A stretch of 64,000 bases of DNA from an uncultured Dehalococcoidales bacterium (GTDB taxonomy: Bacteria > Chloroflexota > Dehalococcoidia > GIF9 > AB-539-J10). The DNA lies in NCBI GenBank assembly GCA_964509565.1, contig CAZDXE010000001.1, positions 3,670 to 67,669 of the forward strand. The letters are read 5' to 3'. Made by a program: the position numbers and the translations under genes. The notes beneath the pieces were generated by a model. The model saw only the letters and a list, made by a program, of their open reading frames with translations, did no database searches and was not told the origin of the DNA. Below are positions 1 to 64,000 of this stretch, one piece after another. Every line of letters begins with the position of its first letter. The stretch's first letter is position 1.

Positions 1-301
1 TGGGAACAGCTATGATTATGAAATCGCCTTTCCCTATCTCTTTTGCGTCCGCAGTGAAAATCAGATTAGTCGGCGGTTGAGAATTGGCAGTCGGGGCTTT
101 GTGAATGGATGGATTGAGTGCTGACTCTTGATTAGCAGGCTTAAGATTCTTTAGTTGCTTTACTCTTTGGGCATCGGTGTCAAAGCCAATTACCCTCAGG
201 CTTTTGGAAAAAGCCTCTGCCAGGGGTAACCCCACGTATCCCAGGCCAACAATACACACTACAGAGTTAGTTAGTCGATAATCATCAATCTGATAGCTCA
301 C
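1..301 (-). CDS. UDP-glucose/GDP-mannose 6-dehydrogenase family protein, N-terminal part; gene runs off the window start
   Basis: Minus-strand translation from GTG (299-301) gives VSYQIDDYRLTNSVVCIVGLGYVGLPLAEAFSKSLRVIGFDTD..., a Rossmann GxGYVG NAD-binding N-terminus typical of UDP-sugar dehydrogenases. TAA lies one codon upstream of the GTG, and AAGGAG sits 8 nt upstream. Not in the ORF track because it is truncated by the window edge. Confidence 0.72.
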   Translation of the reverse strand, partial: MSYQIDDYRLTNSVVCIVGLGYVGLPLAEAFSKSLRVIGFDTDAQRVKQLKNLKPANQESALNPSIHKAPTANSQPPTNLIFTADAKEIGKGDFIIIAVP

Positions 302-522
302 CAGTTAACTCCTTTCAGGTATTTTGGGAAGCCTGTGATAATACGTGCTGTTTCGCTCGCCATTCCATAAATTCGTTCAGAATCATCATCTGTAATATAG
401 CCCAAATCCCTGGAGATATAAAATTGACTCTGGATTTCAGCTCCCGACCCCAGGGCGATATACATAAATTGAATGAATTCTTTATCGGTTTGTATTGCAT
501 ATCCTTTAGCAATGTTGCTCAT
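298..522 (-). pseudogene. Four-helix-bundle protein (TIGR02436-type, formerly '23S rRNA intervening sequence protein'), N-terminally truncated fragment
   Basis: The 74-aa ORF MSNIAKGYAIQ..EFIQFMYIALGSGAEIQSQFYISRDLGYI matches the C-terminal two helices of this family, which has NIAEG and IA.GS motifs. Only 23 nt separate it from the upstream epimerase stop, so the N-terminal ~45 aa of the usual ~115-120 aa protein cannot be encoded. Confidence 0.5.
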
Positions 523-544
523 TGCGTTCTATTTTCATTCCTGG

Positions 545-1495
545 CTATTCGGCTATCCGCTGCAGACTATTGATACTTTCTCTTAGTCCTTCTTTCAGAC
601 TGTATTTCGGGTTGTAGCCAAATGTCCTGGCGCGGGAGATATCCGCCAGGCTGTGTTTCACATCGCCTGCTCTCGGCTCTTCATGGGTTGGCACAACGTT
701 ATTGCCTGCAAATCCAATAATAATTTCAGCTAGCTGATTTATGCTGGTTTTCTCCCCTTTGCCAATATTAAAAACGCCGCTGGCTTCAGCTTCTGCCGCC
801 AGGATGTTTGCCTCCACTACGTCCCTGACAAAGGTGAAATCCCTGCTCTGCTCCCCGTCTCCAAAAATGACAGGAGCTTTTCCCTGAGAAACACTGGTTA
901 TGAATCTGGGAATTACCGCAGCGTACTGGGAATTCGGGTCCTGGCCTGGACCATAAACATTAAAGTATCTCAGGCAGGCAGCAGAAAGTCCGTAAACCTC
1001 TTGAAAGACCTGGCAGTAATATTCCCCGGCAACTTTGGTTACAGCATAGGGAGATTGAGGATTGGGTGGCATATCTTCCCTCTTGGGCAGGGTTGGAGTA
1101 TCACCGTATACAGAGGAGGATGAGGCATAAACCACTTTCTTGACGCCACTATCTCTCGCTGCCAGGAGCACATTTAAAGTTCCAGTCATGTTTACCTCAT
1201 GTGAAGCCAGAGGATTCTTTACACTTCGAGGAACGCTGGGGAGAGCCGCCTGGTGGAATATAAAATCGGCTCCACAAAACACTTTCTGCAACAAAGGCAA
1301 ATCGGTAATGCTACCCTTTATAAAATCCGCATTGCTATGCTCTGTTGAATTAAGCAGAGCAGCGATGTTTTCTTGTTTTCCAGTAGAGAGGTCATCGAGG
1401 ATAGTTACATGATAGCCCCGCTTCACTAATTCATTGGCTAGATGTGAACCTATGAATCCAGCACCACCGGTGACTATCACTCTCTTGTTTTTAAC
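545..1495 (-). CDS. NAD-dependent epimerase/dehydratase (extended SDR; UDP-sugar 4-epimerase, WbpP/Gne-like)
   Basis: VIVTGGAGFIGSHLANEL glycine-rich NAD motif, YxxxK region, about 315 aa. The likely start is MVKNKRV; the ORF-track N-terminal extension MCKIWF.. is probably not translated. Confidence 0.85.
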   Translation of the reverse strand, partial: VKNKRVIVTGGAGFIGSHLANELVKRGYHVTILDDLSTGKQENIAALLNSTEHSNADFIKGSITDLPLLQKVFCGADFIFHQAALPSVPRSVKNPLASHEVNMTGTLNVLLAARDSGVKKVVYASSSSVYGDTPTLPKREDMPPNPQSPYAVTKVAGEYYCQVFQEVYGLSAACLRYFNVYGPGQDPNSQYAAVIPRFITSVSQGKAPVIFGDGEQSRDFTFVRDVVEANILAAEAEASGVFNIGKGEKTSINQLAEIIIGFAGNNVVPTHEEPRAGDVKHSLADISRARTFGYNPKYSLKEGLRESINSLQRIAE

Positions 1496-1683
1496 CATTT
1501 CTGTTAATAAACAGCATATGCTGCTATTGATAAACCAAATCTTACACAATCGAATAGTTTGTTACAATATGTGCAAATTAAGCATAGAGCCAGCAAATCA
1601 GCCAGCACAAGCGGTTGCACTCCTATACTAATTATGCTACATTACACGAGATTCGTCGATTGTTGTGTGAAGTTGAAAAGATA

Positions 1684-2469
1684 ATGGAAAGTGTGTCAGT
1701 AAAAGAACTCCTGGAAGCAGGTGCTCACTTCGGTCATCAGACCAGTTATTGGCATCCCAAGATGAAGGAATATATCTTCACGCAGCGCAATGGGATACAC
1801 ATAATAGATTTGGAGCAAACAGTCAAGATGCTGAACGAAGCATGCGCCTTCGTCAAAGAGTTGATTTCCAGTGGACAAAGCATTTGTTTTGTAGGCACCA
1901 AGAGACAGGCTCAGCAAGTCATAGAGGAGGAAGCTAAGAGATGTGGTGCATATTATGTCAACCAAAGATGGCTTGGCGGGATGTTGACTAATTTCACCAC
2001 TATACAAACTCGGATTGATTATCTGGTTCGCCTGGAAGACAGAAAGGAGAAGGGCGAATTTGATTATCTACCTAAAAAGGAAAGCTCAAAATTGGAAAAG
2101 AAAATCATGCACATGAATGGCCAATTGGGAGGATTTAAGGAGATGACTTCTATCCCCGGGGCTATCTTCATTGCGGACCCTATCAAGGATAAAATCGCCT
2201 TCGCTGAGGCCAAAAAACTGGACGTTCCTGTGATAGCTGTTACAGATACTAACTGCAACCCCGACGGTATTGATTACCCCATCCCTGCCAATGATGATGC
2301 CATTAAAACAATCAGGTTAATTTGCTCCAAAATAGCTGATGCCGTGCTCGAGAGCCGGGAAATACCAGTTCCCCCTGAGGAGACAGGAAATCCCGAATTG
2401 ACATCTCTGGAGTCAGAGGAGCCTATAGAAATTATGGGTTCTTACACATTTGAACCAGATCAAGATTAA
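1684..2469 (+). CDS. rpsB: 30S ribosomal protein S2
   Basis: MESVSVKELLEAGAHFGHQTSYWHPKMKEYIF... is a canonical S2 N-terminus. Start placed at the ATG at 1684, not the upstream ORF-track extension. Confidence 0.95.
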   Translation: MESVSVKELLEAGAHFGHQTSYWHPKMKEYIFTQRNGIHIIDLEQTVKMLNEACAFVKELISSGQSICFVGTKRQAQQVIEEEAKRCGAYYVNQRWLGGMLTNFTTIQTRIDYLVRLEDRKEKGEFDYLPKKESSKLEKKIMHMNGQLGGFKEMTSIPGAIFIADPIKDKIAFAEAKKLDVPVIAVTDTNCNPDGIDYPIPANDDAIKTIRLICSKIADAVLESREIPVPPEETGNPELTSLESEEPIEIMGSYTFEPDQD

Positions 2470-2484
2470 ATCGAGGTTATTTGA

Positions 2485-2988
2485 ATGAAAATGTCAACTG
2501 AAATTATCAAGGAAGTAAGGGGAAGAACTAGCGCTGGTGTGCTTGAGTGTAAAAACGCGCTGCTGAAAACGGATGGAGATATAGAAAAAGCCATTGCGAA
2601 TTTAAGGAGTCGTGGATTAGCAATTGCCGAGAAGAAATCGTCACGTATGACCAGCAAGGGAATAATCGAAACATACATTCATCATACAGGGCAGATAGGG
2701 GTTTTGATAGAGATAAATTGCGAGACGGATTTTGTAACCCACACTGACGAATTCAAGCAACTTGCTCATGACATGGCTATGCAGGTAGCCGCTGCACACC
2801 CCCAATTTGTTACTGCGGAAGAAATACCGGCAGACGCAGATCTGGACCCGAAGGAAGTTTGCCTTCTTCTCCAACCTTTTATTAAAGACCCGGATAAGTC
2901 TGTGGAGGAAATTATTGCTGAAACGATAGGCAAGGTGGGCGAGAATATAAAGATACGCAGATTTGTCAGATTTGAAGTTGGCTGCTAG
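2485..2988 (+). CDS. tsf: Elongation factor Ts (short form)
   Basis: Immediately downstream of rpsB. N-terminal UBA-like GVLECKNALLKTDGDIEKAIANLR and the dimerisation core. GAGGT SD upstream. Confidence 0.9.
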   Translation: MKMSTEIIKEVRGRTSAGVLECKNALLKTDGDIEKAIANLRSRGLAIAEKKSSRMTSKGIIETYIHHTGQIGVLIEINCETDFVTHTDEFKQLAHDMAMQVAAAHPQFVTAEEIPADADLDPKEVCLLLQPFIKDPDKSVEEIIAETIGKVGENIKIRRFVRFEVGC

Positions 2989-3024
2989 TTAATTACACCT
3001 TTATTCCTCACCGAGGACAGTTTG

Positions 3025-3582
3025 ATGATTGAGGAAACACTTATCGACCTAAACTCAAAAATGCAGAAAGCTGTTGACGGTTTGGCACAAGAATTGACTA
3101 CAATCCGTACCGGACGTGCTAATCCAGCTCTAATTGAAAATATTGCGGTTGATTATCATGGAGCACTCGTTCCAATCCACCAAATTGCCAGTCTATCCAC
3201 ACCTGAAGCTAATCTAATCGTTATTCAACCATGGGACCGAACTTCAGTGAGTAATATTGAGAAAGCTATTCTCAAAGCGGATATTGGCCTTAATCCCATG
3301 AATGATGGCAATATAATTAGAGTGGTTATTCCACCTCTCAGTGAAGAGCGGCGCATAAAGCTAGCAAAGTCGGTATCCCAAAAAGTGGAAGAGCGGCGCG
3401 TGGTGCTGCGCAATGTAAGGCGTGATAGCATCGCAAAGTTGAAGGAGTTAGAGAAAAATAAAGAAATATCGCAAGACGAACTAAAAATTAGTATCAAAAA
3501 AGTTGATGGAATCAGCAATACTTTTATAGACAAGGCAAATAGCATAGGTTTAAATAAAGAAAGAGAAATAAAAGAAATATAA
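3025..3582 (+). CDS. frr: Ribosome recycling factor
   Basis: MIEETLIDLNSKMQKAVDGLAQELTTIRTGRANPALIENIAVDYHG... is a textbook RRF. The ATG at 3025 is preferred over the TTG at 3022. GAGGA SD. Confidence 0.93.
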   Translation: MIEETLIDLNSKMQKAVDGLAQELTTIRTGRANPALIENIAVDYHGALVPIHQIASLSTPEANLIVIQPWDRTSVSNIEKAILKADIGLNPMNDGNIIRVVIPPLSEERRIKLAKSVSQKVEERRVVLRNVRRDSIAKLKELEKNKEISQDELKISIKKVDGISNTFIDKANSIGLNKEREIKEI

Positions 3583-3689
3583 CCTCAACATTTACAGCGG
3601 ATTTGAATGAAGATCCCCCTATAACGTATGTGGCGTTCAAAAAAGATACCAGTTTGTTGCAATTTAGAAAAGAGCGGTGAGATAAAGTT

Positions 3690-4487
3690 ATGTCTAAGCA
3701 GAGAATTATCACCGCTGCTGTAGGTATCCCCGTTGTTATTTTCGCTGTTTGGATTGGCGATCCAGTATTTAGTTTGTTCATCGCTGCTGTGGCATTAACA
3801 GGCGCTTTCGAGCTCTATCACATGGCTCTCGGTCCAGGGCAACCCCTGATCTATATTGGCTTGCTATGGACACTAGCGCTTGCGTTGAGCCCTCACTACG
3901 CAAATATTTTACCTCTAGTCATGACAGCCACAATAGTAATTTCCTTGATTGGGCTATTGTGTTGTTCACCACGAGAAAGGGCATTTTATAACTGGGCGTG
4001 GATAGCTGCTGGTGCCCTGTACGTAGGATGGATGCTTAGCTACTGGCTCAACTTGCGACTTCTAGAAGGCGGCAGGTATTGGGTTTTCTTAGCTATGTTT
4101 ACCACATTTGCCAACGACACAGGCGCTTTTTTCGTAGGGAGAACATGGGGAAAGCAAAAATTAGCCTCTGCCATAAGCCCTGGCAAAACCTGGGGAGGAG
4201 CATTTGGTGGCTTTTTAAGTGCTATCGCAGTCGCCAGTATAGTATTTCTAATTCTTAATCGATTTGCCACTTTACCTTTTGGGTACTGGCAAATCCTACC
4301 TCTGGCCTGTCTTGTTAGCCTCTTTGCTCAACTTGGTGACCTGGTTGAATCTTTATTCAAGCGAAACATGGGGGTAAAAGAATCAGGTAGTTTACTGCCA
4401 GGACATGGGGGCATACTCGACCGTTTTGACAGTCTTATCTTTGTCGGAGCAATAGTATATTATTATGCAATATGGGTAACAGCATAA
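3690..4487 (+). CDS. cdsA: Phosphatidate cytidylyltransferase
   Basis: Multi-pass membrane protein with the CdsA signature region ...SPGKTWGGAFGGFLSAIAV... and C-terminal GHGGILDRFDS. Confidence 0.9.
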   Translation: MSKQRIITAAVGIPVVIFAVWIGDPVFSLFIAAVALTGAFELYHMALGPGQPLIYIGLLWTLALALSPHYANILPLVMTATIVISLIGLLCCSPRERAFYNWAWIAAGALYVGWMLSYWLNLRLLEGGRYWVFLAMFTTFANDTGAFFVGRTWGKQKLASAISPGKTWGGAFGGFLSAIAVASIVFLILNRFATLPFGYWQILPLACLVSLFAQLGDLVESLFKRNMGVKESGSLLPGHGGILDRFDSLIFVGAIVYYYAIWVTA

Positions 4488-5599
4488 AAAAAATAGCTGT
4501 CCTGGGCTCAACTGGCTCCATAGGCCAGCAAACACTGAACATTATTAGTGCCCTCGACACAAGATTTCGTGTAATTGGCTTAACAGGTGGAAACAATCTC
4601 AGGCTTCTGGAAAGGCAAATTAAGGAATTTAGACCTGAGATGTTTTATTCTTCCGCTAAACCTGATTTCGACTGTAGCAGCAAATTCCTCTCCATGGAGG
4701 AAATAGCTAGTCACCCTGATGTTGACCTGGTTGTTGTAGCTACTTCAGGCAAGGAAGGATTGAACCCCACTCTGGCAGCTCTACGGGCAGGTAAAACGGT
4801 GGCTTTAGCTAACAAGGAAATACTGGTAATGGCAGGAGAAATTATCACTCGCGAAGCCAGCCTCCATCAAACTCAAATTCGACCTATCGATAGTGAACAC
4901 AGCGCTATCTGGCAATGCTTGCGTGGCGAAGAAAGCAAACCACAAAAAATATTTCTAACTGCCTCTGGTGGGCCCTTTTATCACTATTCCCAGTCACAAC
5001 TAAATAAAGTAACAGTGAAACAGGCCCTTGCTCACCCTACATGGAAAATGGGGAAGAAAATCACCATTGATTCGGCAACACTTATGAACAAAGGACTTGA
5101 AGTTATTGAAGCTCACTGGCTTTTTGATATTCCTATGGATAGCATTGAAATATTGATTCATCCACAAAGCATTATTCATTCTATGGTGGAATTTGTAGAT
5201 GGTTCAGTGAAAGCACAGCTTAGCTTTCCCGATATGAGATTACCTATCCAATATGCTCTCTGTTATCCGGACAGGCTATCCAATTTAGAATTACCTCGTC
5301 TGGATATGAACAAAGTTCAATCGATGAAGTTTGAGCCGATAGACCTGAATGAATTCCCCTGTCTTGCACTAGCACTTAATGCTGGTAGGCAAGGAGGAAC
5401 TTACCCCACTGTGCTTTGTGCTGCCGGTGAAGTGGCTGTGGAGCTTTTCCTTAACGAGGATATCAGTTTTATCGACATAGCTACAATAGTGGAGAAAACG
5501 CTGGAGCAACACCAGAGCATTATTCAACCATCTGTAGAGGAAATTCTGGCTGCTGATATCTGGGCTAGAGAATGTGTAAGGAAACGGAGAGCAAAGTAA
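4472..5599 (+). CDS. dxr: 1-deoxy-D-xylulose 5-phosphate reductoisomerase
   Basis: KKIAVLGSTGSIGQQTLNII NADPH-binding N-terminus and conserved Dxr core. Overlaps the cdsA 3' end by 16 nt. Confidence 0.93.
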   Translation: MGNSIKKIAVLGSTGSIGQQTLNIISALDTRFRVIGLTGGNNLRLLERQIKEFRPEMFYSSAKPDFDCSSKFLSMEEIASHPDVDLVVVATSGKEGLNPTLAALRAGKTVALANKEILVMAGEIITREASLHQTQIRPIDSEHSAIWQCLRGEESKPQKIFLTASGGPFYHYSQSQLNKVTVKQALAHPTWKMGKKITIDSATLMNKGLEVIEAHWLFDIPMDSIEILIHPQSIIHSMVEFVDGSVKAQLSFPDMRLPIQYALCYPDRLSNLELPRLDMNKVQSMKFEPIDLNEFPCLALALNAGRQGGTYPTVLCAAGEVAVELFLNEDISFIDIATIVEKTLEQHQSIIQPSVEEILAADIWARECVRKRRAK

Positions 5600-5602
5600 G
5601 AA

Positions 5603-6919
5603 ATGGATATTCCTATAGCAATTATACTTTTCATTATAGCTCTCTTCCTTATAATCTCACTTCATGAGCTAGGACATTTCATTACTGCCAAGCGCCTTGG
5701 AGTAGAGATAGAAGAATTTGGCTTTGGTTTTCCCCCACGGCTTTTCAGCATTAAGCGAGGTGAGACGGTATATTCACTTAATGCAATACCAGTAGGAGCC
5801 TTTGTCAGGAGCGTTGGCGAGGATGACCCCACAGTGCCACGAAGCCTAGCTAGCAAAGGCCCGTGGAGCAGGTTAGCGATCTATGCAGCAGGCCCATTAG
5901 TTAATGTTCTTTTAGCCTTCATTTTGATTAGCGCTTTCCTTGCATTACCTGTAAACGTGGTAGCCGGCAACGGAGTTATGGTGCACTCCGTGATGGAAAA
6001 TTCGGTGGCAGAAGAGGCTGGTATTGAAGCTGGAGATATAATTCTAGAAATAGATGGGGTGCACATACACAAATGGGGAGACATGCAGAATATAATTAAT
6101 TCAAGTAAGGAAGGCCAGAAATTAACCTTCCGCTTGCAAAAAGATAAAAGCTCCTATGAAACTAAATTGCAACCTCAATATGACTCTGAGTTAGGTCGGC
6201 GGCTCATTGGTGTTCTGTTAGGCTGGAATATAGTAAACAAAGTACTGGAAAGCTCGCCAGCGGATAAGGCTGGTATTATTCCTGGAGATACCATATTGGG
6301 CATTAATGGGCAGGCTGTATATAGCAAAGAAGCTATGTCTGCTGTTCTGAGTGCCGTTGAAGAAGGACAGGAAATACAACTAACTTTGCTCAGGGGAGAA
6401 GAAGCAGTTACGGTTAGCATGGTTAATGAATTAGACTCTGCTCAACAGAACATGGGTGCTGAATTACTTTGGGTGAATGAAACTCACATGGAAAAAGAGC
6501 GAATTCCTATAGGGGAAGCAGTCTATGCAGGAGCTAGCTATGTTATTCATATGCCTGCCATGTTAGTAGCCGCTATTCCGTTAATAAGAGAGGATCCAGG
6601 CAAAGCTCTGGTTGGGCCGATAGGAGCTGGCCAATTAACTGTAGAAGTAGTAAAGACATTTGGCTTCAGCAATATAATATTTATGGCTGGCATTATTAGC
6701 CTGGGAGTCGCTCTGTTTAATTTCTTCCCATTTCCCCCGCTGGATGGAGGAGGCATGCTTGTTGCATTTATTGAGGGGATTAGACGAGGGAAACGTCTCT
6801 CCCGTCGCACTGTACGATTAGCTCAAACTATAGGAACTGCAACGTTAGTTGCACTTATGATTATGATAACATTTAAGGATATACTACGCCTAATTCAGGG
6901 CGGAGGTTTTGGATTATGA
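5603..6919 (+). CDS. rseP: RIP (site-2) zinc metalloprotease RseP family with PDZ domains
   Basis: HELGHF (HExxH) in the first TM helix, two PDZ-like segments, C-terminal LDGG motif. Canonical position after dxr. Confidence 0.88.
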   Translation: MDIPIAIILFIIALFLIISLHELGHFITAKRLGVEIEEFGFGFPPRLFSIKRGETVYSLNAIPVGAFVRSVGEDDPTVPRSLASKGPWSRLAIYAAGPLVNVLLAFILISAFLALPVNVVAGNGVMVHSVMENSVAEEAGIEAGDIILEIDGVHIHKWGDMQNIINSSKEGQKLTFRLQKDKSSYETKLQPQYDSELGRRLIGVLLGWNIVNKVLESSPADKAGIIPGDTILGINGQAVYSKEAMSAVLSAVEEGQEIQLTLLRGEEAVTVSMVNELDSAQQNMGAELLWVNETHMEKERIPIGEAVYAGASYVIHMPAMLVAAIPLIREDPGKALVGPIGAGQLTVEVVKTFGFSNIIFMAGIISLGVALFNFFPFPPLDGGGMLVAFIEGIRRGKRLSRRTVRLAQTIGTATLVALMIMITFKDILRLIQGGGFGL

Positions 6920-7962
6920 CGCGCCGTATTACCATGCCCTTGAGGATTGGTAAAGTAACGATTGGTGGTACTGCCCCAATTGCAGTACAATCGATGACTA
7001 AAACTAATACTCGGGATGTGCAGGCTACAATAAACCAGATTAGGAACCTGGAAGAGCATGGCTGTGAAATAATTCGCCTGGCAGTGCCGGATGAACAAGC
7101 TGCTGAAAGCATCTCTGCTATAAAAAAGAGTGTTTCATCCCCTCTCATTGCCGATGTTCATTTTGATTATCACATAGCTTTAGCTGCCATAAGTGCTGGT
7201 GCTGATGGAATTCGACTTAACCCGGGCAATATTCGTGATAGGGATCAAATGATGAAGGTAATAGCTGCTGCTAAAGAAAGTGAAACACCTATTCGCATCG
7301 GGGTAAATGCAGGCAGTTTACCTCCTGATTTCGAACCCGAAATTTCGTTAGCTGAACGGATGGTTGACCTGGCAATGGAGCAGATAAAATTCATGGAGAG
7401 CCTGGATTTTAATTTGATTAAAATATCGCTTAAGGCTTTCGATGTGCCTGCTACTATACAAGCTTACCAGATGATTGCTGCTAGAACATCTTACCCTTTG
7501 CATCTGGGTATCACTGAAGCTGGACTTCCTCGAGACGGTGCTATAAGAAGCGCTATAGGCATTGGCGTGCTTCTATACCAGGGCATTGGTGATACTATTC
7601 GTGTCTCCCTTAGTGCTAACCCCTGTGAGGAAGTATCTGCTGCTTATGAAATTCTGAAAAGTCTGAAACTGCGTCAGCGGGGCCCAACGCTGGTATGTTG
7701 TCCTTCCTGTGGCAGGAGTGAAACAGATGTGATTAAATTAGCCCAGGAAGTAGATAAATATCTGAAAAAGATACGTGAACCAATTAAGGTAGCGGTTATG
7801 GGTTGCATAGTCAACGGCCCCGGAGAAGCTAAAGATGCTGATGTGGGTATTGCCTGTGGCAAGGGTAAAGGTGCTATATTCAGGAAGGGTAAAGTGGTAA
7901 AGACAGTGAGCGAGGAGAAATTCCTGGAATCGCTGGAAAAGGAGATAGAAAAAATTGTTTAA
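6916..7962 (+). CDS. ispG: 4-hydroxy-3-methylbut-2-en-1-yl diphosphate synthase (IspG/GcpE)
   Basis: IGKVTIGGTAPIAVQSMTKT..., C-terminal CPSCGR..GC cluster motif. 4-nt overlap with rseP. Confidence 0.93.
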   Translation: MTRRITMPLRIGKVTIGGTAPIAVQSMTKTNTRDVQATINQIRNLEEHGCEIIRLAVPDEQAAESISAIKKSVSSPLIADVHFDYHIALAAISAGADGIRLNPGNIRDRDQMMKVIAAAKESETPIRIGVNAGSLPPDFEPEISLAERMVDLAMEQIKFMESLDFNLIKISLKAFDVPATIQAYQMIAARTSYPLHLGITEAGLPRDGAIRSAIGIGVLLYQGIGDTIRVSLSANPCEEVSAAYEILKSLKLRQRGPTLVCCPSCGRSETDVIKLAQEVDKYLKKIREPIKVAVMGCIVNGPGEAKDADVGIACGKGKGAIFRKGKVVKTVSEEKFLESLEKEIEKIV

Positions 7963-7987
7963 ATTCAGGACTATGAGGCTTTAAAGA

Positions 7988-9703
7988 ATGCGTTTTTCTA
8001 AACTTTTTGGCAAAACTTCACGACAAACTCCAGCGGAAGCTGAGGGCATAAGTCATCAGTTGTTGCTCAGAGCAGGCATGATAGCCCAGATAGCTTCCGG
8101 AATCTATTCCTATTTACCCCTGGGCTGGCGAGTACTCAAAAAAATAGAACAGATAATCAGGGAGGAAATTAATATAACAGGCGGGCAAGAATTGATGCTG
8201 CCAGTGCTGCAGCCTTTTCAGCTATGGCAGCAATCAGGTCGTTATGTTTCCTTCGGTGAATCCCTGTTTACGCTGAAGGATAGAAAAGAACATGACCTGG
8301 TTTTGGGCCCTACTCACGAGGAGGTTATCACAGAGCTTGTTCATCGCTATGTGCAAAGTTATCGTGATCTCCCACTACTGCTGTATCAAATACAAACTAA
8401 GTTCCGTGACGAGCCTCGCCCCCGTGGCGGATTGCTGAGAGTTCGCGAATTTATCATGAAAGATCTCTACAGTTTTGATATTACTGGAGCTGGACTGGAT
8501 GAAAGCTATAAAAAAATGGCTCAAGCTTACAAGAATATTTATGCTCGCTTGGGCTTGCCTGTTCTGATGGTAGAAGCTGATAGTGGTGCCATAGGCGGCA
8601 AAGAATCCCATGAGTTTATGGTTATCACTGACTCTGGAGAAGATGAAATTATTTATTGTTCCAGTTGTGGCTATACTGCTAATACAGAAAAGGCTCAATT
8701 TGCTAAAACAGAGATAGCTACTGGAGGCATGTTACCTCTGGAAGAAATATCCACCCCAGGCACAAAAACTATAGAAGAAGTAGCTAGTTTTATTGGTGTG
8801 CCTGCAAATCAGACGCTTAAAGCCGTGTTTTACTCTGCTGATGACGAATTTATTATTGTAGTTATACGAGGCGACCTGGAAGTAAATGAAATAAAGTTAC
8901 GGAATGCACTGAAGTGTTCTGAACTTAGATTAGCCACAGAGGGTGAAGTAAATGAGGCAGGCATAGTGGCTGGTTTTACCTCACCTGTAGGAGTAAAAGG
9001 TATCAGAGTTATTGCTGATGACTCACTCACTTTGGGTTCGAATTTTATTGTTGGGGCTAACAAAATAGGATACCACTTCAGAAATGCCAATTACCCTAGA
9101 GATTTTCAGGTTGATTTTATAGCTGATATTGCCTTGGCTCGTGCTGGGTATAAATGTTCTAACTGTGACAACAAACTATCCTCTGCACACGGTATTGAAG
9201 TGGGGCACATATTCAAATTGGGTACGTTTCTCAGTGAGAAACTAGGAGCGAGTTTCCTCAATAGCGATGGTATACTTCAGCCTGTAATCATGGGTTGCTA
9301 TGGCATTGGGTTGGGACGTCTTTTAGCCGCAATAATAGAGCAAAGCCATGATGATAAAGGAATTATTTGGCCACTCTCTGCTGCTCCTTATCAAACCTGC
9401 CTTTGCTCACTTTGTATGGATGATTCTGTGATCGCCTCTGTATCAGAAGACGTCTATCAAAAACTAAATAAGGAAGGAATCGAAGTTCTCTATGATGACC
9501 GGGATGAATCCCCTGGAGTTAAGTTCAACGATGCTGACCTTTTAGGCATACCTCTGCGCTTGACCTTAAGCCCACGCACCTTAAAAAAGCAAAGCATAGA
9601 GATAAAATGGCGCACAGAAAAGGAATTTCAACTTTTGTCTCTGGATAATATTGCCTCAACAATTAAAACACTGTTGAGGGAGAAAACTAGTCTCTTAAAG
9701 TAG
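7988..9703 (+). CDS. proS: Prolyl-tRNA synthetase
   Basis: Class II aaRS motifs with ProRS-specific LLRAGMIAQIASGIYSYLPLGWRVLKKIE. 571 aa, bacterial type with an editing-domain insertion. Confidence 0.93.
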   Translation: MRFSKLFGKTSRQTPAEAEGISHQLLLRAGMIAQIASGIYSYLPLGWRVLKKIEQIIREEINITGGQELMLPVLQPFQLWQQSGRYVSFGESLFTLKDRKEHDLVLGPTHEEVITELVHRYVQSYRDLPLLLYQIQTKFRDEPRPRGGLLRVREFIMKDLYSFDITGAGLDESYKKMAQAYKNIYARLGLPVLMVEADSGAIGGKESHEFMVITDSGEDEIIYCSSCGYTANTEKAQFAKTEIATGGMLPLEEISTPGTKTIEEVASFIGVPANQTLKAVFYSADDEFIIVVIRGDLEVNEIKLRNALKCSELRLATEGEVNEAGIVAGFTSPVGVKGIRVIADDSLTLGSNFIVGANKIGYHFRNANYPRDFQVDFIADIALARAGYKCSNCDNKLSSAHGIEVGHIFKLGTFLSEKLGASFLNSDGILQPVIMGCYGIGLGRLLAAIIEQSHDDKGIIWPLSAAPYQTCLCSLCMDDSVIASVSEDVYQKLNKEGIEVLYDDRDESPGVKFNDADLLGIPLRLTLSPRTLKKQSIEIKWRTEKEFQLLSLDNIASTIKTLLREKTSLLK

Positions 9704-12164
9704 TGCCCAACTCTTGATGTAACCTATCAAGCATTTGCTGCTGTATTTTGTCAATCTGTTTCTCAGTTAAAGTACGCTTAGTTGATTGATAGATAATTCT
9801 TATAGCAAATGATTTCTTACCTTCTGGTATCTGTTTACCTGTGTAAAGATCAAAAAGAGTAGCATTCTTGACCAATGGGAAGTCTTGTATTATATTCTCC
9901 ACCTGCTGAAAAGCTGCTTGTTTATTTATTACCAATGCAATATCTCTGGTTATACTGGGAAACTGAGAGATAGGCTGGTATCGCTTTACCATACTTGCTT
10001 TGCTCATTAGTTTCTCTATATCCATCTCAATGAGGCAAACAGTGCTAGAGAGTTCGAATGCTTGTGCTACTCCGGGGTGTAAATTACCCACAACACCCAC
10101 TTTGTCTTTGCCAAGGATGACATCAGCACTTTTACCAAGGAATAAGCTTTCATCCTCACTGGGCTCAAACGCTGGAGCGAGCCCTAATTGTTTTAATAAT
10201 CCTTCTGCAATTCCCTTAGCATCGAAAAAATCGAACGATTCTCTATTACCACGCCACGATAATTCTCTTCTTGAATCGCTGAACGCAATACAAAGCATCT
10301 CTTTCTCTTGAGGTAATTCCTTCTTATGATGTGGGAATTGCTTTAGTTCCTTTTCGCCAGTTTCAAGATTTTGCTTCTTTGCACTAGCAGAGGAATGTTG
10401 TGGTAAGAAAATCTTGCCAATTTCAAATAACCTTATACCAGCTTCTTCATGCTTTTGATTACTTGCCAGTGTTGTTAGAAGACCAGCACGCAAGGTAGTA
10501 CGTAAGTATTCTTGTTCTTTTGTCATTGGGTTAGCTATTTGCAGAGGGGTAATCATTAGTTCGAATTTTGAGGAAAGTTTCTGAAGTTTTTCTAAGCTGG
10601 TCAAGGAATAGGTTAATATTTCTTGAAACCCCCAACCTGCCAGAGTATTGCGTAATTTCTGTTTGAAGCTACGTTGTGGCGTCAATCTTTGTGGTGGTAG
10701 AGAAGCGCTAAGCCGGGTTATGGGAATTTTATCGTAACCGATAATGCGGATTACTTCTTCTACAAGATCGGCAGTGCACTTTATATCACTACGCCAGTAT
10801 GGAGCAAGCACCGAGACTCCTGAGGGCACTGAATCAGCTTTTTGACATTCAAAGCCCATGGTATTCAATATTCTGAGAATTTCATTAGCGTTCACCTTCA
10901 AGCCTGAAAGTCGTTTTACCTCCTTAGGCGAGAGCAAAATGGCATTTGGTGTTGGTTTACCCGGGTAAACATCAATTATCCCTTCGGCGGCTTTGCCACC
11001 AGTTAGCTGCAGAAGCAATTGTGTCGCTCGTTTCAAGGCTACTGCTGGCAGATCTGGATTTAGTCCTTTGTCAAAGCGAATTGAAGCTTCACTTTTTAAA
11101 TTAAGCTGTTTAGCACTTCGTCGGATAGTGCCCCTGTTGAAATTTGCTGACTCGAGAAGAATAGCAGTAGTTGTATCAGTAACTTCCGTATCAAGCCCAC
11201 CCATGAGCCCAGCAATGGCAACTGGTTTTTCTATATCAGCGATGACCAGAGTATCCTGATTAAGGGTTCTCTCGATCTCATCCAGGCTCACTATAATTTC
11301 ACCACCTTTGGCGCGGCGGATGATAATTTGTTTACCATTTAGTTTATGATAATCAAAAGTGTGGAGAGGCTGGCCATATTCCAACATCACATAATTGCTG
11401 GCATCAACAACATTATTTATTGGACGCATCCCATAACTCCTCAGATATTGTTGTAGCCAGTCAGGCGACGGAGCGATTGTAACTCCAGTAATCAAGCTGG
11501 CACAATATCTGGGACATAAAACTGGCTCAATGATGTCAACAGAGATGAATTGGCCTATTGGTTTCTCAGCTTCCTCATAGCAAATTTGAGGTAAGTGAAG
11601 TGGTTTATCAGTTAAAGCAGCAATTTCCCTTGCAATGCCAATCATGGATAAGCAATCCGGGCGATTGGGAGTTACATCCAAATCGAAAATTACATCGCCC
11701 AGGTAATCATTCAACGGCATGCCTACGGGAGCTTCTGGTGACAGCACCAGAATATTGTCATGATTTTCGGAGATTCCCAATTCTTTTTCTGAGCAAACCA
11801 TGCCCTCTGATAAAATCCCGCGAATTCTAGTCGGTTTTAATAGCGCAACTTTTCCCGTATGACCATCGATAAGCTTAGCCCCTGTCTGGGCAAATGGAAC
11901 TTTCTGCCCTGCTCTGATATTAGGAGCGCCACAAATTACGGTAATTTGCTGAGGGCCAAGATTAACAGTTGCCAGATGCAGTTTATCGGCATTTGGATGA
12001 GGATTTACAGCAGTTACATGCCCCACTACCACATTATCCCAGTTACTGCCTATGGTTTGTATATCTTTGACTTCCATGCCAGCCATAGTTAACTTACTAG
12101 CTAATTCTTGATGCTCGGGGATTATGTCAACATAATCGCTCAGCCATTTAAGAGAAGTACGCAT
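9687..12164 (-). CDS. pheT: Phenylalanyl-tRNA synthetase beta subunit
   Basis: MRTSLKWLSDYVDI.. N-terminus and B3/B4, B5 and FDX-ACB domains. 825 aa. Convergent 17-nt overlap with the proS 3' end. Confidence 0.93.
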   Translation of the reverse strand: MRTSLKWLSDYVDIIPEHQELASKLTMAGMEVKDIQTIGSNWDNVVVGHVTAVNPHPNADKLHLATVNLGPQQITVICGAPNIRAGQKVPFAQTGAKLIDGHTGKVALLKPTRIRGILSEGMVCSEKELGISENHDNILVLSPEAPVGMPLNDYLGDVIFDLDVTPNRPDCLSMIGIAREIAALTDKPLHLPQICYEEAEKPIGQFISVDIIEPVLCPRYCASLITGVTIAPSPDWLQQYLRSYGMRPINNVVDASNYVMLEYGQPLHTFDYHKLNGKQIIIRRAKGGEIIVSLDEIERTLNQDTLVIADIEKPVAIAGLMGGLDTEVTDTTTAILLESANFNRGTIRRSAKQLNLKSEASIRFDKGLNPDLPAVALKRATQLLLQLTGGKAAEGIIDVYPGKPTPNAILLSPKEVKRLSGLKVNANEILRILNTMGFECQKADSVPSGVSVLAPYWRSDIKCTADLVEEVIRIIGYDKIPITRLSASLPPQRLTPQRSFKQKLRNTLAGWGFQEILTYSLTSLEKLQKLSSKFELMITPLQIANPMTKEQEYLRTTLRAGLLTTLASNQKHEEAGIRLFEIGKIFLPQHSSASAKKQNLETGEKELKQFPHHKKELPQEKEMLCIAFSDSRRELSWRGNRESFDFFDAKGIAEGLLKQLGLAPAFEPSEDESLFLGKSADVILGKDKVGVVGNLHPGVAQAFELSSTVCLIEMDIEKLMSKASMVKRYQPISQFPSITRDIALVINKQAAFQQVENIIQDFPLVKNATLFDLYTGKQIPEGKKSFAIRIIYQSTKRTLTEKQIDKIQQQMLDRLHQELGTTLRD

Positions 12165-12192
12165 ATTACTAACTGTTTATTAATTTTTAGAA

Positions 12193-13236
12193 TTAAAATT
12201 GCTTCAAGAATCTGAGATCGTTATTATAAAAGAGTCGTATGTCATCTATGCCATAACATAGCATAGGGATTCGTTCTACCCCCATACCAAAGGCAAACCC
12301 ACTGTATTTTTCAGGGTCAATGGCAACGCGTCTAAGGACATTAGGGTGCACCATTCCAGCACCTAATATCTCAAGCCATCCACTATAACCACATAAACGG
12401 CAACCATTCCCATGGCAATTTAAACATTCAACTGCTACTTCCACTCCTGGCTCAACAAAAGGAAAGTAATCACACCTGAAGCGCACTTTCCTTTCCTCAC
12501 CAAAAAGGCAATGGCAAAATTCAAACAAAGTACCTTTCAAATCAGCCATGGTGATATTCGTGTCTATGGCTAATCCTTCAACCTGGTAAAACATAGATTC
12601 ATGCGTAGCATCCGTGGCCTCATAGCGATAAGTCCGCCCGGGCACTAGTACTCTTATCGGCGGGCGTTCTTTTTCCATAACTCGTATTTGCATTGGAGAA
12701 GTATGTGTGCGCAAGAGCCTGGCTGGGTCACCAGTTTCTTCGGAATCTACCCACAAGGTAGCGAACATATCTCGTGCTGGATGTTCTGGCGGTATGTTTA
12801 GAGCTTCAAAATTATAGTAGTCCCACTCCACGTCTGGTCCTTCAGCTATTTGAAATCCCATCCGTGTGAAAATACTACAAATTTCATCAAGCGTTTGGGT
12901 CACGGGGTGGAGTCGCCCTGTGGGAATAAGTTGTCCTGGCAAAGTAATATCTAAGCCTTCTTGTTTCAAAAAAGAAGCCATGTGATCTTCTTCCAAAAGC
13001 TTCTTTTTCTCAGCCAGGCGCAATTCTAAGTCCACCTTGATTTCGTTAGCCAGAGAACCTGTTTTTCTCCGCTCATCTAAAGACAGGCTGGCTAACGAAC
13101 GCAGAGTTTGAGTTAGTTTACTTTTCTTGCCTGTGCAGCGAACTCTCCAAGATTCAAGTTCCTTAAGCTCACTAACTTGTTTTAATTCGTTTAGGGCTTC
13201 CAGATGAAGTTTTTCAAGCGACTTTATCATTTGCAT
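12193..13236 (-). CDS. pheS: Phenylalanyl-tRNA synthetase alpha subunit
   Basis: Class II catalytic core (..[32 protein letters not shown]..). Upstream of pheT. Confidence 0.93.
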
Positions 13237-13585
13237 CTTTAGATGAAACAGAGGTCAATAGTTTAGCGAATTCTTCAGGGTCATTGACTGCTATCTCAGC
13301 TAACATCTTACGATTTATCTCTACCTTAGCCTTCTTTAAGTTTGCTATAAATTGGCTATAGGAGAGCCCTTGAATTCGTGCCGCAGCGTTAATACGCGCA
13401 ATCCACAACTTTCTAAAATCGCCTTTTCGCTCACGTCGATGACAGTAAGCGTAGTCTAAAGCATGGAGCATAGATTCATGTGCCTGCCTATACAGGTTAT
13501 GCCTTGCCCCATGATGTCCCTTGGTTAGTTCAAGCACTTTTTTATGGCGCTGATGAGTGATTTTACCGCTTCTAGCTCGTGGCAA
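13214..13585 (-). CDS. rplT: 50S ribosomal protein L20
   Basis: [33 protein letters not shown].. aligns to L20 from its first residues. I place the start at the TTG at 13583-13585, 5 nt after an AAGGAGG SD. The ORF-track start at 13600 would include the SD in the coding sequence. Confidence 0.88.
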
Positions 13586-13603
13586 GATTCCTCCTTTCAA
13601 GCC

Positions 13604-13801
13604 TTATCCGTAAGGTAAAAGCTTTCTTATTCGTTTCCTATCTACTGGTGAAGTAGAAATAAGCTCATCATAAAGACGTTTGGCTCTCGGAGCCTTTCTC
13701 CGTCTAAAATGACTTTTGCCGCATTTAGTGCGTAATAGCTTACCCCCGCCTGTTATATGAAAGCGATGCTTCGCTCCCTTGTGAGTTTTAAGTTTTGGCA
13801 T
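13604..13801 (-). CDS. rpmI: 50S ribosomal protein L35
   Basis: MPKLKTHKGAKHRFHITGGGKLLR... is a canonical L35. Sits between infC and rplT. Confidence 0.9.
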   Translation of the reverse strand: MPKLKTHKGAKHRFHITGGGKLLRTKCGKSHFRRRKAPRAKRLYDELISTSPVDRKRIRKLLPYG

Positions 13802-14336
13802 TTGATTTCACCTTCATAGATTTTTTAGTAGAAGGAGCTGAAAAAGTTAAAGCTATACTCCTCCTGTCCTTAACAGGTTGGTTGCTGGCTACAGCTTCTT
13901 CTTTCAGTGCCTCTGCTACTCTTTTTAATACTTTCCAGCCCATCTCTGGATAAATAATCTCCCGTCCTCTAAATCTCACTGATATCTTTACTTTATTGCC
14001 TTCGCCTAACAATTTCCTAACTGCCCTGATTTTCGCTTGTAAATCATGATCCTCAATTTTTGGACGAAAGCGAATTTCCTTCAGCAAACCAACTTTTTGT
14101 CCCTTCTTCGACTTGCGTTCTTTTTTAGCCTGCTCGTATTTATATTTTCCGTAATCAAGAAGCCTACACACTGGAGGCGTCGCTGACGGCGCTATTTCCA
14201 CCAAATCAAGACCACGCTCCTGAGCAGCTTGTAATGCTTCCAATCTGGGCAATATGCCCAGCTGCTCTCCCTTTTCACCTATGAGCCTAACTTCCCTGGC
14301 TCTAATCTTTTGGTTAACTGCTATATATTTAGCTAT
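13788..14336 (-). CDS. infC: Translation initiation factor IF-3, with inferred non-AUG start
   Basis: The track ORF starts at TTG (14250-14252), inside the conserved IF3 N-domain. Reading the same frame upstream by hand gives ..TIAKYIAVNQKIRAREVRLIGEKGEQLGI-LPRLEALQAAQERGLDLVEIAP.., which matches the IF3 N-terminus. There is no in-frame ATG, GTG or TTG upstream before a stop. An ATA at 14334-14336 lies 12 nt after GGAGGG. infC is known to use AUU/AUA-type starts for autoregulation. Confidence 0.78.
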   Translation of the reverse strand: MAKYIAVNQKIRAREVRLIGEKGEQLGILPRLEALQAAQERGLDLVEIAPSATPPVCRLLDYGKYKYEQAKKERKSKKGQKVGLLKEIRFRPKIEDHDLQAKIRAVRKLLGEGNKVKISVRFRGREIIYPEMGWKVLKRVAEALKEEAVASNQPVKDRRSIALTFSAPSTKKSMKVKSNAKT

Positions 14337-14361
14337 AGTACTTTCACTCCCTCCTGAAAAT

Positions 14362-16107
14362 TTAAGCCTTGGATTGTATGGCTGCTACTATCCTCGTTTT
14401 AATCTGCAGTAAATCTTCTAAACTTATATTCTTGCCATCCCTTAAGCGAAGCGACGCGCTGGACGAAGTTGCTTCTTTATCGCCAACTATGAGCATGTAT
14501 GGTATTTTTTGCAACTGAGCCTCGCGTATTTTTAGATTCATTCTTTCGGAGCGGTTATCAACCTCAGTGCGAATACCCTCTTTCCTGAATTCAACTCCTA
14601 TTTGTTGCGCATAATCGATATGGCGATCTGCTATAGGTATTATTATAGCCTGAATCGGTGCTAACCATACAGGAAAAGCACCACCATAGTGCTCAATCAG
14701 GCAAGCTAAGAAACGTTCCATGCTGCCTAAAACTGTACGATGCACCATTATTACATTATGCTCTAATCCATCATCTCCAATGTAACAGACATTGAAGCGT
14801 CGCGGCAAGTTGAAGTCGACCTGTATGGTAGGGCCTTGCCATGCATGCCCTAAAGCATCTCTAAGTTTGATGTCAATCTTAGGACCATAGAAAACTCCCT
14901 CACCCGGATCTATATTGTAAGGCAGTTCAAGTTCCTGTAGAACACTCTCCAAAGATTCTGTAGCCTGCTCCCACATCTGAATGCTCCCCGTGTATTTCTC
15001 TGGGCGTGTGGACAATAGCACTTCGTAATCCGGGAAACCAAAAGTAGACATCATAAATTGTGCTAACCTCACAACTCCTATCACCTCTTCTTCCAATTGG
15101 TCAGGGCGACAAAAAATATGTGCATCATCTTGAGTAAACCCTCTTACCCTGGCTAAACCATGTAAAACGCCAGCTCGCTCATAGCGATACACTGTACCTA
15201 ATTCTGCATAGCGTAATGGTAAATCGCGATAGCTACGCATATGGCTCTTAAAAATCAAGATATGCCCCAGACAATTCATGGGTTTTATTATGTATTGTTG
15301 CCCCTCTACTTCCATTGGTGAATATAAATAATCTCGATAAAAATCCCAATGCCCACTAGTTTTCCATAAATCTAGCCTCGCTACATGCGGAGTGTAGACA
15401 ATACTATAACCTCTACTAATATGTTCTCTTCTCCAGAGGTCCTCAACAATCTGCCGTACCAAAGCGCCCTTGGGGTGCCAACAAATTAGGCCTGGCCCAA
15501 TTTCTTCGTGAATGCTATAGAGATCAAGTTCTTTGCCTAATTTTCTATGGTCACGTTTAGCAGCCTCTGTCTGCCGCGTCAAGTAATTTTCAAGTTCGGC
15601 CTGACTATCAAAGGCAACTCCATAAATTCTCTGAAGCATGGGACGTTTCTCATCGCCCCTCCAGTATGCTCCAGCTATATGGGTAAGCTTGAGAGCTTTT
15701 ATTTCACCTGTAGAAGCTACATGGGGGCCACGACACAGGTCAGTAAAATCGCCTTGTTTATAGATAGTCACTGAGCTATCAGGAAGGTCAGCGATGAGTT
15801 CCAGTTTGTAAGGTTGAGTGGCAAATAGTTGCCGTGCCGTTTCCTTATTTATTTCCTCGCTGGTAAAAGGCAAATTAGCATCAATAATTTTCTTCATTCT
15901 ATCTTCAATCACAGGCAAATCTTTGGGCTTCAATGGACGCGATAGGTCAAAATCATAATAAAAACCATCTTCGATCGCTGGTCCAATACCAAACTTAACC
16001 TCGGGGAAAAGAGATTGTATTGCTTGGGCCATGACATGCGCAGCAGAGTGACGCATCTTTGACAATTTTTCTTCTGGCTCCACCTTAGATTTCGTCTCGC
16101 AATTCAA
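14362..16107 (-). CDS. thrS: Threonyl-tRNA synthetase (short form lacking the N-terminal TGS domain)
   Basis: RHSAAHVMAQAI editing-domain motif, class II core and C-terminal anticodon-binding domain. 581 aa against about 640 for the E. coli-type enzyme. Confidence 0.92.
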   Translation of the reverse strand: MNCETKSKVEPEEKLSKMRHSAAHVMAQAIQSLFPEVKFGIGPAIEDGFYYDFDLSRPLKPKDLPVIEDRMKKIIDANLPFTSEEINKETARQLFATQPYKLELIADLPDSSVTIYKQGDFTDLCRGPHVASTGEIKALKLTHIAGAYWRGDEKRPMLQRIYGVAFDSQAELENYLTRQTEAAKRDHRKLGKELDLYSIHEEIGPGLICWHPKGALVRQIVEDLWRREHISRGYSIVYTPHVARLDLWKTSGHWDFYRDYLYSPMEVEGQQYIIKPMNCLGHILIFKSHMRSYRDLPLRYAELGTVYRYERAGVLHGLARVRGFTQDDAHIFCRPDQLEEEVIGVVRLAQFMMSTFGFPDYEVLLSTRPEKYTGSIQMWEQATESLESVLQELELPYNIDPGEGVFYGPKIDIKLRDALGHAWQGPTIQVDFNLPRRFNVCYIGDDGLEHNVIMVHRTVLGSMERFLACLIEHYGGAFPVWLAPIQAIIIPIADRHIDYAQQIGVEFRKEGIRTEVDNRSERMNLKIREAQLQKIPYMLIVGDKEATSSSASLRLRDGKNISLEDLLQIKTRIVAAIQSKA

Positions 16108-16155
16108 TCAAAAATTCCATCCACTCATCTTTATATTCTACTGTTTCGTCTAACA

Positions 16156-16228
16156 TGGGCGATACTGGATTTGAACCAGTGACCTCTGCGATGTCAACGC
16201 AGCGCTCTAACCACTGAGCTAACCGCCC
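16156..16228 (-). tRNA. tRNA-Val (anticodon GAC)
   Basis: The reverse complement folds as a cloverleaf: acceptor GGGCGGT/ATCGCCC (one G-U pair), D-arm GCTC..GAGC, anticodon stem CTGCG/CGCAG with loop TTGACAT, T-arm ACTGG-TTCAAAT-CCAGT. Discriminator A, CCA not encoded. The overlapping 67-aa ORF (16085-16288) is spurious. Confidence 0.9.
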
Positions 16229-16404
16229 CAAGTGACGATTGTAGCAAACGCATATACGTAGGTCAAGAAAAAGTCTCTTCCAACACAAGGTGAGTCTGAG
16301 AGAAAAGGCAACTTAATTACAATTGAAGCATACAACCCATCATAAACCCTGGAAACATACAAACAATCGAATAAATCAGGCAATGAGGCTGGTTTCCTTG
16401 AGTC

Positions 16405-17191
16405 CTATCTCTTTTGCTCCTGTATTATGTTGCCCCCATCAATCACTATTTCCGTCCCCGTTATGTATTTCGATTCCTCTGAAGCTAGAAACACCGCAAG
16501 ATCGCCAACTTCGTCTATTGACCCCATCCTGCCAAATGGTATGGAATCTGAGAATTCTTTCAGATATTCATCCAGGGACATACCCATCTCGCTTGCTGAC
16601 TCCCGCATCCCAGGTGTGTCTATATAGCCAGGGCATATAGCATTAACATTTATACTATGTTCCGCTACCTCAAGTGCCAGCGCTCTGGTAAACCCGGATA
16701 CAGCTCCTTTGGAAGCTGAATAAATCGTTTCCCTCTTAGCAGCAACCATCGGCCCAGTCACAGATGATATATTAATAATCTTTCCGTATTTTTGCTTTAT
16801 CATGCCCTGAATCACAGCCTTTGTGCAGTTCCATACCCCTTTGATATTGATATCTATAACGCTATCCCGAACATCATCTGGCATCTCAACAAATAGCATT
16901 TCAGGATATACTCCTGCATTATTGACGAGTATATCCACTCTCCCAAACTGCTTTAATACTTGCTGCACTGCTAAATTTACTTCAGCGGCATTGGCCACAT
17001 CTACCTTGAATGCAATTGCTTTTCGTCCCAAGTCGCTTATGCCTTTCGCAGTTTTTCTGACCGTATCATGTCGGCCAAAGAGAGCCACAGTCGCGCCTTC
17101 CCGTGCCAGCGCCCTCGCTATGCCTTCGCCAATACCTGCTGCTGCCCCCGTGACAATGCTTACTCTACCTTTCAACCTCTGCGTATCCATT
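16405..17191 (-). CDS. SDR-family oxidoreductase (3-oxoacyl-ACP reductase-like)
   Basis: VSIVTGAAAGIGEGIARALAREGATV glycine motif, NNAG, and the S..Y..K catalytic region. Start placed at the ATG at 17189-17191, preceded by GGAGG; the ORF-track extension is not used. Confidence 0.85.
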
Positions 17192-17627
17192 GCTACGTTA
17201 ACCTCCTCTCTCTTTTTAGCTGGAAGGAACTGGGGTCTCTGGATCTTATAGCTCAAATTGAACCAGAAGAACCATGCCCTGCTTGTTTCAACTCAAGGAG
17301 AAGCATAGCAAACATGTGACAGGAGAATAAAGTAAGTCTGTAAATCAGGTGATTAAGAATTATAGAGATCACGATTTTGACAGGAAATTACCAATCGGTT
17401 TTTAGAAGAGCTTACTTCAAGAGAGTAGTACATGGGACTTGGGGGAACATTGCCCAGTAATGCATTTGCAGCCGCAGCACTAAGAGCAATGTTAGAGCAT
17501 GCCATGACTGAATCAGCATATGAGCACCTGGTTCACTTTGCTAAGGTGTTTAGCGAATTCGCGGACGAGTTAAACGGATGAAAAAGGTTAGTATGTTTAC
17601 CCTGCGAATGGGTATGTTCCATATGTA

Positions 17628-17703
17628 TGGTCGGGGTGAGAGGATTTGAACCTCCGGCCTCATGGTCCCAAACCATGCGCGCTACCAACTGCGCTACACC
17701 CCG
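17628..17703 (-). tRNA. tRNA-Pro (anticodon TGG), 3' CCA encoded
   Basis: Reverse complement CGGGGTGTAGCGCAGTTGGTAGCGCGCATGGTTTGGGACCATGAGGCCGGAGGTTCAAATCCTCTCACCCCGACCA. Anticodon loop TTTGGGA gives TGG with G37. The overlapping 61-aa ORF is spurious. Confidence 0.9.
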
Positions 17704-17794
17704 ACAAAATCCCCACAAGAATAACAGATTTCATGAGGGAACTCATTTCATAACAAGAATATAACTTAGTAGCTCGGCAGGGTCAAAAAATAGT

Positions 17795-18520
17795 TTATCT
17801 ACAATCGGGGCAAACATCAAAGAAATCCAATGGCAAACCAGCTTTCCCTCGCATATATTCCACCTGCTCTTCGGGAACCCAGTAGTTACCGCAGATTTTA
17901 CATTTCTTCAACTTGAATTCCTTTTTCCAATTGCGGGCATAGAGGGTTCTGGTATCTCCCCTATCCTCTATTTTTATAGCCCCAGTAGGGCAAACATAAG
18001 CACAAGAGCCACAACCTATACAAGCTGAAGAAGGCTCAAAAAAAGGTGGTGCCACTTCCCTATTCACCCCACGATTAACCAGGCTAATAGCACTTCTCTC
18101 TACAACTTGTTCACAAGCCCTAACACATAAGCCGCAAAGAATGCAATCTTTATCCTCCAGGTATTCAGGGTCAAATGGCGCTTGCTCAATGCCCATACTG
18201 GAAGCCAGTTCTTTTATAACCTTATTTTGAGAACAGCGAGCCAGGAGTAATTCCATTATCACTTTGCGGTTACTTATAACACGAGCTGAATTAGTTTTAA
18301 CTTCAAGTCCTTCTTCTATTGGGTAAATACAGGAAGTTACTAAACGGGAACGGCCATTTTTGAATATTTCCACCATACAGAGACGGCAAGCTCCATAAGA
18401 AGCTAAATTTTCATGGTAGCAGAGAGTAGGTATATTGATACCTTTCTCTCTGGCTACTTCGAGTATTGTTTGCCCTTCTTCTGTTTCTATCTTCTTTCCA
18501 TCAATATTGAGTGTTATCAT
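17795..18520 (-). CDS. HoxU/NuoG-N-terminal-like iron-sulfur protein ([2Fe-2S] plus two [4Fe-4S]), with no catalytic hydrogenase or formate dehydrogenase domain
   Basis: N-terminal plant-type 2Fe-2S motif C..(x10)..C..C...(x13)..C (TLCYHENLASYGACRLCMVEIFKNGRSRLVTSC), then CILCGLCVRAC and CIGCGSCAYVCP 4Fe-4S motifs, and a C-terminal Cys-rich tail. No H-cluster motifs. 241 aa. Confidence 0.8.
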   Translation of the reverse strand: MITLNIDGKKIETEEGQTILEVAREKGINIPTLCYHENLASYGACRLCMVEIFKNGRSRLVTSCIYPIEEGLEVKTNSARVISNRKVIMELLLARCSQNKVIKELASSMGIEQAPFDPEYLEDKDCILCGLCVRACEQVVERSAISLVNRGVNREVAPPFFEPSSACIGCGSCAYVCPTGAIKIEDRGDTRTLYARNWKKEFKLKKCKICGNYWVPEEQVEYMRGKAGLPLDFFDVCPDCR

Positions 18521-18527
18521 TCTTGGT

Positions 18528-20414
18528 TTACCTTATGCCCACAGCTCCCAATTTACAAACATCTTTACAGATACCACACTTGATGCATTTACTCTGATCC
18601 AGAGCTACTGGTTTTTTCTTGCCCTTGAAAGCTATAGCTTCCACGGGGCAAGCTTTTTCACAAAGTCGACAACCTGGGCATTTATCCTCTTTTATGTAAT
18701 ATTGAATCAAGGCTTTACACACACCGGCGGGACATTTCTTCTCTTTGATGTGTGCTTCATATTCATCTCCGAAATAACGGATAGTGGAGAGCACTGGATT
18801 AGGGGCAGTTTTACCCAAAGCGCATAATGAGCAATCCTGCAAAGTAGCAGATAAACGCTCCAAAAGTTCAATATCTCCCTCTTTCCCTTTCCCTTCAGTG
18901 ATGTTATTTAATATCTGGCGCATTCTTTTTATGCCCTCACGACAGGGAACACACTTGCCACACGATTCTTCCTCCAGAAAAGTGAGGAAATATTTAGCGG
19001 TATCCACCATACAAGTATCCTCGTCCATAACAATCATGCCACCTGACCCCATCATTGAGCCTGCCTTGCTCAGTTCATCGAAATCCACAGGCATATCAAG
19101 CATGCTTTCAGGAATAACACCACCAGATGGGCCTCCAGTCTGTACACCTTTGAATTTTCTCCCATCTTTTATGCCTCCGCCAATATCATAAATAACTTCC
19201 CGTAGTGTCATTCCCATAGGCACCTCTACCAGCCCAGTATTGTTTACCTTACCCACCAGTGAGAAAATTTTTGTTCCTTTACTTCCTTCAGTGCCTATAG
19301 CTTTAAACCAATCAGCGCCTTTATTAACTATTAAAGGCACATTTGCCAGGGTTTCCACATTATTCAAGTTACTGGGTTTATCCCACAGACCTTTTTCCAC
19401 CGTGTGAGTGTATTTAGCTCTGGGCTCTCCGGCCCTACCTTCCAGAGACGCCATTAAGGCAGTTGATTCGCCGCAAACAAAAGCGCCACCACCTCTGTTA
19501 ATGTGAACAACAAAGTCAAAGCCAGAGCCAAGGATATTTTCACCTAAAAAACCTAGCTGTCCTGCCTGCTCTATGGCTATCGTGGCATTTTCCACCGCTA
19601 AAGGATATTCGTTACGCACATAAATATAGCCTTCGTGAGAGCCAATAGCATAAGCGCATATTATTAATCCTTCAAGAACACTATGAGGATTACCTTCGAG
19701 TAGGCTTCTGTCAGAGTAAACTCCTGGGTCACCCTCATCACAATTAGCGATAACATACTTGGGTTCTCCTGTAGCGTTACGGCAGAATTGCCATTTCTGC
19801 CCCGTAGGAAATCCTCCGCCCCCACACCCCCTCAACCCTGAACGTTTGATCTCCTCTATCGTCTCTTCCGGAGTCAATTCAAAGAATACTTTAGCTAAAG
19901 CCGAATAGCCACCCAACGCAATATAATCCTCAATATTGTTAGGATCAATTTCGCCATTATTGCCAAAAACGATTCTTTTCTGTCTTTTATAAAAAGGTAT
20001 CTCGGCAGGATGTATATATTTTTTTCCGCTGGCAGGGTCAATATACAGCAACCTGTCAACAATCCTGCCGTCGATAACAGTATCCTTTATAATTTGAGAT
20101 ATATCCTTTACCTCCACCTTTTGATAAAAAACATCGCCGGGCTGGATGATAACAATCGGTCCTCGTTCGCAAAAGCCATGACACCCTGTAGTTTTTATGT
20201 TAACTTTATCAGTGAGATTCTGAGTTGCTACCTCCTGTCTAAGAGCCTCTGTAACCTCTACACACCCACTAGCATGGCATCCTGTGCCATTGCACACGGT
20301 AATGAGCGACTTGTCTCTCTCCCCTTCTTTTTTCGCCTGTACCTTCTTTTTTAGATTTTCTAAATCGCGTAAAGAGTTAATCTTGCCCACTAGCAAACTC
20401 CCATAATTATTCAT
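18528..20414 (-). CDS. NuoF/HoxF/HndC-like NAD(P)H-binding flavoprotein with N-terminal [2Fe-2S] and C-terminal 2x[4Fe-4S] domains
   Basis: 628 aa. N-terminal thioredoxin-like 2Fe-2S region ([14 protein letters not shown]..), the 51-kDa NADH/FMN core ([13 protein letters not shown].., ..CGESTAL..), and C-terminal CPxCxxCxxAC ferredoxin motifs. Confidence 0.85.
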
Positions 20415-20898
20415 ATTTACTTAATATTGAGGCAACTTGACCAGTGTTTACTTGTCCAAAATACTTGCCATCAATCCTTACCACCGGGCCCAGGGCACAA
20501 CATCCCATACAATTCACCGTTTCTAGCGTGAACTTAAAGTCACCAGTCGTTTCCCCGGCGTTAATTTCTAATCTTCGCTCAATTTGCTCCAACACTTTAG
20601 ATGCACCTCTAACATGGCAGGCAGTTCCCAGACAAACGCTAACTGTATGTCTGCCCTTAGGTTCAAGGCTAAAAGTTTTGAAGAAAGTAGCTACGCTATA
20701 CACCCGGCTTAACGGAATATCCACAACCTCACTTACCTGCACTAAAGCTTCCTTGGGTAAATAGTGAAAGCTGGACTGGATATCCTGCAATATAGCAATC
20801 AACTGGCCTTCTTCAGCCTTATATTTATCAATAATGGCAGTAACTTCCTGCTTATCCATAATTTCATTGTGAGCAGTGCCTGATTTTTCCCTGGTCAT
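20407..20898 (-). CDS. NuoE/HoxE/HndA-like thioredoxin-like [2Fe-2S] ferredoxin subunit
   Basis: 163 aa with the C-x4-C..(x35)..C-x3-C pattern ([21 protein letters not shown]) of 24-kDa subunit homologs. Overlaps neighbours by 8 and 4 nt. Confidence 0.85.
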
Positions 20899-21815
20899 TG
20901 AGCAGCTTTCTCCTTGATTCTGGCATATTCCTTGTTTACTCTCTGCTGTATTTTATCCACCAGCTCCGGTGTAAGATGTCTGAATCTCCCCTGGGGTTTC
21001 AGATAATCTATAACAGGGCGCAGCTGTGGCGGGTCATAATTCAAGCTATATTTTCCATTCTCTACTTCATAAAGGGGGAAAACACCTGTTTCTACTGCCA
21101 GCCTGCCCAGCTTTATGGTCATATCGGTAGGAATTCGCCAGCCTGTAGGGCAAACAGCAAATACGTGAAGGTAACTTGGGCCCTCAATTGCTATTGCCTT
21201 TTTTACCTTGTTCATAAGGTCGAAGGGATAGCTTGCAGAGGCAGTAGCTACGTAGGCAATATCATGAGCTACAGCGATAGCTGGCATATTTTTCTTCCAT
21301 GTGCTTTGCCCAAAACTGGTTTTGCCCGCTGGTTGGGTGGTAGTTGAAGCACCGAATGGAGTGGCACTCGACCTTTGAATACCTGTATTCATGTAAGCCT
21401 CGTTATCAAGGCAAACATAAAGAAAATCATGTCCTCTCTCAAAAGCGCCAGATAAGGCCCCGAGGCCAATATCAAAAGTTGCTCCATCTCCACCTATAGC
21501 TACTACCTTAGCTCTGGGCAAAGAAGCTCCTTTGCGAGCCAGAGCTTTTCTGGCAGATTCTATGCCTGTAGCTACCGGGGCAGCATTCTCAAATAAGGTA
21601 TGAATCCAGGGAACCTCCCACGCAGTATAAGGAAGTTGCGAGGATATAATTTCCATGCAGCCAGTGGACATAACAACGATCACATCTCGCCCTAAAGCTT
21701 TCATTACAAGCTTCAACGCCAGAGCCTCGCCACACCCTGAACAGGCACGATGTCCCGGGGTAAAGCTTTGCCTCTTTGTTACCAGACGAGGTGCATATAT
21801 GCTCAGAGTTTCCAT
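20895..21815 (-). CDS. porB: Pyruvate/2-oxoacid:ferredoxin oxidoreductase beta subunit (TPP-binding)
   Basis: ..VIVVMSTGCMEI..AIGGDGATFDIG.. TPP/Mg-binding GDG motif. 306 aa. Confidence 0.88.
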   Translation of the reverse strand: METLSIYAPRLVTKRQSFTPGHRACSGCGEALALKLVMKALGRDVIVVMSTGCMEIISSQLPYTAWEVPWIHTLFENAAPVATGIESARKALARKGASLPRAKVVAIGGDGATFDIGLGALSGAFERGHDFLYVCLDNEAYMNTGIQRSSATPFGASTTTQPAGKTSFGQSTWKKNMPAIAVAHDIAYVATASASYPFDLMNKVKKAIAIEGPSYLHVFAVCPTGWRIPTDMTIKLGRLAVETGVFPLYEVENGKYSLNYDPPQLRPVIDYLKPQGRFRHLTPELVDKIQQRVNKEYARIKEKAAQ

Positions 21816-22990
21816 TATTTCTCCCTTACATCAAACACTTCGACTTCACCAAGTTTGCCTTGACTAGCTTTATCCATTCCACGATGTATCATATTTTGAA
21901 AGTCTTCAACTGAAATATCTCTACCACCCAATCCGCCGATAAAACCAATAACCTGTGGCCTTTCTTTCAAATGATATAAGGCAGCCTGTACTTCAGAGCA
22001 AACAGGCCCTGGCCCACCAACGGAAAGGGCACGGTCAAGAACGATGAGCAATTTTGCTTGACCTACAGTTTGGCGGAATTGCTCAAAGGGAAATGGCCGC
22101 CACAGGCGTAATCTCACCAGGCCCACTTTCTCTCCCGCTTTCTTGAGTCTATCTATAGCTTCCATGGCCACTTCGCTGAAACTTCCCATAGTCAGAAGTA
22201 AAACATCTGCATCCTCTGCTCCATAGGTTTCCACAGGCGAATAGTTACGTCCGAATTCTTCTCCAAACTTTTGCCATACCTGGGTAATCACCTTTAGTGA
22301 GTTTCGCAAAGCCATATCATGCGCTACCTTAGCCTCAGTATAAAGGTCAGGTAGAGCAAAATCTCCCATAGCTACTGGATTATTCACATCGAGAACAAAA
22401 GGATGATGATATTTGGGAAGAAATCCAGTTACCTTCTCCTGTTCAGGAAGCAAGACAGCTTCAATAACATGTGATAGGTGAAAACCATCAATATGAATCA
22501 TGGTAGGAAGAAGAACCGCAGGGTCTTCAGCAATGTGGAAAGCACATACAGTCAAATCGAAAGACTGTTGAGCATTCTCAGCAAATATCTGAACCCAGCC
22601 TGTATCGCGAACAGACATAACGTCGGAGTGGTCTCCCCAGATACTTAACGGTACTGACAACGCCCTGTTGCATACAGACATAACTATAGGTAGCCGCATC
22701 CCTGATGCTACATATACTACTTCGTGCATTAGCTCCAGTCCCTGACCAGAGGTAGCGATGAAAGTCCGCCCGCCTGCTGCCGAAGAGCCAAGGCAGGCAC
22801 TCAATGCTGAGTGCTCTGATTCAACAGGTATATAATTTGCATCCAGTTCCCCATTAGCAACCAATTGTGCCACCCGTTCTACAATATGGGTCTGAGGAGT
22901 AATAGGGTAAGCCGCACAGACGTCAATATTAGCCATCTTGACTGCTTCCGCTATGGCAAAGGAAGATTCAAAAGCTACTCTTCTCTCCAT
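21815..22990 (-). CDS. porA: Pyruvate/2-oxoacid:ferredoxin oxidoreductase alpha subunit
   Basis: 391 aa. AIAEAVKMANIDVCAAYPITPQT.. pyrimidine-binding domain. 1-nt overlap with porB. Confidence 0.88.
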   Translation of the reverse strand: MERRVAFESSFAIAEAVKMANIDVCAAYPITPQTHIVERVAQLVANGELDANYIPVESEHSALSACLGSSAAGGRTFIATSGQGLELMHEVVYVASGMRLPIVMSVCNRALSVPLSIWGDHSDVMSVRDTGWVQIFAENAQQSFDLTVCAFHIAEDPAVLLPTMIHIDGFHLSHVIEAVLLPEQEKVTGFLPKYHHPFVLDVNNPVAMGDFALPDLYTEAKVAHDMALRNSLKVITQVWQKFGEEFGRNYSPVETYGAEDADVLLLTMGSFSEVAMEAIDRLKKAGEKVGLVRLRLWRPFPFEQFRQTVGQAKLLIVLDRALSVGGPGPVCSEVQAALYHLKERPQVIGFIGGLGGRDISVEDFQNMIHRGMDKASQGKLGEVEVFDVREK

Positions 22991-22993
22991 TTT

Positions 22994-23878
22994 CTATGCC
23001 TCAACCATAGTTATGGCTCCCGTCCAGCACTCACGGGCACAAATGCCACATCCTTTACAATAAAATTCATCAGCTTCAAAATAACCCTCCGCATCCTGGC
23101 GAATACAATCTTCAGGGCAAAAGAGAGCACACATACCACATTTAATACATTTCACGTTATCTCTCACAGGGCGTTCTGATTTCCAATATCCAGTTTGGTA
23201 GCTCCTGGCATTCCCCATCTCAGTTACTACAAAACCAGGATTTAGCTCTTTCCATGATAGGCTTTTCTCGACAGGGTAGACTTTTTTGGGTTTCTTAGCG
23301 CCAGGGATTGATTCCATTATAAGAGCTTCTTCATATGCTCTGCTGCAAGCCTTAACATTGATTTCACTTAGTTTGCCAAATCTTTCTTGCAGCGGCTGAG
23401 TTAAAGATTCCAGATTAACCATACCAGTTGCCTTTATCAGGGCTCCTAACATAGCAGTATTGACAATAGGTCTCTTCAGTATATCCCGGGCAATAGCAGT
23501 AGCATCTACTACTGCTAATTTCCATGGGCCACCAATTTCCGAATTTACGATGGCTAATCCTTTTGAGCTATTTACTACGAGAACGCCGCCATCCTTGAGC
23601 CCATGGGTAACATCGATAATACCAAGCAAGCCAGGATCTAATATCACAACGACATCAGGTTCAGCAATAGCAGCCCTGGATCTGATAGGTTTATCTATAC
23701 TTACGCGATTGAAAGCTATGACGGGAGCCCCTCTCCTCTCAGGGCCGAAGCTGGGGAAAGCTTGAGCAATTTTGCCTTCCTTTATTGCAGTTGAAGCCAG
23801 AAGTTCCGCCGATGTTACCGCTCCCTGTCCTCCTCTGCCATGCCAGCGAATCTCTATAATATTATCCATCACTTGCAA
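22994..23878 (-). CDS. Pyruvate:ferredoxin oxidoreductase gamma-delta fusion (PorG plus 2x[4Fe-4S] PorD)
   Basis: N-terminus IEIRWHGRGGQGAVTSAELLA.. is gamma-type. C-terminus CIKCGMCALFCPEDCI...CKGCGICARECWTGAI is the delta ferredoxin. 4 nt upstream of porA. Confidence 0.85.
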   Translation of the reverse strand: MQVMDNIIEIRWHGRGGQGAVTSAELLASTAIKEGKIAQAFPSFGPERRGAPVIAFNRVSIDKPIRSRAAIAEPDVVVILDPGLLGIIDVTHGLKDGGVLVVNSSKGLAIVNSEIGGPWKLAVVDATAIARDILKRPIVNTAMLGALIKATGMVNLESLTQPLQERFGKLSEINVKACSRAYEEALIMESIPGAKKPKKVYPVEKSLSWKELNPGFVVTEMGNARSYQTGYWKSERPVRDNVKCIKCGMCALFCPEDCIRQDAEGYFEADEFYCKGCGICARECWTGAITMVEA

Positions 23879-23887
23879 CTTCTACTC

Positions 23888-23959
23888 TACCCCTGAAGGG
23901 ACTCGAACCCTTGCACCTGGCTCCGGAGGCCAGCGCTCTATCCTCTGAGCTACAGGGGC
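23888..23959 (-). tRNA. tRNA-Arg (anticodon CCG)
   Basis: Reverse complement GCCCCTGTAGCTCAGAGGATAGAGCGCTGGCCTCCGGAGCCAGGTGCAAGGGTTCGAGTCCCTTCAGGGGTA. Anticodon loop CTCCGGA gives CCG. Good cloverleaf; CCA not encoded. Confidence 0.87.
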
Positions 23960-24172
23960 GGGAGATATACTCTACCACCATCAAGTAATTTAATCAAACA
24001 AACTGCGAGGAACCTATTTAGTGGCTCAATGCACATAAAATCTGCGATGGCAAAAACGAAATTGCCAGATAGCATTTCCTTGTTATTTACTTTTATGGTA
24101 TATTTTAGTTTATAATATAGATTGAATGGCGTAATATGTATTATAAAGTAACATGATTAGGAGGGTTGTTAA

Positions 24173-25858
24173 ATGAAATTACTATCTCGGCTGCTTATTG
24201 CTCTACTTGCCTGCCTTATTGCCATTCCTGCGATGGCTACACCAGTTCAAGCTGCTGACATTTCCAGTATGTCGCTACATCCGAGTAGCGGCACAGTTGG
24301 AGAGGAAGTGTATATTACAGGCTCATGTGAGAGCAGTGATGATTATTGGGTATACTACCAGCTGAATACCAACGAATGGGTAGAAGTGCTGGAGGATAAT
24401 GACTTTGACTTTGACTCGAATGGGGAGGACTATGAATACAGCACCAAGGATGAGAAATTCCTCATCCCCGAGAGCTGCAGTGGAAAACACGCAATCACGA
24501 TTTGCGATAAAGACCTGGGGAGTTCAGTGGATGATGATGATGAAGTTGAAGACGATGAAAAATATTCAAAAGACTTCACTGTAAAGCCAAAAGTAGAAAT
24601 AATAGAGATAGCAGGCGACGAAATAGATGACCCCGATGATGCCAGAGGAGCAACGGGAATCGAAGTCACGGTGAAAGGCACCGGGTTCGGTGAGGATGAA
24701 GAGGATATCGATATATTGTTCGAGGGCGAAGTAGTATCAGATGAACAATTTGAAGCAGATGAATATGGCACATGGGAAGGAACCTTTGAGGTGCCCACTG
24801 CTACCAAGGGCGACCATGATGTTTCAGCCGAGGGTCATGATACCGATGAGGATGATGTCGAGGAAGCTACCTTTGAGGTAATGCCTGGTATAAGCGTGGA
24901 TCCGAAAAGTGGCTCACATGGTGAGACTGTAACTGTAACAGGCAACGGATTTGGAGAGGACGAAAGAAATATTAAAATACTGTTTGATGATGACACGATA
25001 GCCAGTGGCATCGAGGCTGATGAGGATGGCTGCTGGGAGGAGACTTTTGATGTGCCTCAATTTGCCAAAGGCAAATATGATATAACGGCCGAGGGTAGTT
25101 ATACTGATAAAGACGACATTGACGAAGTGGAATTTGAGATAGTGCCCGGATTAACATTGTCTCCTGTCCAAGGGAATGTGGGGACAACCTTATCCGTCAG
25201 CGGTAGTGGCTTCCCCAAGAACACGTCAGTAGTTATTACCTATGATGGAGTGACCAAGGGTAGCAGCACTACCCAGAGCAACGGCAGCTTTTCAGGCGTG
25301 AGCTTTGAGGCTACACATATTCAGACAACACACACTACAAAACATCCAGTGGTAGCTACTGGTGGTTCTACTACGCTTACCATCAACTTCACCATGGAAT
25401 CAGTTGCACCACCTGCCCCTACTCTCACATCTCCAACCGCTGAGGAAAGGGTCGGCTCCGTAATAGGCAGTAAATTTACTCCTGCATTCGAATGGCAAAC
25501 CGTAGTGGACGACAGTGGAATCAACTATTATAGCTTGCAAATAGCCAGCAATGTAGATTTTACTACGGAAGCTATACTATTTTCGCGGAATTTAACAGTG
25601 GCAGAGTTGGCTGCCGGCACAGGATCAAATACAATTAGTTATGCCCTTCCCAAAGATAGCGCTTTACTTTACGGCACCTACTATTGGAGAGTAAAAGCAA
25701 TTGACAATGCTCAGAATGAATCCGCATGGAGTGTTGCTCATTCCTTCAAGACCGGGCTTTTGCCCTTCTGGGCGCTTATATCTATTGCTTCTCTAATAGC
25801 AGTGCTCATTGGCGCTCTAGTTTATCTCCTCATCAAGAGGGGAGGGTCTTATGATTAA
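24173..25858 (+). CDS. Secreted, C-terminally membrane-anchored, highly acidic cell-surface protein with tandem IPT/TIG-like Ig-fold repeats and a C-terminal FN3-like domain
   Basis: Sec signal peptide (MKLLSRLLIALLACLIAIPAMATPVQA/AD). Three repeats of roughly 75 aa with the G.TVTV.G.GFGEDE..I.ILF....V.....EADE.G.WE.TF.VP....G..D..AEG pattern and more than 30% D/E. An FN3-like segment (YYWRVKAIDNAQNESAWS). A C-terminal hydrophobic helix plus KRGGSYD tail. Strong AGGAGGG SD. TTGAAT-N17-TAAAGT promoter-like sequence upstream. Confidence 0.7.
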   Translation: MKLLSRLLIALLACLIAIPAMATPVQAADISSMSLHPSSGTVGEEVYITGSCESSDDYWVYYQLNTNEWVEVLEDNDFDFDSNGEDYEYSTKDEKFLIPESCSGKHAITICDKDLGSSVDDDDEVEDDEKYSKDFTVKPKVEIIEIAGDEIDDPDDARGATGIEVTVKGTGFGEDEEDIDILFEGEVVSDEQFEADEYGTWEGTFEVPTATKGDHDVSAEGHDTDEDDVEEATFEVMPGISVDPKSGSHGETVTVTGNGFGEDERNIKILFDDDTIASGIEADEDGCWEETFDVPQFAKGKYDITAEGSYTDKDDIDEVEFEIVPGLTLSPVQGNVGTTLSVSGSGFPKNTSVVITYDGVTKGSSTTQSNGSFSGVSFEATHIQTTHTTKHPVVATGGSTTLTINFTMESVAPPAPTLTSPTAEERVGSVIGSKFTPAFEWQTVVDDSGINYYSLQIASNVDFTTEAILFSRNLTVAELAAGTGSNTISYALPKDSALLYGTYYWRVKAIDNAQNESAWSVAHSFKTGLLPFWALISIASLIAVLIGALVYLLIKRGGSYD

Positions 25859-25909
25859 ATTAAAGATCGCATAAACTATAATTTATGTGACTTTTATACG
25901 TGGCGCACA

Positions 25910-25927
25910 TTACTTTATGTAAAGTAA
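25910..25927. promoter_or_regulatory. Perfect palindrome TTACTTTA-TG-TAAAGTAA upstream of the tubulin-like gene (candidate operator/promoter element)
   Basis: An 8+8 inverted repeat with a 2-nt spacer, 21 nt upstream of the ATG at 25948. It shares the TAAAGTAA octamer with the region 24143-24150 upstream of the surface-protein gene. Confidence 0.35.
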
Positions 25928-25947
25928 TTTAAACGAGGAGGATTAAA

Positions 25948-27123
25948 ATGAAATTAACAGTTATTGGATTAGGACAATGTGGTTGCCGCATTGCTGACCA
26001 GTTTGCCAGGCTTAATTCCAAGGCACAAGTTGAGCGCAGGGCAACCATAGCGCCAGACATAGTCGCTGTGAACAGCGACCAGGCAGATTTAACTGGATTG
26101 AGATTTATTAAGAAAGACTATATGCATAGTATACTCATCGGTTTACGCCAGACATTGGGGCATGGCGTGGGCAAGATAAATGAAATAGGCGCCCAATTAG
26201 CCAGAGAAGATGGGGATAAGGTGATGGATGCTATAAAGGCAGAGCCAACGTTTTATGAAACACATGCTTTTCTGCTCATTGGTGGTGCTGCTGGTGGCAC
26301 TGGCTCAGGCGCATTACCTGTGATTGCTCAGATGATTAAGGAGAGGTATCTCAATAAACCGATTTATGCCCTTGTTGTATTACCATTTGAACATGAAATT
26401 AGCAGTGAGACCAGAAGCGTATACAACACAGCCACCTGTCTCAAATCCATATATGATGTAGCCGATGCCGTTTTCCTGGCTGATAACCAGAGGTATGTTA
26501 GAAAAGATGCCAGTCTGGCTAATAACATAGAAAAAATAAACCGTCATATTGCAGAACCCTTCTATGACTTGATGTGCGCTGGCGAAATAACTAAGCGCAA
26601 ATTCGTGGGCTCCAGAACTGTAGATGCAGGAGACATTATTGCCACACTGGAAGGCTGGACAGCTATTGGAATTGGTAGAACTCCGCTGCCGTCATTTCGT
26701 TTCCCATGGGAAATAAAGAAGAAAAGCTTCCACGAGAAAGCTATGGAAAGCTTTCGAGGCTCTCAGGCCCTGGATGCTACACTATCTGACCTCTCTATTG
26801 GCTGCGACCCTAATGATGCTGCCAGAATTACATATATTATATCTGGACCAGCCAAGGAAATGAACATGGATATGGTCAAAGGCGTTAGCGAGTATCTCAA
26901 AGAGATATCGCCCACTGCTTTAATCAGAGGCGGTGACTTCCCTGGTGAAAAACACTTTATCGATATCACATTGATATTATCTCAGCTCTCTTCCGTGCCT
27001 AAAATAAAGGACCTTTATGAGAAAGCTGTCAAATATGGACAGGAGCATAAAGGTCAAATAGAGGAAAGTCACAAAAAAATTCAATCCATGGCTGATGTAG
27101 GCAAGGAATTGCCCACATTGTAA
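25948..27123 (+). CDS. Tubulin/FtsZ-superfamily GTPase, CetZ-like and non-canonical (not the division FtsZ)
   Basis: N-terminal MKLTVIGLGQCGCRIADQF has the T1 loop GQCG, as in tubulin GQCGNQ and CetZ GFGQAGG. T4 signature IGGAAGGTGSGALPVIAQMIKE matches tubulin/CetZ GGGTGSG, against FtsZ GGGTGTG. A GHGVG motif and ..FLADNQRY.. (T7-like DN) follow. From memory, the N-terminal roughly 230 aa align along their length with Haloferax CetZ1. GAGGAGG SD. Confidence 0.75.
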   Translation: MKLTVIGLGQCGCRIADQFARLNSKAQVERRATIAPDIVAVNSDQADLTGLRFIKKDYMHSILIGLRQTLGHGVGKINEIGAQLAREDGDKVMDAIKAEPTFYETHAFLLIGGAAGGTGSGALPVIAQMIKERYLNKPIYALVVLPFEHEISSETRSVYNTATCLKSIYDVADAVFLADNQRYVRKDASLANNIEKINRHIAEPFYDLMCAGEITKRKFVGSRTVDAGDIIATLEGWTAIGIGRTPLPSFRFPWEIKKKSFHEKAMESFRGSQALDATLSDLSIGCDPNDAARITYIISGPAKEMNMDMVKGVSEYLKEISPTALIRGGDFPGEKHFIDITLILSQLSSVPKIKDLYEKAVKYGQEHKGQIEESHKKIQSMADVGKELPTL

Positions 27124-27140
27124 TAAGCAGGTTGCTTATT
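27122..27140 (+). terminator. Hairpin overlapping the tubulin-like gene stop (AATAAGCA-GGT-TGCTTATT) followed by TTCTGTG
   Basis: An 8-bp perfect stem with a 3-nt loop and a U-rich tail, immediately 3' of the TAA at 27121-27123. The next gene at 27164 has its own AGGAG SD. Confidence 0.4.
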
Positions 27141-27163
27141 TCTGTGACAGGAGAGCTTGATCT

Positions 27164-28273
27164 ATGGACAGCGAAATTGCACAAAGGCAAGAGAAAGCTC
27201 AAAAGCTGATAAGAGACAGTGGCTACGGGGCATTGGTATTGTCTGTTGCGGAAAACATACAGTACCTTACAGGTGTGACAGAGCCCAGTGTACATGCATG
27301 CAGTGTCGTTATAGCCACCCAGCAAAGTCAACCAGTGTTAGCAGTGATGTGGCTTGATAAAGAGTTTGCCCAAAAACAGGCAAAAGACATTGATATCAAA
27401 ACATACACTCCTTACACTCAAGGCACAATAATAATAGAAACACTCAAGCATCTCGGTGTCACGAAGGGGAAAATTGGCATGGATGATACTTCCCTTGAAG
27501 TGCTAGGGAACTCTTTGAGACGAGCGTTATCAAACATTGAACTTGTAAATGCTACTGAGGAAGCAGAGGGGTTGAGATCGGTGAAAACTGAGGAGGAAAT
27601 CAGTTTCATCCAGAAAGCCTGTGCAATTGCAGATGAGGGGATGAAGATTGCTCTAGAGTCTCTGAAACCAGGGGTGACAGAAATTCAAGTCGCTTCCTTG
27701 GCAGAACACCATATGATAACACTGGGCTCCGACAGGTTGAAGCACCCCACTATTCTAGGCTCTGGACCTCGAGCTAAGCTTCCCCATGCCTGGGCAACTC
27801 AGAAACAAATAGAAAACGGGGAAGTGGTCGCGATAGATTTGGGGGCAGTCTATAATGGCTACTGCTCAGATATAGCTCGGACCGCCGTTGTTGGTAAGCC
27901 AACCGCAGAGCTAAAAGATGCCTTTAACGCCTTCCGCATTGCACAGGACACAGTTTTGCAGCAACTCCGCCCTGGCGTAGCCATCGGAGAAATTCAAATT
28001 GCAGCCGAAGAGGCTACAAAAGCTACCGGGTATCGACTGCTAGCTCATGTGGGGCATAATGTTGGCCTACAAGTCGAAGAGCATCCTTTCCTGGAATCAT
28101 CCACCGCAGCAGACCCAGATTCGAAAATTGAGAAAAATATGGTCGTGGCTTTCTTCCAGGGTTCTATACAGGCGAAACAAAACCTCGGTATTAGGCTGGA
28201 GGATACCGCAGTCATAACAGAATCCGGGGCAAAAATGCTAACTACCTATCCCAGGAACCTATTCTTCCAGTGA
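27164..28273 (+). CDS. M24-family metallopeptidase (Xaa-Pro aminopeptidase/prolidase-like)
   Basis: Creatinase-like N-domain plus the pita-bread domain with metal ligands (..DLGAVYNGYCSDIARTAVVG.., HVGHNVGLQVEE.., ..GIRLEDT..). Confidence 0.85.
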   Translation: MDSEIAQRQEKAQKLIRDSGYGALVLSVAENIQYLTGVTEPSVHACSVVIATQQSQPVLAVMWLDKEFAQKQAKDIDIKTYTPYTQGTIIIETLKHLGVTKGKIGMDDTSLEVLGNSLRRALSNIELVNATEEAEGLRSVKTEEEISFIQKACAIADEGMKIALESLKPGVTEIQVASLAEHHMITLGSDRLKHPTILGSGPRAKLPHAWATQKQIENGEVVAIDLGAVYNGYCSDIARTAVVGKPTAELKDAFNAFRIAQDTVLQQLRPGVAIGEIQIAAEEATKATGYRLLAHVGHNVGLQVEEHPFLESSTAADPDSKIEKNMVVAFFQGSIQAKQNLGIRLEDTAVITESGAKMLTTYPRNLFFQ

Positions 28274-28409
28274 TAAGACTTTTCACCAGCAGCCACCATG
28301 TCCAGTAGATACGTGCATACGGCAATAGCACCTCAGTGGCTGTTTCTAATTCCAGTTTCTCCTCTCTCAATAATATGCTAATGACTCCACAGCCTCTAGA
28401 ATTTTCAGG

Positions 28410-29429
28410 TCAAAGAAAGATTTTCAGAATGTAAGCAATGATCCAACCCAGAATGCCGCATGCGGGAAAAGTAAAAATCCAGGTCAACACGATATCTCTG
28501 GCTATCCCCCACCGTACTGCAGAAAGACGCCTCGTGGCCCCCACCCCCATAATGGCAGAACTCACACAATGCGTGGTGCTTACTGGAATGCCATAATGCG
28601 AAGCAAGCTCAATGACAGTAGACGCCGATGCCGTTGCTGTAAATCCCTGGACAGGACGTAAGGTAGTCATCTTTAACCCTAATGTTTTGATGACTCGCCA
28701 TCCACCAATAGCAGTGCCAAAGCTAATTGAAGCCGCAGAAACAACTATGACCCACCACGTATTAGAATCTAACAATGAGAGGTGCTGCCATAAACTACTA
28801 TCATAATAAGGAGAAGTTACCAGCGCCATCATAATCAAGCCAATAGGCATTTGCCCATCGTTCTTACCATGGCTATAGGCCAGGAAGGCCGACGAAAGTA
28901 TATGTAACTTACTAAAAATACTTCGTATCTTTGACGGTCTGGTTTTTTGGAAGAGCCATAATATGGCTAACATTGCCAAAAAACCGCCTCCAAAACCCAG
29001 AAGGGGGGCAAAACCGACTGCCGAAAATACTCTTGCAAGAGTTCTCCAAATGATGATTTTCGTGCTCATCATAGCCATGCCAGCTCCCACCAACCCCGCT
29101 ACTAATCCGTGGGTCAAACTAATAGGCATGCCATAATGTGTAGTAACAACAGCCCAGATGATAATCGCCATAACGCCAGAAAGAACAATGCCCATAGTCA
29201 AAAATTCAGGGTCAATAATCCCCTTGCCGATAGTTATCGCCACCGCATTACCCGTGGCTGCTCCAGCGAATTCAAAAAAGGCTGCCATGATTATGGCAGC
29301 ACGAGGAGAAAGGGTGCGGGTGCCGATTACCGTAGCAACAGAATTGGCAGCGTCATTAAAACCATTGGCTATGCCAAAGCCAACAGCTGCTGTAATTATT
29401 AAAATTAACAGTATTTGAGGGTTAGGCAT
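28410..29429 (-). CDS. Inorganic phosphate transporter, PiT family
   Basis: GFNDAANSVATVIGTR.. and a repeated ..HGKNDGQ.. PiT signature. Multi-TM. Confidence 0.88.
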   Translation of the reverse strand: MPNPQILLILIITAAVGFGIANGFNDAANSVATVIGTRTLSPRAAIIMAAFFEFAGAATGNAVAITIGKGIIDPEFLTMGIVLSGVMAIIIWAVVTTHYGMPISLTHGLVAGLVGAGMAMMSTKIIIWRTLARVFSAVGFAPLLGFGGGFLAMLAILWLFQKTRPSKIRSIFSKLHILSSAFLAYSHGKNDGQMPIGLIMMALVTSPYYDSSLWQHLSLLDSNTWWVIVVSAASISFGTAIGGWRVIKTLGLKMTTLRPVQGFTATASASTVIELASHYGIPVSTTHCVSSAIMGVGATRRLSAVRWGIARDIVLTWIFTFPACGILGWIIAYILKIFL

Positions 29430-30078
29430 ACTTCAATACTATACCTTCGAGCACATTGGCCACATCTTCTCCCCTATCAGTAGCATCCTCCAAATGTTGA
29501 TATATCTCACGCCATTTAATTATCCTGCACGCATCAGTGCCATTTTTGAACAGTTCAGTTTGGGCACTATGATGTATATCATCGGCTTCGTTTTCCAGGC
29601 TGTTAATTTCCACACACTGCTCTAGAATTTGCGGGAATTGGTTATGGTGTCGCAAACAAGGCATCACTTCGTTTAGTTTATCAGCGACTCTGGATATGAT
29701 CATGGTTAGTTCTTGCGCCCTTGCAGTGGGTTTGGTAACCCCATAAAGGAAAGCAGTTCTGCCTGCAGCCTCGATAAAATCCATCATATCGTCCAGGCTG
29801 TGGGCAAGGGAAGCGATATCTTCTCTATCGATAGGAGTCACAAAGGTGCGATGCAGTCGCTGCATTATCTCATGCGTTATAACATCACCATGGCTTTCCA
29901 TATCTTTGAGTCCTTTTGCTTTCATTTCAACATCTGTATAATTTTCGAATAGGTCAACAAGTTTTCCTGCAGCAAGAACCAGGTTAGCAGTATCCTGTTC
30001 AAACAAGTCATAAAATTTAGTATCTCTAGGTGTCAATAAAAATTTAGGCAAGGCACACCTCCTTTCCCTCAGCGCCAA
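29422..30078 (-). CDS. DUF47 (PhoU-like) phosphate-transport regulator associated with PiT
   Basis: ..KFYDLFEQDTANLVLAAGKLVDLF.. is a typical TIGR00153/DUF47 N-terminus. 8-nt overlap with the PiT gene. The exact start is uncertain. Confidence 0.8.
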   Translation of the reverse strand: MALRERRCALPKFLLTPRDTKFYDLFEQDTANLVLAAGKLVDLFENYTDVEMKAKGLKDMESHGDVITHEIMQRLHRTFVTPIDREDIASLAHSLDDMMDFIEAAGRTAFLYGVTKPTARAQELTMIISRVADKLNEVMPCLRHHNQFPQILEQCVEINSLENEADDIHHSAQTELFKNGTDACRIIKWREIYQHLEDATDRGEDVANVLEGIVLKYA

Positions 30079-30125
30079 GGATATCAGTAAACACAGATGG
30101 TCTCCTACTTTTATGCAATGTTATA

Positions 30126-31466
30126 TCATAACATAGGTTTCCCCCACCAAGCTTTCAACCTGGCATCAATTTCCACTTCATAACCCTGGTCACCGGGAAT
30201 GTAATAGCGCTTGCCTTTAAGAGAGTGCGGCAAATTCTGTTGCTTTACAAAATGTCCAGGGTAATCATGGGCATATTTATAGCCCTGTCCATATCCAATC
30301 TGACGCATCAAAGATGTCGTAGGGTTACGTAACCAAAGTGGCACCGGTTCATTGCGGCTGTGCTCTAAATCCTGTTGCACTCGAGAATAAGCCTGATATA
30401 AAGAGTTGCTTTTAGGAGCCGAGGCCAGAAATACCACTGCCTCAGCCAGAGCCAGATTGGCCTCGGGCATACCAACAAAATGAACTGCTTGCTGAGCAGC
30501 TACGGCTAACACCAGAGCTTGTGGGTCAGCCATACCTACATCTTCACAAGCGAAACGCACTAAACGACGAGCAATATAAAGAGGGTCCTCTCCACTTTCA
30601 ACCATACGACCCAACCAATATAAGGCGGCATCAGGGTCAGAACCACGCAGAGACTTATGCAGGGCAGACATAATCTCATAGTGCTGATCACCACTCTTGT
30701 CATAAGGTAATGCCCGATGTTGTAATGCATCCTCAACGTCTGGCAATTTTATTCGGCGATTACCATCATTATCAGGCAAAGTAACAGACACCGCCATCTC
30801 CAAAACATTAAGAGCTACCCGAGCATCGCCATTGGACATGGTCACCAGGTGATTAAAAGCTTCCTCATCCATAGTTACTTTCAACGCTCCCAGCCCCTGT
30901 TCACTATTTTTTAGAGCTCGCTCTACAATGAATCGAACCTGTTTATTTGTAAGCAAGTTTAATTGAAAAACCCGACACCGCGAAAGTAAAGGTGATACAA
31001 CTTCAAAAGAAGGATTTTCTGTAGTAGCCCCAATAAGAATCACCGTGCCATTTTCTACAAATGGAAGCACAGCATCTTGCTGTGCCTTATTAAAGCGATG
31101 AATTTCATCTATAAAAAAAATTGTTCGCTGTCCTGATAATTTTAATCTCTGCTCAGCTTCCCTGGTGATACGACGCAGATCAGCCACCCCAGCGCTAACA
31201 GCAGTCAAAGAGCTGAAATGCGATTTAGTATTCCGCGCTATAATACAAGCTAAACTTGTTTTACCACTCCCTGGGGGGCCCCAGAGAATCATTGATGGCA
31301 GGCAATTTGTTTCAATGCATCTTCTGAGCACCTTGCCTTTACCCAACAAGTGTTCCTGTCCCACAAAATCAGCGAAGCTCTGCGGGCGCATTTTTGCCGC
31401 CAAAGGCATAGCATCAGCCGAGTTCTCCTTTTGCTGCAAGTTGAAAAGAGGCATCTCCAAACCCAT
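30126..31466 (-). CDS. rarA: Replication-associated recombination protein A (RarA/MgsA AAA+ ATPase)
   Basis: Walker [15 protein letters not shown], Walker [16 protein letters not shown], arginine finger, C-terminal MgsA-specific domain. The ATG overlaps the AMMECR1 stop (TAATG). Confidence 0.9.
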
Positions 31467-31981
31467 TATTTAAATCTCTTCACCTGGAAACGGTAAAGCT
31501 TAACAGCATCAGCAGGTGATATTCCTGCCTTGAGTCGGCATATTTCGATCTGCCGCTCAACTGTGTCTATACCCTCCAGGTCGGGCAGTAAAAGACCCTT
31601 CCTGGAACCACTCTCCACAATCAATCCATATTCTTTAGGGTCAAGCTGATTCGCATCTTCAACTGGCTCTGGTTTAGTAAGAATATCCACGCTATACTCC
31701 AGTTCAGCTAACTCAGCTGCAACAATTGAGGGGAAACGAGGGTCTCTAGTAGCTGAACTAATAGCATTAGCTATAATTTCCTCAGCCACGTTATCCTTAG
31801 CTGGCTCAAAGGTGCCGATGCAGCCTCTTAGCACTCCATATTTGTGAATAGAAACAAAAACGCCAGCTCGTTTCTTCATTTCTGGGCTAAGCTCTTTCGG
31901 CTGAAGTATTGTGCTATCCCGAAGATAATTCTCTACCGTTTCCTTGGCTAATTTCACTATAGGGTTAAGTTCCTCTTTCAT
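31466..31981 (-). CDS. AMMECR1-domain protein (AmmeMemoRadiSam system component)
   Basis: ..[22 protein letters not shown].. conserved AMMECR1 core with the CxG motif. 171 aa. Confidence 0.85.
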
Positions 31982-32106
31982 AAATACCTCCTCATAATTA
32001 TACTATTCCGGCGTTAGTTCATTATAACTTTGTCTCTGAGCTTCTATTTAACTCTCTCCTTTTTTCTCCATCCCCCAATGGGACAAAATTAAACCGCATT
32101 TCACTT

Positions 32107-33126
32107 TCATCTTGATTTTGTCCTGAAATTAAGTTCGCTTCCACAAAATTTACATCTGGACTTATCCAGCCCCAATACTTCAGCACTATAGCCAATTCGT
32201 CGAACAATTAACTTACCACAAGAATAACAAACAGTATTTTCGTATTCGTGCCCTGAGACATTACCCAGATAGACAAACTTTAGCCCCGTTTTTTTGCCAA
32301 TCTGGTAAGCCTTTTCCAATGTAGATATTGGCGTAGGCATCAGGTGATTTAAATTACGCATAGGGTAAAAACGAGTTACATGCCAGGGAGTAAGTTCGCC
32401 CAGGTTATCCCGAATCCAGGCAGCAATACCGCTGAGTTGCTCCTCATCATCATTCATAGTAGGAACAATATTAGTTACCACCTCAACATGCATATCCCAT
32501 TTGTCTTTAGCTCGTTTAGCCATATCCAGAATGCCACGCCAGTGAGGGATTTTAGTTAATCGACGATAAAAGCCATCGTTAAAGCCTTTAACATCAACTC
32601 TCCATGCATCAAGGTAAGGGCCTATAGTATCTAAAGCCTCAGGAGTAATATAGCCATTGGTAACATAAGCAGTATAAAAACCATTTTCCTTAGCCAACCT
32701 GGCTGAATCCAGTGTATATTCAAACCATATGGAAGGTTCATTATAAGTCCAGGCAATTCCAACGCAATTATATTTCCTGGCTAATTCTATCTCTTTCTCT
32801 GGCAATAGCTGTTGTGAGGTGTCTGGAATATCAACACAGGAAATCTCCCAGTTCTGGCAATCCTGGCAATGGAAATTGCATCCCCATGTACCCAGGGAGA
32901 AAGCATTAGTCCCAGGGAAAAAGTGGAATAGAGGTTTCTTCTCAATAGGGTCGACTGCCAATGACGATACTTCAGCATAATTCATGGTATATAAAATGCC
33001 ATCACGATTAATACGCATGCGACAGACGCCCAATTTTCCCGGATTAATCAGGCAGCGCCACTGGCAAACATTACACCTTACCCTTCCTCCAGACAGTTTT
33101 TCATAAAGTATCGCTTCCCTCTCCAT
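32107..33126 (-). CDS. AmmeMemoRadiSam-system radical SAM activating enzyme
   Basis: N-terminal C..C.WRC zinc-ribbon-like motif, then radical SAM cluster CNFHCQDCQNW (CxxxCxxC), PflA-like fold. 125 nt upstream of the AMMECR1 gene on the same strand. Confidence 0.85.
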   Translation of the reverse strand: MEREAILYEKLSGGRVRCNVCQWRCLINPGKLGVCRMRINRDGILYTMNYAEVSSLAVDPIEKKPLFHFFPGTNAFSLGTWGCNFHCQDCQNWEISCVDIPDTSQQLLPEKEIELARKYNCVGIAWTYNEPSIWFEYTLDSARLAKENGFYTAYVTNGYITPEALDTIGPYLDAWRVDVKGFNDGFYRRLTKIPHWRGILDMAKRAKDKWDMHVEVVTNIVPTMNDDEEQLSGIAAWIRDNLGELTPWHVTRFYPMRNLNHLMPTPISTLEKAYQIGKKTGLKFVYLGNVSGHEYENTVCYSCGKLIVRRIGYSAEVLGLDKSRCKFCGSELNFRTKSR

Positions 33127-33153
33127 TATGAGCTATTATATCATCACTGATAA

Positions 33154-33750
33154 ATGCTTATTATTGGAATAACCGGCAACATCGGTAGCGGCAAAAGCAC
33201 AGTTTGCCAAATTCTGGCTAAACTCGGTGTTCCTACTATTGATGCCGATAAATTAGCACATGAGGTTTACAAACCGTATAGCCAAATCTGGCAGGAATTA
33301 ATCAACGTCTTTGGTAAAAATATTATGAAGGTGAACGGAGAAATCGACCGCCAAAAATTAGGGCAACTAGTCTTTTCCAGTCCTCATGCTCTAGCTCAAC
33401 TAAACCGAATAGTGCACCCCCGCATATATTGTATGGTTCAAGAGAGAATCGAAAATTACAGCCGCCAGGGAGTTGAAGCTGTCACAGTAGAAGCTGCTCT
33501 ACTCATCGAAGCGGGCTGGACAAAACTGGTAGATAGGGTATGGGTAGTAATAACCTCCGATAACACAGTACATCAAAGGCTCACCCAACACAAAGAAATA
33601 AGCACAGTGCAGATATTGTCCAGGCTCAGGTCACAGATGCCAGCAAGTGAAAAGATGAAATACGCCGACGAGATAATTTACAATGATGGCGATATAACTC
33701 AGCTCGAAACCAGGGTAACTGAACTCTGGCACACATTCAGCACGACGTAA
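33154..33750 (+). CDS. coaE: Dephospho-CoA kinase
   Basis: MLIIGITGNIGSGKSTV P-loop and ..DADKLAHEV.. Only 27 bp separate this start codon from the divergent radical-SAM gene start. Confidence 0.9.
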   Translation: MLIIGITGNIGSGKSTVCQILAKLGVPTIDADKLAHEVYKPYSQIWQELINVFGKNIMKVNGEIDRQKLGQLVFSSPHALAQLNRIVHPRIYCMVQERIENYSRQGVEAVTVEAALLIEAGWTKLVDRVWVVITSDNTVHQRLTQHKEISTVQILSRLRSQMPASEKMKYADEIIYNDGDITQLETRVTELWHTFSTT

Positions 33751-33763
33751 ATGTGTAGCGAAA

Positions 33764-35368
33764 TTAGTACTGTTTTATCCAAACTTTGCTCAAATCGGCA
33801 ATACCTAGCGGGTTAAATTCGTAATCCTGAACATAGGGTTTAACCAATGTATAGTTAATGCCAAACCATAACGGTAAGCAAGGAGCTGCCTCTATCACCT
33901 CCTGTTCAGCTTGCTGATACATGCTCAAGCGAATAGAGTTATCCTGTTCAATGGCAGCTTGAGTAAGCAACTTATCCAGCTCAGGATTGCTATAGCCAAA
34001 AATATTATTCTCGCTTCCAGTGTAAAACAGGTTATCCAAAAAATTATGTGGGTCGGGATAATCAGCCACCCAACCAAGCATAAACATCTCATCTCTCTCC
34101 TGCTTTATGTAATAAAGGTAATTCTCTGGCTCCAGTTGCCTTACCATTACTTCAACCCCAATATCCTGCTGCCACCCCTGGACAATAGCGCCCAGAGAAT
34201 CTGGAATATCATTACCATAACCTGAAACGGTGATGGTAATGGGCGGTAGATTCGAAGCGCTACCATATTTCGAAGCAGCAATAAATTCCGTTGCCTTTGC
34301 TACGTTGTAGTTAAGGCCTTCAAAATTTTCACTATAACCTGGCATGCCAGGTGGCAAAATGCCCTTAGCTTCAGTTACCATATCCCTTAATATCAACCTA
34401 ACAATGCGTCCCTTATCCACAGCACTGCAAAAAGCACGGCGAATATTAATATCATCGAAAGGAGCCCTGGTGATATCAAAGCCTATATAATAAAGGCTAA
34501 GCTCAGGCGTTATATCTAATTCCTGGTAAAATGGTTCACTTTTATCTCTAACCTGGTCGATGTAATACATGGAAACAGAAGTGATATCAATTTCGTCCTT
34601 CTCATACATAGTCATAGGCATACCCGACAGGAAATGAAAAATAACCTGTTTCACTCCGGCTGGTTGGCCGTAATAAAGCTCATTTCGTCGCAAAATCAAT
34701 TGCTGTTCCGGCTTCCATTCCTCCAGCTTGAAAGGGCCAGTCCCATCTGGCTGACGCCACCAATTTTCCCCAGTTTCCACGTTAACTCTATCAACAACAA
34801 ATGCAGTAGGATATGTCAACTTGCACAGGAAATAAGCTTTAGGAGCATCACTGGTTACCTCAAGGGTATAATCATCAAGGACTTTTACTCCTGAGATTTC
34901 TCCAACCTCGCCAGTTAGCATATCACTGGCGCCCACAATATCACCCAGATAAGTAGCTGCTGTTTGAGAGTCGGTAGCCGGGTCACAAGCACGTTCCCAG
35001 GAATATTTAAAATCGGTAGCCTTTACCTCTCTGCCACTATGAAACTTTACTTCGTGGCGAAGATAGAAAGTGTATGTTTTACCATCCTCGCTTCTCTCCC
35101 ACCTCTCTGCGATATCAGGCACCACATTTAGATTCTCATCAAGACGAACCAGGCCGCTAAAGATTTGCATGATATAGGCATGTGACGTCATTTCGCTGGA
35201 AATCGCTGGGTCAAGCGTTACAGGGCTACTGCCGCAAAGATCAAGGACATCATGGTTGAGTGATAATCCTTCAGGTTGACAACCGAGTGAAGGCAACAGC
35301 AATAGGACACACATAATGAGAGGTACCAGAATAGATTGCCAGATTTTTTTCATCATTTTGCTCTTCAC
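33764..35368 (-). CDS. ABC transporter substrate-binding protein, family 5 (oligopeptide/dipeptide/nickel OppA/DppA-like), lipoprotein
   Basis: Signal/lipobox LLLLPSLGC. SBP_bac_5 architecture. 534 aa. Confidence 0.85.
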   Translation of the reverse strand: MKSKMMKKIWQSILVPLIMCVLLLLPSLGCQPEGLSLNHDVLDLCGSSPVTLDPAISSEMTSHAYIMQIFSGLVRLDENLNVVPDIAERWERSEDGKTYTFYLRHEVKFHSGREVKATDFKYSWERACDPATDSQTAATYLGDIVGASDMLTGEVGEISGVKVLDDYTLEVTSDAPKAYFLCKLTYPTAFVVDRVNVETGENWWRQPDGTGPFKLEEWKPEQQLILRRNELYYGQPAGVKQVIFHFLSGMPMTMYEKDEIDITSVSMYYIDQVRDKSEPFYQELDITPELSLYYIGFDITRAPFDDINIRRAFCSAVDKGRIVRLILRDMVTEAKGILPPGMPGYSENFEGLNYNVAKATEFIAASKYGSASNLPPITITVSGYGNDIPDSLGAIVQGWQQDIGVEVMVRQLEPENYLYYIKQERDEMFMLGWVADYPDPHNFLDNLFYTGSENNIFGYSNPELDKLLTQAAIEQDNSIRLSMYQQAEQEVIEAAPCLPLWFGINYTLVKPYVQDYEFNPLGIADLSKVWIKQY

Positions 35369-36585
35369 CTATTAAGATGCCTGTTGAAACCAGTAACGGG
35401 GTTAATTGACGACACGGCAACTGTGCCAGGGTGTAACAATACTGTTTCCGCTGGAACCGCTGGAGTCACTAATGTTTCTCGCCAGCATACATCAAGCCCA
35501 TCCACATCAAAACCGTAAATTTCAGTCAAAGCTTCATCATAAGTGCTGCCATATTTAAGTATCGTTAGTAAGTTGAGCATTTTTTGCTGGCCATAATTAT
35601 GCAAGAGATATTCCACCAGGCTATAACTCTCAGCATACGAAAGGCAGGCTTTATCAGTCTCGGCAGAAAATAAACTGCACAAACTACGCACCGAAATCAA
35701 TTCGCCCTCTGAGATAGCACTATTTAGCCGCGTGCGGAAATAAGAACCCAGTTCACCCTGGTTATACATAGCCAATCCTTCATCAAGCCACGTAGGAAGC
35801 CTGCCATAAGGGCTGAAGGTCGTTTGGTGAACAACCAGGTGAGTCAATTCATGAACTAGAGCCTCCTTGCCCCAATCAATGTTATCAGGTGAAATGCCAA
35901 TGGCAATTATACTAAATTCAGTAAAGGCAACACCGCCTGTCCATTCCTGAGGAAAAATCATGGCTTCCTGTAAATCCATGGCTGAGGCATAAACATATAT
36001 CTTGATAGGTTTTTGTGGATAGGTGCCAAGATCTCGAGTTAATCTGTCAAGCCCCTGCTGACAGGCATCCATTAACTCCAAGGCAAAGGAGTCATCTCCT
36101 TTATACCAGAAAAGTGTTAGCTCATTATTTTCACCCTCAAGAGCCTGCGATTCATCAGGGAATTTACTACTGGTCAAACTTTGCCATTGATAACGATCAT
36201 CATCAAAGTGAATTACAGCAGGCAAAGTTTCAATTTCGTTTCCAATAGCATCCCTGATTGTCCACCAGTATGTTACAGTAGCCCCGGAAGGTAAGCTTGA
36301 TTTCCTCATATCCCATGTCCAGCTAGTCTTTATTTTGCTTGCTGGAGTAAAATCAGGCCAACCCTCACTGATAACTCGTGCGTAGTTCATTTTATCCACA
36401 TAATACTTGAGACGAGCATCGACAATATCAGCCTCACTCTCAGCTTCGATGTTGAAGACAAGCGCAACGGGAAAACGCAGCTCCACATCACTATCTAAAA
36501 CCACAATACCGCTATCAGCCTTAACAAAAGAAGATGTGCATATTGAAAAGAGTGCTAAAGCCATCAGGATGATTCGTTTAATCAT
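35365..36585 (-). CDS. Secreted hypothetical protein with peptidase-MA-like HExxH...E zinc-binding motif
   Basis: Signal peptide MIKRIILMALALFSICTSSFVKA. ..ALVHELTHLVVHQ...WLDEGLAMYNQ.. is HExxH plus a downstream Glu, as in gluzincins. Start and stop overlap neighbours by 4 nt on both sides. Confidence 0.6.
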   Translation of the reverse strand: MIKRIILMALALFSICTSSFVKADSGIVVLDSDVELRFPVALVFNIEAESEADIVDARLKYYVDKMNYARVISEGWPDFTPASKIKTSWTWDMRKSSLPSGATVTYWWTIRDAIGNEIETLPAVIHFDDDRYQWQSLTSSKFPDESQALEGENNELTLFWYKGDDSFALELMDACQQGLDRLTRDLGTYPQKPIKIYVYASAMDLQEAMIFPQEWTGGVAFTEFSIIAIGISPDNIDWGKEALVHELTHLVVHQTTFSPYGRLPTWLDEGLAMYNQGELGSYFRTRLNSAISEGELISVRSLCSLFSAETDKACLSYAESYSLVEYLLHNYGQQKMLNLLTILKYGSTYDEALTEIYGFDVDGLDVCWRETLVTPAVPAETVLLHPGTVAVSSINPVTGFNRHLNR

Positions 36586-37686
36586 TTCTCTTCGCCTACT
36601 TTGGAACGGAGATAAGCAGCGATAAACTTATCCAAATCACCATCCAATACAGCTTCAGCATTACCGGTTTCGCAACCAGTGCGATGATCCTTCACCATCT
36701 TATATGGATGAATGACATAGCTTCTAATTTGATTTCCCCACTCAACTTTGACCTGTTCACCCTTGAGCCTGGCTTTTTCCTTTTTCTTATTCTCACGCTC
36801 TAACTCAAGAAGACGCGTATAAAGTATTTTTAAAGCAGCTTCTTTGTTCTGGTGCTGTGATCTCTCACCCTGGCAGGAAGATGTTAACCCTGTAGGCAAG
36901 TGAGTTATCCTAACAGCGCTGCTTGTTTTCTGCATATGTTGCCCTCCAGGGCCGCTGGATCTGAAAGTATCTATTCTTAAATCCTCCTGGTTGATTTGAA
37001 TATCCAATTCCTTGTCTGCTTCGGGAAGAACCTCCACCATGGCAAAAGAGGTATGTCTGGCATGGTCGGCATCAAAAGGGGAAAGACGAACCAATCTATG
37101 GACACCATGCTCACATTTAAGATAGCCATAAGCGTAATCTCCTTTAATTTCTATAATGGCACTTTTGATGCCCGCTTCCTCGCCAGGAGAGACATCCAGA
37201 ATTTCGCTGTGGTAGTTACGTCTCTCTACCCATCGCAAATACATCCTGAACAACATACTGGTCCAATCCTGAGATTCTGTGCCTCCCGCGCCAGCATGAA
37301 AAGCTACTATGGCATTCCTGGTATCATACTCGCCGCTAAGAACTAATTGATTCTCTAATCGTTCGAACTGAGCGGTTATTTGCTGCAGTTCTTGCTGCAC
37401 CTCCTTCTCAAGAGAATGATCGTCTTCCTCAATAGCCAGATCAACCATCTCACAAAGATCAGTGACCTGTTTTTCTATCTCGCACCAGCTAGAAACTAGA
37501 CTCTGTTCCACTCTGAGGTGACGCATAGTAGCTTGAGCTTTGACTGGGTCATGCCAAAAATTAGGGCCAGCTGATTCTGTCTCTATCCTGGCAATCTCCT
37601 TTTCTTTTCCTGAAATGTCAAAGATGCACCATTATATCTGAAATCTGGTGACGTAGCGTTTCCAGCCGTTCTTTTTCTTCCTGCAT
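36582..37686 (-). CDS. prfB: Peptide chain release factor 2, requiring programmed +1 frameshift
   Basis: Frame 0 from the ATG at 37684-37686 (SD AAGGAG) encodes MQEEKERLETLRHQISDIMVHL and then hits TGA within CTT TGA C. A +1 shift continues DISGKEKEIARIE..., which joins the 314-aa track ORF. That ORF carries RF2 motifs (..SGPGGQHMQKTSSAVRITHLPTG.., GGQ) and an SPF-type domain. Confidence 0.9.
37617..37623 (-). other. RF2 autoregulatory +1 frameshift site CTT-TGA-C
   Basis: On the minus strand, CAT CTT TGA CAT: codon 22 is Leu (CTT), followed by in-frame UGA and then C. This is the same heptamer used in E. coli prfB. A weak GGTG SD-like sequence lies 5 nt upstream. Confidence 0.85.
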
Positions 37687-37721
37687 TTGTGCTCCTTTTA
37701 CTAATTAAAATAGTTTTCCTG

Positions 37722-38480
37722 CTACTTCGGTTCAGAGGATAATTTGCCGGCGGCGGCAAGGTGAGCCAGACGAGTAGGTTCAGGAAGGCGATACCCACGA
37801 CAGCACTTCATCACCCAATTTAGAGCCATTGTAAGGTTAACTTTATGGCCTACAGAGACATAAATTGGCTTTACTTTGACCTTAGTTCTCAATGCCGCTC
37901 CAACAATTTCTCCACTGTTAATCAATCCAGCAAAAGAGCCAGCTTCCTCCCCTACAAGCTCATGCTTGCCACACAGAATAGATTTAGCACAACCTATAGT
38001 AGGTATGTCAAGGAAAAGCCCTAAATGCGAAGCAAGCCCTAACTTCCTGGGATGTGCAATACCTTGGCCATCAACCAGAACAATGTCAGGAGTATTATAC
38101 AGCATTTCACAAACAGCCAATATTACGGGGCACTCTCGAAAAGATAGTAGTCCTGGTATATAAGGCAAAGTAACCTTGCTTTTGGTCACTTTAACTTCCA
38201 CTATGTTAAGTTCGGGGTACCCAAGTACTACCACTGCCCCTCGGGCCATGCCATGAGAATCTGGAGAAGATATATCCACGCCGGCAACAAGTTGTGGATT
38301 AATATCCTTATCAGTAATCACTACCTTACTTGCCAGCTTTAATTGTATTTCCCTGGCTTTGGCAAGGCTTACATCCCACCTGTGTAGATTGTTTATTTTC
38401 ACACCAACTTGAATTATAAGATAGTTTCCCCTGAAAACAAATACTCCAGCGTTCCGATTTGCCAATACTATTTTACCCAT
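37722..38480 (-). CDS. nfi: Endonuclease V (deoxyinosine 3' endonuclease)
   Basis: ..LVAGVDISS..ARGAVVVLGYP..LPYIPGLLSFRECP..PDIVLVDGQGIAHPRKLGLASHLG..IPTIGCAKS.. aligns to EndoV throughout. The true start may be the internal GTG at about 38402, since E. coli Nfi begins near the equivalent of WDVSLAKA. Confidence 0.82.
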   Translation of the reverse strand: MGKIVLANRNAGVFVFRGNYLIIQVGVKINNLHRWDVSLAKAREIQLKLASKVVITDKDINPQLVAGVDISSPDSHGMARGAVVVLGYPELNIVEVKVTKSKVTLPYIPGLLSFRECPVILAVCEMLYNTPDIVLVDGQGIAHPRKLGLASHLGLFLDIPTIGCAKSILCGKHELVGEEAGSFAGLINSGEIVGAALRTKVKVKPIYVSVGHKVNLTMALNWVMKCCRGYRLPEPTRLAHLAAAGKLSSEPK

Positions 38481-38549
38481 AAAGTATATTTCGCTATACT
38501 ATCCACATAGAGGATAAGAAATTTTTAAAGCAAGGAGGAGAGAAGACAG

Positions 38550-39932
38550 ATGAATTTTGCTGAGCTAAGTTTCAAGGAAGCCCCTAAAATCGTTACACAG
38601 ATACCAGGTCCAAAGACAAAATCCTTGATGGAAAAGGTCATGTCGTTTGACAGCAACTATGTATCATATCCCAGGACACTGCCTATAGCCATAGAAGAAG
38701 GCAAGGGAGCAACAATTAAAGATGTGGATGGCAACATATACATTGACCTTTTTGCAGGCATAGGAGTACTGAATTTTGGCTATTCAAATCCTTACATACT
38801 GAAATATGTCAGACAGCAGGAAGACAAATTAATTCATTGCCTTGATTTCCCTACGCCAACAAGACTTGAGTTTCTTCAAAAGTTAAGCGAGACTGCGCCG
38901 CTAGGCCTGAAAAATAATTGTAAAATTTTCCTTTGCGCCCCAACTGGTTCAGAGGCGGTAACAGCAGCAATCAGATTGGCTAAACTGCAAACAAAACGCA
39001 ACACCATACTATCATTTTGGGGAAGTTATCACGGTGCGAATGGCGAATCTTTCGCTGCAAGTTCGTGGACGGGTGGTTACAAAAGCCAGCACCTCCCAAT
39101 GCTTCCAGACACACATTTTGTCCCCTTCCCTTATTGTTACAGGTGCCCATTCGGGAAAAATTACCCTGGTTGTAATTTAGAGTGTTTCGAATTTCTCAAA
39201 AAGGTGTTGAAAAACGGCTTTTCAGGTGTTTGTAAACCCGCTGCTGTAATTTTAGAATCAGTTCAAGGTGAAGGTGGAATTCATATTCCACCCCGTGAAT
39301 ATGTGCAGGAACTCAGGAGAATTACTGAAGAGGAAGGCATCCTCTTAATATTTGATGAAGTCCAGTGTGGAATGTGTAGAACAGGCAAAATGTGGGCTTG
39401 TGAATACTATGGGGTAACTCCAGATATTATGACTTCAGCAAAATCACTTGGTGGCATAGGGCTTCCCTTAGCGGCAGTTTTCTATAAAAAAGAGCTGGAT
39501 AATTGGCCACCCGGAACCAGCATAGGGACCTTTAGAGGAAATGCGCTGGGAGTAGCTGCCGGGCTAGGAGCTTTAGATTTCATTAGAGAAACAGATTTAT
39601 TGAGCCATGTTGAAACAATCAGCAAGATATTAAACAACGGATTGAACAAACTGAAAGATAAATATGAGGTAATAGGCGAAGTGCGGCAGCAAGGATTAAT
39701 GGCTGCAATTGAATTTGTCAAAGATAGAAAAACCAAGGAGCCATGGAAGGAATTTCTTGATGCTGTGTTGATAGAATGCCTTAGGCGAGGCTTATTCCCA
39801 TGGAAGGCAGGCTACTATTTTAATGTTCTTCGTTTACTGCCTCCACTTGTTATTACTGAAGAATTAATGAATAAATCAATTACAATTCTTGGAGAAGTAA
39901 TTGACGATATAATAAAAAAGGAGGAACTATAG
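38550..39932 (+). CDS. Class-III (omega-amine) PLP-dependent aminotransferase
   Basis: ..[38 protein letters not shown].. with the conserved PLP-lysine region. 460 aa. AAGGAGGAG SD. Confidence 0.88.
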   Translation: [460 protein letters not shown]

Positions 39933-39934
39933 AA

Positions 39935-41284
39935 ATGATCAAAGGAGCAAAAGTAGGAGAGAAAAGACCTGTACCTGGAGAAAAAGGGAAGCAATTACTT
40001 AAATTGAGGAATGAATATGTTCCTCGCGGTGGGTTCCACACAGCACCCATTTTTATTGCCAAGGGCAAAGGTGCCATAACTGAAGATGTTGATGGGAATG
40101 AGTATATCGACTTCTGTGGTGGCATTGCTTGTCTCAATACAGGACATTGCCATGAGAAAGTCGTCGCAGCAGTAAAGGACCAAGTAGATAAATTCATGCA
40201 CGTCTCCTTCAATGTGTTCATGTACGAATCATTTGTTCAACTAGCGAAGGAAATTTGTGAAAGCACACCGGGCAATTTCCCCAAAAAAGCATACTTTTTC
40301 AATAATGGAGCTGAGGCTGTTGAAAACGCAGTTAAAATAGCCAGAAGATATACTGGTAGATACAACATACTTGCATTCGAACACGCATTTCATGGAAGAA
40401 CTCTACTCACCATGGGGTTGACCAGCAAGGTAAAGTACTACAAGTATGGTTTCGGTATAACCGACATAGGAATTATGCGAGTTCCTTATGCTTATTGCTA
40501 CAGGTGCCCACATAAATTAAGCTATCCTACATGTGGAATGCATTGCCTCAACAGAATCGAGGATATGTTCAAAACCTATTCTCCAGCTGACAGCATTGCG
40601 GCAATACTCGTAGAACCAGTTTTAGGCGAGGGAGGATATGTTATTCCACCAAAAGAATTTATCAAAGGGCTAAGAGATCTGTGTAACAAATATGACATCC
40701 TCTTCATAGCCGATGAAATACAAGCTGGCATGGGGCGCACAGGGAAAATGTGGTCAATAGAACATTTCGATGTTGTCCCTGACCTGATGACAATAGGTAA
40801 AAGTCTATCAGGTGGAATGGTCTTAACAGGCACCGTAGGACGGGCAGACGTAATGGATTCAGTTGAAACAGGAGGAATAGGTGGAACATTCTCAGGTCAT
40901 CCGCCTGCGTGTGTGGCTGCGCTAGAAGTGCTGAAAGTGTTTAAGGAAGAGAAGCTCGTGGACAGATCCGCCATGCTGGGTAAACTTACCAAAGGTAGAT
41001 TGGAGGAAATGAAGAATAAATATAGCATAATAGGCAACGTTAATGGTATCGGAAGCATGCTGGGGCTTGAATTAGTCAAAGATCGAAAAACAAAACAACC
41101 TGCAGCAGCCGAAACTAAAGAGATAATGAAAAACTGTCACGAGCACGGCTTAATGATTATGAACTGTGGTACGCTTGGTAATGTTCTTCGTTTCATTTAC
41201 CCATTGGTAATCAAAGAGGAAGAATTGATGAAGGGATTAGATATATTAGAAAATGCCATAAAGGAGACAAGTAAATCCATATAA
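39935..41284 (+). CDS. Class-III PLP-dependent aminotransferase (paralog of upstream gene)
   Basis: ..FIADEIQAGMGRTGKMWSIEHFDVVPDLMTIGKSLSGG.. 449 aa. Starts 2 nt after the upstream paralog's stop. Confidence 0.88.
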   Translation: MIKGAKVGEKRPVPGEKGKQLLKLRNEYVPRGGFHTAPIFIAKGKGAITEDVDGNEYIDFCGGIACLNTGHCHEKVVAAVKDQVDKFMHVSFNVFMYESFVQLAKEICESTPGNFPKKAYFFNNGAEAVENAVKIARRYTGRYNILAFEHAFHGRTLLTMGLTSKVKYYKYGFGITDIGIMRVPYAYCYRCPHKLSYPTCGMHCLNRIEDMFKTYSPADSIAAILVEPVLGEGGYVIPPKEFIKGLRDLCNKYDILFIADEIQAGMGRTGKMWSIEHFDVVPDLMTIGKSLSGGMVLTGTVGRADVMDSVETGGIGGTFSGHPPACVAALEVLKVFKEEKLVDRSAMLGKLTKGRLEEMKNKYSIIGNVNGIGSMLGLELVKDRKTKQPAAAETKEIMKNCHEHGLMIMNCGTLGNVLRFIYPLVIKEEELMKGLDILENAIKETSKSI

Positions 41285-41311
41285 AATAAACCGGGGATTT
41301 AAGGATCAAAT

Positions 41312-41389
41312 TAGCTAAAGGCAATCACGGACTTGAGCTCAGTAAAGAAAACAGGGAGCCATAATTATTTCGAGGATTGCCTTTAGCTA
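41312..41389 (+). promoter_or_regulatory. Structured 5' leader or intergenic element bounded by a 15-bp perfect inverted repeat (TAGCTAAAGGCAATC ... GATTGCCTTTAGCTA), upstream of the AOR gene
   Basis: Arms at 41312-41326 and 41375-41389 enclose a 48-nt interior containing the palindrome TGAGCTCA. It lies 30 nt before the AOR SD (AGGAGG) and is too long-looped to be a simple intrinsic terminator. Confidence 0.35.
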
Positions 41390-41420
41390 TGAAGTTGATT
41401 TCAATAAAAGAGGAGGTAAG

Positions 41421-43151
41421 ATGGACGGATTCTACAACAAAATTTTGCGCATTAATGTTAGCAAGAAATCATTTGAACAGGAACCGGTCAGCGATGAAAT
41501 CTACCAAACATTATTAGGAGGCAAAGGCCTTGCCACACATCTGCTGGTGAACAACACAAAAGCAGGAGTTGACCCTTTATCAGAAGGCAACGTGCTCATT
41601 TTCGCTACAGGGCCTGTTACAGACACGGCAGTTTGGGGCTCTTCCAGATATGGGGTATTCACCAAAGCTCCTTTAACGGGATTATATGCTGAATCTTATT
41701 CCGGGGGTAAAGTTGCTGAGCCGCTGAGTAGAACTGGCTATGACGCGATAATGATCGAAGGAGCTTCTAAAAACCCTGTTTATCTTGAGATTTCTGACGG
41801 AGATGTAAAATTTCATAATGCATCTCATATCTGGGGAAAGGACACCTACGAAACAGAGGATATTATAAAACAAGAAGTTGGCATAAAAAATGCAGGAGTT
41901 GTCGTTATAGGGCCCGCTGGTGAAAATTTGGTGCGATTCGCCTGCATCGAAAATGATTACTGGAGGTCGGCTGGCAGAACAGGAGTTGGAGCAGTAATGG
42001 GCTCTAAGAAAATTAAGGGCATCGCCTTCCATGGTAACAAGAAGAGGAAAGTGGCAAACCCCGACTTACTTAAGAAGCTGAGTACGGAACTAAAAGATAT
42101 AGGCAAAGATAATCCTGGAGCAAAGAACTACAGAAGTTTTGGGACATTACAAATGGTACCTATCATGAACAAAGTTGGGGCATTCCCCACAAAATACTGG
42201 CATGCAGGAACTTATGATAAATGGCAAAACTTAACTCAGGATGCCTTACAGAAGAAAGCTAAAGTACGATCACACGCATGCCCAAGATGTTTTATGGGCT
42301 GTGGAAGGTTGACTGAGGTGCTTGAAGGCAGGCACAAGGGACTAAAACAGGAATTAGATTATGAAACTGTAGGTGCTTTTGGTGGAGTATGCCTGATAGA
42401 TGATATCGTGGAAGTTGTGTATCTAAACGATATATGTGACAGATTGGGCATGGATACCATAACTGCAGGCAACCTGGCAGGTTTTACCATAGAAGCTTCT
42501 CACTTAAAAGATATCGGAGAGAAAATTGAATATGGAGATGTTGACGCTATTGCTGCTTTGTTAAATAAAATGGCAATGAAAGAAGGTATCGGGGCTATTC
42601 TGGCCGAAGGCATAAAACATGCCAGCAAAGAATGGGGCCTCGAGGATTTGGCTATTCATGTCAAAGGAATGGAACCTGCATGCTATGATCCAAGGGTTTT
42701 GTATGGAATGGGTTTAGCATTTGCCACTTCGGACAGAGGCGCATGTCATTTAAGAGCAACTTTCTATAAAGCAGAGCTTTCAGGGGCGATATCCCCAACT
42801 GCAGTCGAGGGTAAAGCAGAGATGCTTATCGATTTCGAAGATAGGCACAATCTTTTCGACGCCCTGATTTTGTGCAGATTTTTCAGAGACCTGTACCCGT
42901 GGGAAAAAATTTCAACAGTCATAAACGCAACTACGGGAATGGAGCTAGATAAGAAGCAACTGCAGAAAGTGGCTTCAGCTATTGCAAATAAGGTTAGGGA
43001 GTTTAACCTGCGCGAGGGAATGAATAAAGAGATAGACGAAACACTGCCAAAGAGATTTTTCGAGGAAAAACTTGAGGATAGTGGCAAGGTATTACCCAAA
43101 GCTAGTTTTGACAGGATGTTATCTGATTATTATAAACTCAAAGGGTGGTAA
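41421..43151 (+). CDS. Aldehyde:ferredoxin oxidoreductase (tungsten/molybdopterin AOR family)
   Basis: MDGFYNKILRINVSKKSFEQEPVSDEIYQTLLGGKGLATHLL.. N-terminal AFOR_N domain and C-terminal AFOR_C with the Cys ligands of the [4Fe-4S] cluster (..CPRCFMGCG..). 576 aa. Confidence 0.9.
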   Translation: MDGFYNKILRINVSKKSFEQEPVSDEIYQTLLGGKGLATHLLVNNTKAGVDPLSEGNVLIFATGPVTDTAVWGSSRYGVFTKAPLTGLYAESYSGGKVAEPLSRTGYDAIMIEGASKNPVYLEISDGDVKFHNASHIWGKDTYETEDIIKQEVGIKNAGVVVIGPAGENLVRFACIENDYWRSAGRTGVGAVMGSKKIKGIAFHGNKKRKVANPDLLKKLSTELKDIGKDNPGAKNYRSFGTLQMVPIMNKVGAFPTKYWHAGTYDKWQNLTQDALQKKAKVRSHACPRCFMGCGRLTEVLEGRHKGLKQELDYETVGAFGGVCLIDDIVEVVYLNDICDRLGMDTITAGNLAGFTIEASHLKDIGEKIEYGDVDAIAALLNKMAMKEGIGAILAEGIKHASKEWGLEDLAIHVKGMEPACYDPRVLYGMGLAFATSDRGACHLRATFYKAELSGAISPTAVEGKAEMLIDFEDRHNLFDALILCRFFRDLYPWEKISTVINATTGMELDKKQLQKVASAIANKVREFNLREGMNKEIDETLPKRFFEEKLEDSGKVLPKASFDRMLSDYYKLKGW

Positions 43152-43356
43152 GTATACCTTCCCCAAGATACTCATAACTCGGAATACTGTGGCCGGAGAA
43201 TATGAATCTCCGACCACATGTTAGATCATGCAACTATAAATTTTTACCAATTCCTGGTAAGGAGCATGCCATTCAGGTCAATTGCGGTAAACCTATATTT
43301 CAAATTTAGGTCTCTTTCTACTACTAGATTTGCTACCATTTTCTCTTTCCACTGAA

Positions 43357-44454
43357 CTAAAGGTGAATTGACCCGTGGGCAGGTGATCCATGGCTATCGA
43401 AGAATCCAGCTAACTCATCCCGTTTAAATTGAGGTAAATCGCATACTCCTGCTATAGTGTGTATCTTCAGTCCTTTTTTCGCTTCCACTATTTTCCCTAT
43501 GACGTTGGCATTAATCCCAATTTTATGTAGCCCTTCCAACAATCTGGAAGTCTCGGAAGAAGGCAGTGTAATAATCAAGGCTCCCGATGCTAATAAACCA
43601 AGAGGGTCAATTTCAAATTTGCCACAGATAGCCTTGCACTCAGCCAAAACAGGTATATTTTCCCCTTCCACCAAAATGCCAACCTGTGCTGCAGTAGCTA
43701 TTTCCAAAAGCCCTGTAGCTAATCCACCCTCGGTAGGGTCATGCATTGAGTGCACAGTCACCATTGAGCACGCAGTTAGTGCCTCCTTGACCACGCTAAT
43801 CCCTGGGGAAAAGAGGTAATTTGCCGCACGCTGGACCAAATTTTTATTTAACCCTGCGGAGAGAAGAGCTTTCTCTGCTTCCTGTGCCAGTACAGCCGTC
43901 CCCTCGATGGCAATTCCCTTTGTAAGCACAACATCGTCGCCCAACATGGCTCCAGATGTAGTTATTATAGACCCTTCCTCAGCTTCCCCCAGCATACACC
44001 CAACCACCACAGGGCGATTGAAATCATAAGTTATCTCAGTATGTCCCCCTACAAGAGTAACCCCCAGAGAATTACAAGCAGAAAGTACCTGGTCGAAAAT
44101 CTTTTCCGCTTCCTGATGGGTTGATTGTTCAGGAAGGAGAATGGTCGCCAGAAACCAGCGTGGCTTCACTCCCATAGTAGCGATGTCATTGGCATTAACA
44201 TGAACCACATACCAACCAATAAAATCAGTAGCAAATGTCACCGGGTCCGTTTTAGCCACCAATAATTTGTGACCGCATTTTATCACCGCCGCGTCTTCGC
44301 CAATACGAGGACCGAGAATGACCTGCTCATCCTCTATCTTAATTTTATCCAGAAAATTTCTAAGTAAGTCTGATGGGAGTTTACCGACATTCAAAGAATC
44401 CATTTTAAAATTTTGATTATAGTTGCATATCTCGAAGGTGGGGTAACAACCCAC
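43357..44454 (-). CDS. AIR-synthase-related (PurM-like superfamily) protein of unknown function
   Basis: PurM-like N and C domains (..GEDAAVIKCGHKLLVAKTDPV.., ..HDPTEGGLATGLLEIA..). Lacks the HypE C-terminal PRIC Cys motif, so it is not assigned to HypE, ThiL or SelD. 3 nt downstream of iorB. Confidence 0.72.
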   Translation of the reverse strand: MGCYPTFEICNYNQNFKMDSLNVGKLPSDLLRNFLDKIKIEDEQVILGPRIGEDAAVIKCGHKLLVAKTDPVTFATDFIGWYVVHVNANDIATMGVKPRWFLATILLPEQSTHQEAEKIFDQVLSACNSLGVTLVGGHTEITYDFNRPVVVGCMLGEAEEGSIITTSGAMLGDDVVLTKGIAIEGTAVLAQEAEKALLSAGLNKNLVQRAANYLFSPGISVVKEALTACSMVTVHSMHDPTEGGLATGLLEIATAAQVGILVEGENIPVLAECKAICGKFEIDPLGLLASGALIITLPSSETSRLLEGLHKIGINANVIGKIVEAKKGLKIHTIAGVCDLPQFKRDELAGFFDSHGSPAHGSIHL

Positions 44455-44457
44455 CTC

Positions 44458-45102
44458 TTATTTTGCCCGATACTTATCTATGCCCTCTTCATTTAACTCG
44501 ACATCGCCAATGCCCATTTCAAGAGCCTTTAAGTTCAATTTCATCTTTCCGTGCGGAAAGATATTCCACATTTCATTCTCAACATCCGCCCTTTCCAGAA
44601 CAAGTTGGCCTGAACCAATGAGAGCTCCTACCATAATAATATTCACAACTATGGGAGCGCCCAGTTTCGATGCTATACTTGTAGCATCTACAAGCCAGAC
44701 TAACTTAGAAAGCTTTACAATTGCTTCCTTAAGTTCATCACAACCAGGGTATTCCTCTTTTTCTGAAAGTGCTCCTATTGTCAAGATAGGATGTGTATTG
44801 GTTACACACACTACTCCTGGGTTTCCATATCGCTGTAGCATCCTTAAAGTCTCCAGAGGTTCAAGTCCGAGAATAAGATGAGCTTTACCTTGTGGAATTA
44901 GCGGCCCATAATGCCCTTTAGTAAATATCCTGAGGGTACTAAAAACGGCGCCGCCCCTCTGGCTAGCCCCAAATGTTTCTCCTATAGTGACATGATAGCC
45001 CTTCTTCATCAACGCATTACCTATTAAGCCTGAGATTAAGATGTTCCCTTGACCCCCAACTCCACAAATAATCAGGTTTAATGGGTCACAAGAAATAGCC
45101 AT
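44458..45102 (-). CDS. iorB: Indolepyruvate (aromatic 2-oxoacid):ferredoxin oxidoreductase beta subunit
   Basis: ..LIICGVGGQGNILISGLIGNALMKKGY.. is a typical IorB N-terminus. 214 aa. 1-nt overlap with iorA. Confidence 0.88.
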   Translation of the reverse strand: MAISCDPLNLIICGVGGQGNILISGLIGNALMKKGYHVTIGETFGASQRGGAVFSTLRIFTKGHYGPLIPQGKAHLILGLEPLETLRMLQRYGNPGVVCVTNTHPILTIGALSEKEEYPGCDELKEAIVKLSKLVWLVDATSIASKLGAPIVVNIIMVGALIGSGQLVLERADVENEMWNIFPHGKMKLNLKALEMGIGDVELNEEGIDKYRAK

Positions 45103-47018
45103 TATTTTATATTCTCCTTAACGATAGCTTTATATGGGCATATATCAACACAGACTCCACACCCAGTACAAACTTCCTCCAGCACTTGTGCCTTATCAAC
45201 CTCCTTATCATGGAATAAAGCAGGACACTGAAACTCCCTGTAGCAAAACCCGCACTTTCCCCCCCCACATTTTTCTGGATCAACCCAAACTCTATACGGG
45301 CGGGCCCGCTCCTCTTTCATTCGAACCAATTCACACTTTCTACGTAAAATCAGGACCTTAGGCCCATTCTCATCTTTCAGCAACTCACAGAGAGTGATTG
45401 TGGTCCCCTTTATATCAAAAGGGTCTCTCACTTGTACTTTGCACCCTATAGCACGACAAAGGCTCTCAATAGACACTACGGGGGCTGGGTCCTGAGTGGC
45501 AGTTCTACCTGTCCCTGGGTGAGGTTGGAAACCAGTCATTCCCGTAGCACCATTATCTAGCACTAACAGCGTCATGCTCGACTTGTTATAAACAGCGTTA
45601 ATTAACGCTGGGATTGATGCGTGAAAAAATGTTGAGTCGCCGCATATCCCAATAGACGGCTGTTCCGACCCTAAAGAGGCAAGCTGGCCAAAACCACAGG
45701 CCGACCCTGCTCCTGAGCCCATGCAATGCACTATATTGCTCTGGTGAGGGCCATAGGGAAATACGTCCAGTGTGTAACAACCAATATCACCAACCACCAC
45801 CACCTTTCTACCATCACGTTTTATGGCCTTCTTTAAAGAGAGAAAGCTAGCCCGATGAGGGCACCCAGGGCACCAGAGCATGCCGCGGTCAATGACCAGC
45901 GGCTTAGCTGTATCCTGAACCATCTGCTCATAACTAGTTTCTCTCGCCCGATATTGCAATTTCAAGATTTCAGCCAGGGCGCATATTATTCCATCCGGTG
46001 TTATCTCACCGACAGGGTTTATATGGCCAGAATCTTTACCATATATTTCCAGGGGCAGTACCGTATCTAAATACAATGTTGCTGTTTCTCTCACGTGAGC
46101 TTCGACAAAAGGATCCACTTCCTCTGCCACGAGTACCCTGGTTGTCAATTTTAAGTATTTAGCAACAAATTTCTTGGGGAACGGCCACAGAGTCACCAGT
46201 TTCAGAATTCCCACTGATTCACTCAAGCCCAGTGTTTCTACAGCCTCAAGAGAGCATGGCCAGCCACTACCACTACAGATTATCAGCAGCTCTGGTTGCT
46301 CTGGTCCTGTATATGAATTGAAAGGGCTGGACTCAAACATCTCTTGAACCTTGAGCATCTTCTCATGCAAAATGGCATGTTTCGGTGTAGTCGGGAAGGG
46401 AATATAGTGTTTAGTGGTATCGAATACAGCTTTCTTCTCTGGCCGGGATATTTTCCCGAGCTTGACATCACCATGTGAATGGGACAGTCGTGTATAGCTC
46501 CTCAAGAAACACCAGCATTTCAACTCCTCAGATAAATCAAATGCCCACCTGGTCAAATCCTTGGCCTCCTGCACATCTGTTGGCTCTAAAAGGGGGGCAC
46601 TGGCTATTTTAGTTATCCAGCGTGTATCAGCTTCATCATCACTGGAATGAGCTTGCGGATCATCACATACAACTACCAGCAATGCTCCTCCCCCATCACC
46701 TATACCTGTCAGGTTAAGGTGCGTCAAGAAATCCATTGCTACACTTGCACCAGCATTCTTCATGGCAGCAAGTCCTCTCAATCCAGAAAAAGCTGCTGAC
46801 GCTGCTACTTCTGTAGCTACCTTCTCATTGACAGACCATTCCACATGAATACCAATATTTTTAGCAACTGTGGCAAGTGTTCCAATAATTTCTGAGGAAG
46901 GCGTCCCTGGATAAGCAGCGCAGAAGTGCACTCCTGCCTCAAGTGCACCCCTGGCTATTGCTTCATTGCCAAGCAGCAGCGCAGAAGTGTCTGCTTCTTG
47001 CCCCATGATGTCTCGCAT
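45102..47018 (-). CDS. iorA: Indolepyruvate:ferredoxin oxidoreductase alpha subunit (TPP, 2x[4Fe-4S])
   Basis: ..LLLGNEAIARGALEAGVHFCAAYPGTPSSEI.. N-terminus, TPP domain, and C-terminal CxxCxxCxxxCP ferredoxin motifs (CTGCGVCVDICPYKAI). 638 aa. Confidence 0.9.
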   Translation of the reverse strand: MRDIMGQEADTSALLLGNEAIARGALEAGVHFCAAYPGTPSSEIIGTLATVAKNIGIHVEWSVNEKVATEVAASAAFSGLRGLAAMKNAGASVAMDFLTHLNLTGIGDGGGALLVVVCDDPQAHSSDDEADTRWITKIASAPLLEPTDVQEAKDLTRWAFDLSEELKCWCFLRSYTRLSHSHGDVKLGKISRPEKKAVFDTTKHYIPFPTTPKHAILHEKMLKVQEMFESSPFNSYTGPEQPELLIICSGSGWPCSLEAVETLGLSESVGILKLVTLWPFPKKFVAKYLKLTTRVLVAEEVDPFVEAHVRETATLYLDTVLPLEIYGKDSGHINPVGEITPDGIICALAEILKLQYRARETSYEQMVQDTAKPLVIDRGMLWCPGCPHRASFLSLKKAIKRDGRKVVVVGDIGCYTLDVFPYGPHQSNIVHCMGSGAGSACGFGQLASLGSEQPSIGICGDSTFFHASIPALINAVYNKSSMTLLVLDNGATGMTGFQPHPGTGRTATQDPAPVVSIESLCRAIGCKVQVRDPFDIKGTTITLCELLKDENGPKVLILRRKCELVRMKEERARPYRVWVDPEKCGGGKCGFCYREFQCPALFHDKEVDKAQVLEEVCTGCGVCVDICPYKAIVKENIK

Positions 47019-47115
47019 TTTATCTCCTTGTTTAACCAGCTATGTTATTCACTTGATGTTATGTCATATTTCCTTAATATTCTATCATTAATGGCAGATT
47101 AAATACCCTCACCAC

Positions 47116-47894
47116 TCATTTCCCTAACACCACCCCCGTTGGGTCTATTTCCTGTCGTAATATTATTAAATTCTCTTCACTGGGCATATAGCTTATTTCA
47201 ACTTTATCTGGTATGACAATTTCGAAACCGCTATTCTGCCTTACCTCATCTATACTCACCCCCGGATGCAGGGAAATCAATTTCAGTCTTTTCGTTTCCT
47301 CATCAAAACCATAGACAGCTAGTTGGGTAATAACTCGGTAGGGCCTGATCCTCTAGCCAACCCTGCCCTTTCCCTACCTCCTGGGCCATCCAGGTAGCCA
47401 GCAGTGGTCAGAAAATCAACCTTATTGACAAAACTCCTTTTACATTGATTAGCAATAATGTAAATAGTTTTGTTTGAGAAAGAACCCACATTATTAGCAC
47501 CACCACTGCCAGGTAGGCGAACTTTGGGCCTGTCATGATCGCCTATGACGGTGGTATTAAGATTGCCATACATATCCATCTGTGCGCCTACCAGAAATCC
47601 ATAATCTGCATATCCTGCCTGTGAAAGCGACATAACATCATGCATACTGGAAGCGCTTATAGCCCTGTAGATAGTTCTAGAATCACCTACAGAGATAGGC
47701 AACTCATTCATCAGAGGCCCCAGCCCACCAGCCTCAAATATTATGAATAAATCAGGCGCATGCGTTTTTTGAGCCAGCATAGAAGCTATCATAGGAAGTC
47801 CTGTGCCCACAAAGACAGATTTCTTGTTCTCCAACATTTTGGAGCCATTGCACGCCAATAATTCTCGTAAATTATACCTGGTTTTTGTTGCCAT
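47116..47894 (-). pseudogene. Glutaconate-CoA-transferase subunit B-like (CoA-transferase beta) gene interrupted by a frameshift
   Basis: The track ORF (47319-47894, 191 aa) ends ..LPGSGGANN..GLARGSGPTELLPN* and lacks the family's C-terminal roughly 70 aa. A hand translation in a different reading frame downstream to the TGA at 47116 gives the expected C-terminus RVITQLAVYGFDEETKRLKLISLHPGVSIDEVRQNSGFEIVIPD..LRQEIDPTGVVLGK. The junction is within ggccctaccgagttattacc (about 47345-47325). Confidence 0.7.
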
Positions 47895-47932
47895 ACCTTT
47901 AACTCCCCCTATTTGACACTAATTCTAAGATT

Positions 47933-48943
47933 TCATTTGTATGATATGGCCTTCATCGGCTCCTCATAAGACTCTCTTCTCTTTAAATAATCCAACTTTT
48001 TTGCACCACCACAGGCTTCCAGATAATCCTCAAAATTGGCAATGCTGTAGACATATTTTTGCAGATACTCATCTGCACCCTCCTCAGTTCTGGACAATTT
48101 CAACCATTCAGCTATATGCTCTTCATCAAACCAATACAAACCGGGCATCTCGGAAGGGTGTGCGCTATACGGAATCTCAACTACAGCATCTACTACCAAA
48201 AAAGGTATACTTGTTTTCCAGGGCTCTCTCCTGATAACTTCATTATCAACAATCTCCTCAGTAGTTATTATTAATCTTCGAGCACATCTGGAAAGTTCAA
48301 AATCCTCCACCAGGTGACCATCTATTTGGGCATTGCCATAGATATCACATCGGTGAACATGAATAAACGCCGCATCAGGGTAGGCTGCTGGAATCAAATT
48401 GATTGGTTTGCCGCTAAAGGGATCCTGGATTACCTTACAGGAGCTGTATTTGCCGGTGTCAGTGCCAAGTAAGTTGCGGCTAGGTATAAATGGCAGGCCC
48501 ATCATCCCAGCTAACCATCGCAATTGGTACCCAGCATTGCTGGTTTCAGCAATGACTTTACATCTCCCGCTTTCCACCATCCTTCTTGAAGCCGGAGATA
48601 AACCTCTAAGCTCATGGCCAAAACTGTAAGCCACCTCTGCCCTATTTACACAGCCAGAAGCCACCAGAATGTCAATATCGTGGACCGCTGTTTTACCAGC
48701 CATAATCAGATTGCGCTTCCTCTGTCTGATTATCTCATAGACAACAGCCATGGACACTCTTATATGTCCAAACCCTCCACTGGCTATAAAATCTCCATCA
48801 TGAACGAATTTGGCAACGGCCTCTTTAACTGACATGGTCTTATCCTTTAATTCACGTGACTTATTATTTAGCACCCATTCCCTGGCCTCGTCCGGATCAT
48901 GCCACCCTATAAGTTCACCTTTGCCCTCCTGTAATATTTGCAT
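47933..48943 (-). CDS. Glutaconate-CoA-transferase subunit A-like (family I CoA-transferase alpha)
   Basis: ..KFVHDGDFIASGGFGHIRVSMAVVYEIIRQ.. CoA-transferase alpha N-domain. 336 aa. The start may be the internal Met (MSVKEAV..). Confidence 0.8.
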   Translation of the reverse strand: MQILQEGKGELIGWHDPDEAREWVLNNKSRELKDKTMSVKEAVAKFVHDGDFIASGGFGHIRVSMAVVYEIIRQRKRNLIMAGKTAVHDIDILVASGCVNRAEVAYSFGHELRGLSPASRRMVESGRCKVIAETSNAGYQLRWLAGMMGLPFIPSRNLLGTDTGKYSSCKVIQDPFSGKPINLIPAAYPDAAFIHVHRCDIYGNAQIDGHLVEDFELSRCARRLIITTEEIVDNEVIRREPWKTSIPFLVVDAVVEIPYSAHPSEMPGLYWFDEEHIAEWLKLSRTEEGADEYLQKYVYSIANFEDYLEACGGAKKLDYLKRRESYEEPMKAISYK

Positions 48944-48970
48944 TTTATTTATCTACTTTGCAACGCTTGT

Positions 48971-49900
48971 TTAGTAACCTACTTTATCCAGTCCTTTAAG
49001 CCCCAGAAGCTGTCTTGTTTCATCAGGGGTAGCTATATCAATGTCCAGCTCCCTGGCAATGCGGGTGATTTTCCCCACCTGCTCAGCGCTACTTTTAGCC
49101 AGTATTCCTTTGCCGACATACAGGCTATCTTCCAGGCCAACTCTGACATTGCCTTTCATAACTAACGCAGCAGTGCATATGGGGAGCTGAAAATGGCCAG
49201 CAGCACACACTGACCAGACAAAATCATCACCAAAAGCATGTGTGGCTGTTTCATGCAAAAATACCAGATTATCGACAGAGGGAGGTATTCCTCCCATAAT
49301 TCCCATGACAAACTGAAGATAAAGGGGTTTTTTGAGGAATCCTTTCTTTACCAGGTAAAGCAAATTGTTAATCATGCCGACATCGTAGATTTCCAATTCA
49401 GGTTTGGTATTGCTCTCTTCAAAAGTCCGAGCGAATTCCTGTAGAGACTTAAATGTATTGGGGAAGATGAAATCTTCAGTCATCCTCAAATATTGCTTTT
49501 CCCACGAATATTTCCACTCCTTTATCTGCATTCGTTCGGGAAGGTCGAAAAGGCCAAAGTTTATGGAGCCAGCATTGAATGAAGCTAATTCTGGTTTAAA
49601 GGTGGGAACCACTTTTAACCTCTCCTTTATAGGCATACCCAAGCCTCCACCAGTGGTTGTGCATACAACGAGATTACATTTGCTTTTTATCCTGGCTAAT
49701 ATTTCGCGGAAGAGGTTCATGTCTGAACTGGGCTGACCTGTTTTTGGGTTACGTATATGTATGTGAACTACACTGGCTCCGGCATCATAAGCTTCAATTG
49801 CTTGTTCAGCAATTTGCTCTGGCGTGATAGGCAGGTAAGGGCTCATGCTGGGAGTATGTATACCACCAGTGATCGCTGCGGTTATTATTACTTTAGCCAT
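48971..49900 (-). CDS. BKACE-family beta-keto acid cleavage enzyme (3-keto-5-aminohexanoate cleavage enzyme-like, DUF849)
   Basis: MAKVIITAAITGGIHTPSMSPYLPITPEQIAEQAIEAYDAGASVVHIHIRNPKTG.. matches the Kce/BKACE TIM-barrel N-terminus. Confidence 0.85.
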   Translation of the reverse strand: MAKVIITAAITGGIHTPSMSPYLPITPEQIAEQAIEAYDAGASVVHIHIRNPKTGQPSSDMNLFREILARIKSKCNLVVCTTTGGGLGMPIKERLKVVPTFKPELASFNAGSINFGLFDLPERMQIKEWKYSWEKQYLRMTEDFIFPNTFKSLQEFARTFEESNTKPELEIYDVGMINNLLYLVKKGFLKKPLYLQFVMGIMGGIPPSVDNLVFLHETATHAFGDDFVWSVCAAGHFQLPICTAALVMKGNVRVGLEDSLYVGKGILAKSSAEQVGKITRIARELDIDIATPDETRQLLGLKGLDKVGY

Positions 49901-49921
49901 AGTAAATCCTCCTCCGCTTTT

Positions 49922-50890
49922 CTAAACTATTCCATTACTGTCAGGGCGACTTCGTATTTCTTCAATGAAATCAAGCACTACTTTGTCAAAATCTGAGTAC
50001 ATAGCTTGCCAACCCCATTCCTCCCTCGCTTTGCTATCGTCGAAGATATCTACAGTAGAAGTACGAAAGTAATTCATTACATCAGGGTCAGGTTTGTAAC
50101 TTATGTGAGACTCCGGAATGTATTTCTTCACTACCTGTTCGATTTCTTTAGCTGTTCGAGTTGGTACCACACCAGCAACATTGTAGTTCACGGTTTTGAT
50201 TTCCTCGACAGGAGCATGATACATCATGTCTACAGACCTGGCTGCATCCTTAAAATACAGGACAGGACACTTTGTGTCTTCGCTGACGTAGCACTTAAAA
50301 GGTTTGCCCAAAGCTGGATACTCAATCATCCAGGCATTCCATTGTGCCACGCCGGGGGTTCTAACGCCTGGGCCAATCACTGAGGGAAAGCGCACTGACC
50401 TGAAATCCAGACCAAATTTGGAACGGTAGAACCTGCCCAAACACTCGCAATATAGTTTGCCACAACCATACATTGTTGTAGGTCGCTGAAGCGTCGTATC
50501 TGTAATTACAGGGGAGCAATCCAATCCGTATGTGGACAAAGTACTGGTGAAAATTACCTTGCTCGCTTTCAAAAGGCGAGCAGCCTCCAATACATTTACC
50601 ATCCCAACGACATTCACTTGAAAGGAAGCCCATGGATTCGCATTGGAAGGCACACTCAGCATTCCGCCCAGGTGGTAGATGCCTTCAATATTGTAATCCC
50701 TGACAACATTGAACACTTCAGGCCAATTAGCCAGGTTCCCCTGCGCTATTTTGACTTTATCATGAATATCACTAATACGAGCATAATTCGGGGCGACGTC
50801 AAACAGAACAACGTCCTCACCTTTATTGACAAGTATATGTGCTAATTCAGTACCAACAAAACCAGTTCCTCCAGTAATAAGAACTGCCAT
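49922..50890 (-). CDS. NAD-dependent epimerase/dehydratase-family (extended SDR) dehydrogenase, possibly an L-threonine 3-dehydrogenase-like beta-hydroxy acid dehydrogenase
   Basis: MAVLITGGTGFVGTELAHILV.. and a Y..K catalytic pair. GGGAGGTG SD. 21 nt upstream of the BKACE gene on the same strand. Confidence 0.78.
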   Translation of the reverse strand: MAVLITGGTGFVGTELAHILVNKGEDVVLFDVAPNYARISDIHDKVKIAQGNLANWPEVFNVVRDYNIEGIYHLGGMLSVPSNANPWASFQVNVVGMVNVLEAARLLKASKVIFTSTLSTYGLDCSPVITDTTLQRPTTMYGCGKLYCECLGRFYRSKFGLDFRSVRFPSVIGPGVRTPGVAQWNAWMIEYPALGKPFKCYVSEDTKCPVLYFKDAARSVDMMYHAPVEEIKTVNYNVAGVVPTRTAKEIEQVVKKYIPESHISYKPDPDVMNYFRTSTVDIFDDSKAREEWGWQAMYSDFDKVVLDFIEEIRSRPDSNGIV

Positions 50891-51082
50891 CTATATACAC
50901 CTCCCTCTAATTCATTAAGATATTTTTATCTCTTAATAGTTGGAGTATCAACAGCATGGCTCATGTCCAGAGGACTCCACCTTACAATACCCTCAGAATA
51001 GTGATCTCCGCCTCGTGGCAGCCATTTTTGAGATACAGAGTCTTATTTTCCACACTTGTTAGCATAGATAGAAACTAATATT

Positions 51083-51934
51083 TTACTTCTTGACTAATTC
51101 GGCCAGCTTCTCAGCTTCTCCTTGAATCATTTTATAGCAATGTATATCTTCCGGGAATTTGCTTTCTCTAATATCGCTTATGTAATCTTGAAAAGCGTTC
51201 ACCATGTCTTCAGCTATATGAGCGTATCGCTTGACAAATTTAGGTTTGAAAGCCTGCCAGATACCCAGCATATCATGTGCAATAAGTAGCTGCCCATCAC
51301 AATAGATACCGGCACCAATACCATATACCGGTATTTCAAGGTCTTCGGTTATAAATTTGCCCACTTCAGGAGCTACTGCCTCTAAAAGTAAAAGTTGCGC
51401 ACCTGCTTCCTGAAGTGCTCTAGCATCCTTAATTACCTCATTTGCAGTTTCCGCTGTGCGCCCCTGAGCTTTATAGCCGCCAAATTGCCCCGTGCTTTGT
51501 GGGGTTAAGCCAATATGGCCACAAACAACCATCCCTGCATCAACAACTGCTTTTACTACTTTTGTGACCCGACGCCCTCCCTCCAGCTTGATAGCATCAA
51601 CTCCAGCTTCCTTATAGAACCTGCCTGCATTCCTGACAGCTTCTTCTGGCGTTGTCTGATAAGATAAAAAAGGCATATCGCCCATTACAAAAGTGTTGGG
51701 GGCTCCTCTGCGAACAGCTTCCGCATGCACAATGCATTGGTCCATAGTAACGGGGATAGTTCCTGCTGTATATCCATAAATGAGCATGCCTACCGAGTCT
51801 CCCACCAGAATCATATCTATGCCCGCCTGTTCCTGAAACTGCGCCATTGGGTAATCGTAGCAAGTTAGCCACGTAACTTTTTCGCCTTCTTTCTTCATCT
51901 TTTGAAAATCTATCAGGCCCTTCTTCTTCTGCAT
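51083..51934 (-). CDS. panB: 3-methyl-2-oxobutanoate hydroxymethyltransferase (ketopantoate hydroxymethyltransferase)
   Basis: Aligns along its length with PanB: ..TCYDYPMAQF..ILVGDSVGM..VRRGAPNTFVMGDMPF..AIKLEGG..VCGHIGLTPQS..GGYKAQGRT.. Confidence 0.88.
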   Translation of the reverse strand: MQKKKGLIDFQKMKKEGEKVTWLTCYDYPMAQFQEQAGIDMILVGDSVGMLIYGYTAGTIPVTMDQCIVHAEAVRRGAPNTFVMGDMPFLSYQTTPEEAVRNAGRFYKEAGVDAIKLEGGRRVTKVVKAVVDAGMVVCGHIGLTPQSTGQFGGYKAQGRTAETANEVIKDARALQEAGAQLLLLEAVAPEVGKFITEDLEIPVYGIGAGIYCDGQLLIAHDMLGIWQAFKPKFVKRYAHIAEDMVNAFQDYISDIRESKFPEDIHCYKMIQGEAEKLAELVKK

Positions 51935-51967
51935 TTAATCATCTCCTTTCTTTTTAAATAGCATGAA

Positions 51968-52921
51968 CTATGGTTTTGGAATCGCCAGGTCCTCAGGTCC
52001 CTGGTCTGACAGGATTGCCTCAGGGAAGTTTTCTTGAATAAGTTCGTGGATGATACAAGCATACTTCACCTTCTCCCTGGCCCAATTGGCCAGCATCTCT
52101 CTATCTACCCAGGGTTTATAAAGTGCTTGAGGCCCCACTGCGAGTGCTGGTCCGGGCTCTATTTTGAAGTAACAGGGAGCCGACACCCTGACCATTTCGG
52201 GCGCTTCGTAAAAACGCATAAATCCACCATAGGATTCAGCTAATATGATGTGTACATCTATTGGTATATCTACAGCCTGGCGAATAGATGCAAACTGGGG
52301 TAGAGTCAAATCCCCCAGTGGATTAAAGGTGCCTGCTCCCAGCTCTTCCAGAAGCTTACCACCGGCAGCGGAGGCATGCCCGGCATAAATAGAGACTTTG
52401 AAAACTACATCTGCGGGGATGTCACCATTTTTCCTCATCATATTGAGCATTCTAAGTAGCCCTTCATCGACAACCAGGAAACCTCGAATTCCTATGTCAA
52501 TGCAGCGCATTATATCGGCAACAACATACTTCAATTGGTCGGAACCTCGGTAACGGATTCCAGAAAGGGCGCCCTCATAATTATCGATTTGTCTTCCCAC
52601 GTCCCAAGACCGACGGGGCCCTGGATTAATTATCACTTCCAATTTTGCATCGGCAGCTAACTGAGCAAAGTCTTTTAACTCCTCCTTATCCAAAAGGGTC
52701 GCACCCATAACTACTGAAATCAAGCGGTGAATAGCAATATTTCGCTTCCTCATCTCATCTATCATGGCCTCCAATACATTAGGTCTCTCCAAACCGGATA
52801 TTTCCATCCTGTACCAGGCTCCATCAGGAAAACGCTTCTTGCTGGTCGTCAGATCATAAGCATCCCGGCTTGGTATGCCAACCTTTTCCATCGCTCTGGC
52901 AGCTCTATTTAAATTACCCAT
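51968..52921 (-). CDS. Conserved hypothetical protein (317 aa), function unknown
   Basis: Long ORF with a G-rich SD (AAAAAGGGGGGGAA) and no motif I can assign. Co-oriented, 33 nt upstream of panB. Confidence 0.5.
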   Translation of the reverse strand: MGNLNRAARAMEKVGIPSRDAYDLTTSKKRFPDGAWYRMEISGLERPNVLEAMIDEMRKRNIAIHRLISVVMGATLLDKEELKDFAQLAADAKLEVIINPGPRRSWDVGRQIDNYEGALSGIRYRGSDQLKYVVADIMRCIDIGIRGFLVVDEGLLRMLNMMRKNGDIPADVVFKVSIYAGHASAAGGKLLEELGAGTFNPLGDLTLPQFASIRQAVDIPIDVHIILAESYGGFMRFYEAPEMVRVSAPCYFKIEPGPALAVGPQALYKPWVDREMLANWAREKVKYACIIHELIQENFPEAILSDQGPEDLAIPKP

Positions 52922-53361
52922 ATTTATTAATTCCCCCCCTTTTTTTATTCTTACTTAAGTTAGCCCCGCAATTTAAACTACCATCCAATCATAATACCAC
53001 TCACCCCCTTTTTTCTAAGATTTCCCCTCTTCTATTACAAGGCTCATTTCAAGTGTACCTCAAAAAAAATGTGGAGGTCAATACATGGTGAAAATCCCAT
53101 TTTTTCGACATGCTTTGCTTAACTACCGGCTACAGTTTCTCATCTGATGCTTCGAGGAAGTTTCTCCTAAAGGGCAAACCTTGATACAGCTACCTTTACA
53201 ATACTGGAAGTCATTAAACTTGTGACAGGCGTTCTATATAAGTACATGCTGGCGTAACATAGCATACCGCTTTGGTAGCGAAGTCTGGGCGCACTGAAAA
53301 TAGCGCCTGCCTATTCCTGCAACGCGTTGTTGAGAAGACATGGCGCAGCCTGAGGGCATCC

Positions 53362-53616
53362 TCATATTATATCCAAAATGTTTCCAACCGCGTCTTCACC
53401 ACCACTTAGTATATCTAAATCATATATCTCCGTATATCCACAATTGTTACATGAAGCAAAGATATATCGGTTGTGTTGAATATTAAAAATCTTTGAAACT
53501 CCTGTTCCCGCCATCGCTAAGCTCTTGACGCTTGCACCCGTATTGTGGCACTGCGGGCATTTGAATCTGTGATATAGGCGAACTTCTCGCCATTCTATTT
53601 CTCCTTCCCATTTAGG
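53362..53616 (-). pseudogene. Remnant or disrupted small zinc-ribbon protein gene (MqsA/YgiT-like CxxC...CxxCG fold)
   Basis: The 85-codon minus-strand frame 53362-53616 encodes ..EWREVRLYHRFKCPQCHNTGASVKSLAMAGTGVSKIFNIQHNRYIFASCNNCGYTEIYDLDILSGGEDAVGNILDII*. It has no ATG, GTG or TTG start before the zinc-binding pair. An ATG at 53601-53603 with a perfect AAGGAG SD is in the +1 frame and terminates after 36 codons. Confidence 0.3.
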
Positions 53617-54055
53617 TTAACAGAATAATTCAAGTGGGTCACTTGTTCTTTTGTTCCCGTTCAATGTTATCTACTATAGCCTTTTTTAGCCATTGGGTTA
53701 GCGTTTTTTGGTAATGGCCGCCATATGAGCTTGGTGGCTGACAAAGCCTGGACACGGTGATTAGGTCGGTGAAGTATGAGTGCATTTTGAAGTTGCACAG
53801 GGATTTTATTTATGATTAGAGTGAATCTATTGGCTAATCAAAAAGGAGAGTTTGCCTTGTCAATAGTAAGGGGCCTCACTAGATTCTCACAACTTTATCT
53901 GTCTAATCGTAGGGATGCAGTCTACTACAGCGATAAGCAACTTTGCATTTTTAGCTATTGCTCTAGTAAAAGATTTCGCCGCTCATCTAATCTCATGCTG
54001 GCAAGTTTATTGTAGTTTGTTTTTTCCTTGGAGCCTGCAGGCTCTGGTCGAACAT

Positions 54056-54091
54056 CGAAGCACAGGGGCTCATGTTGGCCCCTGTGCTTCG
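54056..54091. terminator. Strong hairpin (14-bp perfect stem CGAAGCACAGGGGC / GCCCCTGTGCTTCG, 8-nt loop), 5 nt downstream of the saccharopine-dehydrogenase-family gene stop
   Basis: Seen directly. Lies just 3' of the minus-strand stop at 54097. The flanks are not strongly U-rich on either strand, so it may be a factor-dependent or bidirectional terminator, or an RNA-stability element. Confidence 0.45.
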
Positions 54092-54096
54092 GATTT

Positions 54097-55329
54097 CTAT
54101 GATATGGTTACGTCTTTCGAGTGTGTTTCCGTGAATTTCACTGGAGCGCCCATGTCAGCCATCCGCTTCATAAACCTCATCGGCTCAAGGCATTCTGGGG
54201 CGATTATTCCCCTGTTCGCCTCGCCTGCCATGCACATTTTTGCTCCTACAATTGCTGACAGGGCGACACCGATTTTCGTCGTCCCAAATTTGTGATAGTA
54301 TCCAAGAGTTTCTTCAGTGGTCGCGTTCGACCTGGCCAATTTGTAAATGACGTTTTCGCCTGATTTACTTCCTTTCACCTCCACCAGCATACAGTGACGA
54401 TGTTTAACAGGAGCGCCAGCAGTTCTTTCATCCTCAGTAAAGAACATGTCGCTCGGAGCATGCACCATCTTCAATAAGACATCGATCGGTGCAACTTTGG
54501 CACCACGTACATCAATGGCCTCTTTGCTGGCAAATCCCATCTTAACCAGTGAGCCTGCTGTAGGATCTACGGGGTATTTGAAGGTGCAATTCTTAATGCC
54601 TTTGCCAATGAAATGTGGCAGCGTTACCGATTCGTCATGTGCGTGGTGGCATACTGTGACTGGGCCAACCTGGTTGGGGAAATCATATTCCTCGCAACCG
54701 CTGAAGGGAAGGTGTTTCGTGTATTTTCCATCAATGAATCCTGCTGCCTCGATGGCATAATCCGTTAGTGCTACTTCAGGAGACCATGTTGGTTGCCATG
54801 CACTGACTATTTCCTTAGATTTTTCTAGAGCCTTGCCGGCGAGTCTAATGTGTATCTCATCAACTCGATCCAGTTTGTCTGCTGCATATCGAGCCATTAC
54901 GTTTGTTACTCCCGGGGTTGCACCACAGCTGATCAAGGCAGTCAATCCAATCCTCTTGAATTCATCGTTGAGTGTAAGTGGTTGGTCTTGCATGATTTCC
55001 GACTTGAACGGCTCGCTATAAGCCGCATCTACGTAGTGCGCGCCGCATCTCACAGCGGCTTGCATTACGTTAAAGTCGAACTGAAGCAGAGTCAGATTGA
55101 TGATGACATCGACTCCTTTAGCTGCTGCCTCGACGCTTTCAACAGAAGAGGCATCTATTTTTACGGTTCTGATTTTGCCACTCTTTATTCGATCCTTTAC
55201 CTTGTTAGCCAGATTAAGGTCGATATCACCTAGCACTATTTCGGATATATCATTATCCCTGGCCAAGATCGATGCGCAAGGGCCACCCTGAGCTCCGGCT
55301 CCTACTATCAGTACTTTCTTACCGCTCAT
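54097..55329 (-). CDS. Saccharopine-dehydrogenase-family NAD(P)-binding protein (lysine-6-dehydrogenase/carboxynorspermidine-synthase-like)
   Basis: KKVLIVGAGAQGGPCASILARD Rossmann N-terminus and the Sacchrp_dh architecture. 410 aa. Confidence 0.78.
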   Translation of the reverse strand: MSGKKVLIVGAGAQGGPCASILARDNDISEIVLGDIDLNLANKVKDRIKSGKIRTVKIDASSVESVEAAAKGVDVIINLTLLQFDFNVMQAAVRCGAHYVDAAYSEPFKSEIMQDQPLTLNDEFKRIGLTALISCGATPGVTNVMARYAADKLDRVDEIHIRLAGKALEKSKEIVSAWQPTWSPEVALTDYAIEAAGFIDGKYTKHLPFSGCEEYDFPNQVGPVTVCHHAHDESVTLPHFIGKGIKNCTFKYPVDPTAGSLVKMGFASKEAIDVRGAKVAPIDVLLKMVHAPSDMFFTEDERTAGAPVKHRHCMLVEVKGSKSGENVIYKLARSNATTEETLGYYHKFGTTKIGVALSAIVGAKMCMAGEANRGIIAPECLEPMRFMKRMADMGAPVKFTETHSKDVTIS

Positions 55330-55392
55330 GCGATTCTCCTTTCATGATTACTGCTCTTCTTTGCAGTTATCGCTGTCAATGTTGACCATGCG

Positions 55393-57096
55393 TTAATCTA
55401 CCGCTGCTCCTTTCTGGTGCACGGTTGTAGTGCTCCACGGATTCATCCAGGATACAGGACCACCCATCGAGTTTACCCAGCCTTCCAGCTTGTCGGTTCT
55501 GTACGCAGAAATCATGTCTGGTCTTACCAAGAAAGCGTAAGGTAAATCCTCAGCCATGAGTGCTTGCATTTCATACAGAGTTGCTTTGAGTCCTGGCAGA
55601 TCGGAGGCGGTATGCATTTCCTCCCACAGTTCATTAAAGCGTGGGTTATTCCAATAGGAGGCGTTCCACCAGTCACCTCCGGATCCCCAGCCTACCGCCA
55701 TGGTCCATATCCACTCCGAGTAGGGATCAGGAGCTGGTTCTTCTCCGGTGATGCCAATCTCATATTGATCCGATTCTGGATCGTAGAGGAAATCTAAAAA
55801 CGTGTCCGGATCCAATGTCTTGAAGTCAACGGCTATGCCTATTTCCGGAAGCATCTCCCCTATCACAGTGCCCATTTTGACACCGGGGGTACTTCCCGAC
55901 GAACAGCTGAGTTCGAAGATGAGGTTTTCCCCTGTGGCGGGATCATTTCTCACTCCATCCCCATCTGTATCTGTGTATCCAGCTTGCTCCAGGGTTTCCT
56001 TAGCTTTGCTGGGGTTATATGCATACTGTGGCAAGTTCGGGTTGTGCATTGGGCTCTCGTTGTATACCCAAGCATCGTATGGCTGTGCATATCCAAGATA
56101 TACTAAATCAATAATTCGCTGACGGTCGATGCCATACAGAATGGCATGCCGTACATTCTTATCCTGAAGTGGTGTGTCCTTATGGAGGTTAAACGATAAC
56201 CAGGTTAGGCCCATACCTGGCAATATCTCAAGGTTGATGTCTGGATTCTCCTGTATATCTTTGATAGCGATCGCGGGGATAACGGCGCCTGCAACCGTAT
56301 CTATTTCTCCGCTGTGTAGTGCCAGAAGCATGCCGTCGAGATTGGTGTAGTACCTGAAAAGTACTTTGTCCACGTAAGGCCTTTGCCCCCAGTATTCTTC
56401 GTTTGGCGCGAGCCACATGTATTGGTCACGTACAAACTCTTTCAATTTGAATGGACCTGTTCCGATTGCTTCTTCATTTGGATACTGTAATATGTCATCT
56501 TTGTATGGTTCGAAAATATGTTTGGGTATTATCGGGTAGTATTTCCACCACGCGGGGAAGTGGACGGTCGTTAATGGGGAAGCGTGTACAAGCTTGATTG
56601 TGTAATCATCGATGACCTGGATGTCGTCAAAAGTATTTGTGACGCTACTCCACCCTGGGATGGTGCAAAAATACTTGGCGAAAAACTCAACGTCATACGC
56701 CGTAAAAGGTTCACCGTCATGCCACTTTGCATTTTCTACAAGGTGTAGCGTATAGGTCTTACGGTCTTCTGACACTTCGTAGCTTTGTACCAATCTCGGC
56801 TCGAATTTGTAGAAGTCAGCATCCGGCCCAGCCGCATAGTAGGCTAGATTGTCATACACGAGCCGTATGAAAAGGCAGCCCCAGTTCGTCCACTCGAGCG
56901 CGGGGTCCATCGCTGTGCTCTCCATGCCACCAGTGAAACCAACGCCTAATTCTCCTCCATATAGTTCTACCTCCTCACCTTCGCCATCTTCTTCAGGGGC
57001 TAGTGGAGCACATTGCATCATTGGGGCAGCTAAGCTAACCAGCAAAATCACTGTTCCAACTAGTGCTAGTAGGCTTCTTCTCTTTTGCATCTTCAT
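55393..57096 (-). CDS. ABC transporter substrate-binding protein, family 5 (oligopeptide-binding, OppA-like)
   Basis: Signal peptide MKMQKRRSLLALVGTVILLVSLAAP and the SBP_bac_5 fold. 567 aa. Paralog of the gene at 33764-35368. Confidence 0.85.
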   Translation of the reverse strand: MKMQKRRSLLALVGTVILLVSLAAPMMQCAPLAPEEDGEGEEVELYGGELGVGFTGGMESTAMDPALEWTNWGCLFIRLVYDNLAYYAAGPDADFYKFEPRLVQSYEVSEDRKTYTLHLVENAKWHDGEPFTAYDVEFFAKYFCTIPGWSSVTNTFDDIQVIDDYTIKLVHASPLTTVHFPAWWKYYPIIPKHIFEPYKDDILQYPNEEAIGTGPFKLKEFVRDQYMWLAPNEEYWGQRPYVDKVLFRYYTNLDGMLLALHSGEIDTVAGAVIPAIAIKDIQENPDINLEILPGMGLTWLSFNLHKDTPLQDKNVRHAILYGIDRQRIIDLVYLGYAQPYDAWVYNESPMHNPNLPQYAYNPSKAKETLEQAGYTDTDGDGVRNDPATGENLIFELSCSSGSTPGVKMGTVIGEMLPEIGIAVDFKTLDPDTFLDFLYDPESDQYEIGITGEEPAPDPYSEWIWTMAVGWGSGGDWWNASYWNNPRFNELWEEMHTASDLPGLKATLYEMQALMAEDLPYAFLVRPDMISAYRTDKLEGWVNSMGGPVSWMNPWSTTTVHQKGAAVD

Positions 57097-57384
57097 CTCC
57101 TTTTTCTAAATTTTGTCTAGTGGTTCCCAGGCTGCTTTATTGTAAAACTTTTGGAAAATGTGTGTCACTAACCTATCTGAACTAAATCACACCCTATCTC
57201 ATCCCATATTTTAGGAACTCACTCCAAATCAGCACTACTCTGGTCTTCTCCACTCATAACAATTTGTTTTCCCAATAACGGATGGGAACTTCCAGAACAA
57301 CACAATTTTAGGGAGGAGATAAGGCACTCCTCAGCGTCCCAATTCTACAGGCAGGGTTTCTCTCCTCCTCTCCCCTGCCCGTTT

Positions 57385-57723
57385 CTAGTCTTCTCTTTTT
57401 ACCTCGACTTTTATGTCTCTGACAAGTTTGACTCCAAGTCCGCCGAGCTTACCTCCTGCGGTGATAACAAATATCATGAGCATAAACCATAGCATCATGT
57501 TCGTAATCTGACTAATTTCTGTACCCGAAAATACTTCAACTTCTACCGTGGGCATTCCCCCACCGCCTGATATTGGGATAGTGATGTTGTTCATTTCAAA
57601 TATCGCTGGAGGAACTGTTGCTTCTGTAAAAACATTGAATACAGAACACGCTGCCAGGATTATTGAAATTGCGCCCACCGCAAGCAGGACATAACCAATC
57701 GTTTTGTCAGCCTTTATCCGCAT
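57385..57723 (-). CDS. Small hypothetical membrane protein (two predicted TM helices)
   Basis: ORF only. The hydrophobic segments are VLLAVGAISIILAACSVF and MMLWFMLMIFVITAGG. Confidence 0.35.
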   Translation of the reverse strand: MRIKADKTIGYVLLAVGAISIILAACSVFNVFTEATVPPAIFEMNNITIPISGGGGMPTVEVEVFSGTEISQITNMMLWFMLMIFVITAGGKLGGLGVKLVRDIKVEVKRED

Positions 57724-58002
57724 TTATACCTCCTCGAACTATAATTCCGGCCAGGGCAGTAGGTCCTGCCATGACGGATAGTGCTTCAATCTGCTACCCA
57801 TCATCAGGGTTACCCTGGCCAAATCTATTCTAGGCTTCAGTCATTAGAGCGTCAAACACAAATCAGGTATCACCGTCACCCTCTTCATCAACAGGCTTGA
57901 CTGCTGTGAACATGTGTCTTGTTAGTGAGTCTATCAAAATTCATTGATTGGCTCGAGCGCTGGCAACAACAGTGCTTGTTGTATTATGATTACCACACAA
58001 CC

Positions 58003-59271
58003 ATGTTTCGTAAATCAAAGAACCGCATTTTCTATGGCTGGATCATAGTTGCAGGAGCTTCTGGCCTCGTATCGTTGATATGGGGTTGTGACGGCACCTA
58101 TGGTATCTTTTTACCCGAACTGGCAACTGACTTAGGTTGGACAAACACTGTCCTTTCCGGGGCGTATTCAATGGGGTGGATTGTGGCTAATGGTCTCGGA
58201 ATCATAGCAGGAAGAGCCAATGATAAATATGGCCCTCGCCTTGTTATCACGTTTTCCGTTGCTGTCACCAGCGTCGGCTTTGGGTTACTATATTTGACGA
58301 AGAATCCCTGGCAACTGTATTTGTACTATGGCCTTATCGCGAATATTGGTATGGGTTTTCTGGGAGTTCCAGTGATGTCAACAGTTTCCCACTGGTTTGT
58401 AAAGAAAAGAGGAATGGCCTTGGGAATCACGCAGGCGGGAGTAGGTTTTGGGGCATTTGTAATGCCGCCTCTTGTTCAGATGTTAATCACTCGTTTTGGA
58501 TGGCGGATATCCTACTTGATTATTGCCGGGGTCATTCTAGGCGTAGGTCTCCCTGTTTCCAGACTGATGCGACTTGACCCAGCAGAGAAAGGGCTTCACC
58601 CAGATGGTGCTGAAGCTGAAATAGCGAACGAGCAAGGCGAAGTGGCTGTAACTAACTCCGAAGGATTTTCTTTTAGACAGGCCTTGAGAACAACTCAATT
58701 GTGGCTGATGTTCGCGATTTACGTTATTTCTTCTCTCCGTATCGGGGTGATGGTACATCTAAAAGCGTATATGGTCAGTTTTAATATTCCGGAGATGACT
58801 GCTGCCACCATCATAGGTATTCGCAGCGGAGCTCGAATGGTAGGCACGCTCATCATCAGCAAACTTTCTGATAGAATTGGAAGAAGACGACCGCTGGTCA
58901 TTTGTTTTACTGTAATCGCGACTATGTCTGTGTGGCTTATTTTCATAAGAGAGCCGTGGCAATTCTACGCGTACTCCATAGCCAGTGGTTTATTTGGAGC
59001 AGGCTCCGTGCTACTGACGGCGATGGTGGCTGATTGGTTTGGGATGAAAGCAAACGGAAGCATTCTCGGGCTGCTGTATATTGCGACGGGAATAGGAGCC
59101 TCAACTGCACCGTTGCTCATCGGTTACTTAGTAGATACCAGGGGCGACTACCAGCTTGCTTTTACTGTGTTAGCCATCGCGGCCCTGGCACCTGTACTAT
59201 TATCGTTTGCTCTCAAGCGCCCTGAAAAAGGCGACTACACTATCAAGAACGATTTGTCAAGAAGTCAGTAA
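58003..59271 (+). CDS. MFS transporter (oxalate/formate-antiporter-like family)
   Basis: Twelve predicted TM segments and an N-terminal ..RIFYGWIIVAGA.. typical of OFA-type MFS proteins. The start is placed at the internal Met (MFRKSKNRIFYGW); the ORF-track 5' extension lacks any signal. Confidence 0.78.
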   Translation: MFRKSKNRIFYGWIIVAGASGLVSLIWGCDGTYGIFLPELATDLGWTNTVLSGAYSMGWIVANGLGIIAGRANDKYGPRLVITFSVAVTSVGFGLLYLTKNPWQLYLYYGLIANIGMGFLGVPVMSTVSHWFVKKRGMALGITQAGVGFGAFVMPPLVQMLITRFGWRISYLIIAGVILGVGLPVSRLMRLDPAEKGLHPDGAEAEIANEQGEVAVTNSEGFSFRQALRTTQLWLMFAIYVISSLRIGVMVHLKAYMVSFNIPEMTAATIIGIRSGARMVGTLIISKLSDRIGRRRPLVICFTVIATMSVWLIFIREPWQFYAYSIASGLFGAGSVLLTAMVADWFGMKANGSILGLLYIATGIGASTAPLLIGYLVDTRGDYQLAFTVLAIAALAPVLLSFALKRPEKGDYTIKNDLSRSQ

Positions 59272-59389
59272 TATTGGTTGCTGTGGAGTTTTAGCAGGTC
59301 AGGATTGATATAAGAGTGGGAGACCCCTCGGGATTCTGAATGGCCTCTTGGAAAACTAATTTTATCGGACTTTTAGCCTTGAAGGAATG

Positions 59390-59463
59390 TCGGGGTGAGA
59401 GGATTTGAACCTCCGACCACCTGAACCCCATTCAGGTGCGCTACCAGGCTGCGCTACACCCCG
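59390..59463 (-). tRNA. tRNA-Pro (anticodon GGG)
   Basis: Reverse complement CGGGGTGTAGCGCAGCCTGGTAGCGCACCTGAATGGGGTTCAGGTGGTCGGAGGTTCAAATCCTCTCACCCCGA. Anticodon loop ATGGGGT. CCA not encoded. Acceptor and T arms are identical to the tRNA-Pro(TGG) at 17628-17703. Confidence 0.88.
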
Positions 59464-59544
59464 TTGCTCAACACCCTGTATAATATGCTATCATAGTGGG
59501 GTTGCCAAGGCAACGAGATTATTAGATATAGAGGTTTGTGATCT

Positions 59545-60771
59545 TTGGGCAAGAAGAATAAGAAAGTTGAACCTCAGCATATCCCTAGCAAGCGCCAGCT
59601 TTCCAAGTGGCAACGCCAGGCGAAGATACGAAAGTTTATATTAATTGGCACGGCTGTTTTCCTGGCTGGCATCACAGGTTACATAAGCTACGGATATTAC
59701 AATGACAAAATAAAGCCCCTCAAGCAAACTGTAATAGAGGTAAACGATGCTTCGTTCACTATGGAATACTACGTGGACACCCTTGAAATCTACATCAGGA
59801 ATAGTCAACCAGACCAGGTTTATTATATGGCTAACATGGCAGCCAACCAGATTATCCAGGATGAATTGATCAGACAGGGGGCGAGTGCCCTGGGGATAGA
59901 TATTAGCCACCAGGAGGTAGCTGAACGAATAAAAGAAAATAACTTGCCCGATGAAGATATATATCAAGATATGGTGATTGCCAGCTTACTAAGAGAAAAT
60001 CTGCAACAGTATTTCGCTTCCCAGCTACCTGATAAAATGGAGCAGGCGCACGCTCAAGTGATGCTTGTAGAGAGCCAGCAAGTAGCCGATGATGTAATAT
60101 CTAAAATTGAAAACGGGGGCAATTTCACCGCATTGATTGACGAATTCTCCTGCTACCACACAACTGAAGGTGATTTGGGCTGGTTACCTCAAGAATTTAT
60201 GCCTGATTCCCTCATCGGAGATGCTGTCTTCAGCACAGACTCTGGCAAAGTAAGCAAAATCGAGGATGGGCCAATAATGAAGAATATCGGCTATTGGCTC
60301 ATAGAGATTACCGATAAAGATGAGGAAAAAGGCATAAAATCCAGGGCAATGCTGTTAGGCAGTAAACAAGAGGCTGACGAAATCAAAGATGAGCTAAGCG
60401 ATGACAATTTTGCTGAATTGTCCGATGCGCATTCCCAATATAGGGGCGGAGAGGATGGTGGCGAGCTTGGCTGGCTAAAACAAGGAGATATGAACAGTGA
60501 TGCTTTTGATGAAGTGGCTTTTAACCTTCCACTAGCTGAGATAAGCGAGCCAGTTCAGGATAAATCAGCTCAAACCAGCGGTGGCTACTGGATAATAAAT
60601 GTTCTGGAAAGAGGCGAGCACGACATTGAGGACATTAAGGAAAGGCTGATAAATAATGAGTTTTTAGAGTGGTTTACAGAACAAGAGGAAAATAGCACCA
60701 TAAACAATTACCTCAATGAGGAAGAGAAACTCTGGGCTATAAGCAAAATCACTAAGGCTATATCAGGATGA
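59545..60771 (+). CDS. Membrane-anchored parvulin-type peptidyl-prolyl cis-trans isomerase (PrsA/SurA-like foldase)
   Basis: TTG start with AGAGG upstream. An N-terminal TM helix (FILIGTAVFLAGITGYISYGYY). Two rotamase-like segments (..GDLGWLPQEFMPDSLIGDAVFS.. and ..GELGWLKQGDMNSDAFDEVAFNLPLAEISEPVQ..). Confidence 0.72.
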   Translation: MGKKNKKVEPQHIPSKRQLSKWQRQAKIRKFILIGTAVFLAGITGYISYGYYNDKIKPLKQTVIEVNDASFTMEYYVDTLEIYIRNSQPDQVYYMANMAANQIIQDELIRQGASALGIDISHQEVAERIKENNLPDEDIYQDMVIASLLRENLQQYFASQLPDKMEQAHAQVMLVESQQVADDVISKIENGGNFTALIDEFSCYHTTEGDLGWLPQEFMPDSLIGDAVFSTDSGKVSKIEDGPIMKNIGYWLIEITDKDEEKGIKSRAMLLGSKQEADEIKDELSDDNFAELSDAHSQYRGGEDGGELGWLKQGDMNSDAFDEVAFNLPLAEISEPVQDKSAQTSGGYWIINVLERGEHDIEDIKERLINNEFLEWFTEQEENSTINNYLNEEEKLWAISKITKAISG

Positions 60772-62057
60772 AGAATATTCACATCGGTTTGTTGGGGTTG
60801 GGGACTATCGGCACCGGCGTGGCTGAACTATTGCTCAGCAAGGCTGACAAGTTGGCAGAACAGATAGGGATTCCACTAACTTTGCAAAAGATACTGGTGC
60901 ACGATACAAATAAACAGCGCTCAATAAAACTGGAGCCTCACATGCTAAGTAATCATGTTGAGGATGTTATCAACAATCCCGAGGTAAATATAATAATTGA
61001 AGTCATAGGGGGTGAGCACCCTGCATTAGAATATATAAAGCAAGCCATCAGCAACGGCAAACATGTGGTTACTGCTAACAAGGAAGTGATTGCCAAACAT
61101 GGATACGAGCTATTATCTTTAGCCCGAAAATATAACGTGGACCTTCGATACGAGGCAAGCGTAGGCGGTGGCATACCGCTTATCTCGCCTTTCCAGCAAG
61201 ACCTGGCAGCCAATGACATATCAGCCATCTATGCCATACTCAATGGCACTACGAACTACATTCTAACCCAGATGTCACAAGAGGGATTGGATTTTGCTTC
61301 AGCCTTAAAACGAGCTCAGAAACTAGGTTATGCCGAAGCTAATCCAACAAATGACATTGAAGGCATAGACGCTGCTTACAAGCTGGCTATTCTGTCTGGC
61401 TTAGCTTTCCACACCAACGTAAACCCCGGAGATATATACCGCGAGGGAATCTCCCGCCTTCAAGCTAAAGACTTCTGTTATGCTAAAGAGTTCGGCTATG
61501 CTATAAAGCTCCTGGCTATCGCCAAGAGAGATGGCGAAGCCATTGAATTACGTGTCCACCCCGTTTTTATTCCTGAAGACTCCCAATTAGCCAAAGTCGA
61601 TGACGTTTATAATGCCATTCAAGTAGAAGGTAATTTGACCGGCAAGCTGATTTTTTATGGGCAAGGGGCAGGAGCCCTGCCTACTTCCAGCGCAATCATG
61701 GCTGATGTATTAGCCATAGCCAGGAATATCTATCATGGAAGAAGTAACACTTCTAAAATAGAATTAGAGCAGAAGCTGAGCATTAAACCCATGTCTGACC
61801 TGAAGATACATTACTACTTCAGGCTGACTGTGATTGACCGCCCTGGCGTGCTGTCCAAAATCTCCACAGTTTTGGGCAATAATTCCATTGGCATTTCTTC
61901 GGTGATTCAAAAAGAGAGTAACTCAAAGTCCCAAACTGCGGTGCTTGTTATCATGACTCATATAGCTGAAGAAAAAGCAGTGCAGAGGGCTCTAGAGGAA
62001 ATAAAAAATTTGAAGGTAGTGAAAGAAGTCAGCAACTTCATTAGAGTTGAAGAATGA
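60768..62057 (+). CDS. hom: Homoserine dehydrogenase
   Basis: IGLLGLGTIGTGVAELL NAD(P)-binding N-terminus, catalytic domain (..GGGIPLI..), C-terminal ACT domain. ATGA overlap with the upstream gene. Confidence 0.9.
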   Translation: MKNIHIGLLGLGTIGTGVAELLLSKADKLAEQIGIPLTLQKILVHDTNKQRSIKLEPHMLSNHVEDVINNPEVNIIIEVIGGEHPALEYIKQAISNGKHVVTANKEVIAKHGYELLSLARKYNVDLRYEASVGGGIPLISPFQQDLAANDISAIYAILNGTTNYILTQMSQEGLDFASALKRAQKLGYAEANPTNDIEGIDAAYKLAILSGLAFHTNVNPGDIYREGISRLQAKDFCYAKEFGYAIKLLAIAKRDGEAIELRVHPVFIPEDSQLAKVDDVYNAIQVEGNLTGKLIFYGQGAGALPTSSAIMADVLAIARNIYHGRSNTSKIELEQKLSIKPMSDLKIHYYFRLTVIDRPGVLSKISTVLGNNSIGISSVIQKESNSKSQTAVLVIMTHIAEEKAVQRALEEIKNLKVVKEVSNFIRVEE

Positions 62058-63109
62058 AACAAGGCGTTCTAAAGAGATATCGTGATTTCCTTCCAGTCAC
62101 CACAAATACGCCTCTAATTACACTGGGCGAAGGAGATACGCCTCTAATAAGATCTCTATCCATGGAAAAGGAGCTTGGCTGTGGTGAACTCTATTTCAAG
62201 TTTGAAGGATGTAATCCCACGGGCTCATTCAAAGACCGGGGCATGGTCGTAGCTGTAGCTAAAGCTGTGGAGAGCAATAGCCGCAGTATTATTTGTGCTT
62301 CCACCGGTAATACCAGCGCTTCAGCGGCCGCTTACGGAGCTCGCTTCGGGCTCAAAACTATCGTTGTCATACCTCAAGGGGAAATAGCCATGGGGAAATT
62401 AGCCCAGGCTGTTGTCTATAATGCCCGGATTATAAGCATAAAGGGTAACTTTGACCAGGCACTCCAAATAGTGCGCAGTTTAACCGAAAAATATCCTGTC
62501 ACTTTGGTCAACTCAATAAACCCCAATCGCATTGAAGGACAGAAAACAGCAGCTTTTGAAATTGTAGACGAGCTGGGCGACGCTCCCGACTATCTCTTTA
62601 TTCCCGTAGGCAATGCTGGCAACATCACTGCTTACTGGAAAGGATTTGTAGAATACGCTCGCGCTGGTAAAGCGAGCCATAGTCCGAAGATGATGGGATT
62701 TCAAGCTGCTGGTGCTGCTCCAATAGTGCAGGGAAAAATTATCAAGCGACCCCAGACCATTGCTACAGCTATCCGCATTGGCAACCCTGCCAGCTGGCAG
62801 AGGGCAGTAGCAGCACGAGATGAATCAGATGGCATCATCGATTGCGTTACTGACGATGAAATTATCAACGCCTATAAATTAGCAGCAACCAGGGAAGGAA
62901 TCTTCTGCGAACCAGCCTCTGCTGCCTCCCTGGCTGGACTTATCAAGATGACAGCAAAGGGAAAATTCTCCGATAAAAGAATAGTTTGCGTCTTTACTGG
63001 AACAGGGTTAAAAGACCCCGACATACCAGCCAAATTCGCCAAAGTACCAACAGAGCTTCCTGCTGACCTGGCTGCTGTTGAGAAGGCTCTGTCCGGAGTA
63101 ATTTCGTAA
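62054..63109 (+). CDS. thrC: Threonine synthase
   Basis: ..FKFEGCNPTGSFKDRGM.. PLP-lysine motif and fold-type II core. 351 aa. ATGA overlap with hom. Confidence 0.92.
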   Translation: MKQGVLKRYRDFLPVTTNTPLITLGEGDTPLIRSLSMEKELGCGELYFKFEGCNPTGSFKDRGMVVAVAKAVESNSRSIICASTGNTSASAAAYGARFGLKTIVVIPQGEIAMGKLAQAVVYNARIISIKGNFDQALQIVRSLTEKYPVTLVNSINPNRIEGQKTAAFEIVDELGDAPDYLFIPVGNAGNITAYWKGFVEYARAGKASHSPKMMGFQAAGAAPIVQGKIIKRPQTIATAIRIGNPASWQRAVAARDESDGIIDCVTDDEIINAYKLAATREGIFCEPASAASLAGLIKMTAKGKFSDKRIVCVFTGTGLKDPDIPAKFAKVPTELPADLAAVEKALSGVIS

Positions 63110-63131
63110 AGCCCGCAAGTAGATTTAAGAA

Positions 63132-63698
63132 ATGGTAGATCAGGACAAAATTAAACTTGCTGCAGTTTCTATAATCGAAGCCATCGGCGAGGATCCCAAC
63201 AGAGAAGGCCTGAAAAACACGCCAAAGCGTATTGCTGAAATGTATGCTGAGCTTTTCTCAGGTATGGATGCCGATCCAAAAGCTGAGTTAACGGTAGGAT
63301 TTGACGAAAATCATCGAGAGTTAATAATCTTGAGAGATATCCCCTTTTACTCTATGTGCGAGCATCATTTGCTTCCATTCTATGGAGTAGCTCATGTAGG
63401 CTATATTCCTGGTAAAGATGGCAAGGTAGTAGGGATAAGCAAGTTAGCCAGGGTAGTGGAAATTTTCGCCAGACGCCCGCAGCTTCAGGAAAGAATGACC
63501 AGGCAGATTGCTGATGCTATATTCGAAACTATTCAACCAGATGGCGTAGCCGTAGTTATCCAGGCAGAACATCTATGCATGACTATGCGAGGAATCAAAA
63601 AACCAGGAGCAAATGCAATAACTTCAGCAATAAGAGGAAGTTTCCGCAGCAAAGCAGTTACACGCTCTGAATTTCTATCCTTAATTAAGGGCAGGTGA
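63132..63698 (+). CDS. folE: GTP cyclohydrolase I
   Basis: ..[46 protein letters not shown].. is canonical FolE. Confidence 0.92.
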
Positions 63699-63713
63699 TT
63701 AATTTTTTTGCCA

Positions 63714-64000
63714 TTATTCGTGGCGCAACGATTCAATAGGATCAAGGCGCGCCGCTCTAAAGGCAGGATAGAGACCCGAGGCAAGTCCAACACAAATTGC
63801 CACTCCTACTGCCATGGCAACAACGTCTCCCGGGAGTATGGCTGGAAAAGGAAAACCCATATTCGCCAATACACCAGTGCTGATCTTAATTGCACCCCAT
63901 CCCAAAGCTACTCCTATAGCGCCCCCACAGAGGCTTAGCACAGCAGCTTCAGTAAGGAACTGGGTTAAAATATCACGACGTTTGGCTCCCACTGCTTTTC
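63714..64000 (-). CDS. FtsX-like ABC transporter permease (MacB/LolE family), C-terminal part; gene continues past the window end
   Basis: ..ILTQFLTEAAVLSLCGGAIGVALGWGAIKI...RAARLDPIESLRHE is the conserved C-terminal TM3-TM4 and RLDP tail of FtsX-domain permeases. Confidence 0.75.
   Translation of the reverse strand, partial: KAVGAKRRDILTQFLTEAAVLSLCGGAIGVALGWGAIKISTGVLANMGFPFPAILPGDVVAMAVGVAICVGLASGLYPAFRAARLDPIESLRHE

Follow-up and report, generated by a model that had tools for sequence, protein, structure and literature searches.

Schut et al. (2022, PMC9304861) gave the name "Por-Bfu" to a gene cluster exemplified by Dehalococcoides mccartyi 195, placed it in Type 2 of the BfuABC (HydABC-like) family and predicted it to encode an electron-bifurcating enzyme of the Dehalococcoidia. 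In the literature searched, Por-Bfu is mentioned as a prediction only, and a PNAS 2025 paper makes a statement on its WorA homologue. The closest characterised relative, WorABCSL of Acetomicrobium mobile, has been biochemically proven to bifurcate. Bifurcating BfuB/HydB subunits are marked by an extra N-terminal [2Fe-2S] cluster, two C-terminal [4Fe-4S] clusters and a His/Cys hinge, marks that are reported as absent from the non-bifurcating homologues named there, which are Nqo1, S. wolfei HydB, the FDH beta subunit and the R. eutropha NAD-reducing hydrogenase (Schut 2022, PMC9304861).

In the window (the whole 64-kb stretch of DNA analysed), a six-gene operon, porGD, porA, porB, bfuC, bfuB and bfuA, occupies positions 17795-23878 of the minus strand, with the open reading frames where the earlier note had placed them (Table 1). 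Its description of six tightly packed genes for a pyruvate:ferredoxin oxidoreductase (PFOR) and NuoE/NuoF/NuoG-N-like proteins was anatomically right, as determined from the ORFs, Pfam and NCBIfam. The measured spacings from porGD to bfuA are +3, −1, −4, −8 and +7 nt; the last four agree with the earlier values, and the first had been given as +4. The porA and porB genes overlap by 1 nt, and the junction of the two modules, porB/bfuC, is a 4-nt ATGA overlap that is unaffected by the choice of start codon for porGD or bfuB. The porGD start was probably mis-set by the longest-ORF rule, since the closest relative (L001) has a stop codon right after the TTG of the longest ORF and the genes of L001, L002, L004 (there GTG) and L005 begin at the ATG position; on this comparison the true start is most likely the ATG at 23869, giving 291 aa. 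For bfuB, the probable start is likewise another codon, the GTG at 20390, which is preceded by GGGAG, gives the 620 aa proposed by gene callers and is the position at which more distant homologues begin, and the bfuC/bfuB gap would consequently be +16 rather than −8.

Both ends of the cluster are bounded by tRNA genes, the same layout as in D. mccartyi 195, where all Por-Bfu genes are co-expressed (PMC9304861). The 3' end of tRNA-Arg(CCG) lies 18 nt ahead of the likely porGD ATG, and a tRNA 3' end immediately upstream of porGD is kept in L001, L002, L004 and L005. The tight spacing suggests that the six genes are co-transcribed. Terminator-like matches were at chance level (7 seen against 7.1 expected), and there was thus no sign of the separate transcription that the earlier note had regarded as fatal to its reading. 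A promoter scan found no convincing sigma-70-like promoter upstream of the cluster. The scan also returned a promoter-like TTGACC-17-TATATT, a consensus match only, at 17786-17758 between the bfuA stop and tRNA-Pro(UGG). More than 24 contigs, each assembled independently, show this arrangement and bear the identical 241-aa protein, which rules out an assembly artefact.

Table 1. Features of the Por-Bfu cluster and its boundaries (positions in the window)
Feature	Position	Strand	Description
tRNA-Arg(CCG)	23888..23959	-	ARAGORN; upstream boundary of the Por-Bfu cluster
porGD	22994..23878	-	fused gamma (POR domain) and delta (2x[4Fe-4S]) of 2-oxoacid:ferredoxin oxidoreductase
porA	21815..22990	-	alpha subunit, POR_N and PFOR_II
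porB	20895..21815	-	beta subunit, TPP site and one [4Fe-4S]
bfuC	20407..20898	-	NuoE/HydC-like, thioredoxin-like [2Fe-2S], cluster C1
bfuB	18528..20414	-	NAD(H)/FMN subunit, NuoF-like
bfuA (Type 2)	17795..18520	-	Fer2_4, 2x[4Fe-4S] dicluster and C-terminal zinc finger
tRNA-Pro(UGG)	17628..17703	-	ARAGORN; downstream boundary of the Por-Bfu cluster

The Por module has a complete cofactor set. PorGD contains PF01558 and a Fer4 dicluster, matches the NCBIfam models TIGR02175 (211.5, cut-off 81.1) and TIGR02179 (81.5, cut-off 60.05), and carries its [4Fe-4S] cysteines at 244/247/250/254 and 274/277/280/284; of 43 syntenic loci, 26 have gamma and delta fused and 17 have them split. PorA matches PF01855 (2e-68) and PF17147 (7.5e-27), and among the NCBIfam models it scores highest with PorA_Arch, whose equivalog cut-off of 550 it does not reach (472 bits). 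PorB contains PF02775 (TPP_enzyme_C) and, with 412.9 bits, exceeds the cut-off of 405 for the PorB equivalog NF008819; its cluster ligands C25, C28, C53 and C222 are invariant in 49/49 orthologues.

In the second module, BfuC (PF01257, 2.2e-50) has C1 ligands C89, C94, C130 and C134 that are invariant in all 47 orthologues, and its best PDB match is WorC (9mqx_C, 3.4e-44), with HydC and NfnC of bifurcating enzymes next. In BfuB, Pfam identified in order an N-terminal thioredoxin-like [2Fe-2S] domain, the Complex1_51K FMN domain, SLBB, NADH_4Fe-4S and a C-terminal 2x[4Fe-4S] domain, confirming the FMN/NADH unit and the additional clusters at both ends that had been proposed earlier. The respective ligands are C41, C46, C78 and C82 (N-terminal [2Fe-2S], cluster B5), C485, C488, C491 and C531 (N3-like [4Fe-4S]) and C579-C589 and C610-C620 (C-terminal clusters). 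The hinge site consists of C468, T506, H555, C561 and C566, which, as read from the alignment, map to C438/C476(T)/H525/C531/C536 of NiFe-HydB. BfuB cofactor ligands are kept in 54-58 of 58 orthologues. The protein aligns over its full length to 9mqx_B (7e-236), 7t2r_B, 8a6t_B, 7q4v_B and 7p5h_B, whereas Nqo1/NuoF cover residues 145-560 only, with 383 bits, about half the score of the bifurcating relatives. Its glycine-rich FMN loop has a Cys at a position that is Arg in 56 of 58 orthologues.

BfuA has the [2Fe-2S] cluster A1 (C34, C45, C48, C64), the [4Fe-4S] clusters A2 and A4 (C126-C136, C167-C177) and a C-terminal CxxC...CxxC zinc finger (C207, C210, C237, C240). No His-ligated cluster (A3), catalytic domain or C-terminal helix was found in it; this is the Type 2 pattern of A1, A2 and A4, with no A3 and a zinc finger instead of A5. 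Pfam revealed no H-cluster or molybdopterin domain, as the earlier note had read from the sequence with regard to the H-cluster. The best PDB match is WorA (9mqx_A, 247 aa; 1.6e-51), which aligns with residues 3-241 including the zinc-finger cysteines. The C-terminal helix by which the partner subunit is docked in WorABCSL is missing from this BfuA. Homologues of 237-256 aa and 66-100% identity form more than 120 protein clusters, and the 16 metal-binding cysteines are invariant in 79-80 of 80. The suspicion that the protein might be a truncated HndD/FdhA pseudogene therefore falls in the face of a conserved full-length family.

As far as sequence can define it, every defining feature of the Bfu family is present in BfuA, BfuB and BfuC. 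In a comparison with 12 Bfu types, BfuB comes closest to the segment published for the BfuB of D. mccartyi Por-Bfu (72% over 104 aa). For all three subunits the best solved relative is the bifurcating WorABCSL (9MQX), and the next best are the bifurcating HydABC, NiFe-HydABCSL and NfnABC; none of the three reaches the NCBIfam cut-offs for HoxE, HoxU, NuoE, NuoF or NuoG, BfuC staying under the HoxE and NuoE equivalog cut-offs. This is not a new kind of cluster: the arrangement has been known since 2022, when association of this module with PFOR was described for Chloroflexi (PMC9304861), and the implied novelty falls. The second option of the earlier note, in which PFOR is hard-wired to a ferredoxin:NAD(H) module that bifurcates or confurcates, coincides exactly with the published Por-Bfu hypothesis (PMC9304861).

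The gene order porG(D)-porA-porB-bfuC-bfuB-bfuA was colinear in 43 of 44 Dehalococcoidia loci, the count taking in those GTDB species loci whose sequence extends 5.5 kb or more upstream of bfuA. L065 and L077 have a GltD-like flavoprotein instead of BfuBC; in these loci and in L014, where the flavoprotein is swapped or missing, Por and a BfuA-like protein are still adjacent. At L080, the same kind of BfuCBA cassette adjoins CODH/CooF. The cassette at L080 and the retained pairing in L065 and L077 fit a role of BfuA as an adaptor linking a catalytic module to a pyridine-nucleotide flavoprotein.

In combination, these data make it probable that the six genes encode Por-Bfu, a three-polypeptide PFOR (gamma-delta, alpha, beta) joined to BfuCBA in one predicted bifurcating complex, most likely coupling pyruvate oxidation to simultaneous reduction of NAD+, rather than NADP+, and ferredoxin, or the reverse. 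The TPP site in PorA/PorB would decarboxylate pyruvate, and electrons would pass from the PorB [4Fe-4S] cluster through the two clusters of the PorD domain to A4 of BfuA, and along A4-A2-A1 into BfuB, to its B1 cluster (N3-like) and its FMN. The FMN/B1/B5/C1 centre is predicted to split the four electrons from two pyruvate, two going to NAD+ as hydride and two, singly, via the hinge site and the C-terminal B3 and B4 to free ferredoxin. The net reaction, which would be reversible, is 2 pyruvate + 2 CoA + NAD+ + 2 Fd(ox) → 2 acetyl-CoA + 2 CO2 + NADH + H+ + 2 Fd(red).

The pyruvate/acetyl-CoA+CO2 couple lies at about −500 mV (Table 1 of Schut 2022, PMC9304861), already as low as ferredoxin, and pyruvate can therefore reduce both NAD+ and ferredoxin without bifurcation, a point on which the authors of that study write 'not clear why'. 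This is awkward for the bifurcating reading and suits the one preferred in the earlier note, a plain pyruvate:NAD(P)+ oxidoreductase built on a HoxEFU-like diaphorase, in which all electrons pass from Por via BfuA to FMN and NAD(P)+ and the extra BfuB clusters are structural or regulatory. Precedents for a 2-oxoacid oxidoreductase wired to pyridine nucleotide are the NADH-dependent phenylglyoxylate dehydrogenase PadEFGHI, whose NCBIfam models give sub-threshold matches here, and the GltD-like variant loci. However, the conserved bifurcation marks of BfuB, including the C-terminal pair that forms the ferredoxin site, the sub-cut-off Hox/Nuo scores and the bifurcating best structures make this reading unlikely, and Wor-Bfu, with an equally low-potential substrate, reduces NAD+ and ferredoxin each only together (PMC9304861). 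We consider it similarly improbable that two enzymes are merely co-transcribed, a ferredoxin-dependent PFOR and a free BfuABC acting as a soluble ferredoxin:NAD+ oxidoreductase or with an unlinked partner. Por possesses all of its own cofactors as well as a delta ferredoxin domain, as PFORs of the free-standing four-subunit kind do, and the missing docking helix of BfuA would agree with separation. Conversely, the conserved synteny, the porB/bfuC overlap and the persistence of Por beside BfuA-like proteins in L014, L065 and L077 argue for a joint enzyme, and a Bfu core with NAD and ferredoxin alone would by definition have no third couple to bifurcate against (Schut 2022, PMC9304861).

A HoxEFU/HymABC-like diaphorase for a hydrogenase or formate dehydrogenase elsewhere in the genome, with por adjacent by chance, appears very unlikely. 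Many BfuA homologues are called 'bidirectional [NiFe] hydrogenase diaphorase subunit' in the JGI annotation, and the view of the genome is that of the 64-kb window. Still, the HoxE and HoxU likenesses are far below threshold (153 against 224 and 137 against 333), BfuA lacks A3, the cluster by which the NiFe enzyme takes up electrons, and the por linkage is kept in 43 of 44 species. The Pfam scan took in 28 of the other 38 window ORFs of at least 200 aa and found no hydrogenase or formate dehydrogenase catalytic subunit, in line with the absence of a nearby hydrogenase reported earlier; since every ORF longer than 339 aa was included, the scan would have taken in a hydrogenase large subunit or an FdhA. 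Nor was a catalytic gene found in Por-linked loci with flanks of up to 10 kb. We give equally little weight to the same architecture acting on another 2-oxoacid, such as 2-oxoisovalerate or other branched-chain or aromatic acids. The gamma and delta parts get no further than subfamily models of the 'pyruvate/2-ketoisovalerate family', PorA stays under its equivalog cut-off (472 against 550), the scores of VOR models are not far below, and the window's genes for amino-acid catabolism would be in keeping with a different substrate. Against this, the best match of every Por subunit is a pyruvate model, and PorB passes its equivalog cut-off while the VorB-type model scores lower (348.6).

For Por-Bfu as a bifurcating enzyme, the oxidative direction is the more plausible in this organism, because the genes nearby point to a heterotroph living on peptides or amino acids: the window also encodes peptide-binding proteins, aminotransferases, indolepyruvate oxidoreductase (IOR) and aldehyde:ferredoxin oxidoreductase (AOR). 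In the pyruvate-synthase direction, mixing NADH with reduced ferredoxin would raise the average donor potential and make carboxylation harder than with ferredoxin alone. Past the tRNA genes, the cluster is followed on one side by an SDR, thrS, infC, rplT and pheST, and on the other by a TIG-domain protein, a tubulin-like protein and an M24 peptidase.

The six-gene minus-strand cluster at 17795–23878, delineated in the earlier note from the sequence alone, was recovered by both Pfam and NCBIfam with the domain assignments proposed there, subject to small corrections. The spacings from gene to gene, as measured on the ORFs of the window, are +3, −1, −4, −8 and +7 nt. ORF starts were set by the longest-ORF rule, and two of them, those of porGD and bfuB, are probably wrong. 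Since the codon following the TTG is a stop in the closest relative, porGD most likely starts at the ATG at 23869, a position that also opens the gene in four loci of relatives (L001, L002, L004 and L005, as GTG in L004). Likewise, bfuB probably starts at the GTG at 20390, which has a GGGAG motif upstream and agrees with 620-aa gene calls as well as with the N-termini of more distant homologues. Because this GTG with its GGGAG Shine-Dalgarno sequence is the likelier start, the −8 nt bfuC/bfuB overlap was down-weighted as evidence of the translational coupling claimed earlier. The junction that counts for joining the Por and Bfu modules is that between porB and bfuC, a 4-nt ATGA overlap which is left untouched by the revised starts. 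A scan for internal promoters and terminators by which the operon might be split remained at chance level (17 promoter-like sites versus 15.0 expected, and 7 terminator-like sites versus 7.1). At least 24 contigs from independent assemblies encode the identical 241-aa BfuA amid the same neighbours, which excludes an assembly artefact as the source of the arrangement.

Positions of the Por-Bfu genes, the flanking tRNA genes and two further oxidoreductase loci in the window
Feature	Position	Strand	Basis or remark
porGD, fused gamma (POR) and delta (2x[4Fe-4S])	22994-23878	-	Pfam, NCBIfam
porA, alpha subunit (POR_N, PFOR_II)	21815-22990	-	Pfam, NCBIfam
porB, TPP-binding beta subunit	20895-21815	-	Pfam, NCBIfam
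bfuC, NuoE-type [2Fe-2S] protein, 163 aa	20407-20898	-	Pfam, NCBIfam
bfuB, NuoF-type flavoprotein with N-terminal thioredoxin-like [2Fe-2S] and C-terminal 2x[4Fe-4S]	18528-20414	-	Pfam, NCBIfam
bfuA, 241 aa, [2Fe-2S] and 2x[4Fe-4S], no catalytic domain	17795-18520	-	Pfam, NCBIfam
tRNA-Arg(CCG)	23888-23959		One edge of the cluster; ends 18 nt before the likely porGD start
tRNA-Pro(UGG)	17628-17703		Other edge of the cluster; after bfuA
Aldehyde:ferredoxin oxidoreductase (AFOR_N/AFOR_C)	41421-43151	+	Pfam domains
Indolepyruvate:ferredoxin oxidoreductase pair IorA and IorB	44458-47018	-	IorA 581 bits, just below the 651 cut-off

As judged from its sequence, the cluster is a Por-Bfu, a kind already described in 2022 and found here in an uncultured Dehalococcoidia lineage. 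The BfuABC family was defined by Schut et al. (2022, Front Microbiol 13:946711, PMC9304861) as the homologues of HydABC, and Por-Bfu was listed there among the Type 2 members, predicted but uncharacterised and found mainly in organohalide-respiring Chloroflexi, with 12 sequences known at the time. According to this definition, BfuB combines NuoF-type FMN, SLBB, NuoF [4Fe-4S] and 4Fe-4S ferredoxin-type domains (IPR011538, IPR019554, IPR019575, IPR017896), BfuC is characterised by IPR002023, and BfuA by at least IPR017896 and IPR001041; the invariant BfuBC core comprises five metal sites of BfuB (B1 to B5, one of them the C438/C476/H525/C531/C536-type site) together with C1 of BfuC, while Type 2 members have a BfuA without A3 and A5 together with additional catalytic subunits (PMC9304861). 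In the window, the 628-aa BfuB (longest ORF) matched PF01512, PF10531, PF10589 and Fer4 dicluster models, the 163-aa BfuC matched PF01257, and BfuA matched PF13510/PF00111 and Fer4 dicluster models. We take these Pfam models to be equivalents of the InterPro entries of the family, and in these terms all three proteins have the domain composition of BfuABC.

All ligand sets of the invariant core are likewise present. In BfuB (numbered on the 628-aa ORF) these are C41, C46, C78 and C82 for the N-terminal [2Fe-2S] cluster, C485, C488, C491 and C531 for the N3-like cluster, and C579/582/585/589 and C610/613/616/620 for the C-terminal [4Fe-4S] clusters; those of BfuC are C89, C94, C130 and C134. 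In a full-length alignment to 7T2R_B, the hinge residues C468/T506/H555/C561/C566 correspond to C438/C476/H525/C531/C536 of NiFe-HydB, and roughly two thirds of all BfuB sequences likewise have Thr in place of C476 (PMC9304861). The cluster ligands are conserved in 54–58 of 58 BfuB orthologues and in 47 of 47 BfuC orthologues. For every Bfu subunit the best solved relative is 9MQX (chain A for BfuA, 1.6e-51; chain B for BfuB, 7e-236; chain C for BfuC, 3.4e-44), followed by bifurcating HydABC, NiFe-HydABCSL and NfnABC, whereas NuoF/Nqo1 align to the core of BfuB only (residues 145–560 of 628) at about half the score. The por genes are contiguous with bfuCBA, and BfuB is nearest to the Dehalococcoides mccartyi Por row and to clade-45 Wor-Bfu. 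Among 12 published Bfu types the D. mccartyi Por row was the best match to the hinge and B1 segment (72% identity), a comparison over 104 aa of machine-read text with OCR noise that is supportive only; best-match rows and solved relatives make a placement in the Por sub-clade of clade 45 probable.

A substitution was observed in the ten-residue glycine-rich FMN loop of BfuB. Residue 197 (19824–19826) is Arg in 56 of 58 orthologues (GLRGRGG[AG]GF) and Cys only in the window and in the 85% identical locus L002; C197 is a lineage-specific substitution and not a sequencing error.

BfuA displays the Type 2 pattern, with A1 as a [2Fe-2S] cluster, A2 and A4 as [4Fe-4S] clusters and no His-ligated cluster. 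The PF10588-type domain that would hold the latter was not found in BfuA, and a single Cys (C96) is located between the [2Fe-2S] and dicluster domains, in a segment skipped by the HydA alignment. The N-terminal [2Fe-2S] and 2x[4Fe-4S] domains of HydA from bifurcating [FeFe]-hydrogenase align with BfuA; unlike HydA, BfuA has neither the H-cluster domain nor the His-ligated [4Fe-4S] cluster, and the third substrate is handled by separately encoded Por subunits. The C-terminal CxxC...CxxC motif aligns with the zinc finger that replaces A5 in WorA, and the protein ends right after it. Neither an H-cluster nor a molybdopterin domain was detected in BfuA with Pfam or NCBIfam. Homologues of BfuA form more than 120 clusters of 237–256 aa at 66–100% identity, from Dehalococcoidia or Chloroflexi where named, and each of the 16 cysteines that serve as cluster or zinc ligands is invariant, or almost invariant, across 80 homologues sampled at species level. 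This conservation of length and of cysteines, those of the zinc finger included, rules out that BfuA is a truncated pseudogene of HydA or FdhA.

In fold and core cofactors the Bfu proteins are homologous to the HoxEFU diaphorase of bidirectional or NAD-reducing [NiFe] hydrogenases and to the NuoEFG N-module of complex I, with a NuoE-type [2Fe-2S] protein, a NuoF-type FMN and N3 protein and a NuoG-N-type [2Fe-2S] and [4Fe-4S] protein. However, the Bfu proteins missed all curated NCBIfam cut-offs for HoxE, HoxU, NuoE, NuoF and NuoG. Membership in HoxEFU was rejected on HoxE (153.4 versus 224), HoxU (137.2 versus 333) and the absence of [NiFe] subunits from the window, and assignment to a complex I N-module on NuoF TIGR01959 (478.3 versus 558.65), NuoE TIGR01958 (126.2 versus 142.4) and NuoG TIGR01973 (100.4 versus 470); no nuo genes adjoin the cluster. 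The homologues from R. capsulatus FDH, T. thermophilus Nqo (Nqo1), the NAD-reducing NiFe-hydrogenase of R. eutropha and the FeFe-hydrogenase of S. wolfei are without B2 to B5, the extra clusters of BfuB, and are non-bifurcating, with no use of ferredoxin (PMC9304861). The window contains 38 other ORFs of at least 200 aa, 28 of which were scanned with Pfam, including all longer than 339 aa; among these 28 no hydrogenase, formate dehydrogenase or molybdopterin catalytic subunit was found. The lack of a hydrogenase catalytic subunit asserted earlier thus holds across the 64-kb window, and for the same 64 kb a hidden hydrogenase or FDH nearby is ruled out, the Pfam scans having covered the neighbouring genes and all remaining ORFs above 339 aa.

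The Por subunits form a PorABGD enzyme of the four-subunit type, with alpha, beta, gamma and delta modules, a TPP site, the beta [4Fe-4S] cluster and two delta [4Fe-4S] clusters. PorB scored above the cut-off of equivalog NF008819 (412.9 versus 405), as did the gamma module for TIGR02175 (211.5 versus 81.1) and the delta module for TIGR02179 (81.5 versus 60.05). PorA is below the archaeal PorA equivalog cut-off (472 versus 550), and pyruvate as the substrate therefore rests mainly on PorB; a different 2-oxoacid is a minor possibility. Significant matches of the Por subunits to the NCBIfam models for Pad (gamma, delta, alpha and beta) all stayed under the equivalog cut-offs. PadEFGHI of Azoarcus/Aromatoleum is an NADH-dependent phenylglyoxylate dehydrogenase of the OFOR type whose electrons reach NAD+ without leaving the complex. 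It thereby offers a precedent for an OFOR hard-wired to pyridine nucleotide as proposed for the present cluster, although its NAD+-reducing partner is a different flavoprotein and not a NuoEF/BfuBC module.

A BfuA scan of one genome per GTDB species returned at least 574 confirmed relatives, of which the best 80 were examined. The closest is 90% identical. Most of these 80 derive from Dehalococcoidia MAGs, the remainder carrying Chloroflexota/Chloroflexi or Chloroflexia labels apart from one Anaerolineae and one Pirellulales bin. The order porG(D)-porA-porB-bfuC-bfuB-bfuA is kept in 43 of the 44 loci among these best 80 that have at least 5.5 kb upstream of bfuA; Por gamma and delta are fused in 26 of the 43 syntenic loci and separate in 17.

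Departures from this arrangement were observed in a few of the relatives' loci. In L065:3278–5227 (MNYD01000097, Dehalococcoidia bacterium CG2_30_46_19) and L077:1796–3745, BfuC and BfuB are replaced by one 649-aa protein located between porB and a BfuA-like gene, with a thiolase gene downstream. This protein joins a NuoF-C-terminal [4Fe-4S] domain to a GltD/NfnB-like FAD-NAD(P)H module (Fer4_20/Pyr_redox_2), and seems to be an alternative head, perhaps linked to NADP(H), on the same Por-BfuA chassis; no description of such an arrangement was found in PMC9304861 or PMC12318220. In L014:3642–5310 (CAYHBC010000050) the BfuA-like gene directly follows porB with no flavoprotein gene between them, nor was one found in the 3.3 kb downstream, where a thiolase is encoded. 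This locus represents either Por with an Fe-S adaptor lacking a pyridine-nucleotide module, or a gap in the MAG assembly. Finally, L080:4556–10762 (DAOWJS010000099, a Dehalococcoidales MAG) encodes a CooF-like polyferredoxin, a 629-aa CODH of the prismane/CO dehydrogenase family and a second CooF-like protein ahead of bfuC-bfuB-bfuA, the BfuA being 253 aa and reaching further at its C-terminal end than that of the Por type. This locus is apparently a Codh-Bfu cluster from Chloroflexi, a class reported only in Firmicutes (PMC9304861). The system is therefore modular, with the BfuA-type protein travelling with the catalytic module.

The Por-Bfu of D. mccartyi 195 resembles the present cluster in combining Por, BfuC, BfuB and a BfuA with only A1, A2 and A4, in its Chloroflexi/Dehalococcoidia host and in its two flanking tRNA genes. 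It differs in having seven genes (A–G) rather than six with gamma and delta fused. The tags DET0724–DET0730, presumed for the D. mccartyi locus, had no match in the literature search. The closest characterised enzyme is WorABCSL of Acetomicrobium mobile (PDB 9MQX, PMC12318220, 2025), an electron-bifurcating aldehyde oxidoreductase known from biochemistry and structure, which shares with the window the Type 2 BfuA layout (A1, A2, A4, zinc finger, no A3) and a third substrate of very low potential. Its catalytic module consists of the tungstopterin subunit WorL and the polyferredoxin WorS, whereas that of the window is a TPP enzyme, and WorA extends into a C-terminal docking helix, whereas BfuA ends at the zinc finger. 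The latter agrees with the published description of the WorA homologue of Por-Bfu, which keeps the zinc-finger motif without the docking helix (PMC12318220). HydABC of Thermotoga maritima (7P5H), Thermoanaerobacter kivui (8A6T) and Acetobacterium woodii (7Q4V) match BfuB and BfuC over their full length, with the same ligands.

Given the cofactor sites, homology and gene linkage shown here, a single Por-BfuABC complex is the model with the best support. We infer its formation, as well as bifurcation, the specificity for NAD or NADP and the physiological direction. Modelled on the WorABCSL path and the Bfu scheme, pyruvate would be decarboxylated in a TPP-dependent reaction and its electrons would pass via the PorB and PorD clusters into BfuA, follow the route A4-A2-A1 and reach B1 and the FMN of BfuB, where they would be split between NAD+ and ferredoxin, the ferredoxin branch running via B3 and B4. 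The chief objection to bifurcation comes from thermodynamics: pyruvate is already as reducing as ferredoxin, and either acceptor could be reduced without bifurcating, as acknowledged in PMC9304861. In the reverse direction, NADH as a co-donor would be expected to make pyruvate synthesis harder than ferredoxin alone. That pyruvate could reduce NAD+ directly favours a plain, non-bifurcating pyruvate:NAD+ oxidoreductase, for which PadEFGHI is a precedent. Conversely, in Wor-Bfu, with an equally low-potential substrate, the reduction of NAD+ and of Fd is strictly interdependent (PMC9304861), and because of this mutual dependence we rank bifurcation above the three rivals considered, as the probable reading by some way short of certainty; the plain oxidoreductase appears improbable.

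Two independent enzymes, PFOR and Bfu, would be in keeping with the complete cofactor set of Por and with a BfuA that has no docking helix, and seem about as improbable, given the porB/bfuC overlap and the conserved gene order. A diaphorase serving a distant hydrogenase would account for the likeness to HoxEFU, and with the missed Hox cut-offs and the hydrogenase-free window it is very unlikely. The bifurcating module offered as an alternative in the earlier note coincides with the hypothesis of PMC9304861 and in this respect stands, at the expense of its novelty; the primary reading given there, a pyruvate:NAD(P)+ oxidoreductase, is the less likely. A more speculative reading, which we also consider unlikely, treats pyruvate (about −500 mV) as a middle-potential donor, with bifurcation to NAD+ and to a ferredoxin kept at an effective potential far below that attainable by ordinary PFOR. 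If true, Dehalococcoidia would gain a 'super-reduced' ferredoxin for very low-potential reductions, and L065/L077 would point to a family in which different pyridine-nucleotide heads can be exchanged on a common Por-BfuA chassis.

In the literature searched, Por-Bfu is mentioned only in PMC9304861 and PMC12318220, no purification or assay of any Por-Bfu was found, and Dehalococcoidia genome papers yielded nothing specific on a Por-NuoEF linkage beyond Schut 2022. The general idea is in print already, and whether any Por-Bfu bifurcates is a question the field already recognises. The locus matters modestly, as a clean and complete example of the predicted class, and the analysis extends the 12 sequences of 2022 to a full cluster in 43 of 44 well-flanked loci among the best 80 of at least 574 relatives, with carriers that include lineages of heterotrophic-looking rather than organohalide-respiring gene context. 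If the enzyme is bifurcating, NADH and ferredoxin would be tied to each other in a fixed ratio at the pyruvate/acetyl-CoA node in the central carbon metabolism of these abundant subsurface bacteria, with a bearing on redox balance and energy conservation when energy is limiting. With its fused gamma-delta subunit and compact six-gene operon, this version could be a convenient target for heterologous expression.

The tRNA-Arg/por junction is kept in L001, L002, L004 and L005. No sigma-70-like promoter was found by the promoter scan between tRNA-Arg and porGD, and por may therefore be co-transcribed with the tRNA. Outside the tRNA genes lie SDR, thrS, infC, rplT and pheST on one side, and genes for a TIG-domain protein, a tubulin-like protein and an M24 peptidase on the other. 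The window also encodes two class-III aminotransferases, peptide-type solute-binding proteins, a CoA transferase and a BKACE enzyme, located near the AFOR and Ior genes. AFOR and IorAB would be further ferredoxin-reducing catabolic enzymes, which suggests amino-acid fermentation, and no reductive dehalogenase gene was seen in these 64 kb of the genome. The gene content of the window points to an amino-acid or peptide heterotroph, unlike the organohalide-respiring D. mccartyi 195.

The tubulin-like gene (25948–27123, + strand) encodes a tubulin-superfamily protein with a match to the CetZ_C C-terminal domain (PF21011, 1.4e-19), which reaches just 59 bits with the FtsZ equivalog model (cut-off 295). 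This bacterial tubulin is of a non-canonical, CetZ-like type, and its gene adjoins that for the TIG/Ig-domain protein.

Follow-up and report, generated by a model that had tools for sequence, protein, structure and literature searches.

The closest described relatives of the tubulin-like protein studied here are the archaeal CetZ proteins, among them CetZ1 and CetZ2 of Haloferax volcanii and the CetZ of Methanosaeta (3ZID), with which it shares a GTPase domain and the CetZ_C domain. CetZ has been described as archaea-specific, and in Haloferax CetZ1 has a part in the development of rod-shaped cells (PMC11621097), whereas the host here is bacterial. CetZ-like proteins in Dehalococcoidia are already in the literature, where sequences from this class form sparse, paraphyletic "CetZ-like" groups outside canonical CetZ (PMC9871819). 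Both the archaeal hosts of CetZ and the Dehalococcoidales have been reported to lack peptidoglycan and to have a surface layer of protein, and the loss of peptidoglycan has been placed at the ancestor of Dehalococcoidales and the marine radiation (PMC10284905). Our search of the literature on archaeal CetZ found no conserved transmembrane protein with immunoglobulin-like (Ig) domains and no membrane or envelope partner, nor did we find descriptions of the Ig-protein partner or the promoter-like element reported below.

FtsZ resembles the protein studied here in its superfamily and GTPase signature, and D. mccartyi has a separate FtsZ besides its tubulin GTPase (PMC8163811). The families FtsZl1 and FtsZl2 (Makarova and Koonin 2010) likewise belong, as non-canonical families, to the FtsZ-tubulin superfamily and have been linked to membrane proteins by genome context, and a sequence-only reading of the locus had alluded to them as precedent. 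They are, however, a different family: both are without a recognisable tubulin-type C-terminal domain, and in FtsZl1 the T6-H7 elements are missing and the C-terminal region is unrelated (PMC2875224). The tubulin here, by contrast, possesses both a T7 loop and CetZ_C, and its score for Pfam Tubulin_2 (PF13809) stays under the cutoff (22.3 bits against 27). On the envelope side, the Haloferax S-layer glycoprotein csg (7PTP) is comparable to the partner protein in having a signal peptide, a chain of Ig domains, strong acidity and a C-terminal anchor segment (PMC8640222), but the two show no sequence similarity and the partner protein has no PGF-CTERM match.

The 64,000-nt stretch of Dehalococcoidales DNA that we analyzed (the window) contains a gene for an acidic surface protein (the Ig-protein) followed on the same strand, after a spacer of 89 nt, by the tubulin gene, an order and strand that the sequence-only reading had described correctly. 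The pair is flanked by POR and tRNA-Arg upstream and by an M24 peptidase downstream, and in public annotation the tubulin appears as "cell division protein FtsZ" and its partner as "hypothetical protein". The features of the locus are as follows.

24085..24116, + strand: promoter-like element ATTTACTTTT-N9-TTTTAGTTTATAAT (also given as ATTTACTTTT-N9-TTTCGTTTATAAT); unique in the window, conserved
24086-24091, + strand: -35-like box TTTACT of the promoter-like element, from the sequence
24111-24116, + strand: -10 box TATAAT of the promoter-like element, from the sequence
near 24123, + strand: predicted transcription start of the Ig-protein gene
24127..24151, + strand: first copy of the motif proposed earlier, TGGCG-N12-TAAAGTAA, in the predicted 5′UTR of the Ig-protein mRNA; not conserved
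24159..24164, + strand: Shine-Dalgarno sequence AGGAGG of the Ig-protein gene, read from the sequence and also present in the loci L001 and L002
24173..25858, + strand: Ig-protein gene, encoding a 561-aa acidic type-I membrane surface protein (ORF, Pfam, AF2, homologs)
25766..25855, + strand: region coding for the C-terminal membrane anchor and 7-residue tail (homolog comparison)
25862..25894, + strand: AU-rich hairpin directly 3′ of the Ig-protein stop codon (spacer folding)
25901..25927, + strand: second copy of the motif proposed earlier, TGGCG-N14-TAAAGTAA, from the sequence
25910-25927, + strand: inverted repeat TTACTTTA-TG-TAAAGTAA inside the second motif copy, from the sequence
25936..25941, + strand: Shine-Dalgarno sequence AGGAGG of the tubulin gene, read from the sequence
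25948..27123, + strand: tubulin gene, encoding a 391-aa CetZ-like protein (ORF, Pfam, PDB search)

The tubulin is of the CetZ type, with a CetZ_C domain, and is not an FtsZ. Residues 3-182 match Pfam Tubulin (PF00091, 112.5 bits against a cutoff of 33) and residues 189-361 match CetZ_C (PF21011, 70.7 bits against 21.6); among the matches listed, all 120 tubulin homologs have a precomputed CetZ_C domain. Among all solved structures the archaeal CetZ proteins are the best matches, led by CetZ1 (4B46, E = 1.7e-46, with an alignment covering only the N-terminal ~240 residues of the tubulin and a shorter C-terminal stretch) and followed by CetZ2 (4B45, E = 4.3e-27) and 3ZID (E = 4.2e-17), so that the protein is nearer to CetZ than to FtsZ (best E = 6.8e-9), tubulins (about 1e-6) or RepX/TubZ (2e-5). 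This agrees with the CetZ-like identity first read from the sequence. The FtsZ equivalog model TIGR00065 reaches only 59 bits against a cutoff of 295.2, and the division gene cluster is absent around the gene in the window. The GTP-binding sequence GGAAGGTGSG, which corresponds to the G-box signature GGGTGSG, is invariant among homologs. The T7 loop TVDAGD aligns with VVDSSE of CetZ1, placing D229 opposite E218, and D226 and D229 are both invariant. In CetZ1, GTP hydrolysis by the polymer requires E218, the acidic residue of the T7 loop. The tubulin also carries a conserved C-terminal peptide, GKELPTL, of the LPxL type. An AF2 model built from a 10-sequence alignment was unusable (pLDDT 35). 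The protein lies outside the canonical euryarchaeal CetZ clade, as all 80 genome loci that we collected are from Dehalococcoidia/Chloroflexota and the published placement agrees (PMC9871819).

The partner is an IPT/TIG-domain surface protein, with Pfam TIG (PF01833) matching two stretches at 56.3 bits (cutoff 20.9), Ig_Rha78A_N matching residues 435-530, and a conserved signal peptide. In the AF2 model (pLDDT 86) the chain folds into five beta-sandwich domains, with a helix spanning 532-556, and the only hydrophobic segments are residues 1-28 and about 525-559. The architecture is as follows.

aa 1-27: signal peptide
aa 28-137: Ig-like domain D1
aa 138-236: TIG-A
aa 237-323: TIG-B
aa 324-410: TIG-C
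aa 411-527: FN3/Ig-like domain
about aa 532-554: transmembrane (TM) helix
aa 555-561: cytoplasmic tail KRGGSYD, 7 residues

Pfam, hydrophobicity and AF2 thus bear out the signal peptide, Ig/TIG repeats, FN3-like domain and C-terminal TM anchor that had been proposed. The N-terminus reads MKLLSRLLIALLACLIAIPAMATPVQA up to the cleavage point and AD after it, and the PVQA cleavage-type site is kept in homologs; a lipoprotein signal (LLAC) was rejected, since the Cys varies among homologs and the N-terminus is therefore not a lipobox. The protein is highly acidic, as proposed (pI 4.05, net charge -74), although its Asp/Glu richness is confined to the three membrane-distal domains, each 28–35% Asp+Glu, whereas TIG-C, the third of the TIG repeats, and the FN3-like domain are close to neutral. 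A PDB sequence search returned zero matches. The C-terminus follows a pattern of LPxW, TM helix, two to four Arg/Lys, an aromatic residue and a D/Y terminus; P531 and W533 are invariant among homologs and Y560 nearly so. In a census of 86 homologs the tails, which are 6–8 residues long, end in YD (42), YY (18), WK (6) and others.

The two genes form a unit conserved throughout the class Dehalococcoidia. In 71 of the 73 collected loci that are informative for the upstream gene, the tubulin gene is immediately preceded by the Ig-protein gene, in the same orientation, over a range of identities from 95 to 60% for the tubulin and from 86 to 30% for the Ig-protein. Reverse look-ups starting from three Ig-protein homologs (37–39% identity) found an adjoining gene with Tubulin and CetZ_C in 3/3 cases. 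Gene order was inverted in L081, and tandemly duplicated Ig-protein genes also occurred among these loci; together the two surveys answer in the affirmative whether the pair is conserved in relatives. A motif-anchored metagenome sample adds 49 loci in which the Ig-protein gene is followed by the tubulin gene. The pairing is not obligatory: in L071 and L072 the tubulin gene has no Ig-protein gene with it, and in L097 and L102 no tubulin gene adjoins the Ig-protein gene. A search among representative sequences for the nearest non-orthologous relatives of the tubulin gave 1163 matches; the contigs examined from it (P0270, P0271, P0275 and P0279) are 1.4–3.5 kb long and uninformative on whether the pairing predates transfer.

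The Ig-protein gene is preceded by a promoter-like element of exceptional constancy. Sequence comparison identifies ATTTACTTTT-N9-TTTCGTTTATAAT as the conserved cis-element of the locus, distinct from the motif proposed earlier. The window has a single match to it and shuffled sequences have none. When the window and 924 kb of related loci were scanned with a PWM built from it, there were 36 matches, each lying upstream of an Ig-protein gene on the + strand. In an unbiased metagenome scan, an Ig-protein homolog follows the element in 73/74 informative instances, TATAAT and ATG most often lying 22 nt apart, and where gene order is inverted the element remains with the Ig-protein gene. A sigma-70-type promoter combines a TTGACA-like -35 box, a spacer of 16–18 nt and a TATAAT-like -10 box. 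Here the -10 box fits TATAAT perfectly and is invariant, and the -35-like box reads TTTACT with a spacing of 19 nt, or TTACTT with one of 18 nt; a consensus scan gave no call. The element, ~30 nt long and private to the surface-protein gene, is conserved to a degree unusual for a promoter, and it could point to a regulator or sigma factor of its own.

Transcription of the tubulin gene appears to depend on its neighbor in some lineages and not in others. A spacer of at most 62 nt, found in 31/71 paired loci, implies one transcript. Co-transcription is not universal, since the spacer is long in many lineages, reaching 616 nt, and the 61%-identity group has a separate TTGACA-N17-TAATAT promoter before the tubulin gene. 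The window spacer contains no convincing promoter or terminator before the tubulin gene and, over its 89 nt, no G+C-rich terminator, and the tubulin gene is here most likely co-transcribed with the Ig-protein gene. A promoter of its own at the TATAAT of 25878-25883 is unlikely, because this hexamer is the loop of the AU-rich hairpin at 25862..25894, a hairpin conserved in L001, and has no acceptable -35 box. In L001 the equivalent hairpin comprises 16 bp and both of its arms carry changes; the whole L001 spacer folds with z = -4.8. The hairpin may be an attenuator or a stabilizer of the mRNA 3′ end, and on account of this structure after the Ig-protein stop codon the tubulin level is perhaps lower. 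GGAGG precedes the tubulin gene in nearly all loci.

Our preferred explanation, which we judge probable, is that the pair is an operon-like envelope-cytoskeleton module under a dedicated promoter, kept as a two-gene unit across the class. The Ig-protein would be secreted as a highly acidic string of five Ig domains and held on the cell surface by its single TM helix. The tubulin, cytoplasmic and of the CetZ type, is predicted to polymerize, its GTP-binding motif and T7 loop being intact. The Ig-protein gene would be driven by its own nearly invariant promoter-like element, with the tubulin gene read through, and CetZ-like filaments under the membrane would organize the surface protein or set its position; peptidoglycan has reportedly been lost in this lineage. 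That the two proteins act together as such a module is what we infer from these features.

The main alternative is inherited synteny, in which the Ig-protein is an ordinary adhesin or envelope protein, the tubulin works independently, for example in division or shape, and the two genes are neighbors through conservative gene order. Because the loci all come from one class and wider synteny is partly kept too, part of the adjacency may indeed be inherited: PHO4 and PhoU_div, MgsA, AMMECR1 and radical SAM genes and a terminase-like gene recur around the pair, and the loci without one partner and the separate tubulin promoter of some lineages fit this account as well. Yet the adjacency outlasts new upstream neighbors (L074, for example, has Rho upstream and the terminase-like gene downstream, differing from the window flanks), tandem duplication, inversion and divergence to about 30% identity, and the single transcript implied by the short spacers is likewise against it. 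We regard inheritance alone as an unlikely explanation.

How the proposed module might be coupled is more speculative; direct contact could run via the basic-aromatic tail of the Ig-protein and/or the LPxL peptide of the tubulin. A tail of 6–8 residues is very short for a specific binding site, which counts against direct coupling. The same C-terminus admits another interpretation, in which LPxW, TM helix and Arg cluster are a cleaved signal of sortase, exosortase or archaeosortase style, the protein is a lipid- or envelope-anchored S-layer-type coat like that of Haloferax, and the tubulin positions its insertion without tail contact. The tripartite layout with invariant P531 and W533, TM helix and basic cluster would suit such a signal; an unrelated 1195-aa protein encoded nearby in L102 has a similar C-terminus, PFW-TM-RTRRV, and a dedicated, strongly conserved promoter and strong SD fit high expression. 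The multi-Ig ectodomain also resembles 7PTP, the Haloferax S-layer protein, but among many Ig chains: it stands at rank 10 of the Foldseek matches with low TM-scores of about 0.15–0.17, and generic multi-Ig proteins do equally well or better. The likeness to an S-layer protein, which forms a regular outermost lattice and dominates the proteins of the cell, is one of architecture. Moreover, an NCBIfam scan of the whole Ig-protein matched no CTERM or LPXTG sorting model at E ≤ 0.01, and a conserved aromatic-D/Y terminus would be needless in a discarded peptide. We therefore consider a cleaved sorting signal improbable.

A shared operator or promoter element co-regulating both genes through TGGCG-N-TAAAGTAA, as the sequence-only reading proposed, is largely refuted by the comparative data and in our estimate very improbable. 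The motif does occur before both genes, with spacers of 12 nt (24127-24151) and 14 nt (25901-25927) where 14 or 15 had been given, but AGGAGG begins 7–8 nt past it at both genes and not 23–29 nt, and the supposed perfect palindrome at the downstream copy, TTACTTTATGTAAAGTAA, is an 8+8 inverted repeat about a non-palindromic TG. Two occurrences in the window against 0.02 expected would favor a functional element, although this test is post hoc, and TAAAGTAA alone is somewhat enriched (9 observed, 3.2 expected). When both upstream regions were dinucleotide-shuffled, 40% of pairs shared an exact 8-mer and 10.7% an 8-mer plus a 5-mer at similar spacing, so that about 11% show a comparable gapped pattern. 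The motif is also absent at both sites from the closest relatives of the window locus, L001 and L002. Upstream of the Ig-protein gene the ATGGCGT of the window is a 7-nt insertion relative to both, and they have CAAACTAA or TAAACTAA in place of TAAAGTAA; upstream of the tubulin gene TGGCG is missing in L001-L003, and the inverted repeat is kept in L001 only, where a weak hairpin (-4.2 kcal/mol in the window) is conserved. The first copy lies downstream of the conserved -10 box, in the predicted 5′UTR and close to the SD. These alignments with the nearest relatives and the shuffle test led us to reject a shared-motif regulon. An RNA element in the motif was rejected too: the Rfam scan returned only tRNA and sub-threshold snoRNA matches, and folding is weak at both sites, that of the Ig-protein 5′UTR being no better than shuffles (z = +0.65). 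Hardly credible, finally, is the idea that the pair is left over from a mobile or phage element, with a TubZ/PhuZ-like DNA-positioning tubulin tied to the terminase large subunit-like gene, for although that gene lies convergent after the tubulin gene in 34/59 loci, it is absent from the window, no other phage genes were seen, the context is one of housekeeping (aminoacyl-tRNA synthetases, POR, transporters), the tubulin is closest to CetZ and not TubZ, and its gene is conserved class-wide at 60–95% identity.

The preferred module reading acquires its biological setting from Dehalococcoides. Cells of D. mccartyi are discs (PMC10284905), and strain BTF08 forms discs in pure culture and barrel-shaped cells in co-culture, with the "FtsZ/Tubulin GTPase" btf_0551 and a nearby hypothetical protein higher in pure culture than in co-culture (PMC8163811). 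A further-reaching version, which we think rather unlikely, holds that wall-less Dehalococcoidia horizontally acquired a CetZ-type cytoskeleton that is coupled by the tail and/or LPxL peptide to a multi-Ig surface protein, expressed from a private promoter and standing in for peptidoglycan.

Our results correct the public annotations of both proteins and describe a CetZ-like tubulin fixed beside one type-I surface protein throughout a bacterial class whose major lineages are reported to have lost peptidoglycan. The pair is thus a testable candidate for linking a tubulin-family filament to a protein envelope, and possibly for explaining disc versus other shapes in Dehalococcoides-type organisms, which are relevant to bioremediation. 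If the coupling is true, no CetZ-family protein will have had a defined transmembrane partner before the Ig-protein, and the pair would represent a bacterial system of shape or envelope patterning in peptidoglycan's stead.

Across the class Dehalococcoidia, an Ig-domain surface protein and a CetZ-like GTPase are usually encoded side by side. In the window their genes are separated by an 89-nt spacer, and the locus comprises the following features:

23888-23959, opposite strand, tRNA-Arg(ccg) gene, upstream of the gene pair
24085-24116, plus strand, conserved promoter-like element ATTTACTTTT-N9-TTTTAGTTTATAAT
24173..25858, plus strand, surface protein (Ig-protein) gene, an ORF of 561 aa
25862-25894, plus strand, AU-rich hairpin directly after the Ig-protein stop codon
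25948..27123, plus strand, tubulin gene, an ORF of 391 aa

A genome scan with a tubulin alignment returned 80 loci, all from Dehalococcoidia/Chloroflexota MAGs (L-numbers below denote related loci, L001 and L002 being the closest relatives); the named homologs come from Dehalococcoidia MAGs. An Ig-protein homolog lies immediately upstream of the tubulin gene on the same strand in 71/73 loci with upstream DNA, at 95–60% identity for the tubulin and 86–30% for the Ig-protein. Reverse look-ups from distant Ig-protein homologs found an adjoining Tubulin+CetZ_C gene in 3/3 cases, one with inverted gene order and others with two or three tandem Ig-protein paralogs. The pairing noted in the sequence-only reading is conserved in relatives. 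Exceptions are L071 and L072, where the tubulin gene lacks an Ig-protein gene, and L097 and L102, where no tubulin gene is present and a terminase-like gene comes straight after the Ig-protein gene(s).

The main rival explanation for this adjacency is inherited gene order. PHO4/PhoU_div, MgsA, AMMECR1, and radical SAM genes, all also encoded in the window, are partly syntenic around the pair, and inherited order thus contributes to the signal. The flanks of the pair vary (for example, CTP synthase, transaldolase, and Rho lie upstream in L074). In the window, a pyruvate:ferredoxin oxidoreductase (POR) operon lies upstream on the opposite strand and an M24 peptidase gene downstream, and the remainder is ordinary core chromosome (aminoacyl-tRNA synthetases, POR, NuoF-like, aldehyde:ferredoxin oxidoreductases, and peptide-binding proteins). 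Among 59 loci with enough DNA, the CetZ-like gene is directly followed in 34 by a convergent gene whose 444–468-aa product looks like the large subunit of a phage terminase (Pfam Terminase_6C; PHROG terminase E 5e-12), plus an ORF of 113–126 aa. Domestication of a terminase may explain this gene; no further phage genes were seen nearby, and in the window the M24 peptidase gene takes its place. Examples, with others in L081–L084, L097, and L102, are:

L072:9210-10885, minus strand, terminase-like gene
L074:9381-11193, minus strand, terminase-like gene
L070:9172-10891, minus strand, terminase-like gene

The Ig-protein is a secreted, membrane-anchored Ig-domain protein, and Pfam, the homolog alignment, and the AF2 model agree with the genes and architecture described earlier. 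Pfam detects IPT/TIG (56.3 bits vs. a cutoff of 20.9) and an Ig_Rha78A_N/FN3-like domain near the C-terminus. An alignment of 20 homologs, with identity down to 40%, retains the N-terminal signal peptide with its PVQA cleavage-type site, the succession of domains, and the LPxW-TM segment at the C-terminus; the Cys is not invariant, so there is no lipobox. The AF2 model (mean pLDDT 86) has five beta-sandwich domains followed by a single helix (532–556). No solved structure matches by sequence, and Foldseek returns generic multi-Ig chains, all with low TM-scores; 7PTP, the S-layer protein of Haloferax, ranks 10th among them. The protein has a pI of 4.05 and a net charge of -74, its acidity residing in the three membrane-distal domains (28–35% Asp+Glu), while the third TIG repeat and FN3-like domain are approximately neutral. 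The entire cytoplasmic part is KRGGSYD; among 86 homologs, tails are mostly 6–8 residues, with 2–4 Arg/Lys and then an aromatic residue at or beside the C-terminus (endings YD 42, YY 18, WK 6, and others). Subthreshold Rfam C/D-box snoRNA matches within the acidic repeat coding region (24953-25022 and 24527-24579, plus strand; 28 and 21.8 bits vs. gathering scores of 50 and 80) are almost certainly chance, owing to the GA-rich repeats. Just upstream of some Ig-protein genes lie genes for large proteins (1118–1195 aa) without a Pfam match (L102:1815-5402, L081:1192-4548, and L082:2170-5697, all plus strand). The L102 protein ends in a PFW-TM-RTRRV anchor resembling that of the Ig-protein, which hints at an envelope-protein gene cluster with one common anchor type.

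The tubulin is a CetZ-like GTPase with a predicted ability to polymerise. It matches Pfam Tubulin (112.5 bits) and CetZ_C (70.7 bits), and its top PDB sequence matches are Haloferax CetZ1 (E 1.7e-46), CetZ2, and Methanosaeta CetZ, with FtsZ no better than ~1e-8. It has an intact G-box, its T7 loop reads TVDAGD where CetZ1 has VVDSSE (D229 opposite E218), and a (K/R)(D/E)LPxL peptide at the extreme C-terminus is kept in all orthologs. The public record for its protein cluster, 'cell division protein FtsZ' (MCD6600232.1), looks like a misannotation because the FtsZ equivalog model gives 59 bits against a cutoff of 295.2. Tubulin_2 scores under the Pfam cutoff, and the T7 loop and tubulin-type C-terminal domain distinguish the protein from the FtsZl1/FtsZl2 families (PMC2875224). 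A CetZ-like protein was already noted in Dehalococcoidia, so its presence is not new, although CetZ is still usually described as archaea-specific (PMC11621097). A second CetZ-like paralog (Tubulin + CetZ_C; 40–44% identical) occurs at L074:14685-15794 (minus strand) and in L068, L070, L073, and L075–L077, 6–7 kb off on the opposite strand beside MgsA and without an adjoining Ig-protein gene.

The conserved element is specific to Ig-protein genes. In 924 kb of related loci, a relaxed form has 28 occurrences, every one of them preceding an Ig-protein gene on its coding strand. A PWM derived from 27 instances with fixed spacing gives 36 matches, all upstream of Ig-protein genes, including tandem paralogs outside the training set; neither scan placed the element before any other gene. 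As an independent test, scanning a metagenome collection for TTACTTTT-N9-TTTCGTTTATAAT found 82 instances in 80 loci. In 73, an Ig-protein homolog comes next on that strand (modal TATAAT-to-ATG distance 22 nt); 8 lie so near the end of their contig that no call could be made, and 1 is unrelated. In the inverted locus the element lies between the tubulin and Ig-protein genes, and hence belongs to the latter. A perfect -10 box closes the element, whose distance from the start codon differs among loci, so it is most simply read as a promoter; the -35-like box is atypical (TTTACT, 19-nt spacing). About 20/30 positions are nearly invariant, far above what an ordinary housekeeping promoter would need, and a dedicated factor or selection for very high, precise expression is likely.

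Possible co-regulation had been ascribed to a motif shared by both upstream regions, its first copy lying just downstream of this element. The pattern is present, as TGGCG-N12-TAAAGTAA (24127-24151) and TGGCG-N14-TAAAGTAA (25901-25927), where N14/15 had been given; the SD follows after 7–8 nt, and what was called a palindrome has 8+8 inverted arms on either side of TG. The exact pattern looks significant in a specific-pattern test (2 found vs. 0.02 expected). Once any such shared pattern is counted, 40% of shuffled upstream pairs have some exact 8-mer in common and 10.7% an 8-mer plus 5-mer at similar spacing. Upstream of the Ig-protein gene, ATGGCGT is a 7-nt insertion in the window only, and the TAAAGTAA position reads C/TAAACTAA in the closest relatives; before the tubulin gene, L001–L003 all lack TGGCG, and only L001 of these retains the inverted repeat. 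Neither copy has an Rfam family or notable fold. We therefore reject the motif as a shared regulatory element: it is not conserved, and shuffled pairs share comparable patterns. The genes, architecture, and gene pair of the sequence-only reading stand, and its motif details and shared-motif interpretation fall. Read on the minus strand, the first motif copy (24139-24153) is TGTTACTTTATAATA, which differs at 2 positions from the -10 half of that element and points towards tRNA-Arg(ccg), ~180 nt off; this may be either a divergent promoter or a chance effect of AT-richness.

In the window, the tubulin gene is probably co-transcribed from the Ig-protein promoter. The spacer there has no G+C-rich terminator, and its sole TATAAT, which might otherwise pass as a -10 box, is the hairpin loop. 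L001 conserves the hairpin as a 16-bp stem in which both arms carry changes (z = -4.8 for the whole L001 spacer). Possibly, the hairpin attenuates transcription or stabilises 3′ ends, favouring the surface protein. Across loci the spacer spans 11–616 nt (<=62 nt in 31/71), and other lineages have different spacers. A 61%-identity group (L073–L077, L080) has its own TTGACA-N17-TAATAT promoter and then a GTTAAC-N6-GTTAAC palindrome before the tubulin-gene SD, ~20–85 nt upstream of the start (locus position 8001); the palindrome may be a lineage-specific operator or small hairpin. Many spacers, both ahead of the Ig-protein gene and within the pair, are filled with G+C-rich, hairpin-forming REP-like repeats ending ...CTCGCAATGACAA, sometimes in several copies (L003, L018, L019, L024, L030, L032, L034, L054, L063, L069).

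In the literature searched we found no description of the private promoter or of a conserved tubulin/Ig-protein pairing. CetZ1 contributes to Haloferax rod shape development (PMC11621097). Peptidoglycan was lost in the Dehalococcoidales and marine radiation, and the cells of D. mccartyi are disc-shaped (PMC10284905); in its strain BTF08, the levels of a tubulin GTPase and of a hypothetical protein encoded nearby drop once cells are barrel-shaped (PMC8163811). We infer that the tubulin and the Ig-protein may act together at the envelope. A direct tether, via the short basic-aromatic tail of the Ig-protein and/or the LPxL peptide of the tubulin, would be an attractive candidate link. Alternatively, the LPxW-TM-Arg segment of the Ig-protein could be a cleaved sorting signal; no known sorting model matches it.

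Follow-up and report, generated by a model that had tools for sequence, protein, structure and literature searches.

What gives wall-less prokaryotes their shape is an open question. Among the Dehalococcoidia are Dehalococcoides and Dehalogenimonas, organohalide-respiring bacteria that are used in bioremediation, lack peptidoglycan, and are disc-shaped. CetZ, the third branch of the tubulin superfamily, has been treated as archaea-specific (PMC9856176), and according to the part of PMC11459167 that cites Duggin 2015, it directs rod formation and motility in archaea. A locus in the chromosome of an uncultured Dehalococcoidales bacterium, contained in a window of 64 kb (the whole stretch of DNA that was analyzed), raises the question of whether a protein of this kind is also encoded by bacteria and, if so, what it might do there.

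The initial annotation had proposed that an open reading frame of 391 aa at 25948-27123 encodes a CetZ/tubulin-like GTPase, and translation reproduces this frame exactly (Table 1). All of the motifs named at that time are found in the protein, including the T1 loop, GHGVG (residues 71-75), GGTGSG, and DN(D/Q), which here is DNQ (residues 179-181). In an alignment of 113 bacterial and archaeal sequences, the motif columns (T1, GHGVG, T4, DN, and T7) are unchanged, with Gly-7, Gly-9, Gln-10, and Gly-12 of T1 invariant. The GGTGSG of this gene is the sole instance in the six frames of the window, and the FtsZ-type GGGTG[ST]G occurs in none of them. When the protein is aligned by phmmer with CetZ1 of Haloferax volcanii (4b46), D229 falls on E218, the catalytic T7 residue for polymerization-dependent GTP hydrolysis, and D226 falls on D215; D226 is invariant in the 113 sequences and D229 within clade 1, the group to which this gene belongs. 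The protein has a complete tubulin/FtsZ GTP-binding core together with T7 acidic residues predicted to serve polymerization-activated GTP hydrolysis.

Table 1. Features of the cetZ-like locus, in positions of the 64-kb window
Feature	Position	Strand	Description
TIG surface-protein gene	24173..25858	+	561 aa, secreted, acidic; TIG/IPT- and Ig/FN3-like domains, C-terminal TM anchor
Membrane-spanning helix, Arg/Lys stop-transfer, and Tyr-Asp-COOH-terminated cytoplasmic tail	25754..25855	+	Within the surface protein
Perfect 9+9 palindrome ATTACTTTA-tg-TAAAGTAAT	25909..25928	.	In the 89-nt intergenic gap; putative element
Shine-Dalgarno GGAGG	25937..25941	+	6 nt 5' of the ATG
cetZ-like gene	25948..27123	+	391-aa tubulin/FtsZ-superfamily GTPase with CetZ-type C-terminal domain; ATG start
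T1 nucleotide-binding loop GLGQCGCR	25966..25989	+	Residues 7-14; read off the sequence
T4 tubulin signature GGTGSG	26293..26310	+	Residues 116-121; invariant family-wide
T7 loop VDAGD	26620..26634	+	Residues 225-229; from phmmer alignment to 4b46
C-terminal peptide KELPTL-COOH	27103..27120	+	Member of the (D/E)(L/I)PxL(L) motif
AT-rich 8-bp hairpin AATAAGCA-ggt-TGCTTATT	27122..27140	.	Overlaps the stop codon

Profile and structure comparisons agree with the earlier placement of the protein with CetZ and outside the division FtsZ. The Pfam families recognized are Tubulin (PF00091; residues 3-182, E = 3.9e-32, 112.5 bits versus a cut-off of 33 bits) and CetZ_C (PF21011; residues 189-361, E = 1.4e-19, 70.7 bits versus 21.6 bits). 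Both matches exceed the Pfam gathering scores, and that to CetZ_C spans profile positions 3-179 of 180. FtsZ_C (PF12327) gives no match in the protein at E ≤ 1, the NCBIfam FtsZ model TIGR00065 scores 59 bits, far below its cut-off of 295.2 bits, and neither E. coli nor M. jannaschii FtsZ detects the gene in a tblastn search. By sequence, the nearest PDB entries are CetZ1 (4b46, 1.7e-46), CetZ2 (4b45, 4.3e-27), and M. thermophila CetZ (3zid, 4.2e-17), ahead of FtsZ (6.8e-09 at best) and tubulin (6e-07 at best). The likeness to CetZ had been thought to extend over the N-terminal ~230 aa; the likeness stands, but not this limit, as the whole protein is covered. An AlphaFold model (pLDDT 85.7, pTM 0.88), for which the input was the 113-sequence alignment over three tiers, including haloarchaeal CetZ sequences, predicts a tubulin/FtsZ-superfamily fold with the C-terminal domain included. 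In Foldseek, CetZ1 is the top match (E = 1.5e-30, TM 0.91 on the target, rmsd 2.8 Å), and ranks 1-4 are occupied by CetZ1, CetZ2, and M. thermophila CetZ, followed by FtsZ at ~1e-20, a ranking obtained with a model whose alignment included haloarchaeal CetZ. Neither ftsZ nor ftsA is found in the window or at any of 84 loci (for ftsZ, with the two tblastn queries just named), and the lack of an ftsA/ftsQ context noted previously is borne out, with no dcw genes at the locus and with POR, the TIG surface protein, an M24 peptidase, PitA, and RarA as neighbors. The gene product is a CetZ/tubulin-like GTPase encoded in a bacterial chromosome and is distinct from the division FtsZ.

Comparison with well known members of the superfamily illustrates how far this relationship extends. 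With H. volcanii CetZ1, the protein shares the two-domain fold, the motifs GxGQxG, GHGVG, GGTGSG, and DN, an acidic T7 residue at the E218 position, a length class of ~390 aa with the chain beginning directly at strand S1, and, as in Halobacteria, an acidic tail with a short Pro-Leu hydrophobic end (...DELEPLF there, ...KELPTL here). It differs from CetZ1 in its identity of only ~29-33%, its bacterial host, its separate clade, its other neighbors, its cysteine-bearing T1 loop (QCGCR versus QAGGK; M. thermophila CetZ and tubulin also carry Cys there), and the form of its C terminus (ΦPxL versus EPLF). With bacterial FtsZ it has in common the superfamily fold, a peptide resembling DIPxFL, and, by analogy, probably a GTP-dependent polymerization chemistry, whereas FtsZ has GGGTGTG as its T4 signature and an FtsZ_C domain and dcw/ftsA context that are absent here. 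BtubA/B are also bacterial non-FtsZ tubulin-like GTPases, but they are true tubulins of ~430-470 aa that match the CetZ-like protein in sequence only over approximately residues 100-190.

The bacterial character of the neighborhood, asserted at the outset from the neighboring genes, is confirmed by an eleven-gene synteny with the independent Dehalococcoidia MAG JAGGZD01 (isolate AUK195; proteins 86-96% identical) and by 80 reference-genome loci, nearly all of which are from Dehalococcoidia. Those of the sister clade (clade 2) are flanked by dnaX, recR, and recO. Because archaea are the best-known hosts of the family, an archaeal gene mis-assembled into, or contaminating, a bacterial bin might be suspected, but bacterial genes lie on both sides and dozens of MAGs assembled independently show the same gene order, contigs of 2.0 and 2.3 Mb (JBGLNK010000001 and CAWCLJ010000004) among them; because of this synteny in independent MAGs, contamination is refuted, its probability being negligible. 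GC content around the gene is flat (0.43-0.47), a composition on which recent horizontal transfer is rejected and that, together with the broad and conserved distribution, indicates that the gene has long been resident in the chromosome.

The suggestion that such a bacterial clade would be undescribed does not hold entirely. That Chloroflexota-Dehalococcoidia have CetZ-like proteins was recorded by Santana-Molina et al. in 2023 (PMC9871819), where the bacterial groups are described as "sparse paraphyletic" without further study, and JGI annotates some members as "tubulin-like protein CetZ." The proteins of that listing almost certainly belong to the same group as the present one, their C termini matching a CetZ_C model at about 1e-10 (1.4e-19 here); no study of Dehalococcoidia CetZ-like proteins beyond this listing was found in the literature searched. 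In contrast to a sparse and paraphyletic distribution, the family, grouped at 90% identity, exceeds 5,500 clusters as a lower bound, and its main clade is monophyletic. In a rooted neighbor-joining tree, the bacterial proteins form one clade with 92% bootstrap support, apart from haloarchaeal CetZ1 and CetZ2. A split with 100% support separates CetZ and tubulin from FtsZ, and the bacterial clade lies on the CetZ/tubulin side, not inside FtsZ, in a tree whose deeper nodes are weak. The link of this clade to a Nitrososphaerales group has 23% support in the same tree in which β-tubulin, tried as root, was misplaced by neighbor-joining, so that the donor lineage and the order relative to tubulin form no part of the claims made here. 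The Chloroflexota lineage P0189 falls on the archaeal side, outside the main bacterial clade, and the taxonomy of several deep branches was assigned by gene context. Of the two origins considered by the initial annotation, a horizontally acquired CetZ or a separate bacterial clade, each is thus partly upheld by a bacterial clade nested on the CetZ/tubulin side. An archaeal host, by which CetZ has been delimited, is a taxonomic rather than a molecular property, and the host in this case is a Dehalococcoidia bacterium. The protein is a member of a bacterial CetZ-like subfamily, not a canonical archaeal CetZ, and it falls in a bacterial clade that is large, strongly conserved, and separate from FtsZ.

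A search for orthologs and synteny gives the family a genomic setting. In all 31 clade-1 loci that reach past the cetZ-like gene, the TIG gene lies directly upstream on the same strand, at a distance of 89 nt in the window. Pfam recognizes TIG (3.4e-15) and Ig_Rha78A_N (3.2e-06) in the surface protein, and a signal peptide and C-terminal TM helix were read from its translation. Conservation is greatest at the membrane-proximal end, with a mean pairwise identity of 0.63 in the TM segment and 0.59 in the tail versus 0.36-0.51 in the ectodomain. The tail closes with KRGGSYD in this protein, and the YD terminus is present in 28 of 30 orthologs; another family of anchored surface proteins at these loci terminates in RTRRV. 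Only clade 1 has the TIG partner. In clade 2 its place is taken by a coiled-coil protein together with a second paralog, with the duplicated cetZ-like genes on either side of the coiled-coil gene, and Dehalogenimonas has neither arrangement, so that no one partner gene is common to all clades. Neither the upstream TIG partner nor the clade-2 layout was found reported in the papers searched. As the conserved adjacency is seen within one family-level group, shared ancestry rather than function may be partly responsible for it.

A feature that does extend across clades is found at the C terminus. Of 119 clade-1 clusters, 99% carry the (D/E)(L/I)PxL motif, as do all of the 120 clade-2 clusters and most of the deep branches of the bacterial clade, and no earlier report of a clade-wide C-terminal peptide was found in the papers searched. 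It resembles the DIPxFL of FtsZ, for which the tail DYLDIPAFLRKQAD was confirmed in PDB chains and whose C-terminal peptide is a landing pad for partners (PMC3418248), although a likeness of only ~6 residues could be convergent or coincidental. In the model, the KELPTL stretch follows the last helix and has low pLDDT. This helix is long, and a disordered linker is absent.

These observations are best accommodated, with a probability that we put at about 0.6, by a GTP-driven, membrane-proximal filament that would organize shape or envelope beside FtsZ and FtsA in a lineage that is without peptidoglycan and whose S-layer envelope is archaeal-like. By analogy with archaeal CetZ, the protein would assemble head-to-tail into GTP-dependent protofilaments beneath the cytoplasmic membrane, providing a shape- or envelope-organizing cytoskeleton next to the usual FtsZ/FtsA division apparatus. 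Its C-terminal peptide probably docks a membrane tether, for which the parallel with DIPxFL suggests FtsA or SepF as candidates, and in clade 1 the filament may be functionally coupled to the upstream single-pass surface protein, possibly via the YD cytoplasmic tail. The division machinery that such a scheme presupposes is described for the order: all high-quality Dehalococcoidales genomes retain ftsA-ftsZ, and the order keeps mraZ-mraW-ftsA-ftsZ without dcw/peptidoglycan genes and with an S-layer-like wall (PMC10608941). In D. mccartyi BTF08, an "FtsZ/Tubulin GTPase" (btf_0551) is expressed in addition to FtsZ (btf_0595), and in correlative proteomics these two and a neighboring hypothetical protein were lower in co-cultures showing a change from disc- to barrel-shaped cells (PMC8163811). 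We regard btf_0551 as a candidate counterpart of the protein described here, its suggested link to shape resting on the analogy with haloarchaeal CetZ1 and on this one correlative study.

Other roles can be envisaged for a protein of this architecture. Rather than a general shape factor, it might be a scaffold for positioning or assembling one particular surface structure, such as the TIG/Ig protein or adhesin at the present locus and type-IV-filament or archaeal-type pilins in the sister clade. The unbroken adjacency of the TIG gene (31 of 31 evaluable loci) fits this idea, as do PF01917 archaeal-flagellin/pilin-type genes directly 3' of cetZ-a in at least five clade-2 loci and the co-localization of Halobacteria CetZ2 with type-IV-filament loci in which adhesin-like proteins are also encoded (bioRxiv 10.64898/2026.04.22.720090; PMC9856176). 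The partner is not the same between clades, however, most clade-2 loci have dnaX rather than a pilin gene downstream, and Dehalogenimonas is without either partner; we consider such a dedicated scaffold unlikely, and it would in any event overlap with a filament for envelope organization without excluding it. More doubtful is a second division tubulin acting in a ring with FtsZ, in the manner of archaeal FtsZ1/FtsZ2, with the FtsZ-like peptide binding the same anchors. The resemblance of that peptide to DIPxFL and the in-step shift in abundance of FtsZ and the tubulin-like protein of D. mccartyi (PMC8163811) would fit such a factor, and division without a peptidoglycan septum may require added constriction factors. 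Against it, the nearest relatives of the protein are CetZ and not FtsZ1/FtsZ2, and division-gene context is absent from all loci. Moreover, deletions of haloarchaeal CetZ reportedly leave division unblocked.

The mobile elements around some relatives point in yet another direction. One subclade (P0145, P0152, P0156, P0165, and P0167; 96% bootstrap) lies among resolvases, IS elements, and phage-like ORFs, as might a DNA-segregation tubulin of the TubZ/PhuZ type belonging to an integrated plasmid or prophage. TubZ is also a non-FtsZ bacterial tubulin-like GTPase with structural similarity to the model (Foldseek, ~4e-19), but it is plasmid- or phage-borne and accompanied by an adaptor, whereas the cetZ-like gene is chromosomal and syntenic, situated between the housekeeping genes for POR, PitA, and RarA in an order kept across many MAGs and in DNA of flat GC content. 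Neither an adaptor gene nor a repeat array was noticed in its vicinity, and in the collections searched no bacterial plasmid and no phage encodes a relative. Given the conserved chromosomal synteny and the lack of a bacterial plasmid or phage relative in those collections, such an origin is rejected for the gene in the window, and a segregation role as a whole is very improbable.

If the protein does form a shape- or envelope-organizing filament, its evolution might be imagined as follows, in a scenario that is speculative and, on balance, doubtful. A Dehalococcoidales ancestor, upon losing peptidoglycan and adopting an S-layer-type envelope, would have taken up an archaeal-style CetZ and rewired it into bacterial machinery, with a peptide that mimics that of FtsZ docking the filaments on FtsA or SepF and with lineage-specific partners (the TIG protein with its YD tail here, a giant coiled-coil protein and second paralog in Dehalococcoidaceae) linking them to the envelope and thereby setting the disc shape; the mobile or phage-like subclade may represent the vehicle of transfer. 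The existence of these genes has been noted once before, and what is of value here is their anatomy together with the hypotheses. A large, conserved, and sometimes duplicated CetZ-like family in Dehalococcoidia, with candidate partners and a candidate docking peptide, gives testable entry points to bacterial morphogenesis without a wall and bears on the transfer of cytoskeletal elements from archaea to bacteria.

The DNA flanking the gene is less distinctive than had been supposed. The palindrome upstream is real, but its interpretation as an operator is rejected on the basis of poor conservation and weak enrichment: the closest relative, L001 (95% protein identity), alone retains it, and in L002, at 87%, it has already disappeared, and three such palindromes occur in the window versus 1.1 expected. 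The hairpin said to close the gene in the manner of a terminator has just two G-C pairs and no T run, was not called by a terminator scan, and is followed by the next gene 24 nt on; an intrinsic terminator is rejected here. With neither element supported, the view of the gene as a discrete, regulated unit is not sustained, and what is conserved as a unit is more probably the two genes together, that for the surface protein and the cetZ-like one. The cetZ-like gene nevertheless has its own Shine-Dalgarno sequence, as originally proposed, and a GGAGG-type site is retained in nearly all of the orthologous loci examined.

The cetZ-like gene of the window belongs to a bacterial subfamily of CetZ-like proteins that one earlier paper catalogued and of which we found no study. 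The principal interpretation of the initial annotation, a CetZ/tubulin-like GTPase in a bacterium, holds. The open reading frame, the GGAGG ahead of it and the four motifs quoted from its product are all present (see the table), and in a six-frame motif scan of the 64-kb window its GGTGSG is the sole tubulin- or FtsZ-type signature, with 0 occurrences of the FtsZ-type GGGTG[ST]G. A CetZ/tubulin-type assignment, as distinct from the division FtsZ, is borne out by the Pfam models Tubulin (PF00091; residues 3-182, E 3.9e-32, 112.5 bits against a cut-off of 33) and CetZ C-terminal domain (PF21011; residues 189-361, E 1.4e-19, 70.7 bits against 21.6); FtsZ_C gives no Pfam match in the 391-aa protein at E ≤ 1, and the NCBI FtsZ equivalog model scores it at 59 bits, below a cut-off of 295. 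Its best three PDB matches by sequence are 4b46 (1.7e-46), 4b45 (4.3e-27) and 3zid (4.2e-17), with FtsZ at best 6.8e-09 and tubulin at best about 6e-07; the fold search names the top three structures as Haloferax volcanii CetZ1 and CetZ2 and Methanosaeta thermophila CetZ. In the phmmer alignment, D226 and D229 of the T7 loop pair with D215 and E218 of CetZ1, E218 being the catalytic residue of that protein. The GTP-binding and T7 apparatus is complete and conserved.

Coordinates of the cetZ-like gene and associated features in the window and in homologous loci of other genomes or samples (L numbers)
Feature	Locus	Position	Strand	Remarks
cetZ-like ORF	window	25948..27123	+	ATG start, 391 aa
GGAGG	window		+	6 nt before ATG of cetZ-like gene; read from sequence
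GLGQCGCR motif	391-aa protein	residues 7-14
GHGVG motif	391-aa protein	residues 71-75
GGTGSG motif	391-aa protein	residues 116-121
DNQ motif	391-aa protein	residues 179-181
9+9 palindrome	window	25909-25928
AT-rich hairpin	window	27122-27140		3' of cetZ-like gene; no T tract
Four-subunit 2-oxoacid:ferredoxin oxidoreductase	window	17795-23878	-	gamma/delta fusion, alpha, beta
tRNA gene	window	23888-23959		adjoins oxidoreductase module
Second large surface protein	L004; L005; L011; L032	3-3155; 649-3954; 1252-4848; 1006-4527		5' of TIG surface-protein gene
Ala/Glu-rich repeat protein	L068	5755-7770	-	corresponding place in some 40 loci of clade 2
PF01917 "archaebacterial flagellin" type gene	L068	9574-10221		also L035, L047, L049, L056
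CetZ-like genes of mobile subclade	L081; L082; L086	10001-11257; 10001-11257; 4229-5491		relatives: proteins P0145/P0290, P0156

Structure prediction leads to the same family. An AlphaFold run on close homologs alone reached a pLDDT of 37.7 and was discarded; an alignment of 113 sequences in three identity tiers, used with no templates, gave a model with pLDDT 85.7 and pTM 0.88. Foldseek ranks CetZ1 first against this model (E 1.5e-30, TM 0.91 on target, rmsd 2.8 Å), followed by CetZ2, the M. thermophila CetZ, FtsZs (about 1e-20) and TubZ (about 4e-19). The predicted fold is that of CetZ, in a model that is not fully independent of archaeal CetZ because archaeal CetZ sequences are in its alignment.

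The family is large, with more than 5,500 matching clusters at 90% identity in a 5.8-billion-protein database; the best 120 of these for the window protein are all ≥74% identical to it, and the best 120 for the family profile, at 52-58%, make up a second tier from Chloroflexota/Dehalococcoidales. Some of these clusters already carry the names "tubulin-like protein CetZ" (JGI) or "tubulin/FtsZ family protein [Dehalococcoidales bacterium]" (NCBI). When 1.84 billion 50%-identity representatives were searched exhaustively, 1,163 clusters matched at E ≤ 1e-3, of which 66 reached E ≤ 1e-30. In a neighbour-joining tree of 94 sequences (363 columns, 100 bootstraps), rooted on the FtsZs of E. coli and M. 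jannaschii and including β-tubulin, all three checked against PDB chains, CetZ plus tubulin split from FtsZ at 100%, leaving the window protein outside FtsZ. A 30-tip bacterial clade (92%) unites it with every labelled Dehalococcoidia/Chloroflexota member of the main group and with unlabelled relatives, its own subclade having 100% support; where informative, the context of the deep branches is bacterial (tandem FtsH, MacB-type exporter; GntR regulator). On the other side lie three crystallised CetZs and sequences from Halobacteria (UniRef "Tubulin-like protein CetZ"), Methanosarcinales, Methanospirareceae and Nitrososphaerales, the last being the nearest archaeal group at 23% support only, in a tree that misplaces β-tubulin. 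The Nitrososphaerales (Thaumarchaeota) "tubulin/FtsZ family" proteins (P0150, P0161, P0170 and relatives) are a sizeable group of 365-437 aa without the C-terminal Pro-Leu peptide. A Chloroflexota-labelled protein, P0189, falls on the archaeal side as a second bacterial lineage, and the sequences thus suggest that more than one bacterial lineage may carry CetZ-like genes. P0189 (NCBI MFC1919407.1) is 28% identical to the window protein, lies near the M. thermophila CetZ and groups with P0191 at 80%.

CetZ has been described as archaea-specific (Brown and Duggin 2023, PMC9856176). Santana-Molina et al. list CetZ-like proteins in Chloroflexota-Dehalococcoidia and recorded matches of a CetZ_C model to such sequences at about 1e-10 (PMC9871819), and our literature search on CetZ in Dehalococcoidia, Chloroflexi or Chloroflexota found nothing further; the bacterial clade proposed earlier stands, though not as a wholly undescribed one. 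Scanning a single genome for each GTDB species yielded 80 loci, nearly all labelled Dehalococcoidia, Dehalococcoidales or Dehalococcoidaceae, one being a Dehalogenimonas MAG (51% identity). At the nearest locus (MAG JAGGZD01) the cetZ-like protein is 95% identical and eleven consecutive genes match those of the window, their proteins being 86-96% identical. Housekeeping genes lie on both sides: 2-oxoacid:ferredoxin oxidoreductase subunits and NuoE/F-like Fe-S proteins 5', and M24 peptidase, PitA with a PhoU-like protein, RarA and AMMECR1 3'. GC is flat across the region (0.43-0.47); the gene has therefore long resided in a bacterial chromosome and is a product neither of misassembly nor of recent transfer, and contamination is excluded by the conserved gene order.

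The neighbourhood differs between two groups of loci. In clade 1, to which the window belongs (L001-L033; 70-95% identity), one and the same 530-585-aa protein is encoded directly 5' on the same strand in 31/31 loci reaching beyond the cetZ-like gene. Its signal peptide precedes an acidic ectodomain, in which Pfam finds TIG/IPT and Ig/FN3-like domains; the C-terminal TM helix is followed by an Arg-rich stop-transfer and a short tail in the cytoplasm. Pairwise identity averages 0.36-0.51 in the ectodomain and 0.66, 0.63 and 0.59 in the last extracellular segment, TM helix and tail, which ends in Tyr-Asp in 28/30 orthologs. This ending is not a generic anchor feature, because the other anchored giant surface protein of some clade-1 loci ends in …RTRRV. 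That second protein (1050-1200 aa) has a distinct conserved C-terminal anchor, …VIVLIFRTRRV, and its position suggests that a surface-protein cluster adjoins the cetZ-like gene in some loci. The 89-nt gap upstream of the cetZ-like gene yielded no promoter-like site, and the gene may be co-transcribed with that of the surface protein. The regulatory sites proposed earlier fare less well. The palindrome exists, but not demonstrably as an operator: the window holds 3 such 9+9 palindromes against 1.1 expected, and this one is conserved in the closest relative only. The other two perfect ones (spacer ≤4) are at 44543 and 45593. The hairpin said to close the gene is rejected as a terminator, being AT-rich, devoid of a T tract and not called by the terminator scan; read-through is likely because the next gene begins 24 nt later.

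Clade 2 (L034-L079; 54-58% identity) has a different anatomy. Most loci carry two cetZ paralogs, mutually 66% identical, flanking a gene for a 600-800-aa Ala/Glu-rich repeat protein that is transcribed divergently from cetZ-a, in the order HGD-D, GAPDH, unknown gene, cetZ-b, coiled-coil gene, cetZ-a, dnaX, recR, recO; Dehalogenimonas has the GAPDH-cetZ linkage with a single copy. The repeat protein lacks a signal peptide and matches no Pfam family; it probably forms a coiled coil and is a candidate filament partner. In at least five loci a PF01917 archaeal-type flagellin/pilin gene is inserted after cetZ-a, paralleling the linkage reported between CetZ2 and type-IV-filament loci in Halobacteria. 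In several Dehalococcoidaceae loci its product, encoded directly 3' of cetZ-a, has a class-III-like signal peptide.

Common to branches of the bacterial clade, most deep ones included, is a short peptide that follows the last helix: …KELPTL in the window protein, …KDIPSLL in both clade-2 paralogs, …GIPSLLE in Dehalogenimonas, and DIPTLL, GLPSLL, EVPSLL, ELPLLL and similar forms in deep branches. Of the sequences in the two bacterial tiers, 99% and 100% carry the pattern [LIVM]P.[LIVMF], against 0/120 haloarchaeal CetZs, which end instead in …DELEPLF. Over six residues the peptide resembles that of FtsZ (…DYLDIPAFLRKQAD, checked in full-length PDB chains), the landing pad for FtsA, ZipA, SepF, MinC and EzrA (PMC3418248); by sequence, we hypothesize that the two may be related. 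The literature searched held no report of this bacterial peptide, of the surface-protein linkage or of the clade-2 anatomy.

According to Wiegand et al. 2023 (PMC10608941), the dcw/peptidoglycan genes are missing from D. mccartyi and from every high-quality Dehalococcoidales and SAR202 genome, adjacent mraZ-mraW-ftsA-ftsZ are kept, and the wall resembles an archaeal S-layer. In such a lineage, without a peptidoglycan sacculus, the cetZ-like protein would polymerise head to tail with GTP, hydrolysis being activated by assembly as in CetZ, FtsZ and tubulin, and would organise shape or envelope beside FtsZ/FtsA rather than as their substitute, tethered through its C-terminal peptide and, in clade 1, coupled to the co-conserved surface protein. 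Less likely rivals are a scaffold for one particular surface structure, which overlaps with this reading, and a second division tubulin. Chromosomal synteny speaks against a TubZ-like segregation protein, as does tblastn, which found zero matches in the phage collection and, in the plasmid collection, haloarchaeal megaplasmids only (≤32% identity). The interest of the gene lies in the biology of its wall-less hosts and in the concrete hypotheses on partners and docking. One lead is btf_0551 of D. mccartyi BTF08, a putative ortholog: this "FtsZ/Tubulin GTPase" was detected separately from FtsZ (btf_0595), and both, with the nearby hypothetical btf_0548, were less abundant in co-cultures whose cells changed from disc-shaped to barrel-like (Kruse et al. 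2021, PMC8163811).

A 96%-supported subclade of the bacterial clade sits in mobile or phage-like DNA. A CetZ-like tubulin may be put to TubZ/PhuZ-like use there, or the subclade may be a vehicle for transfer. Its proteins have 418-441 aa. In L081 and L082 the gene, present in several copies per sample, is flanked by resolvases, IS66, IS605/TnpB and a group II intron RT, and the gene that follows it encodes ~325 aa matching no Pfam family. Its L086 counterpart is embedded in a series of small ORFs on the same strand, and an Acb1 anti-CBASS gene is close by. In the window itself, the oxidoreductase genes are followed by NuoE-like, NuoF-like and 2Fe-2S/4Fe-4S proteins, a module that is likely electron-bifurcating or NADH-linked.
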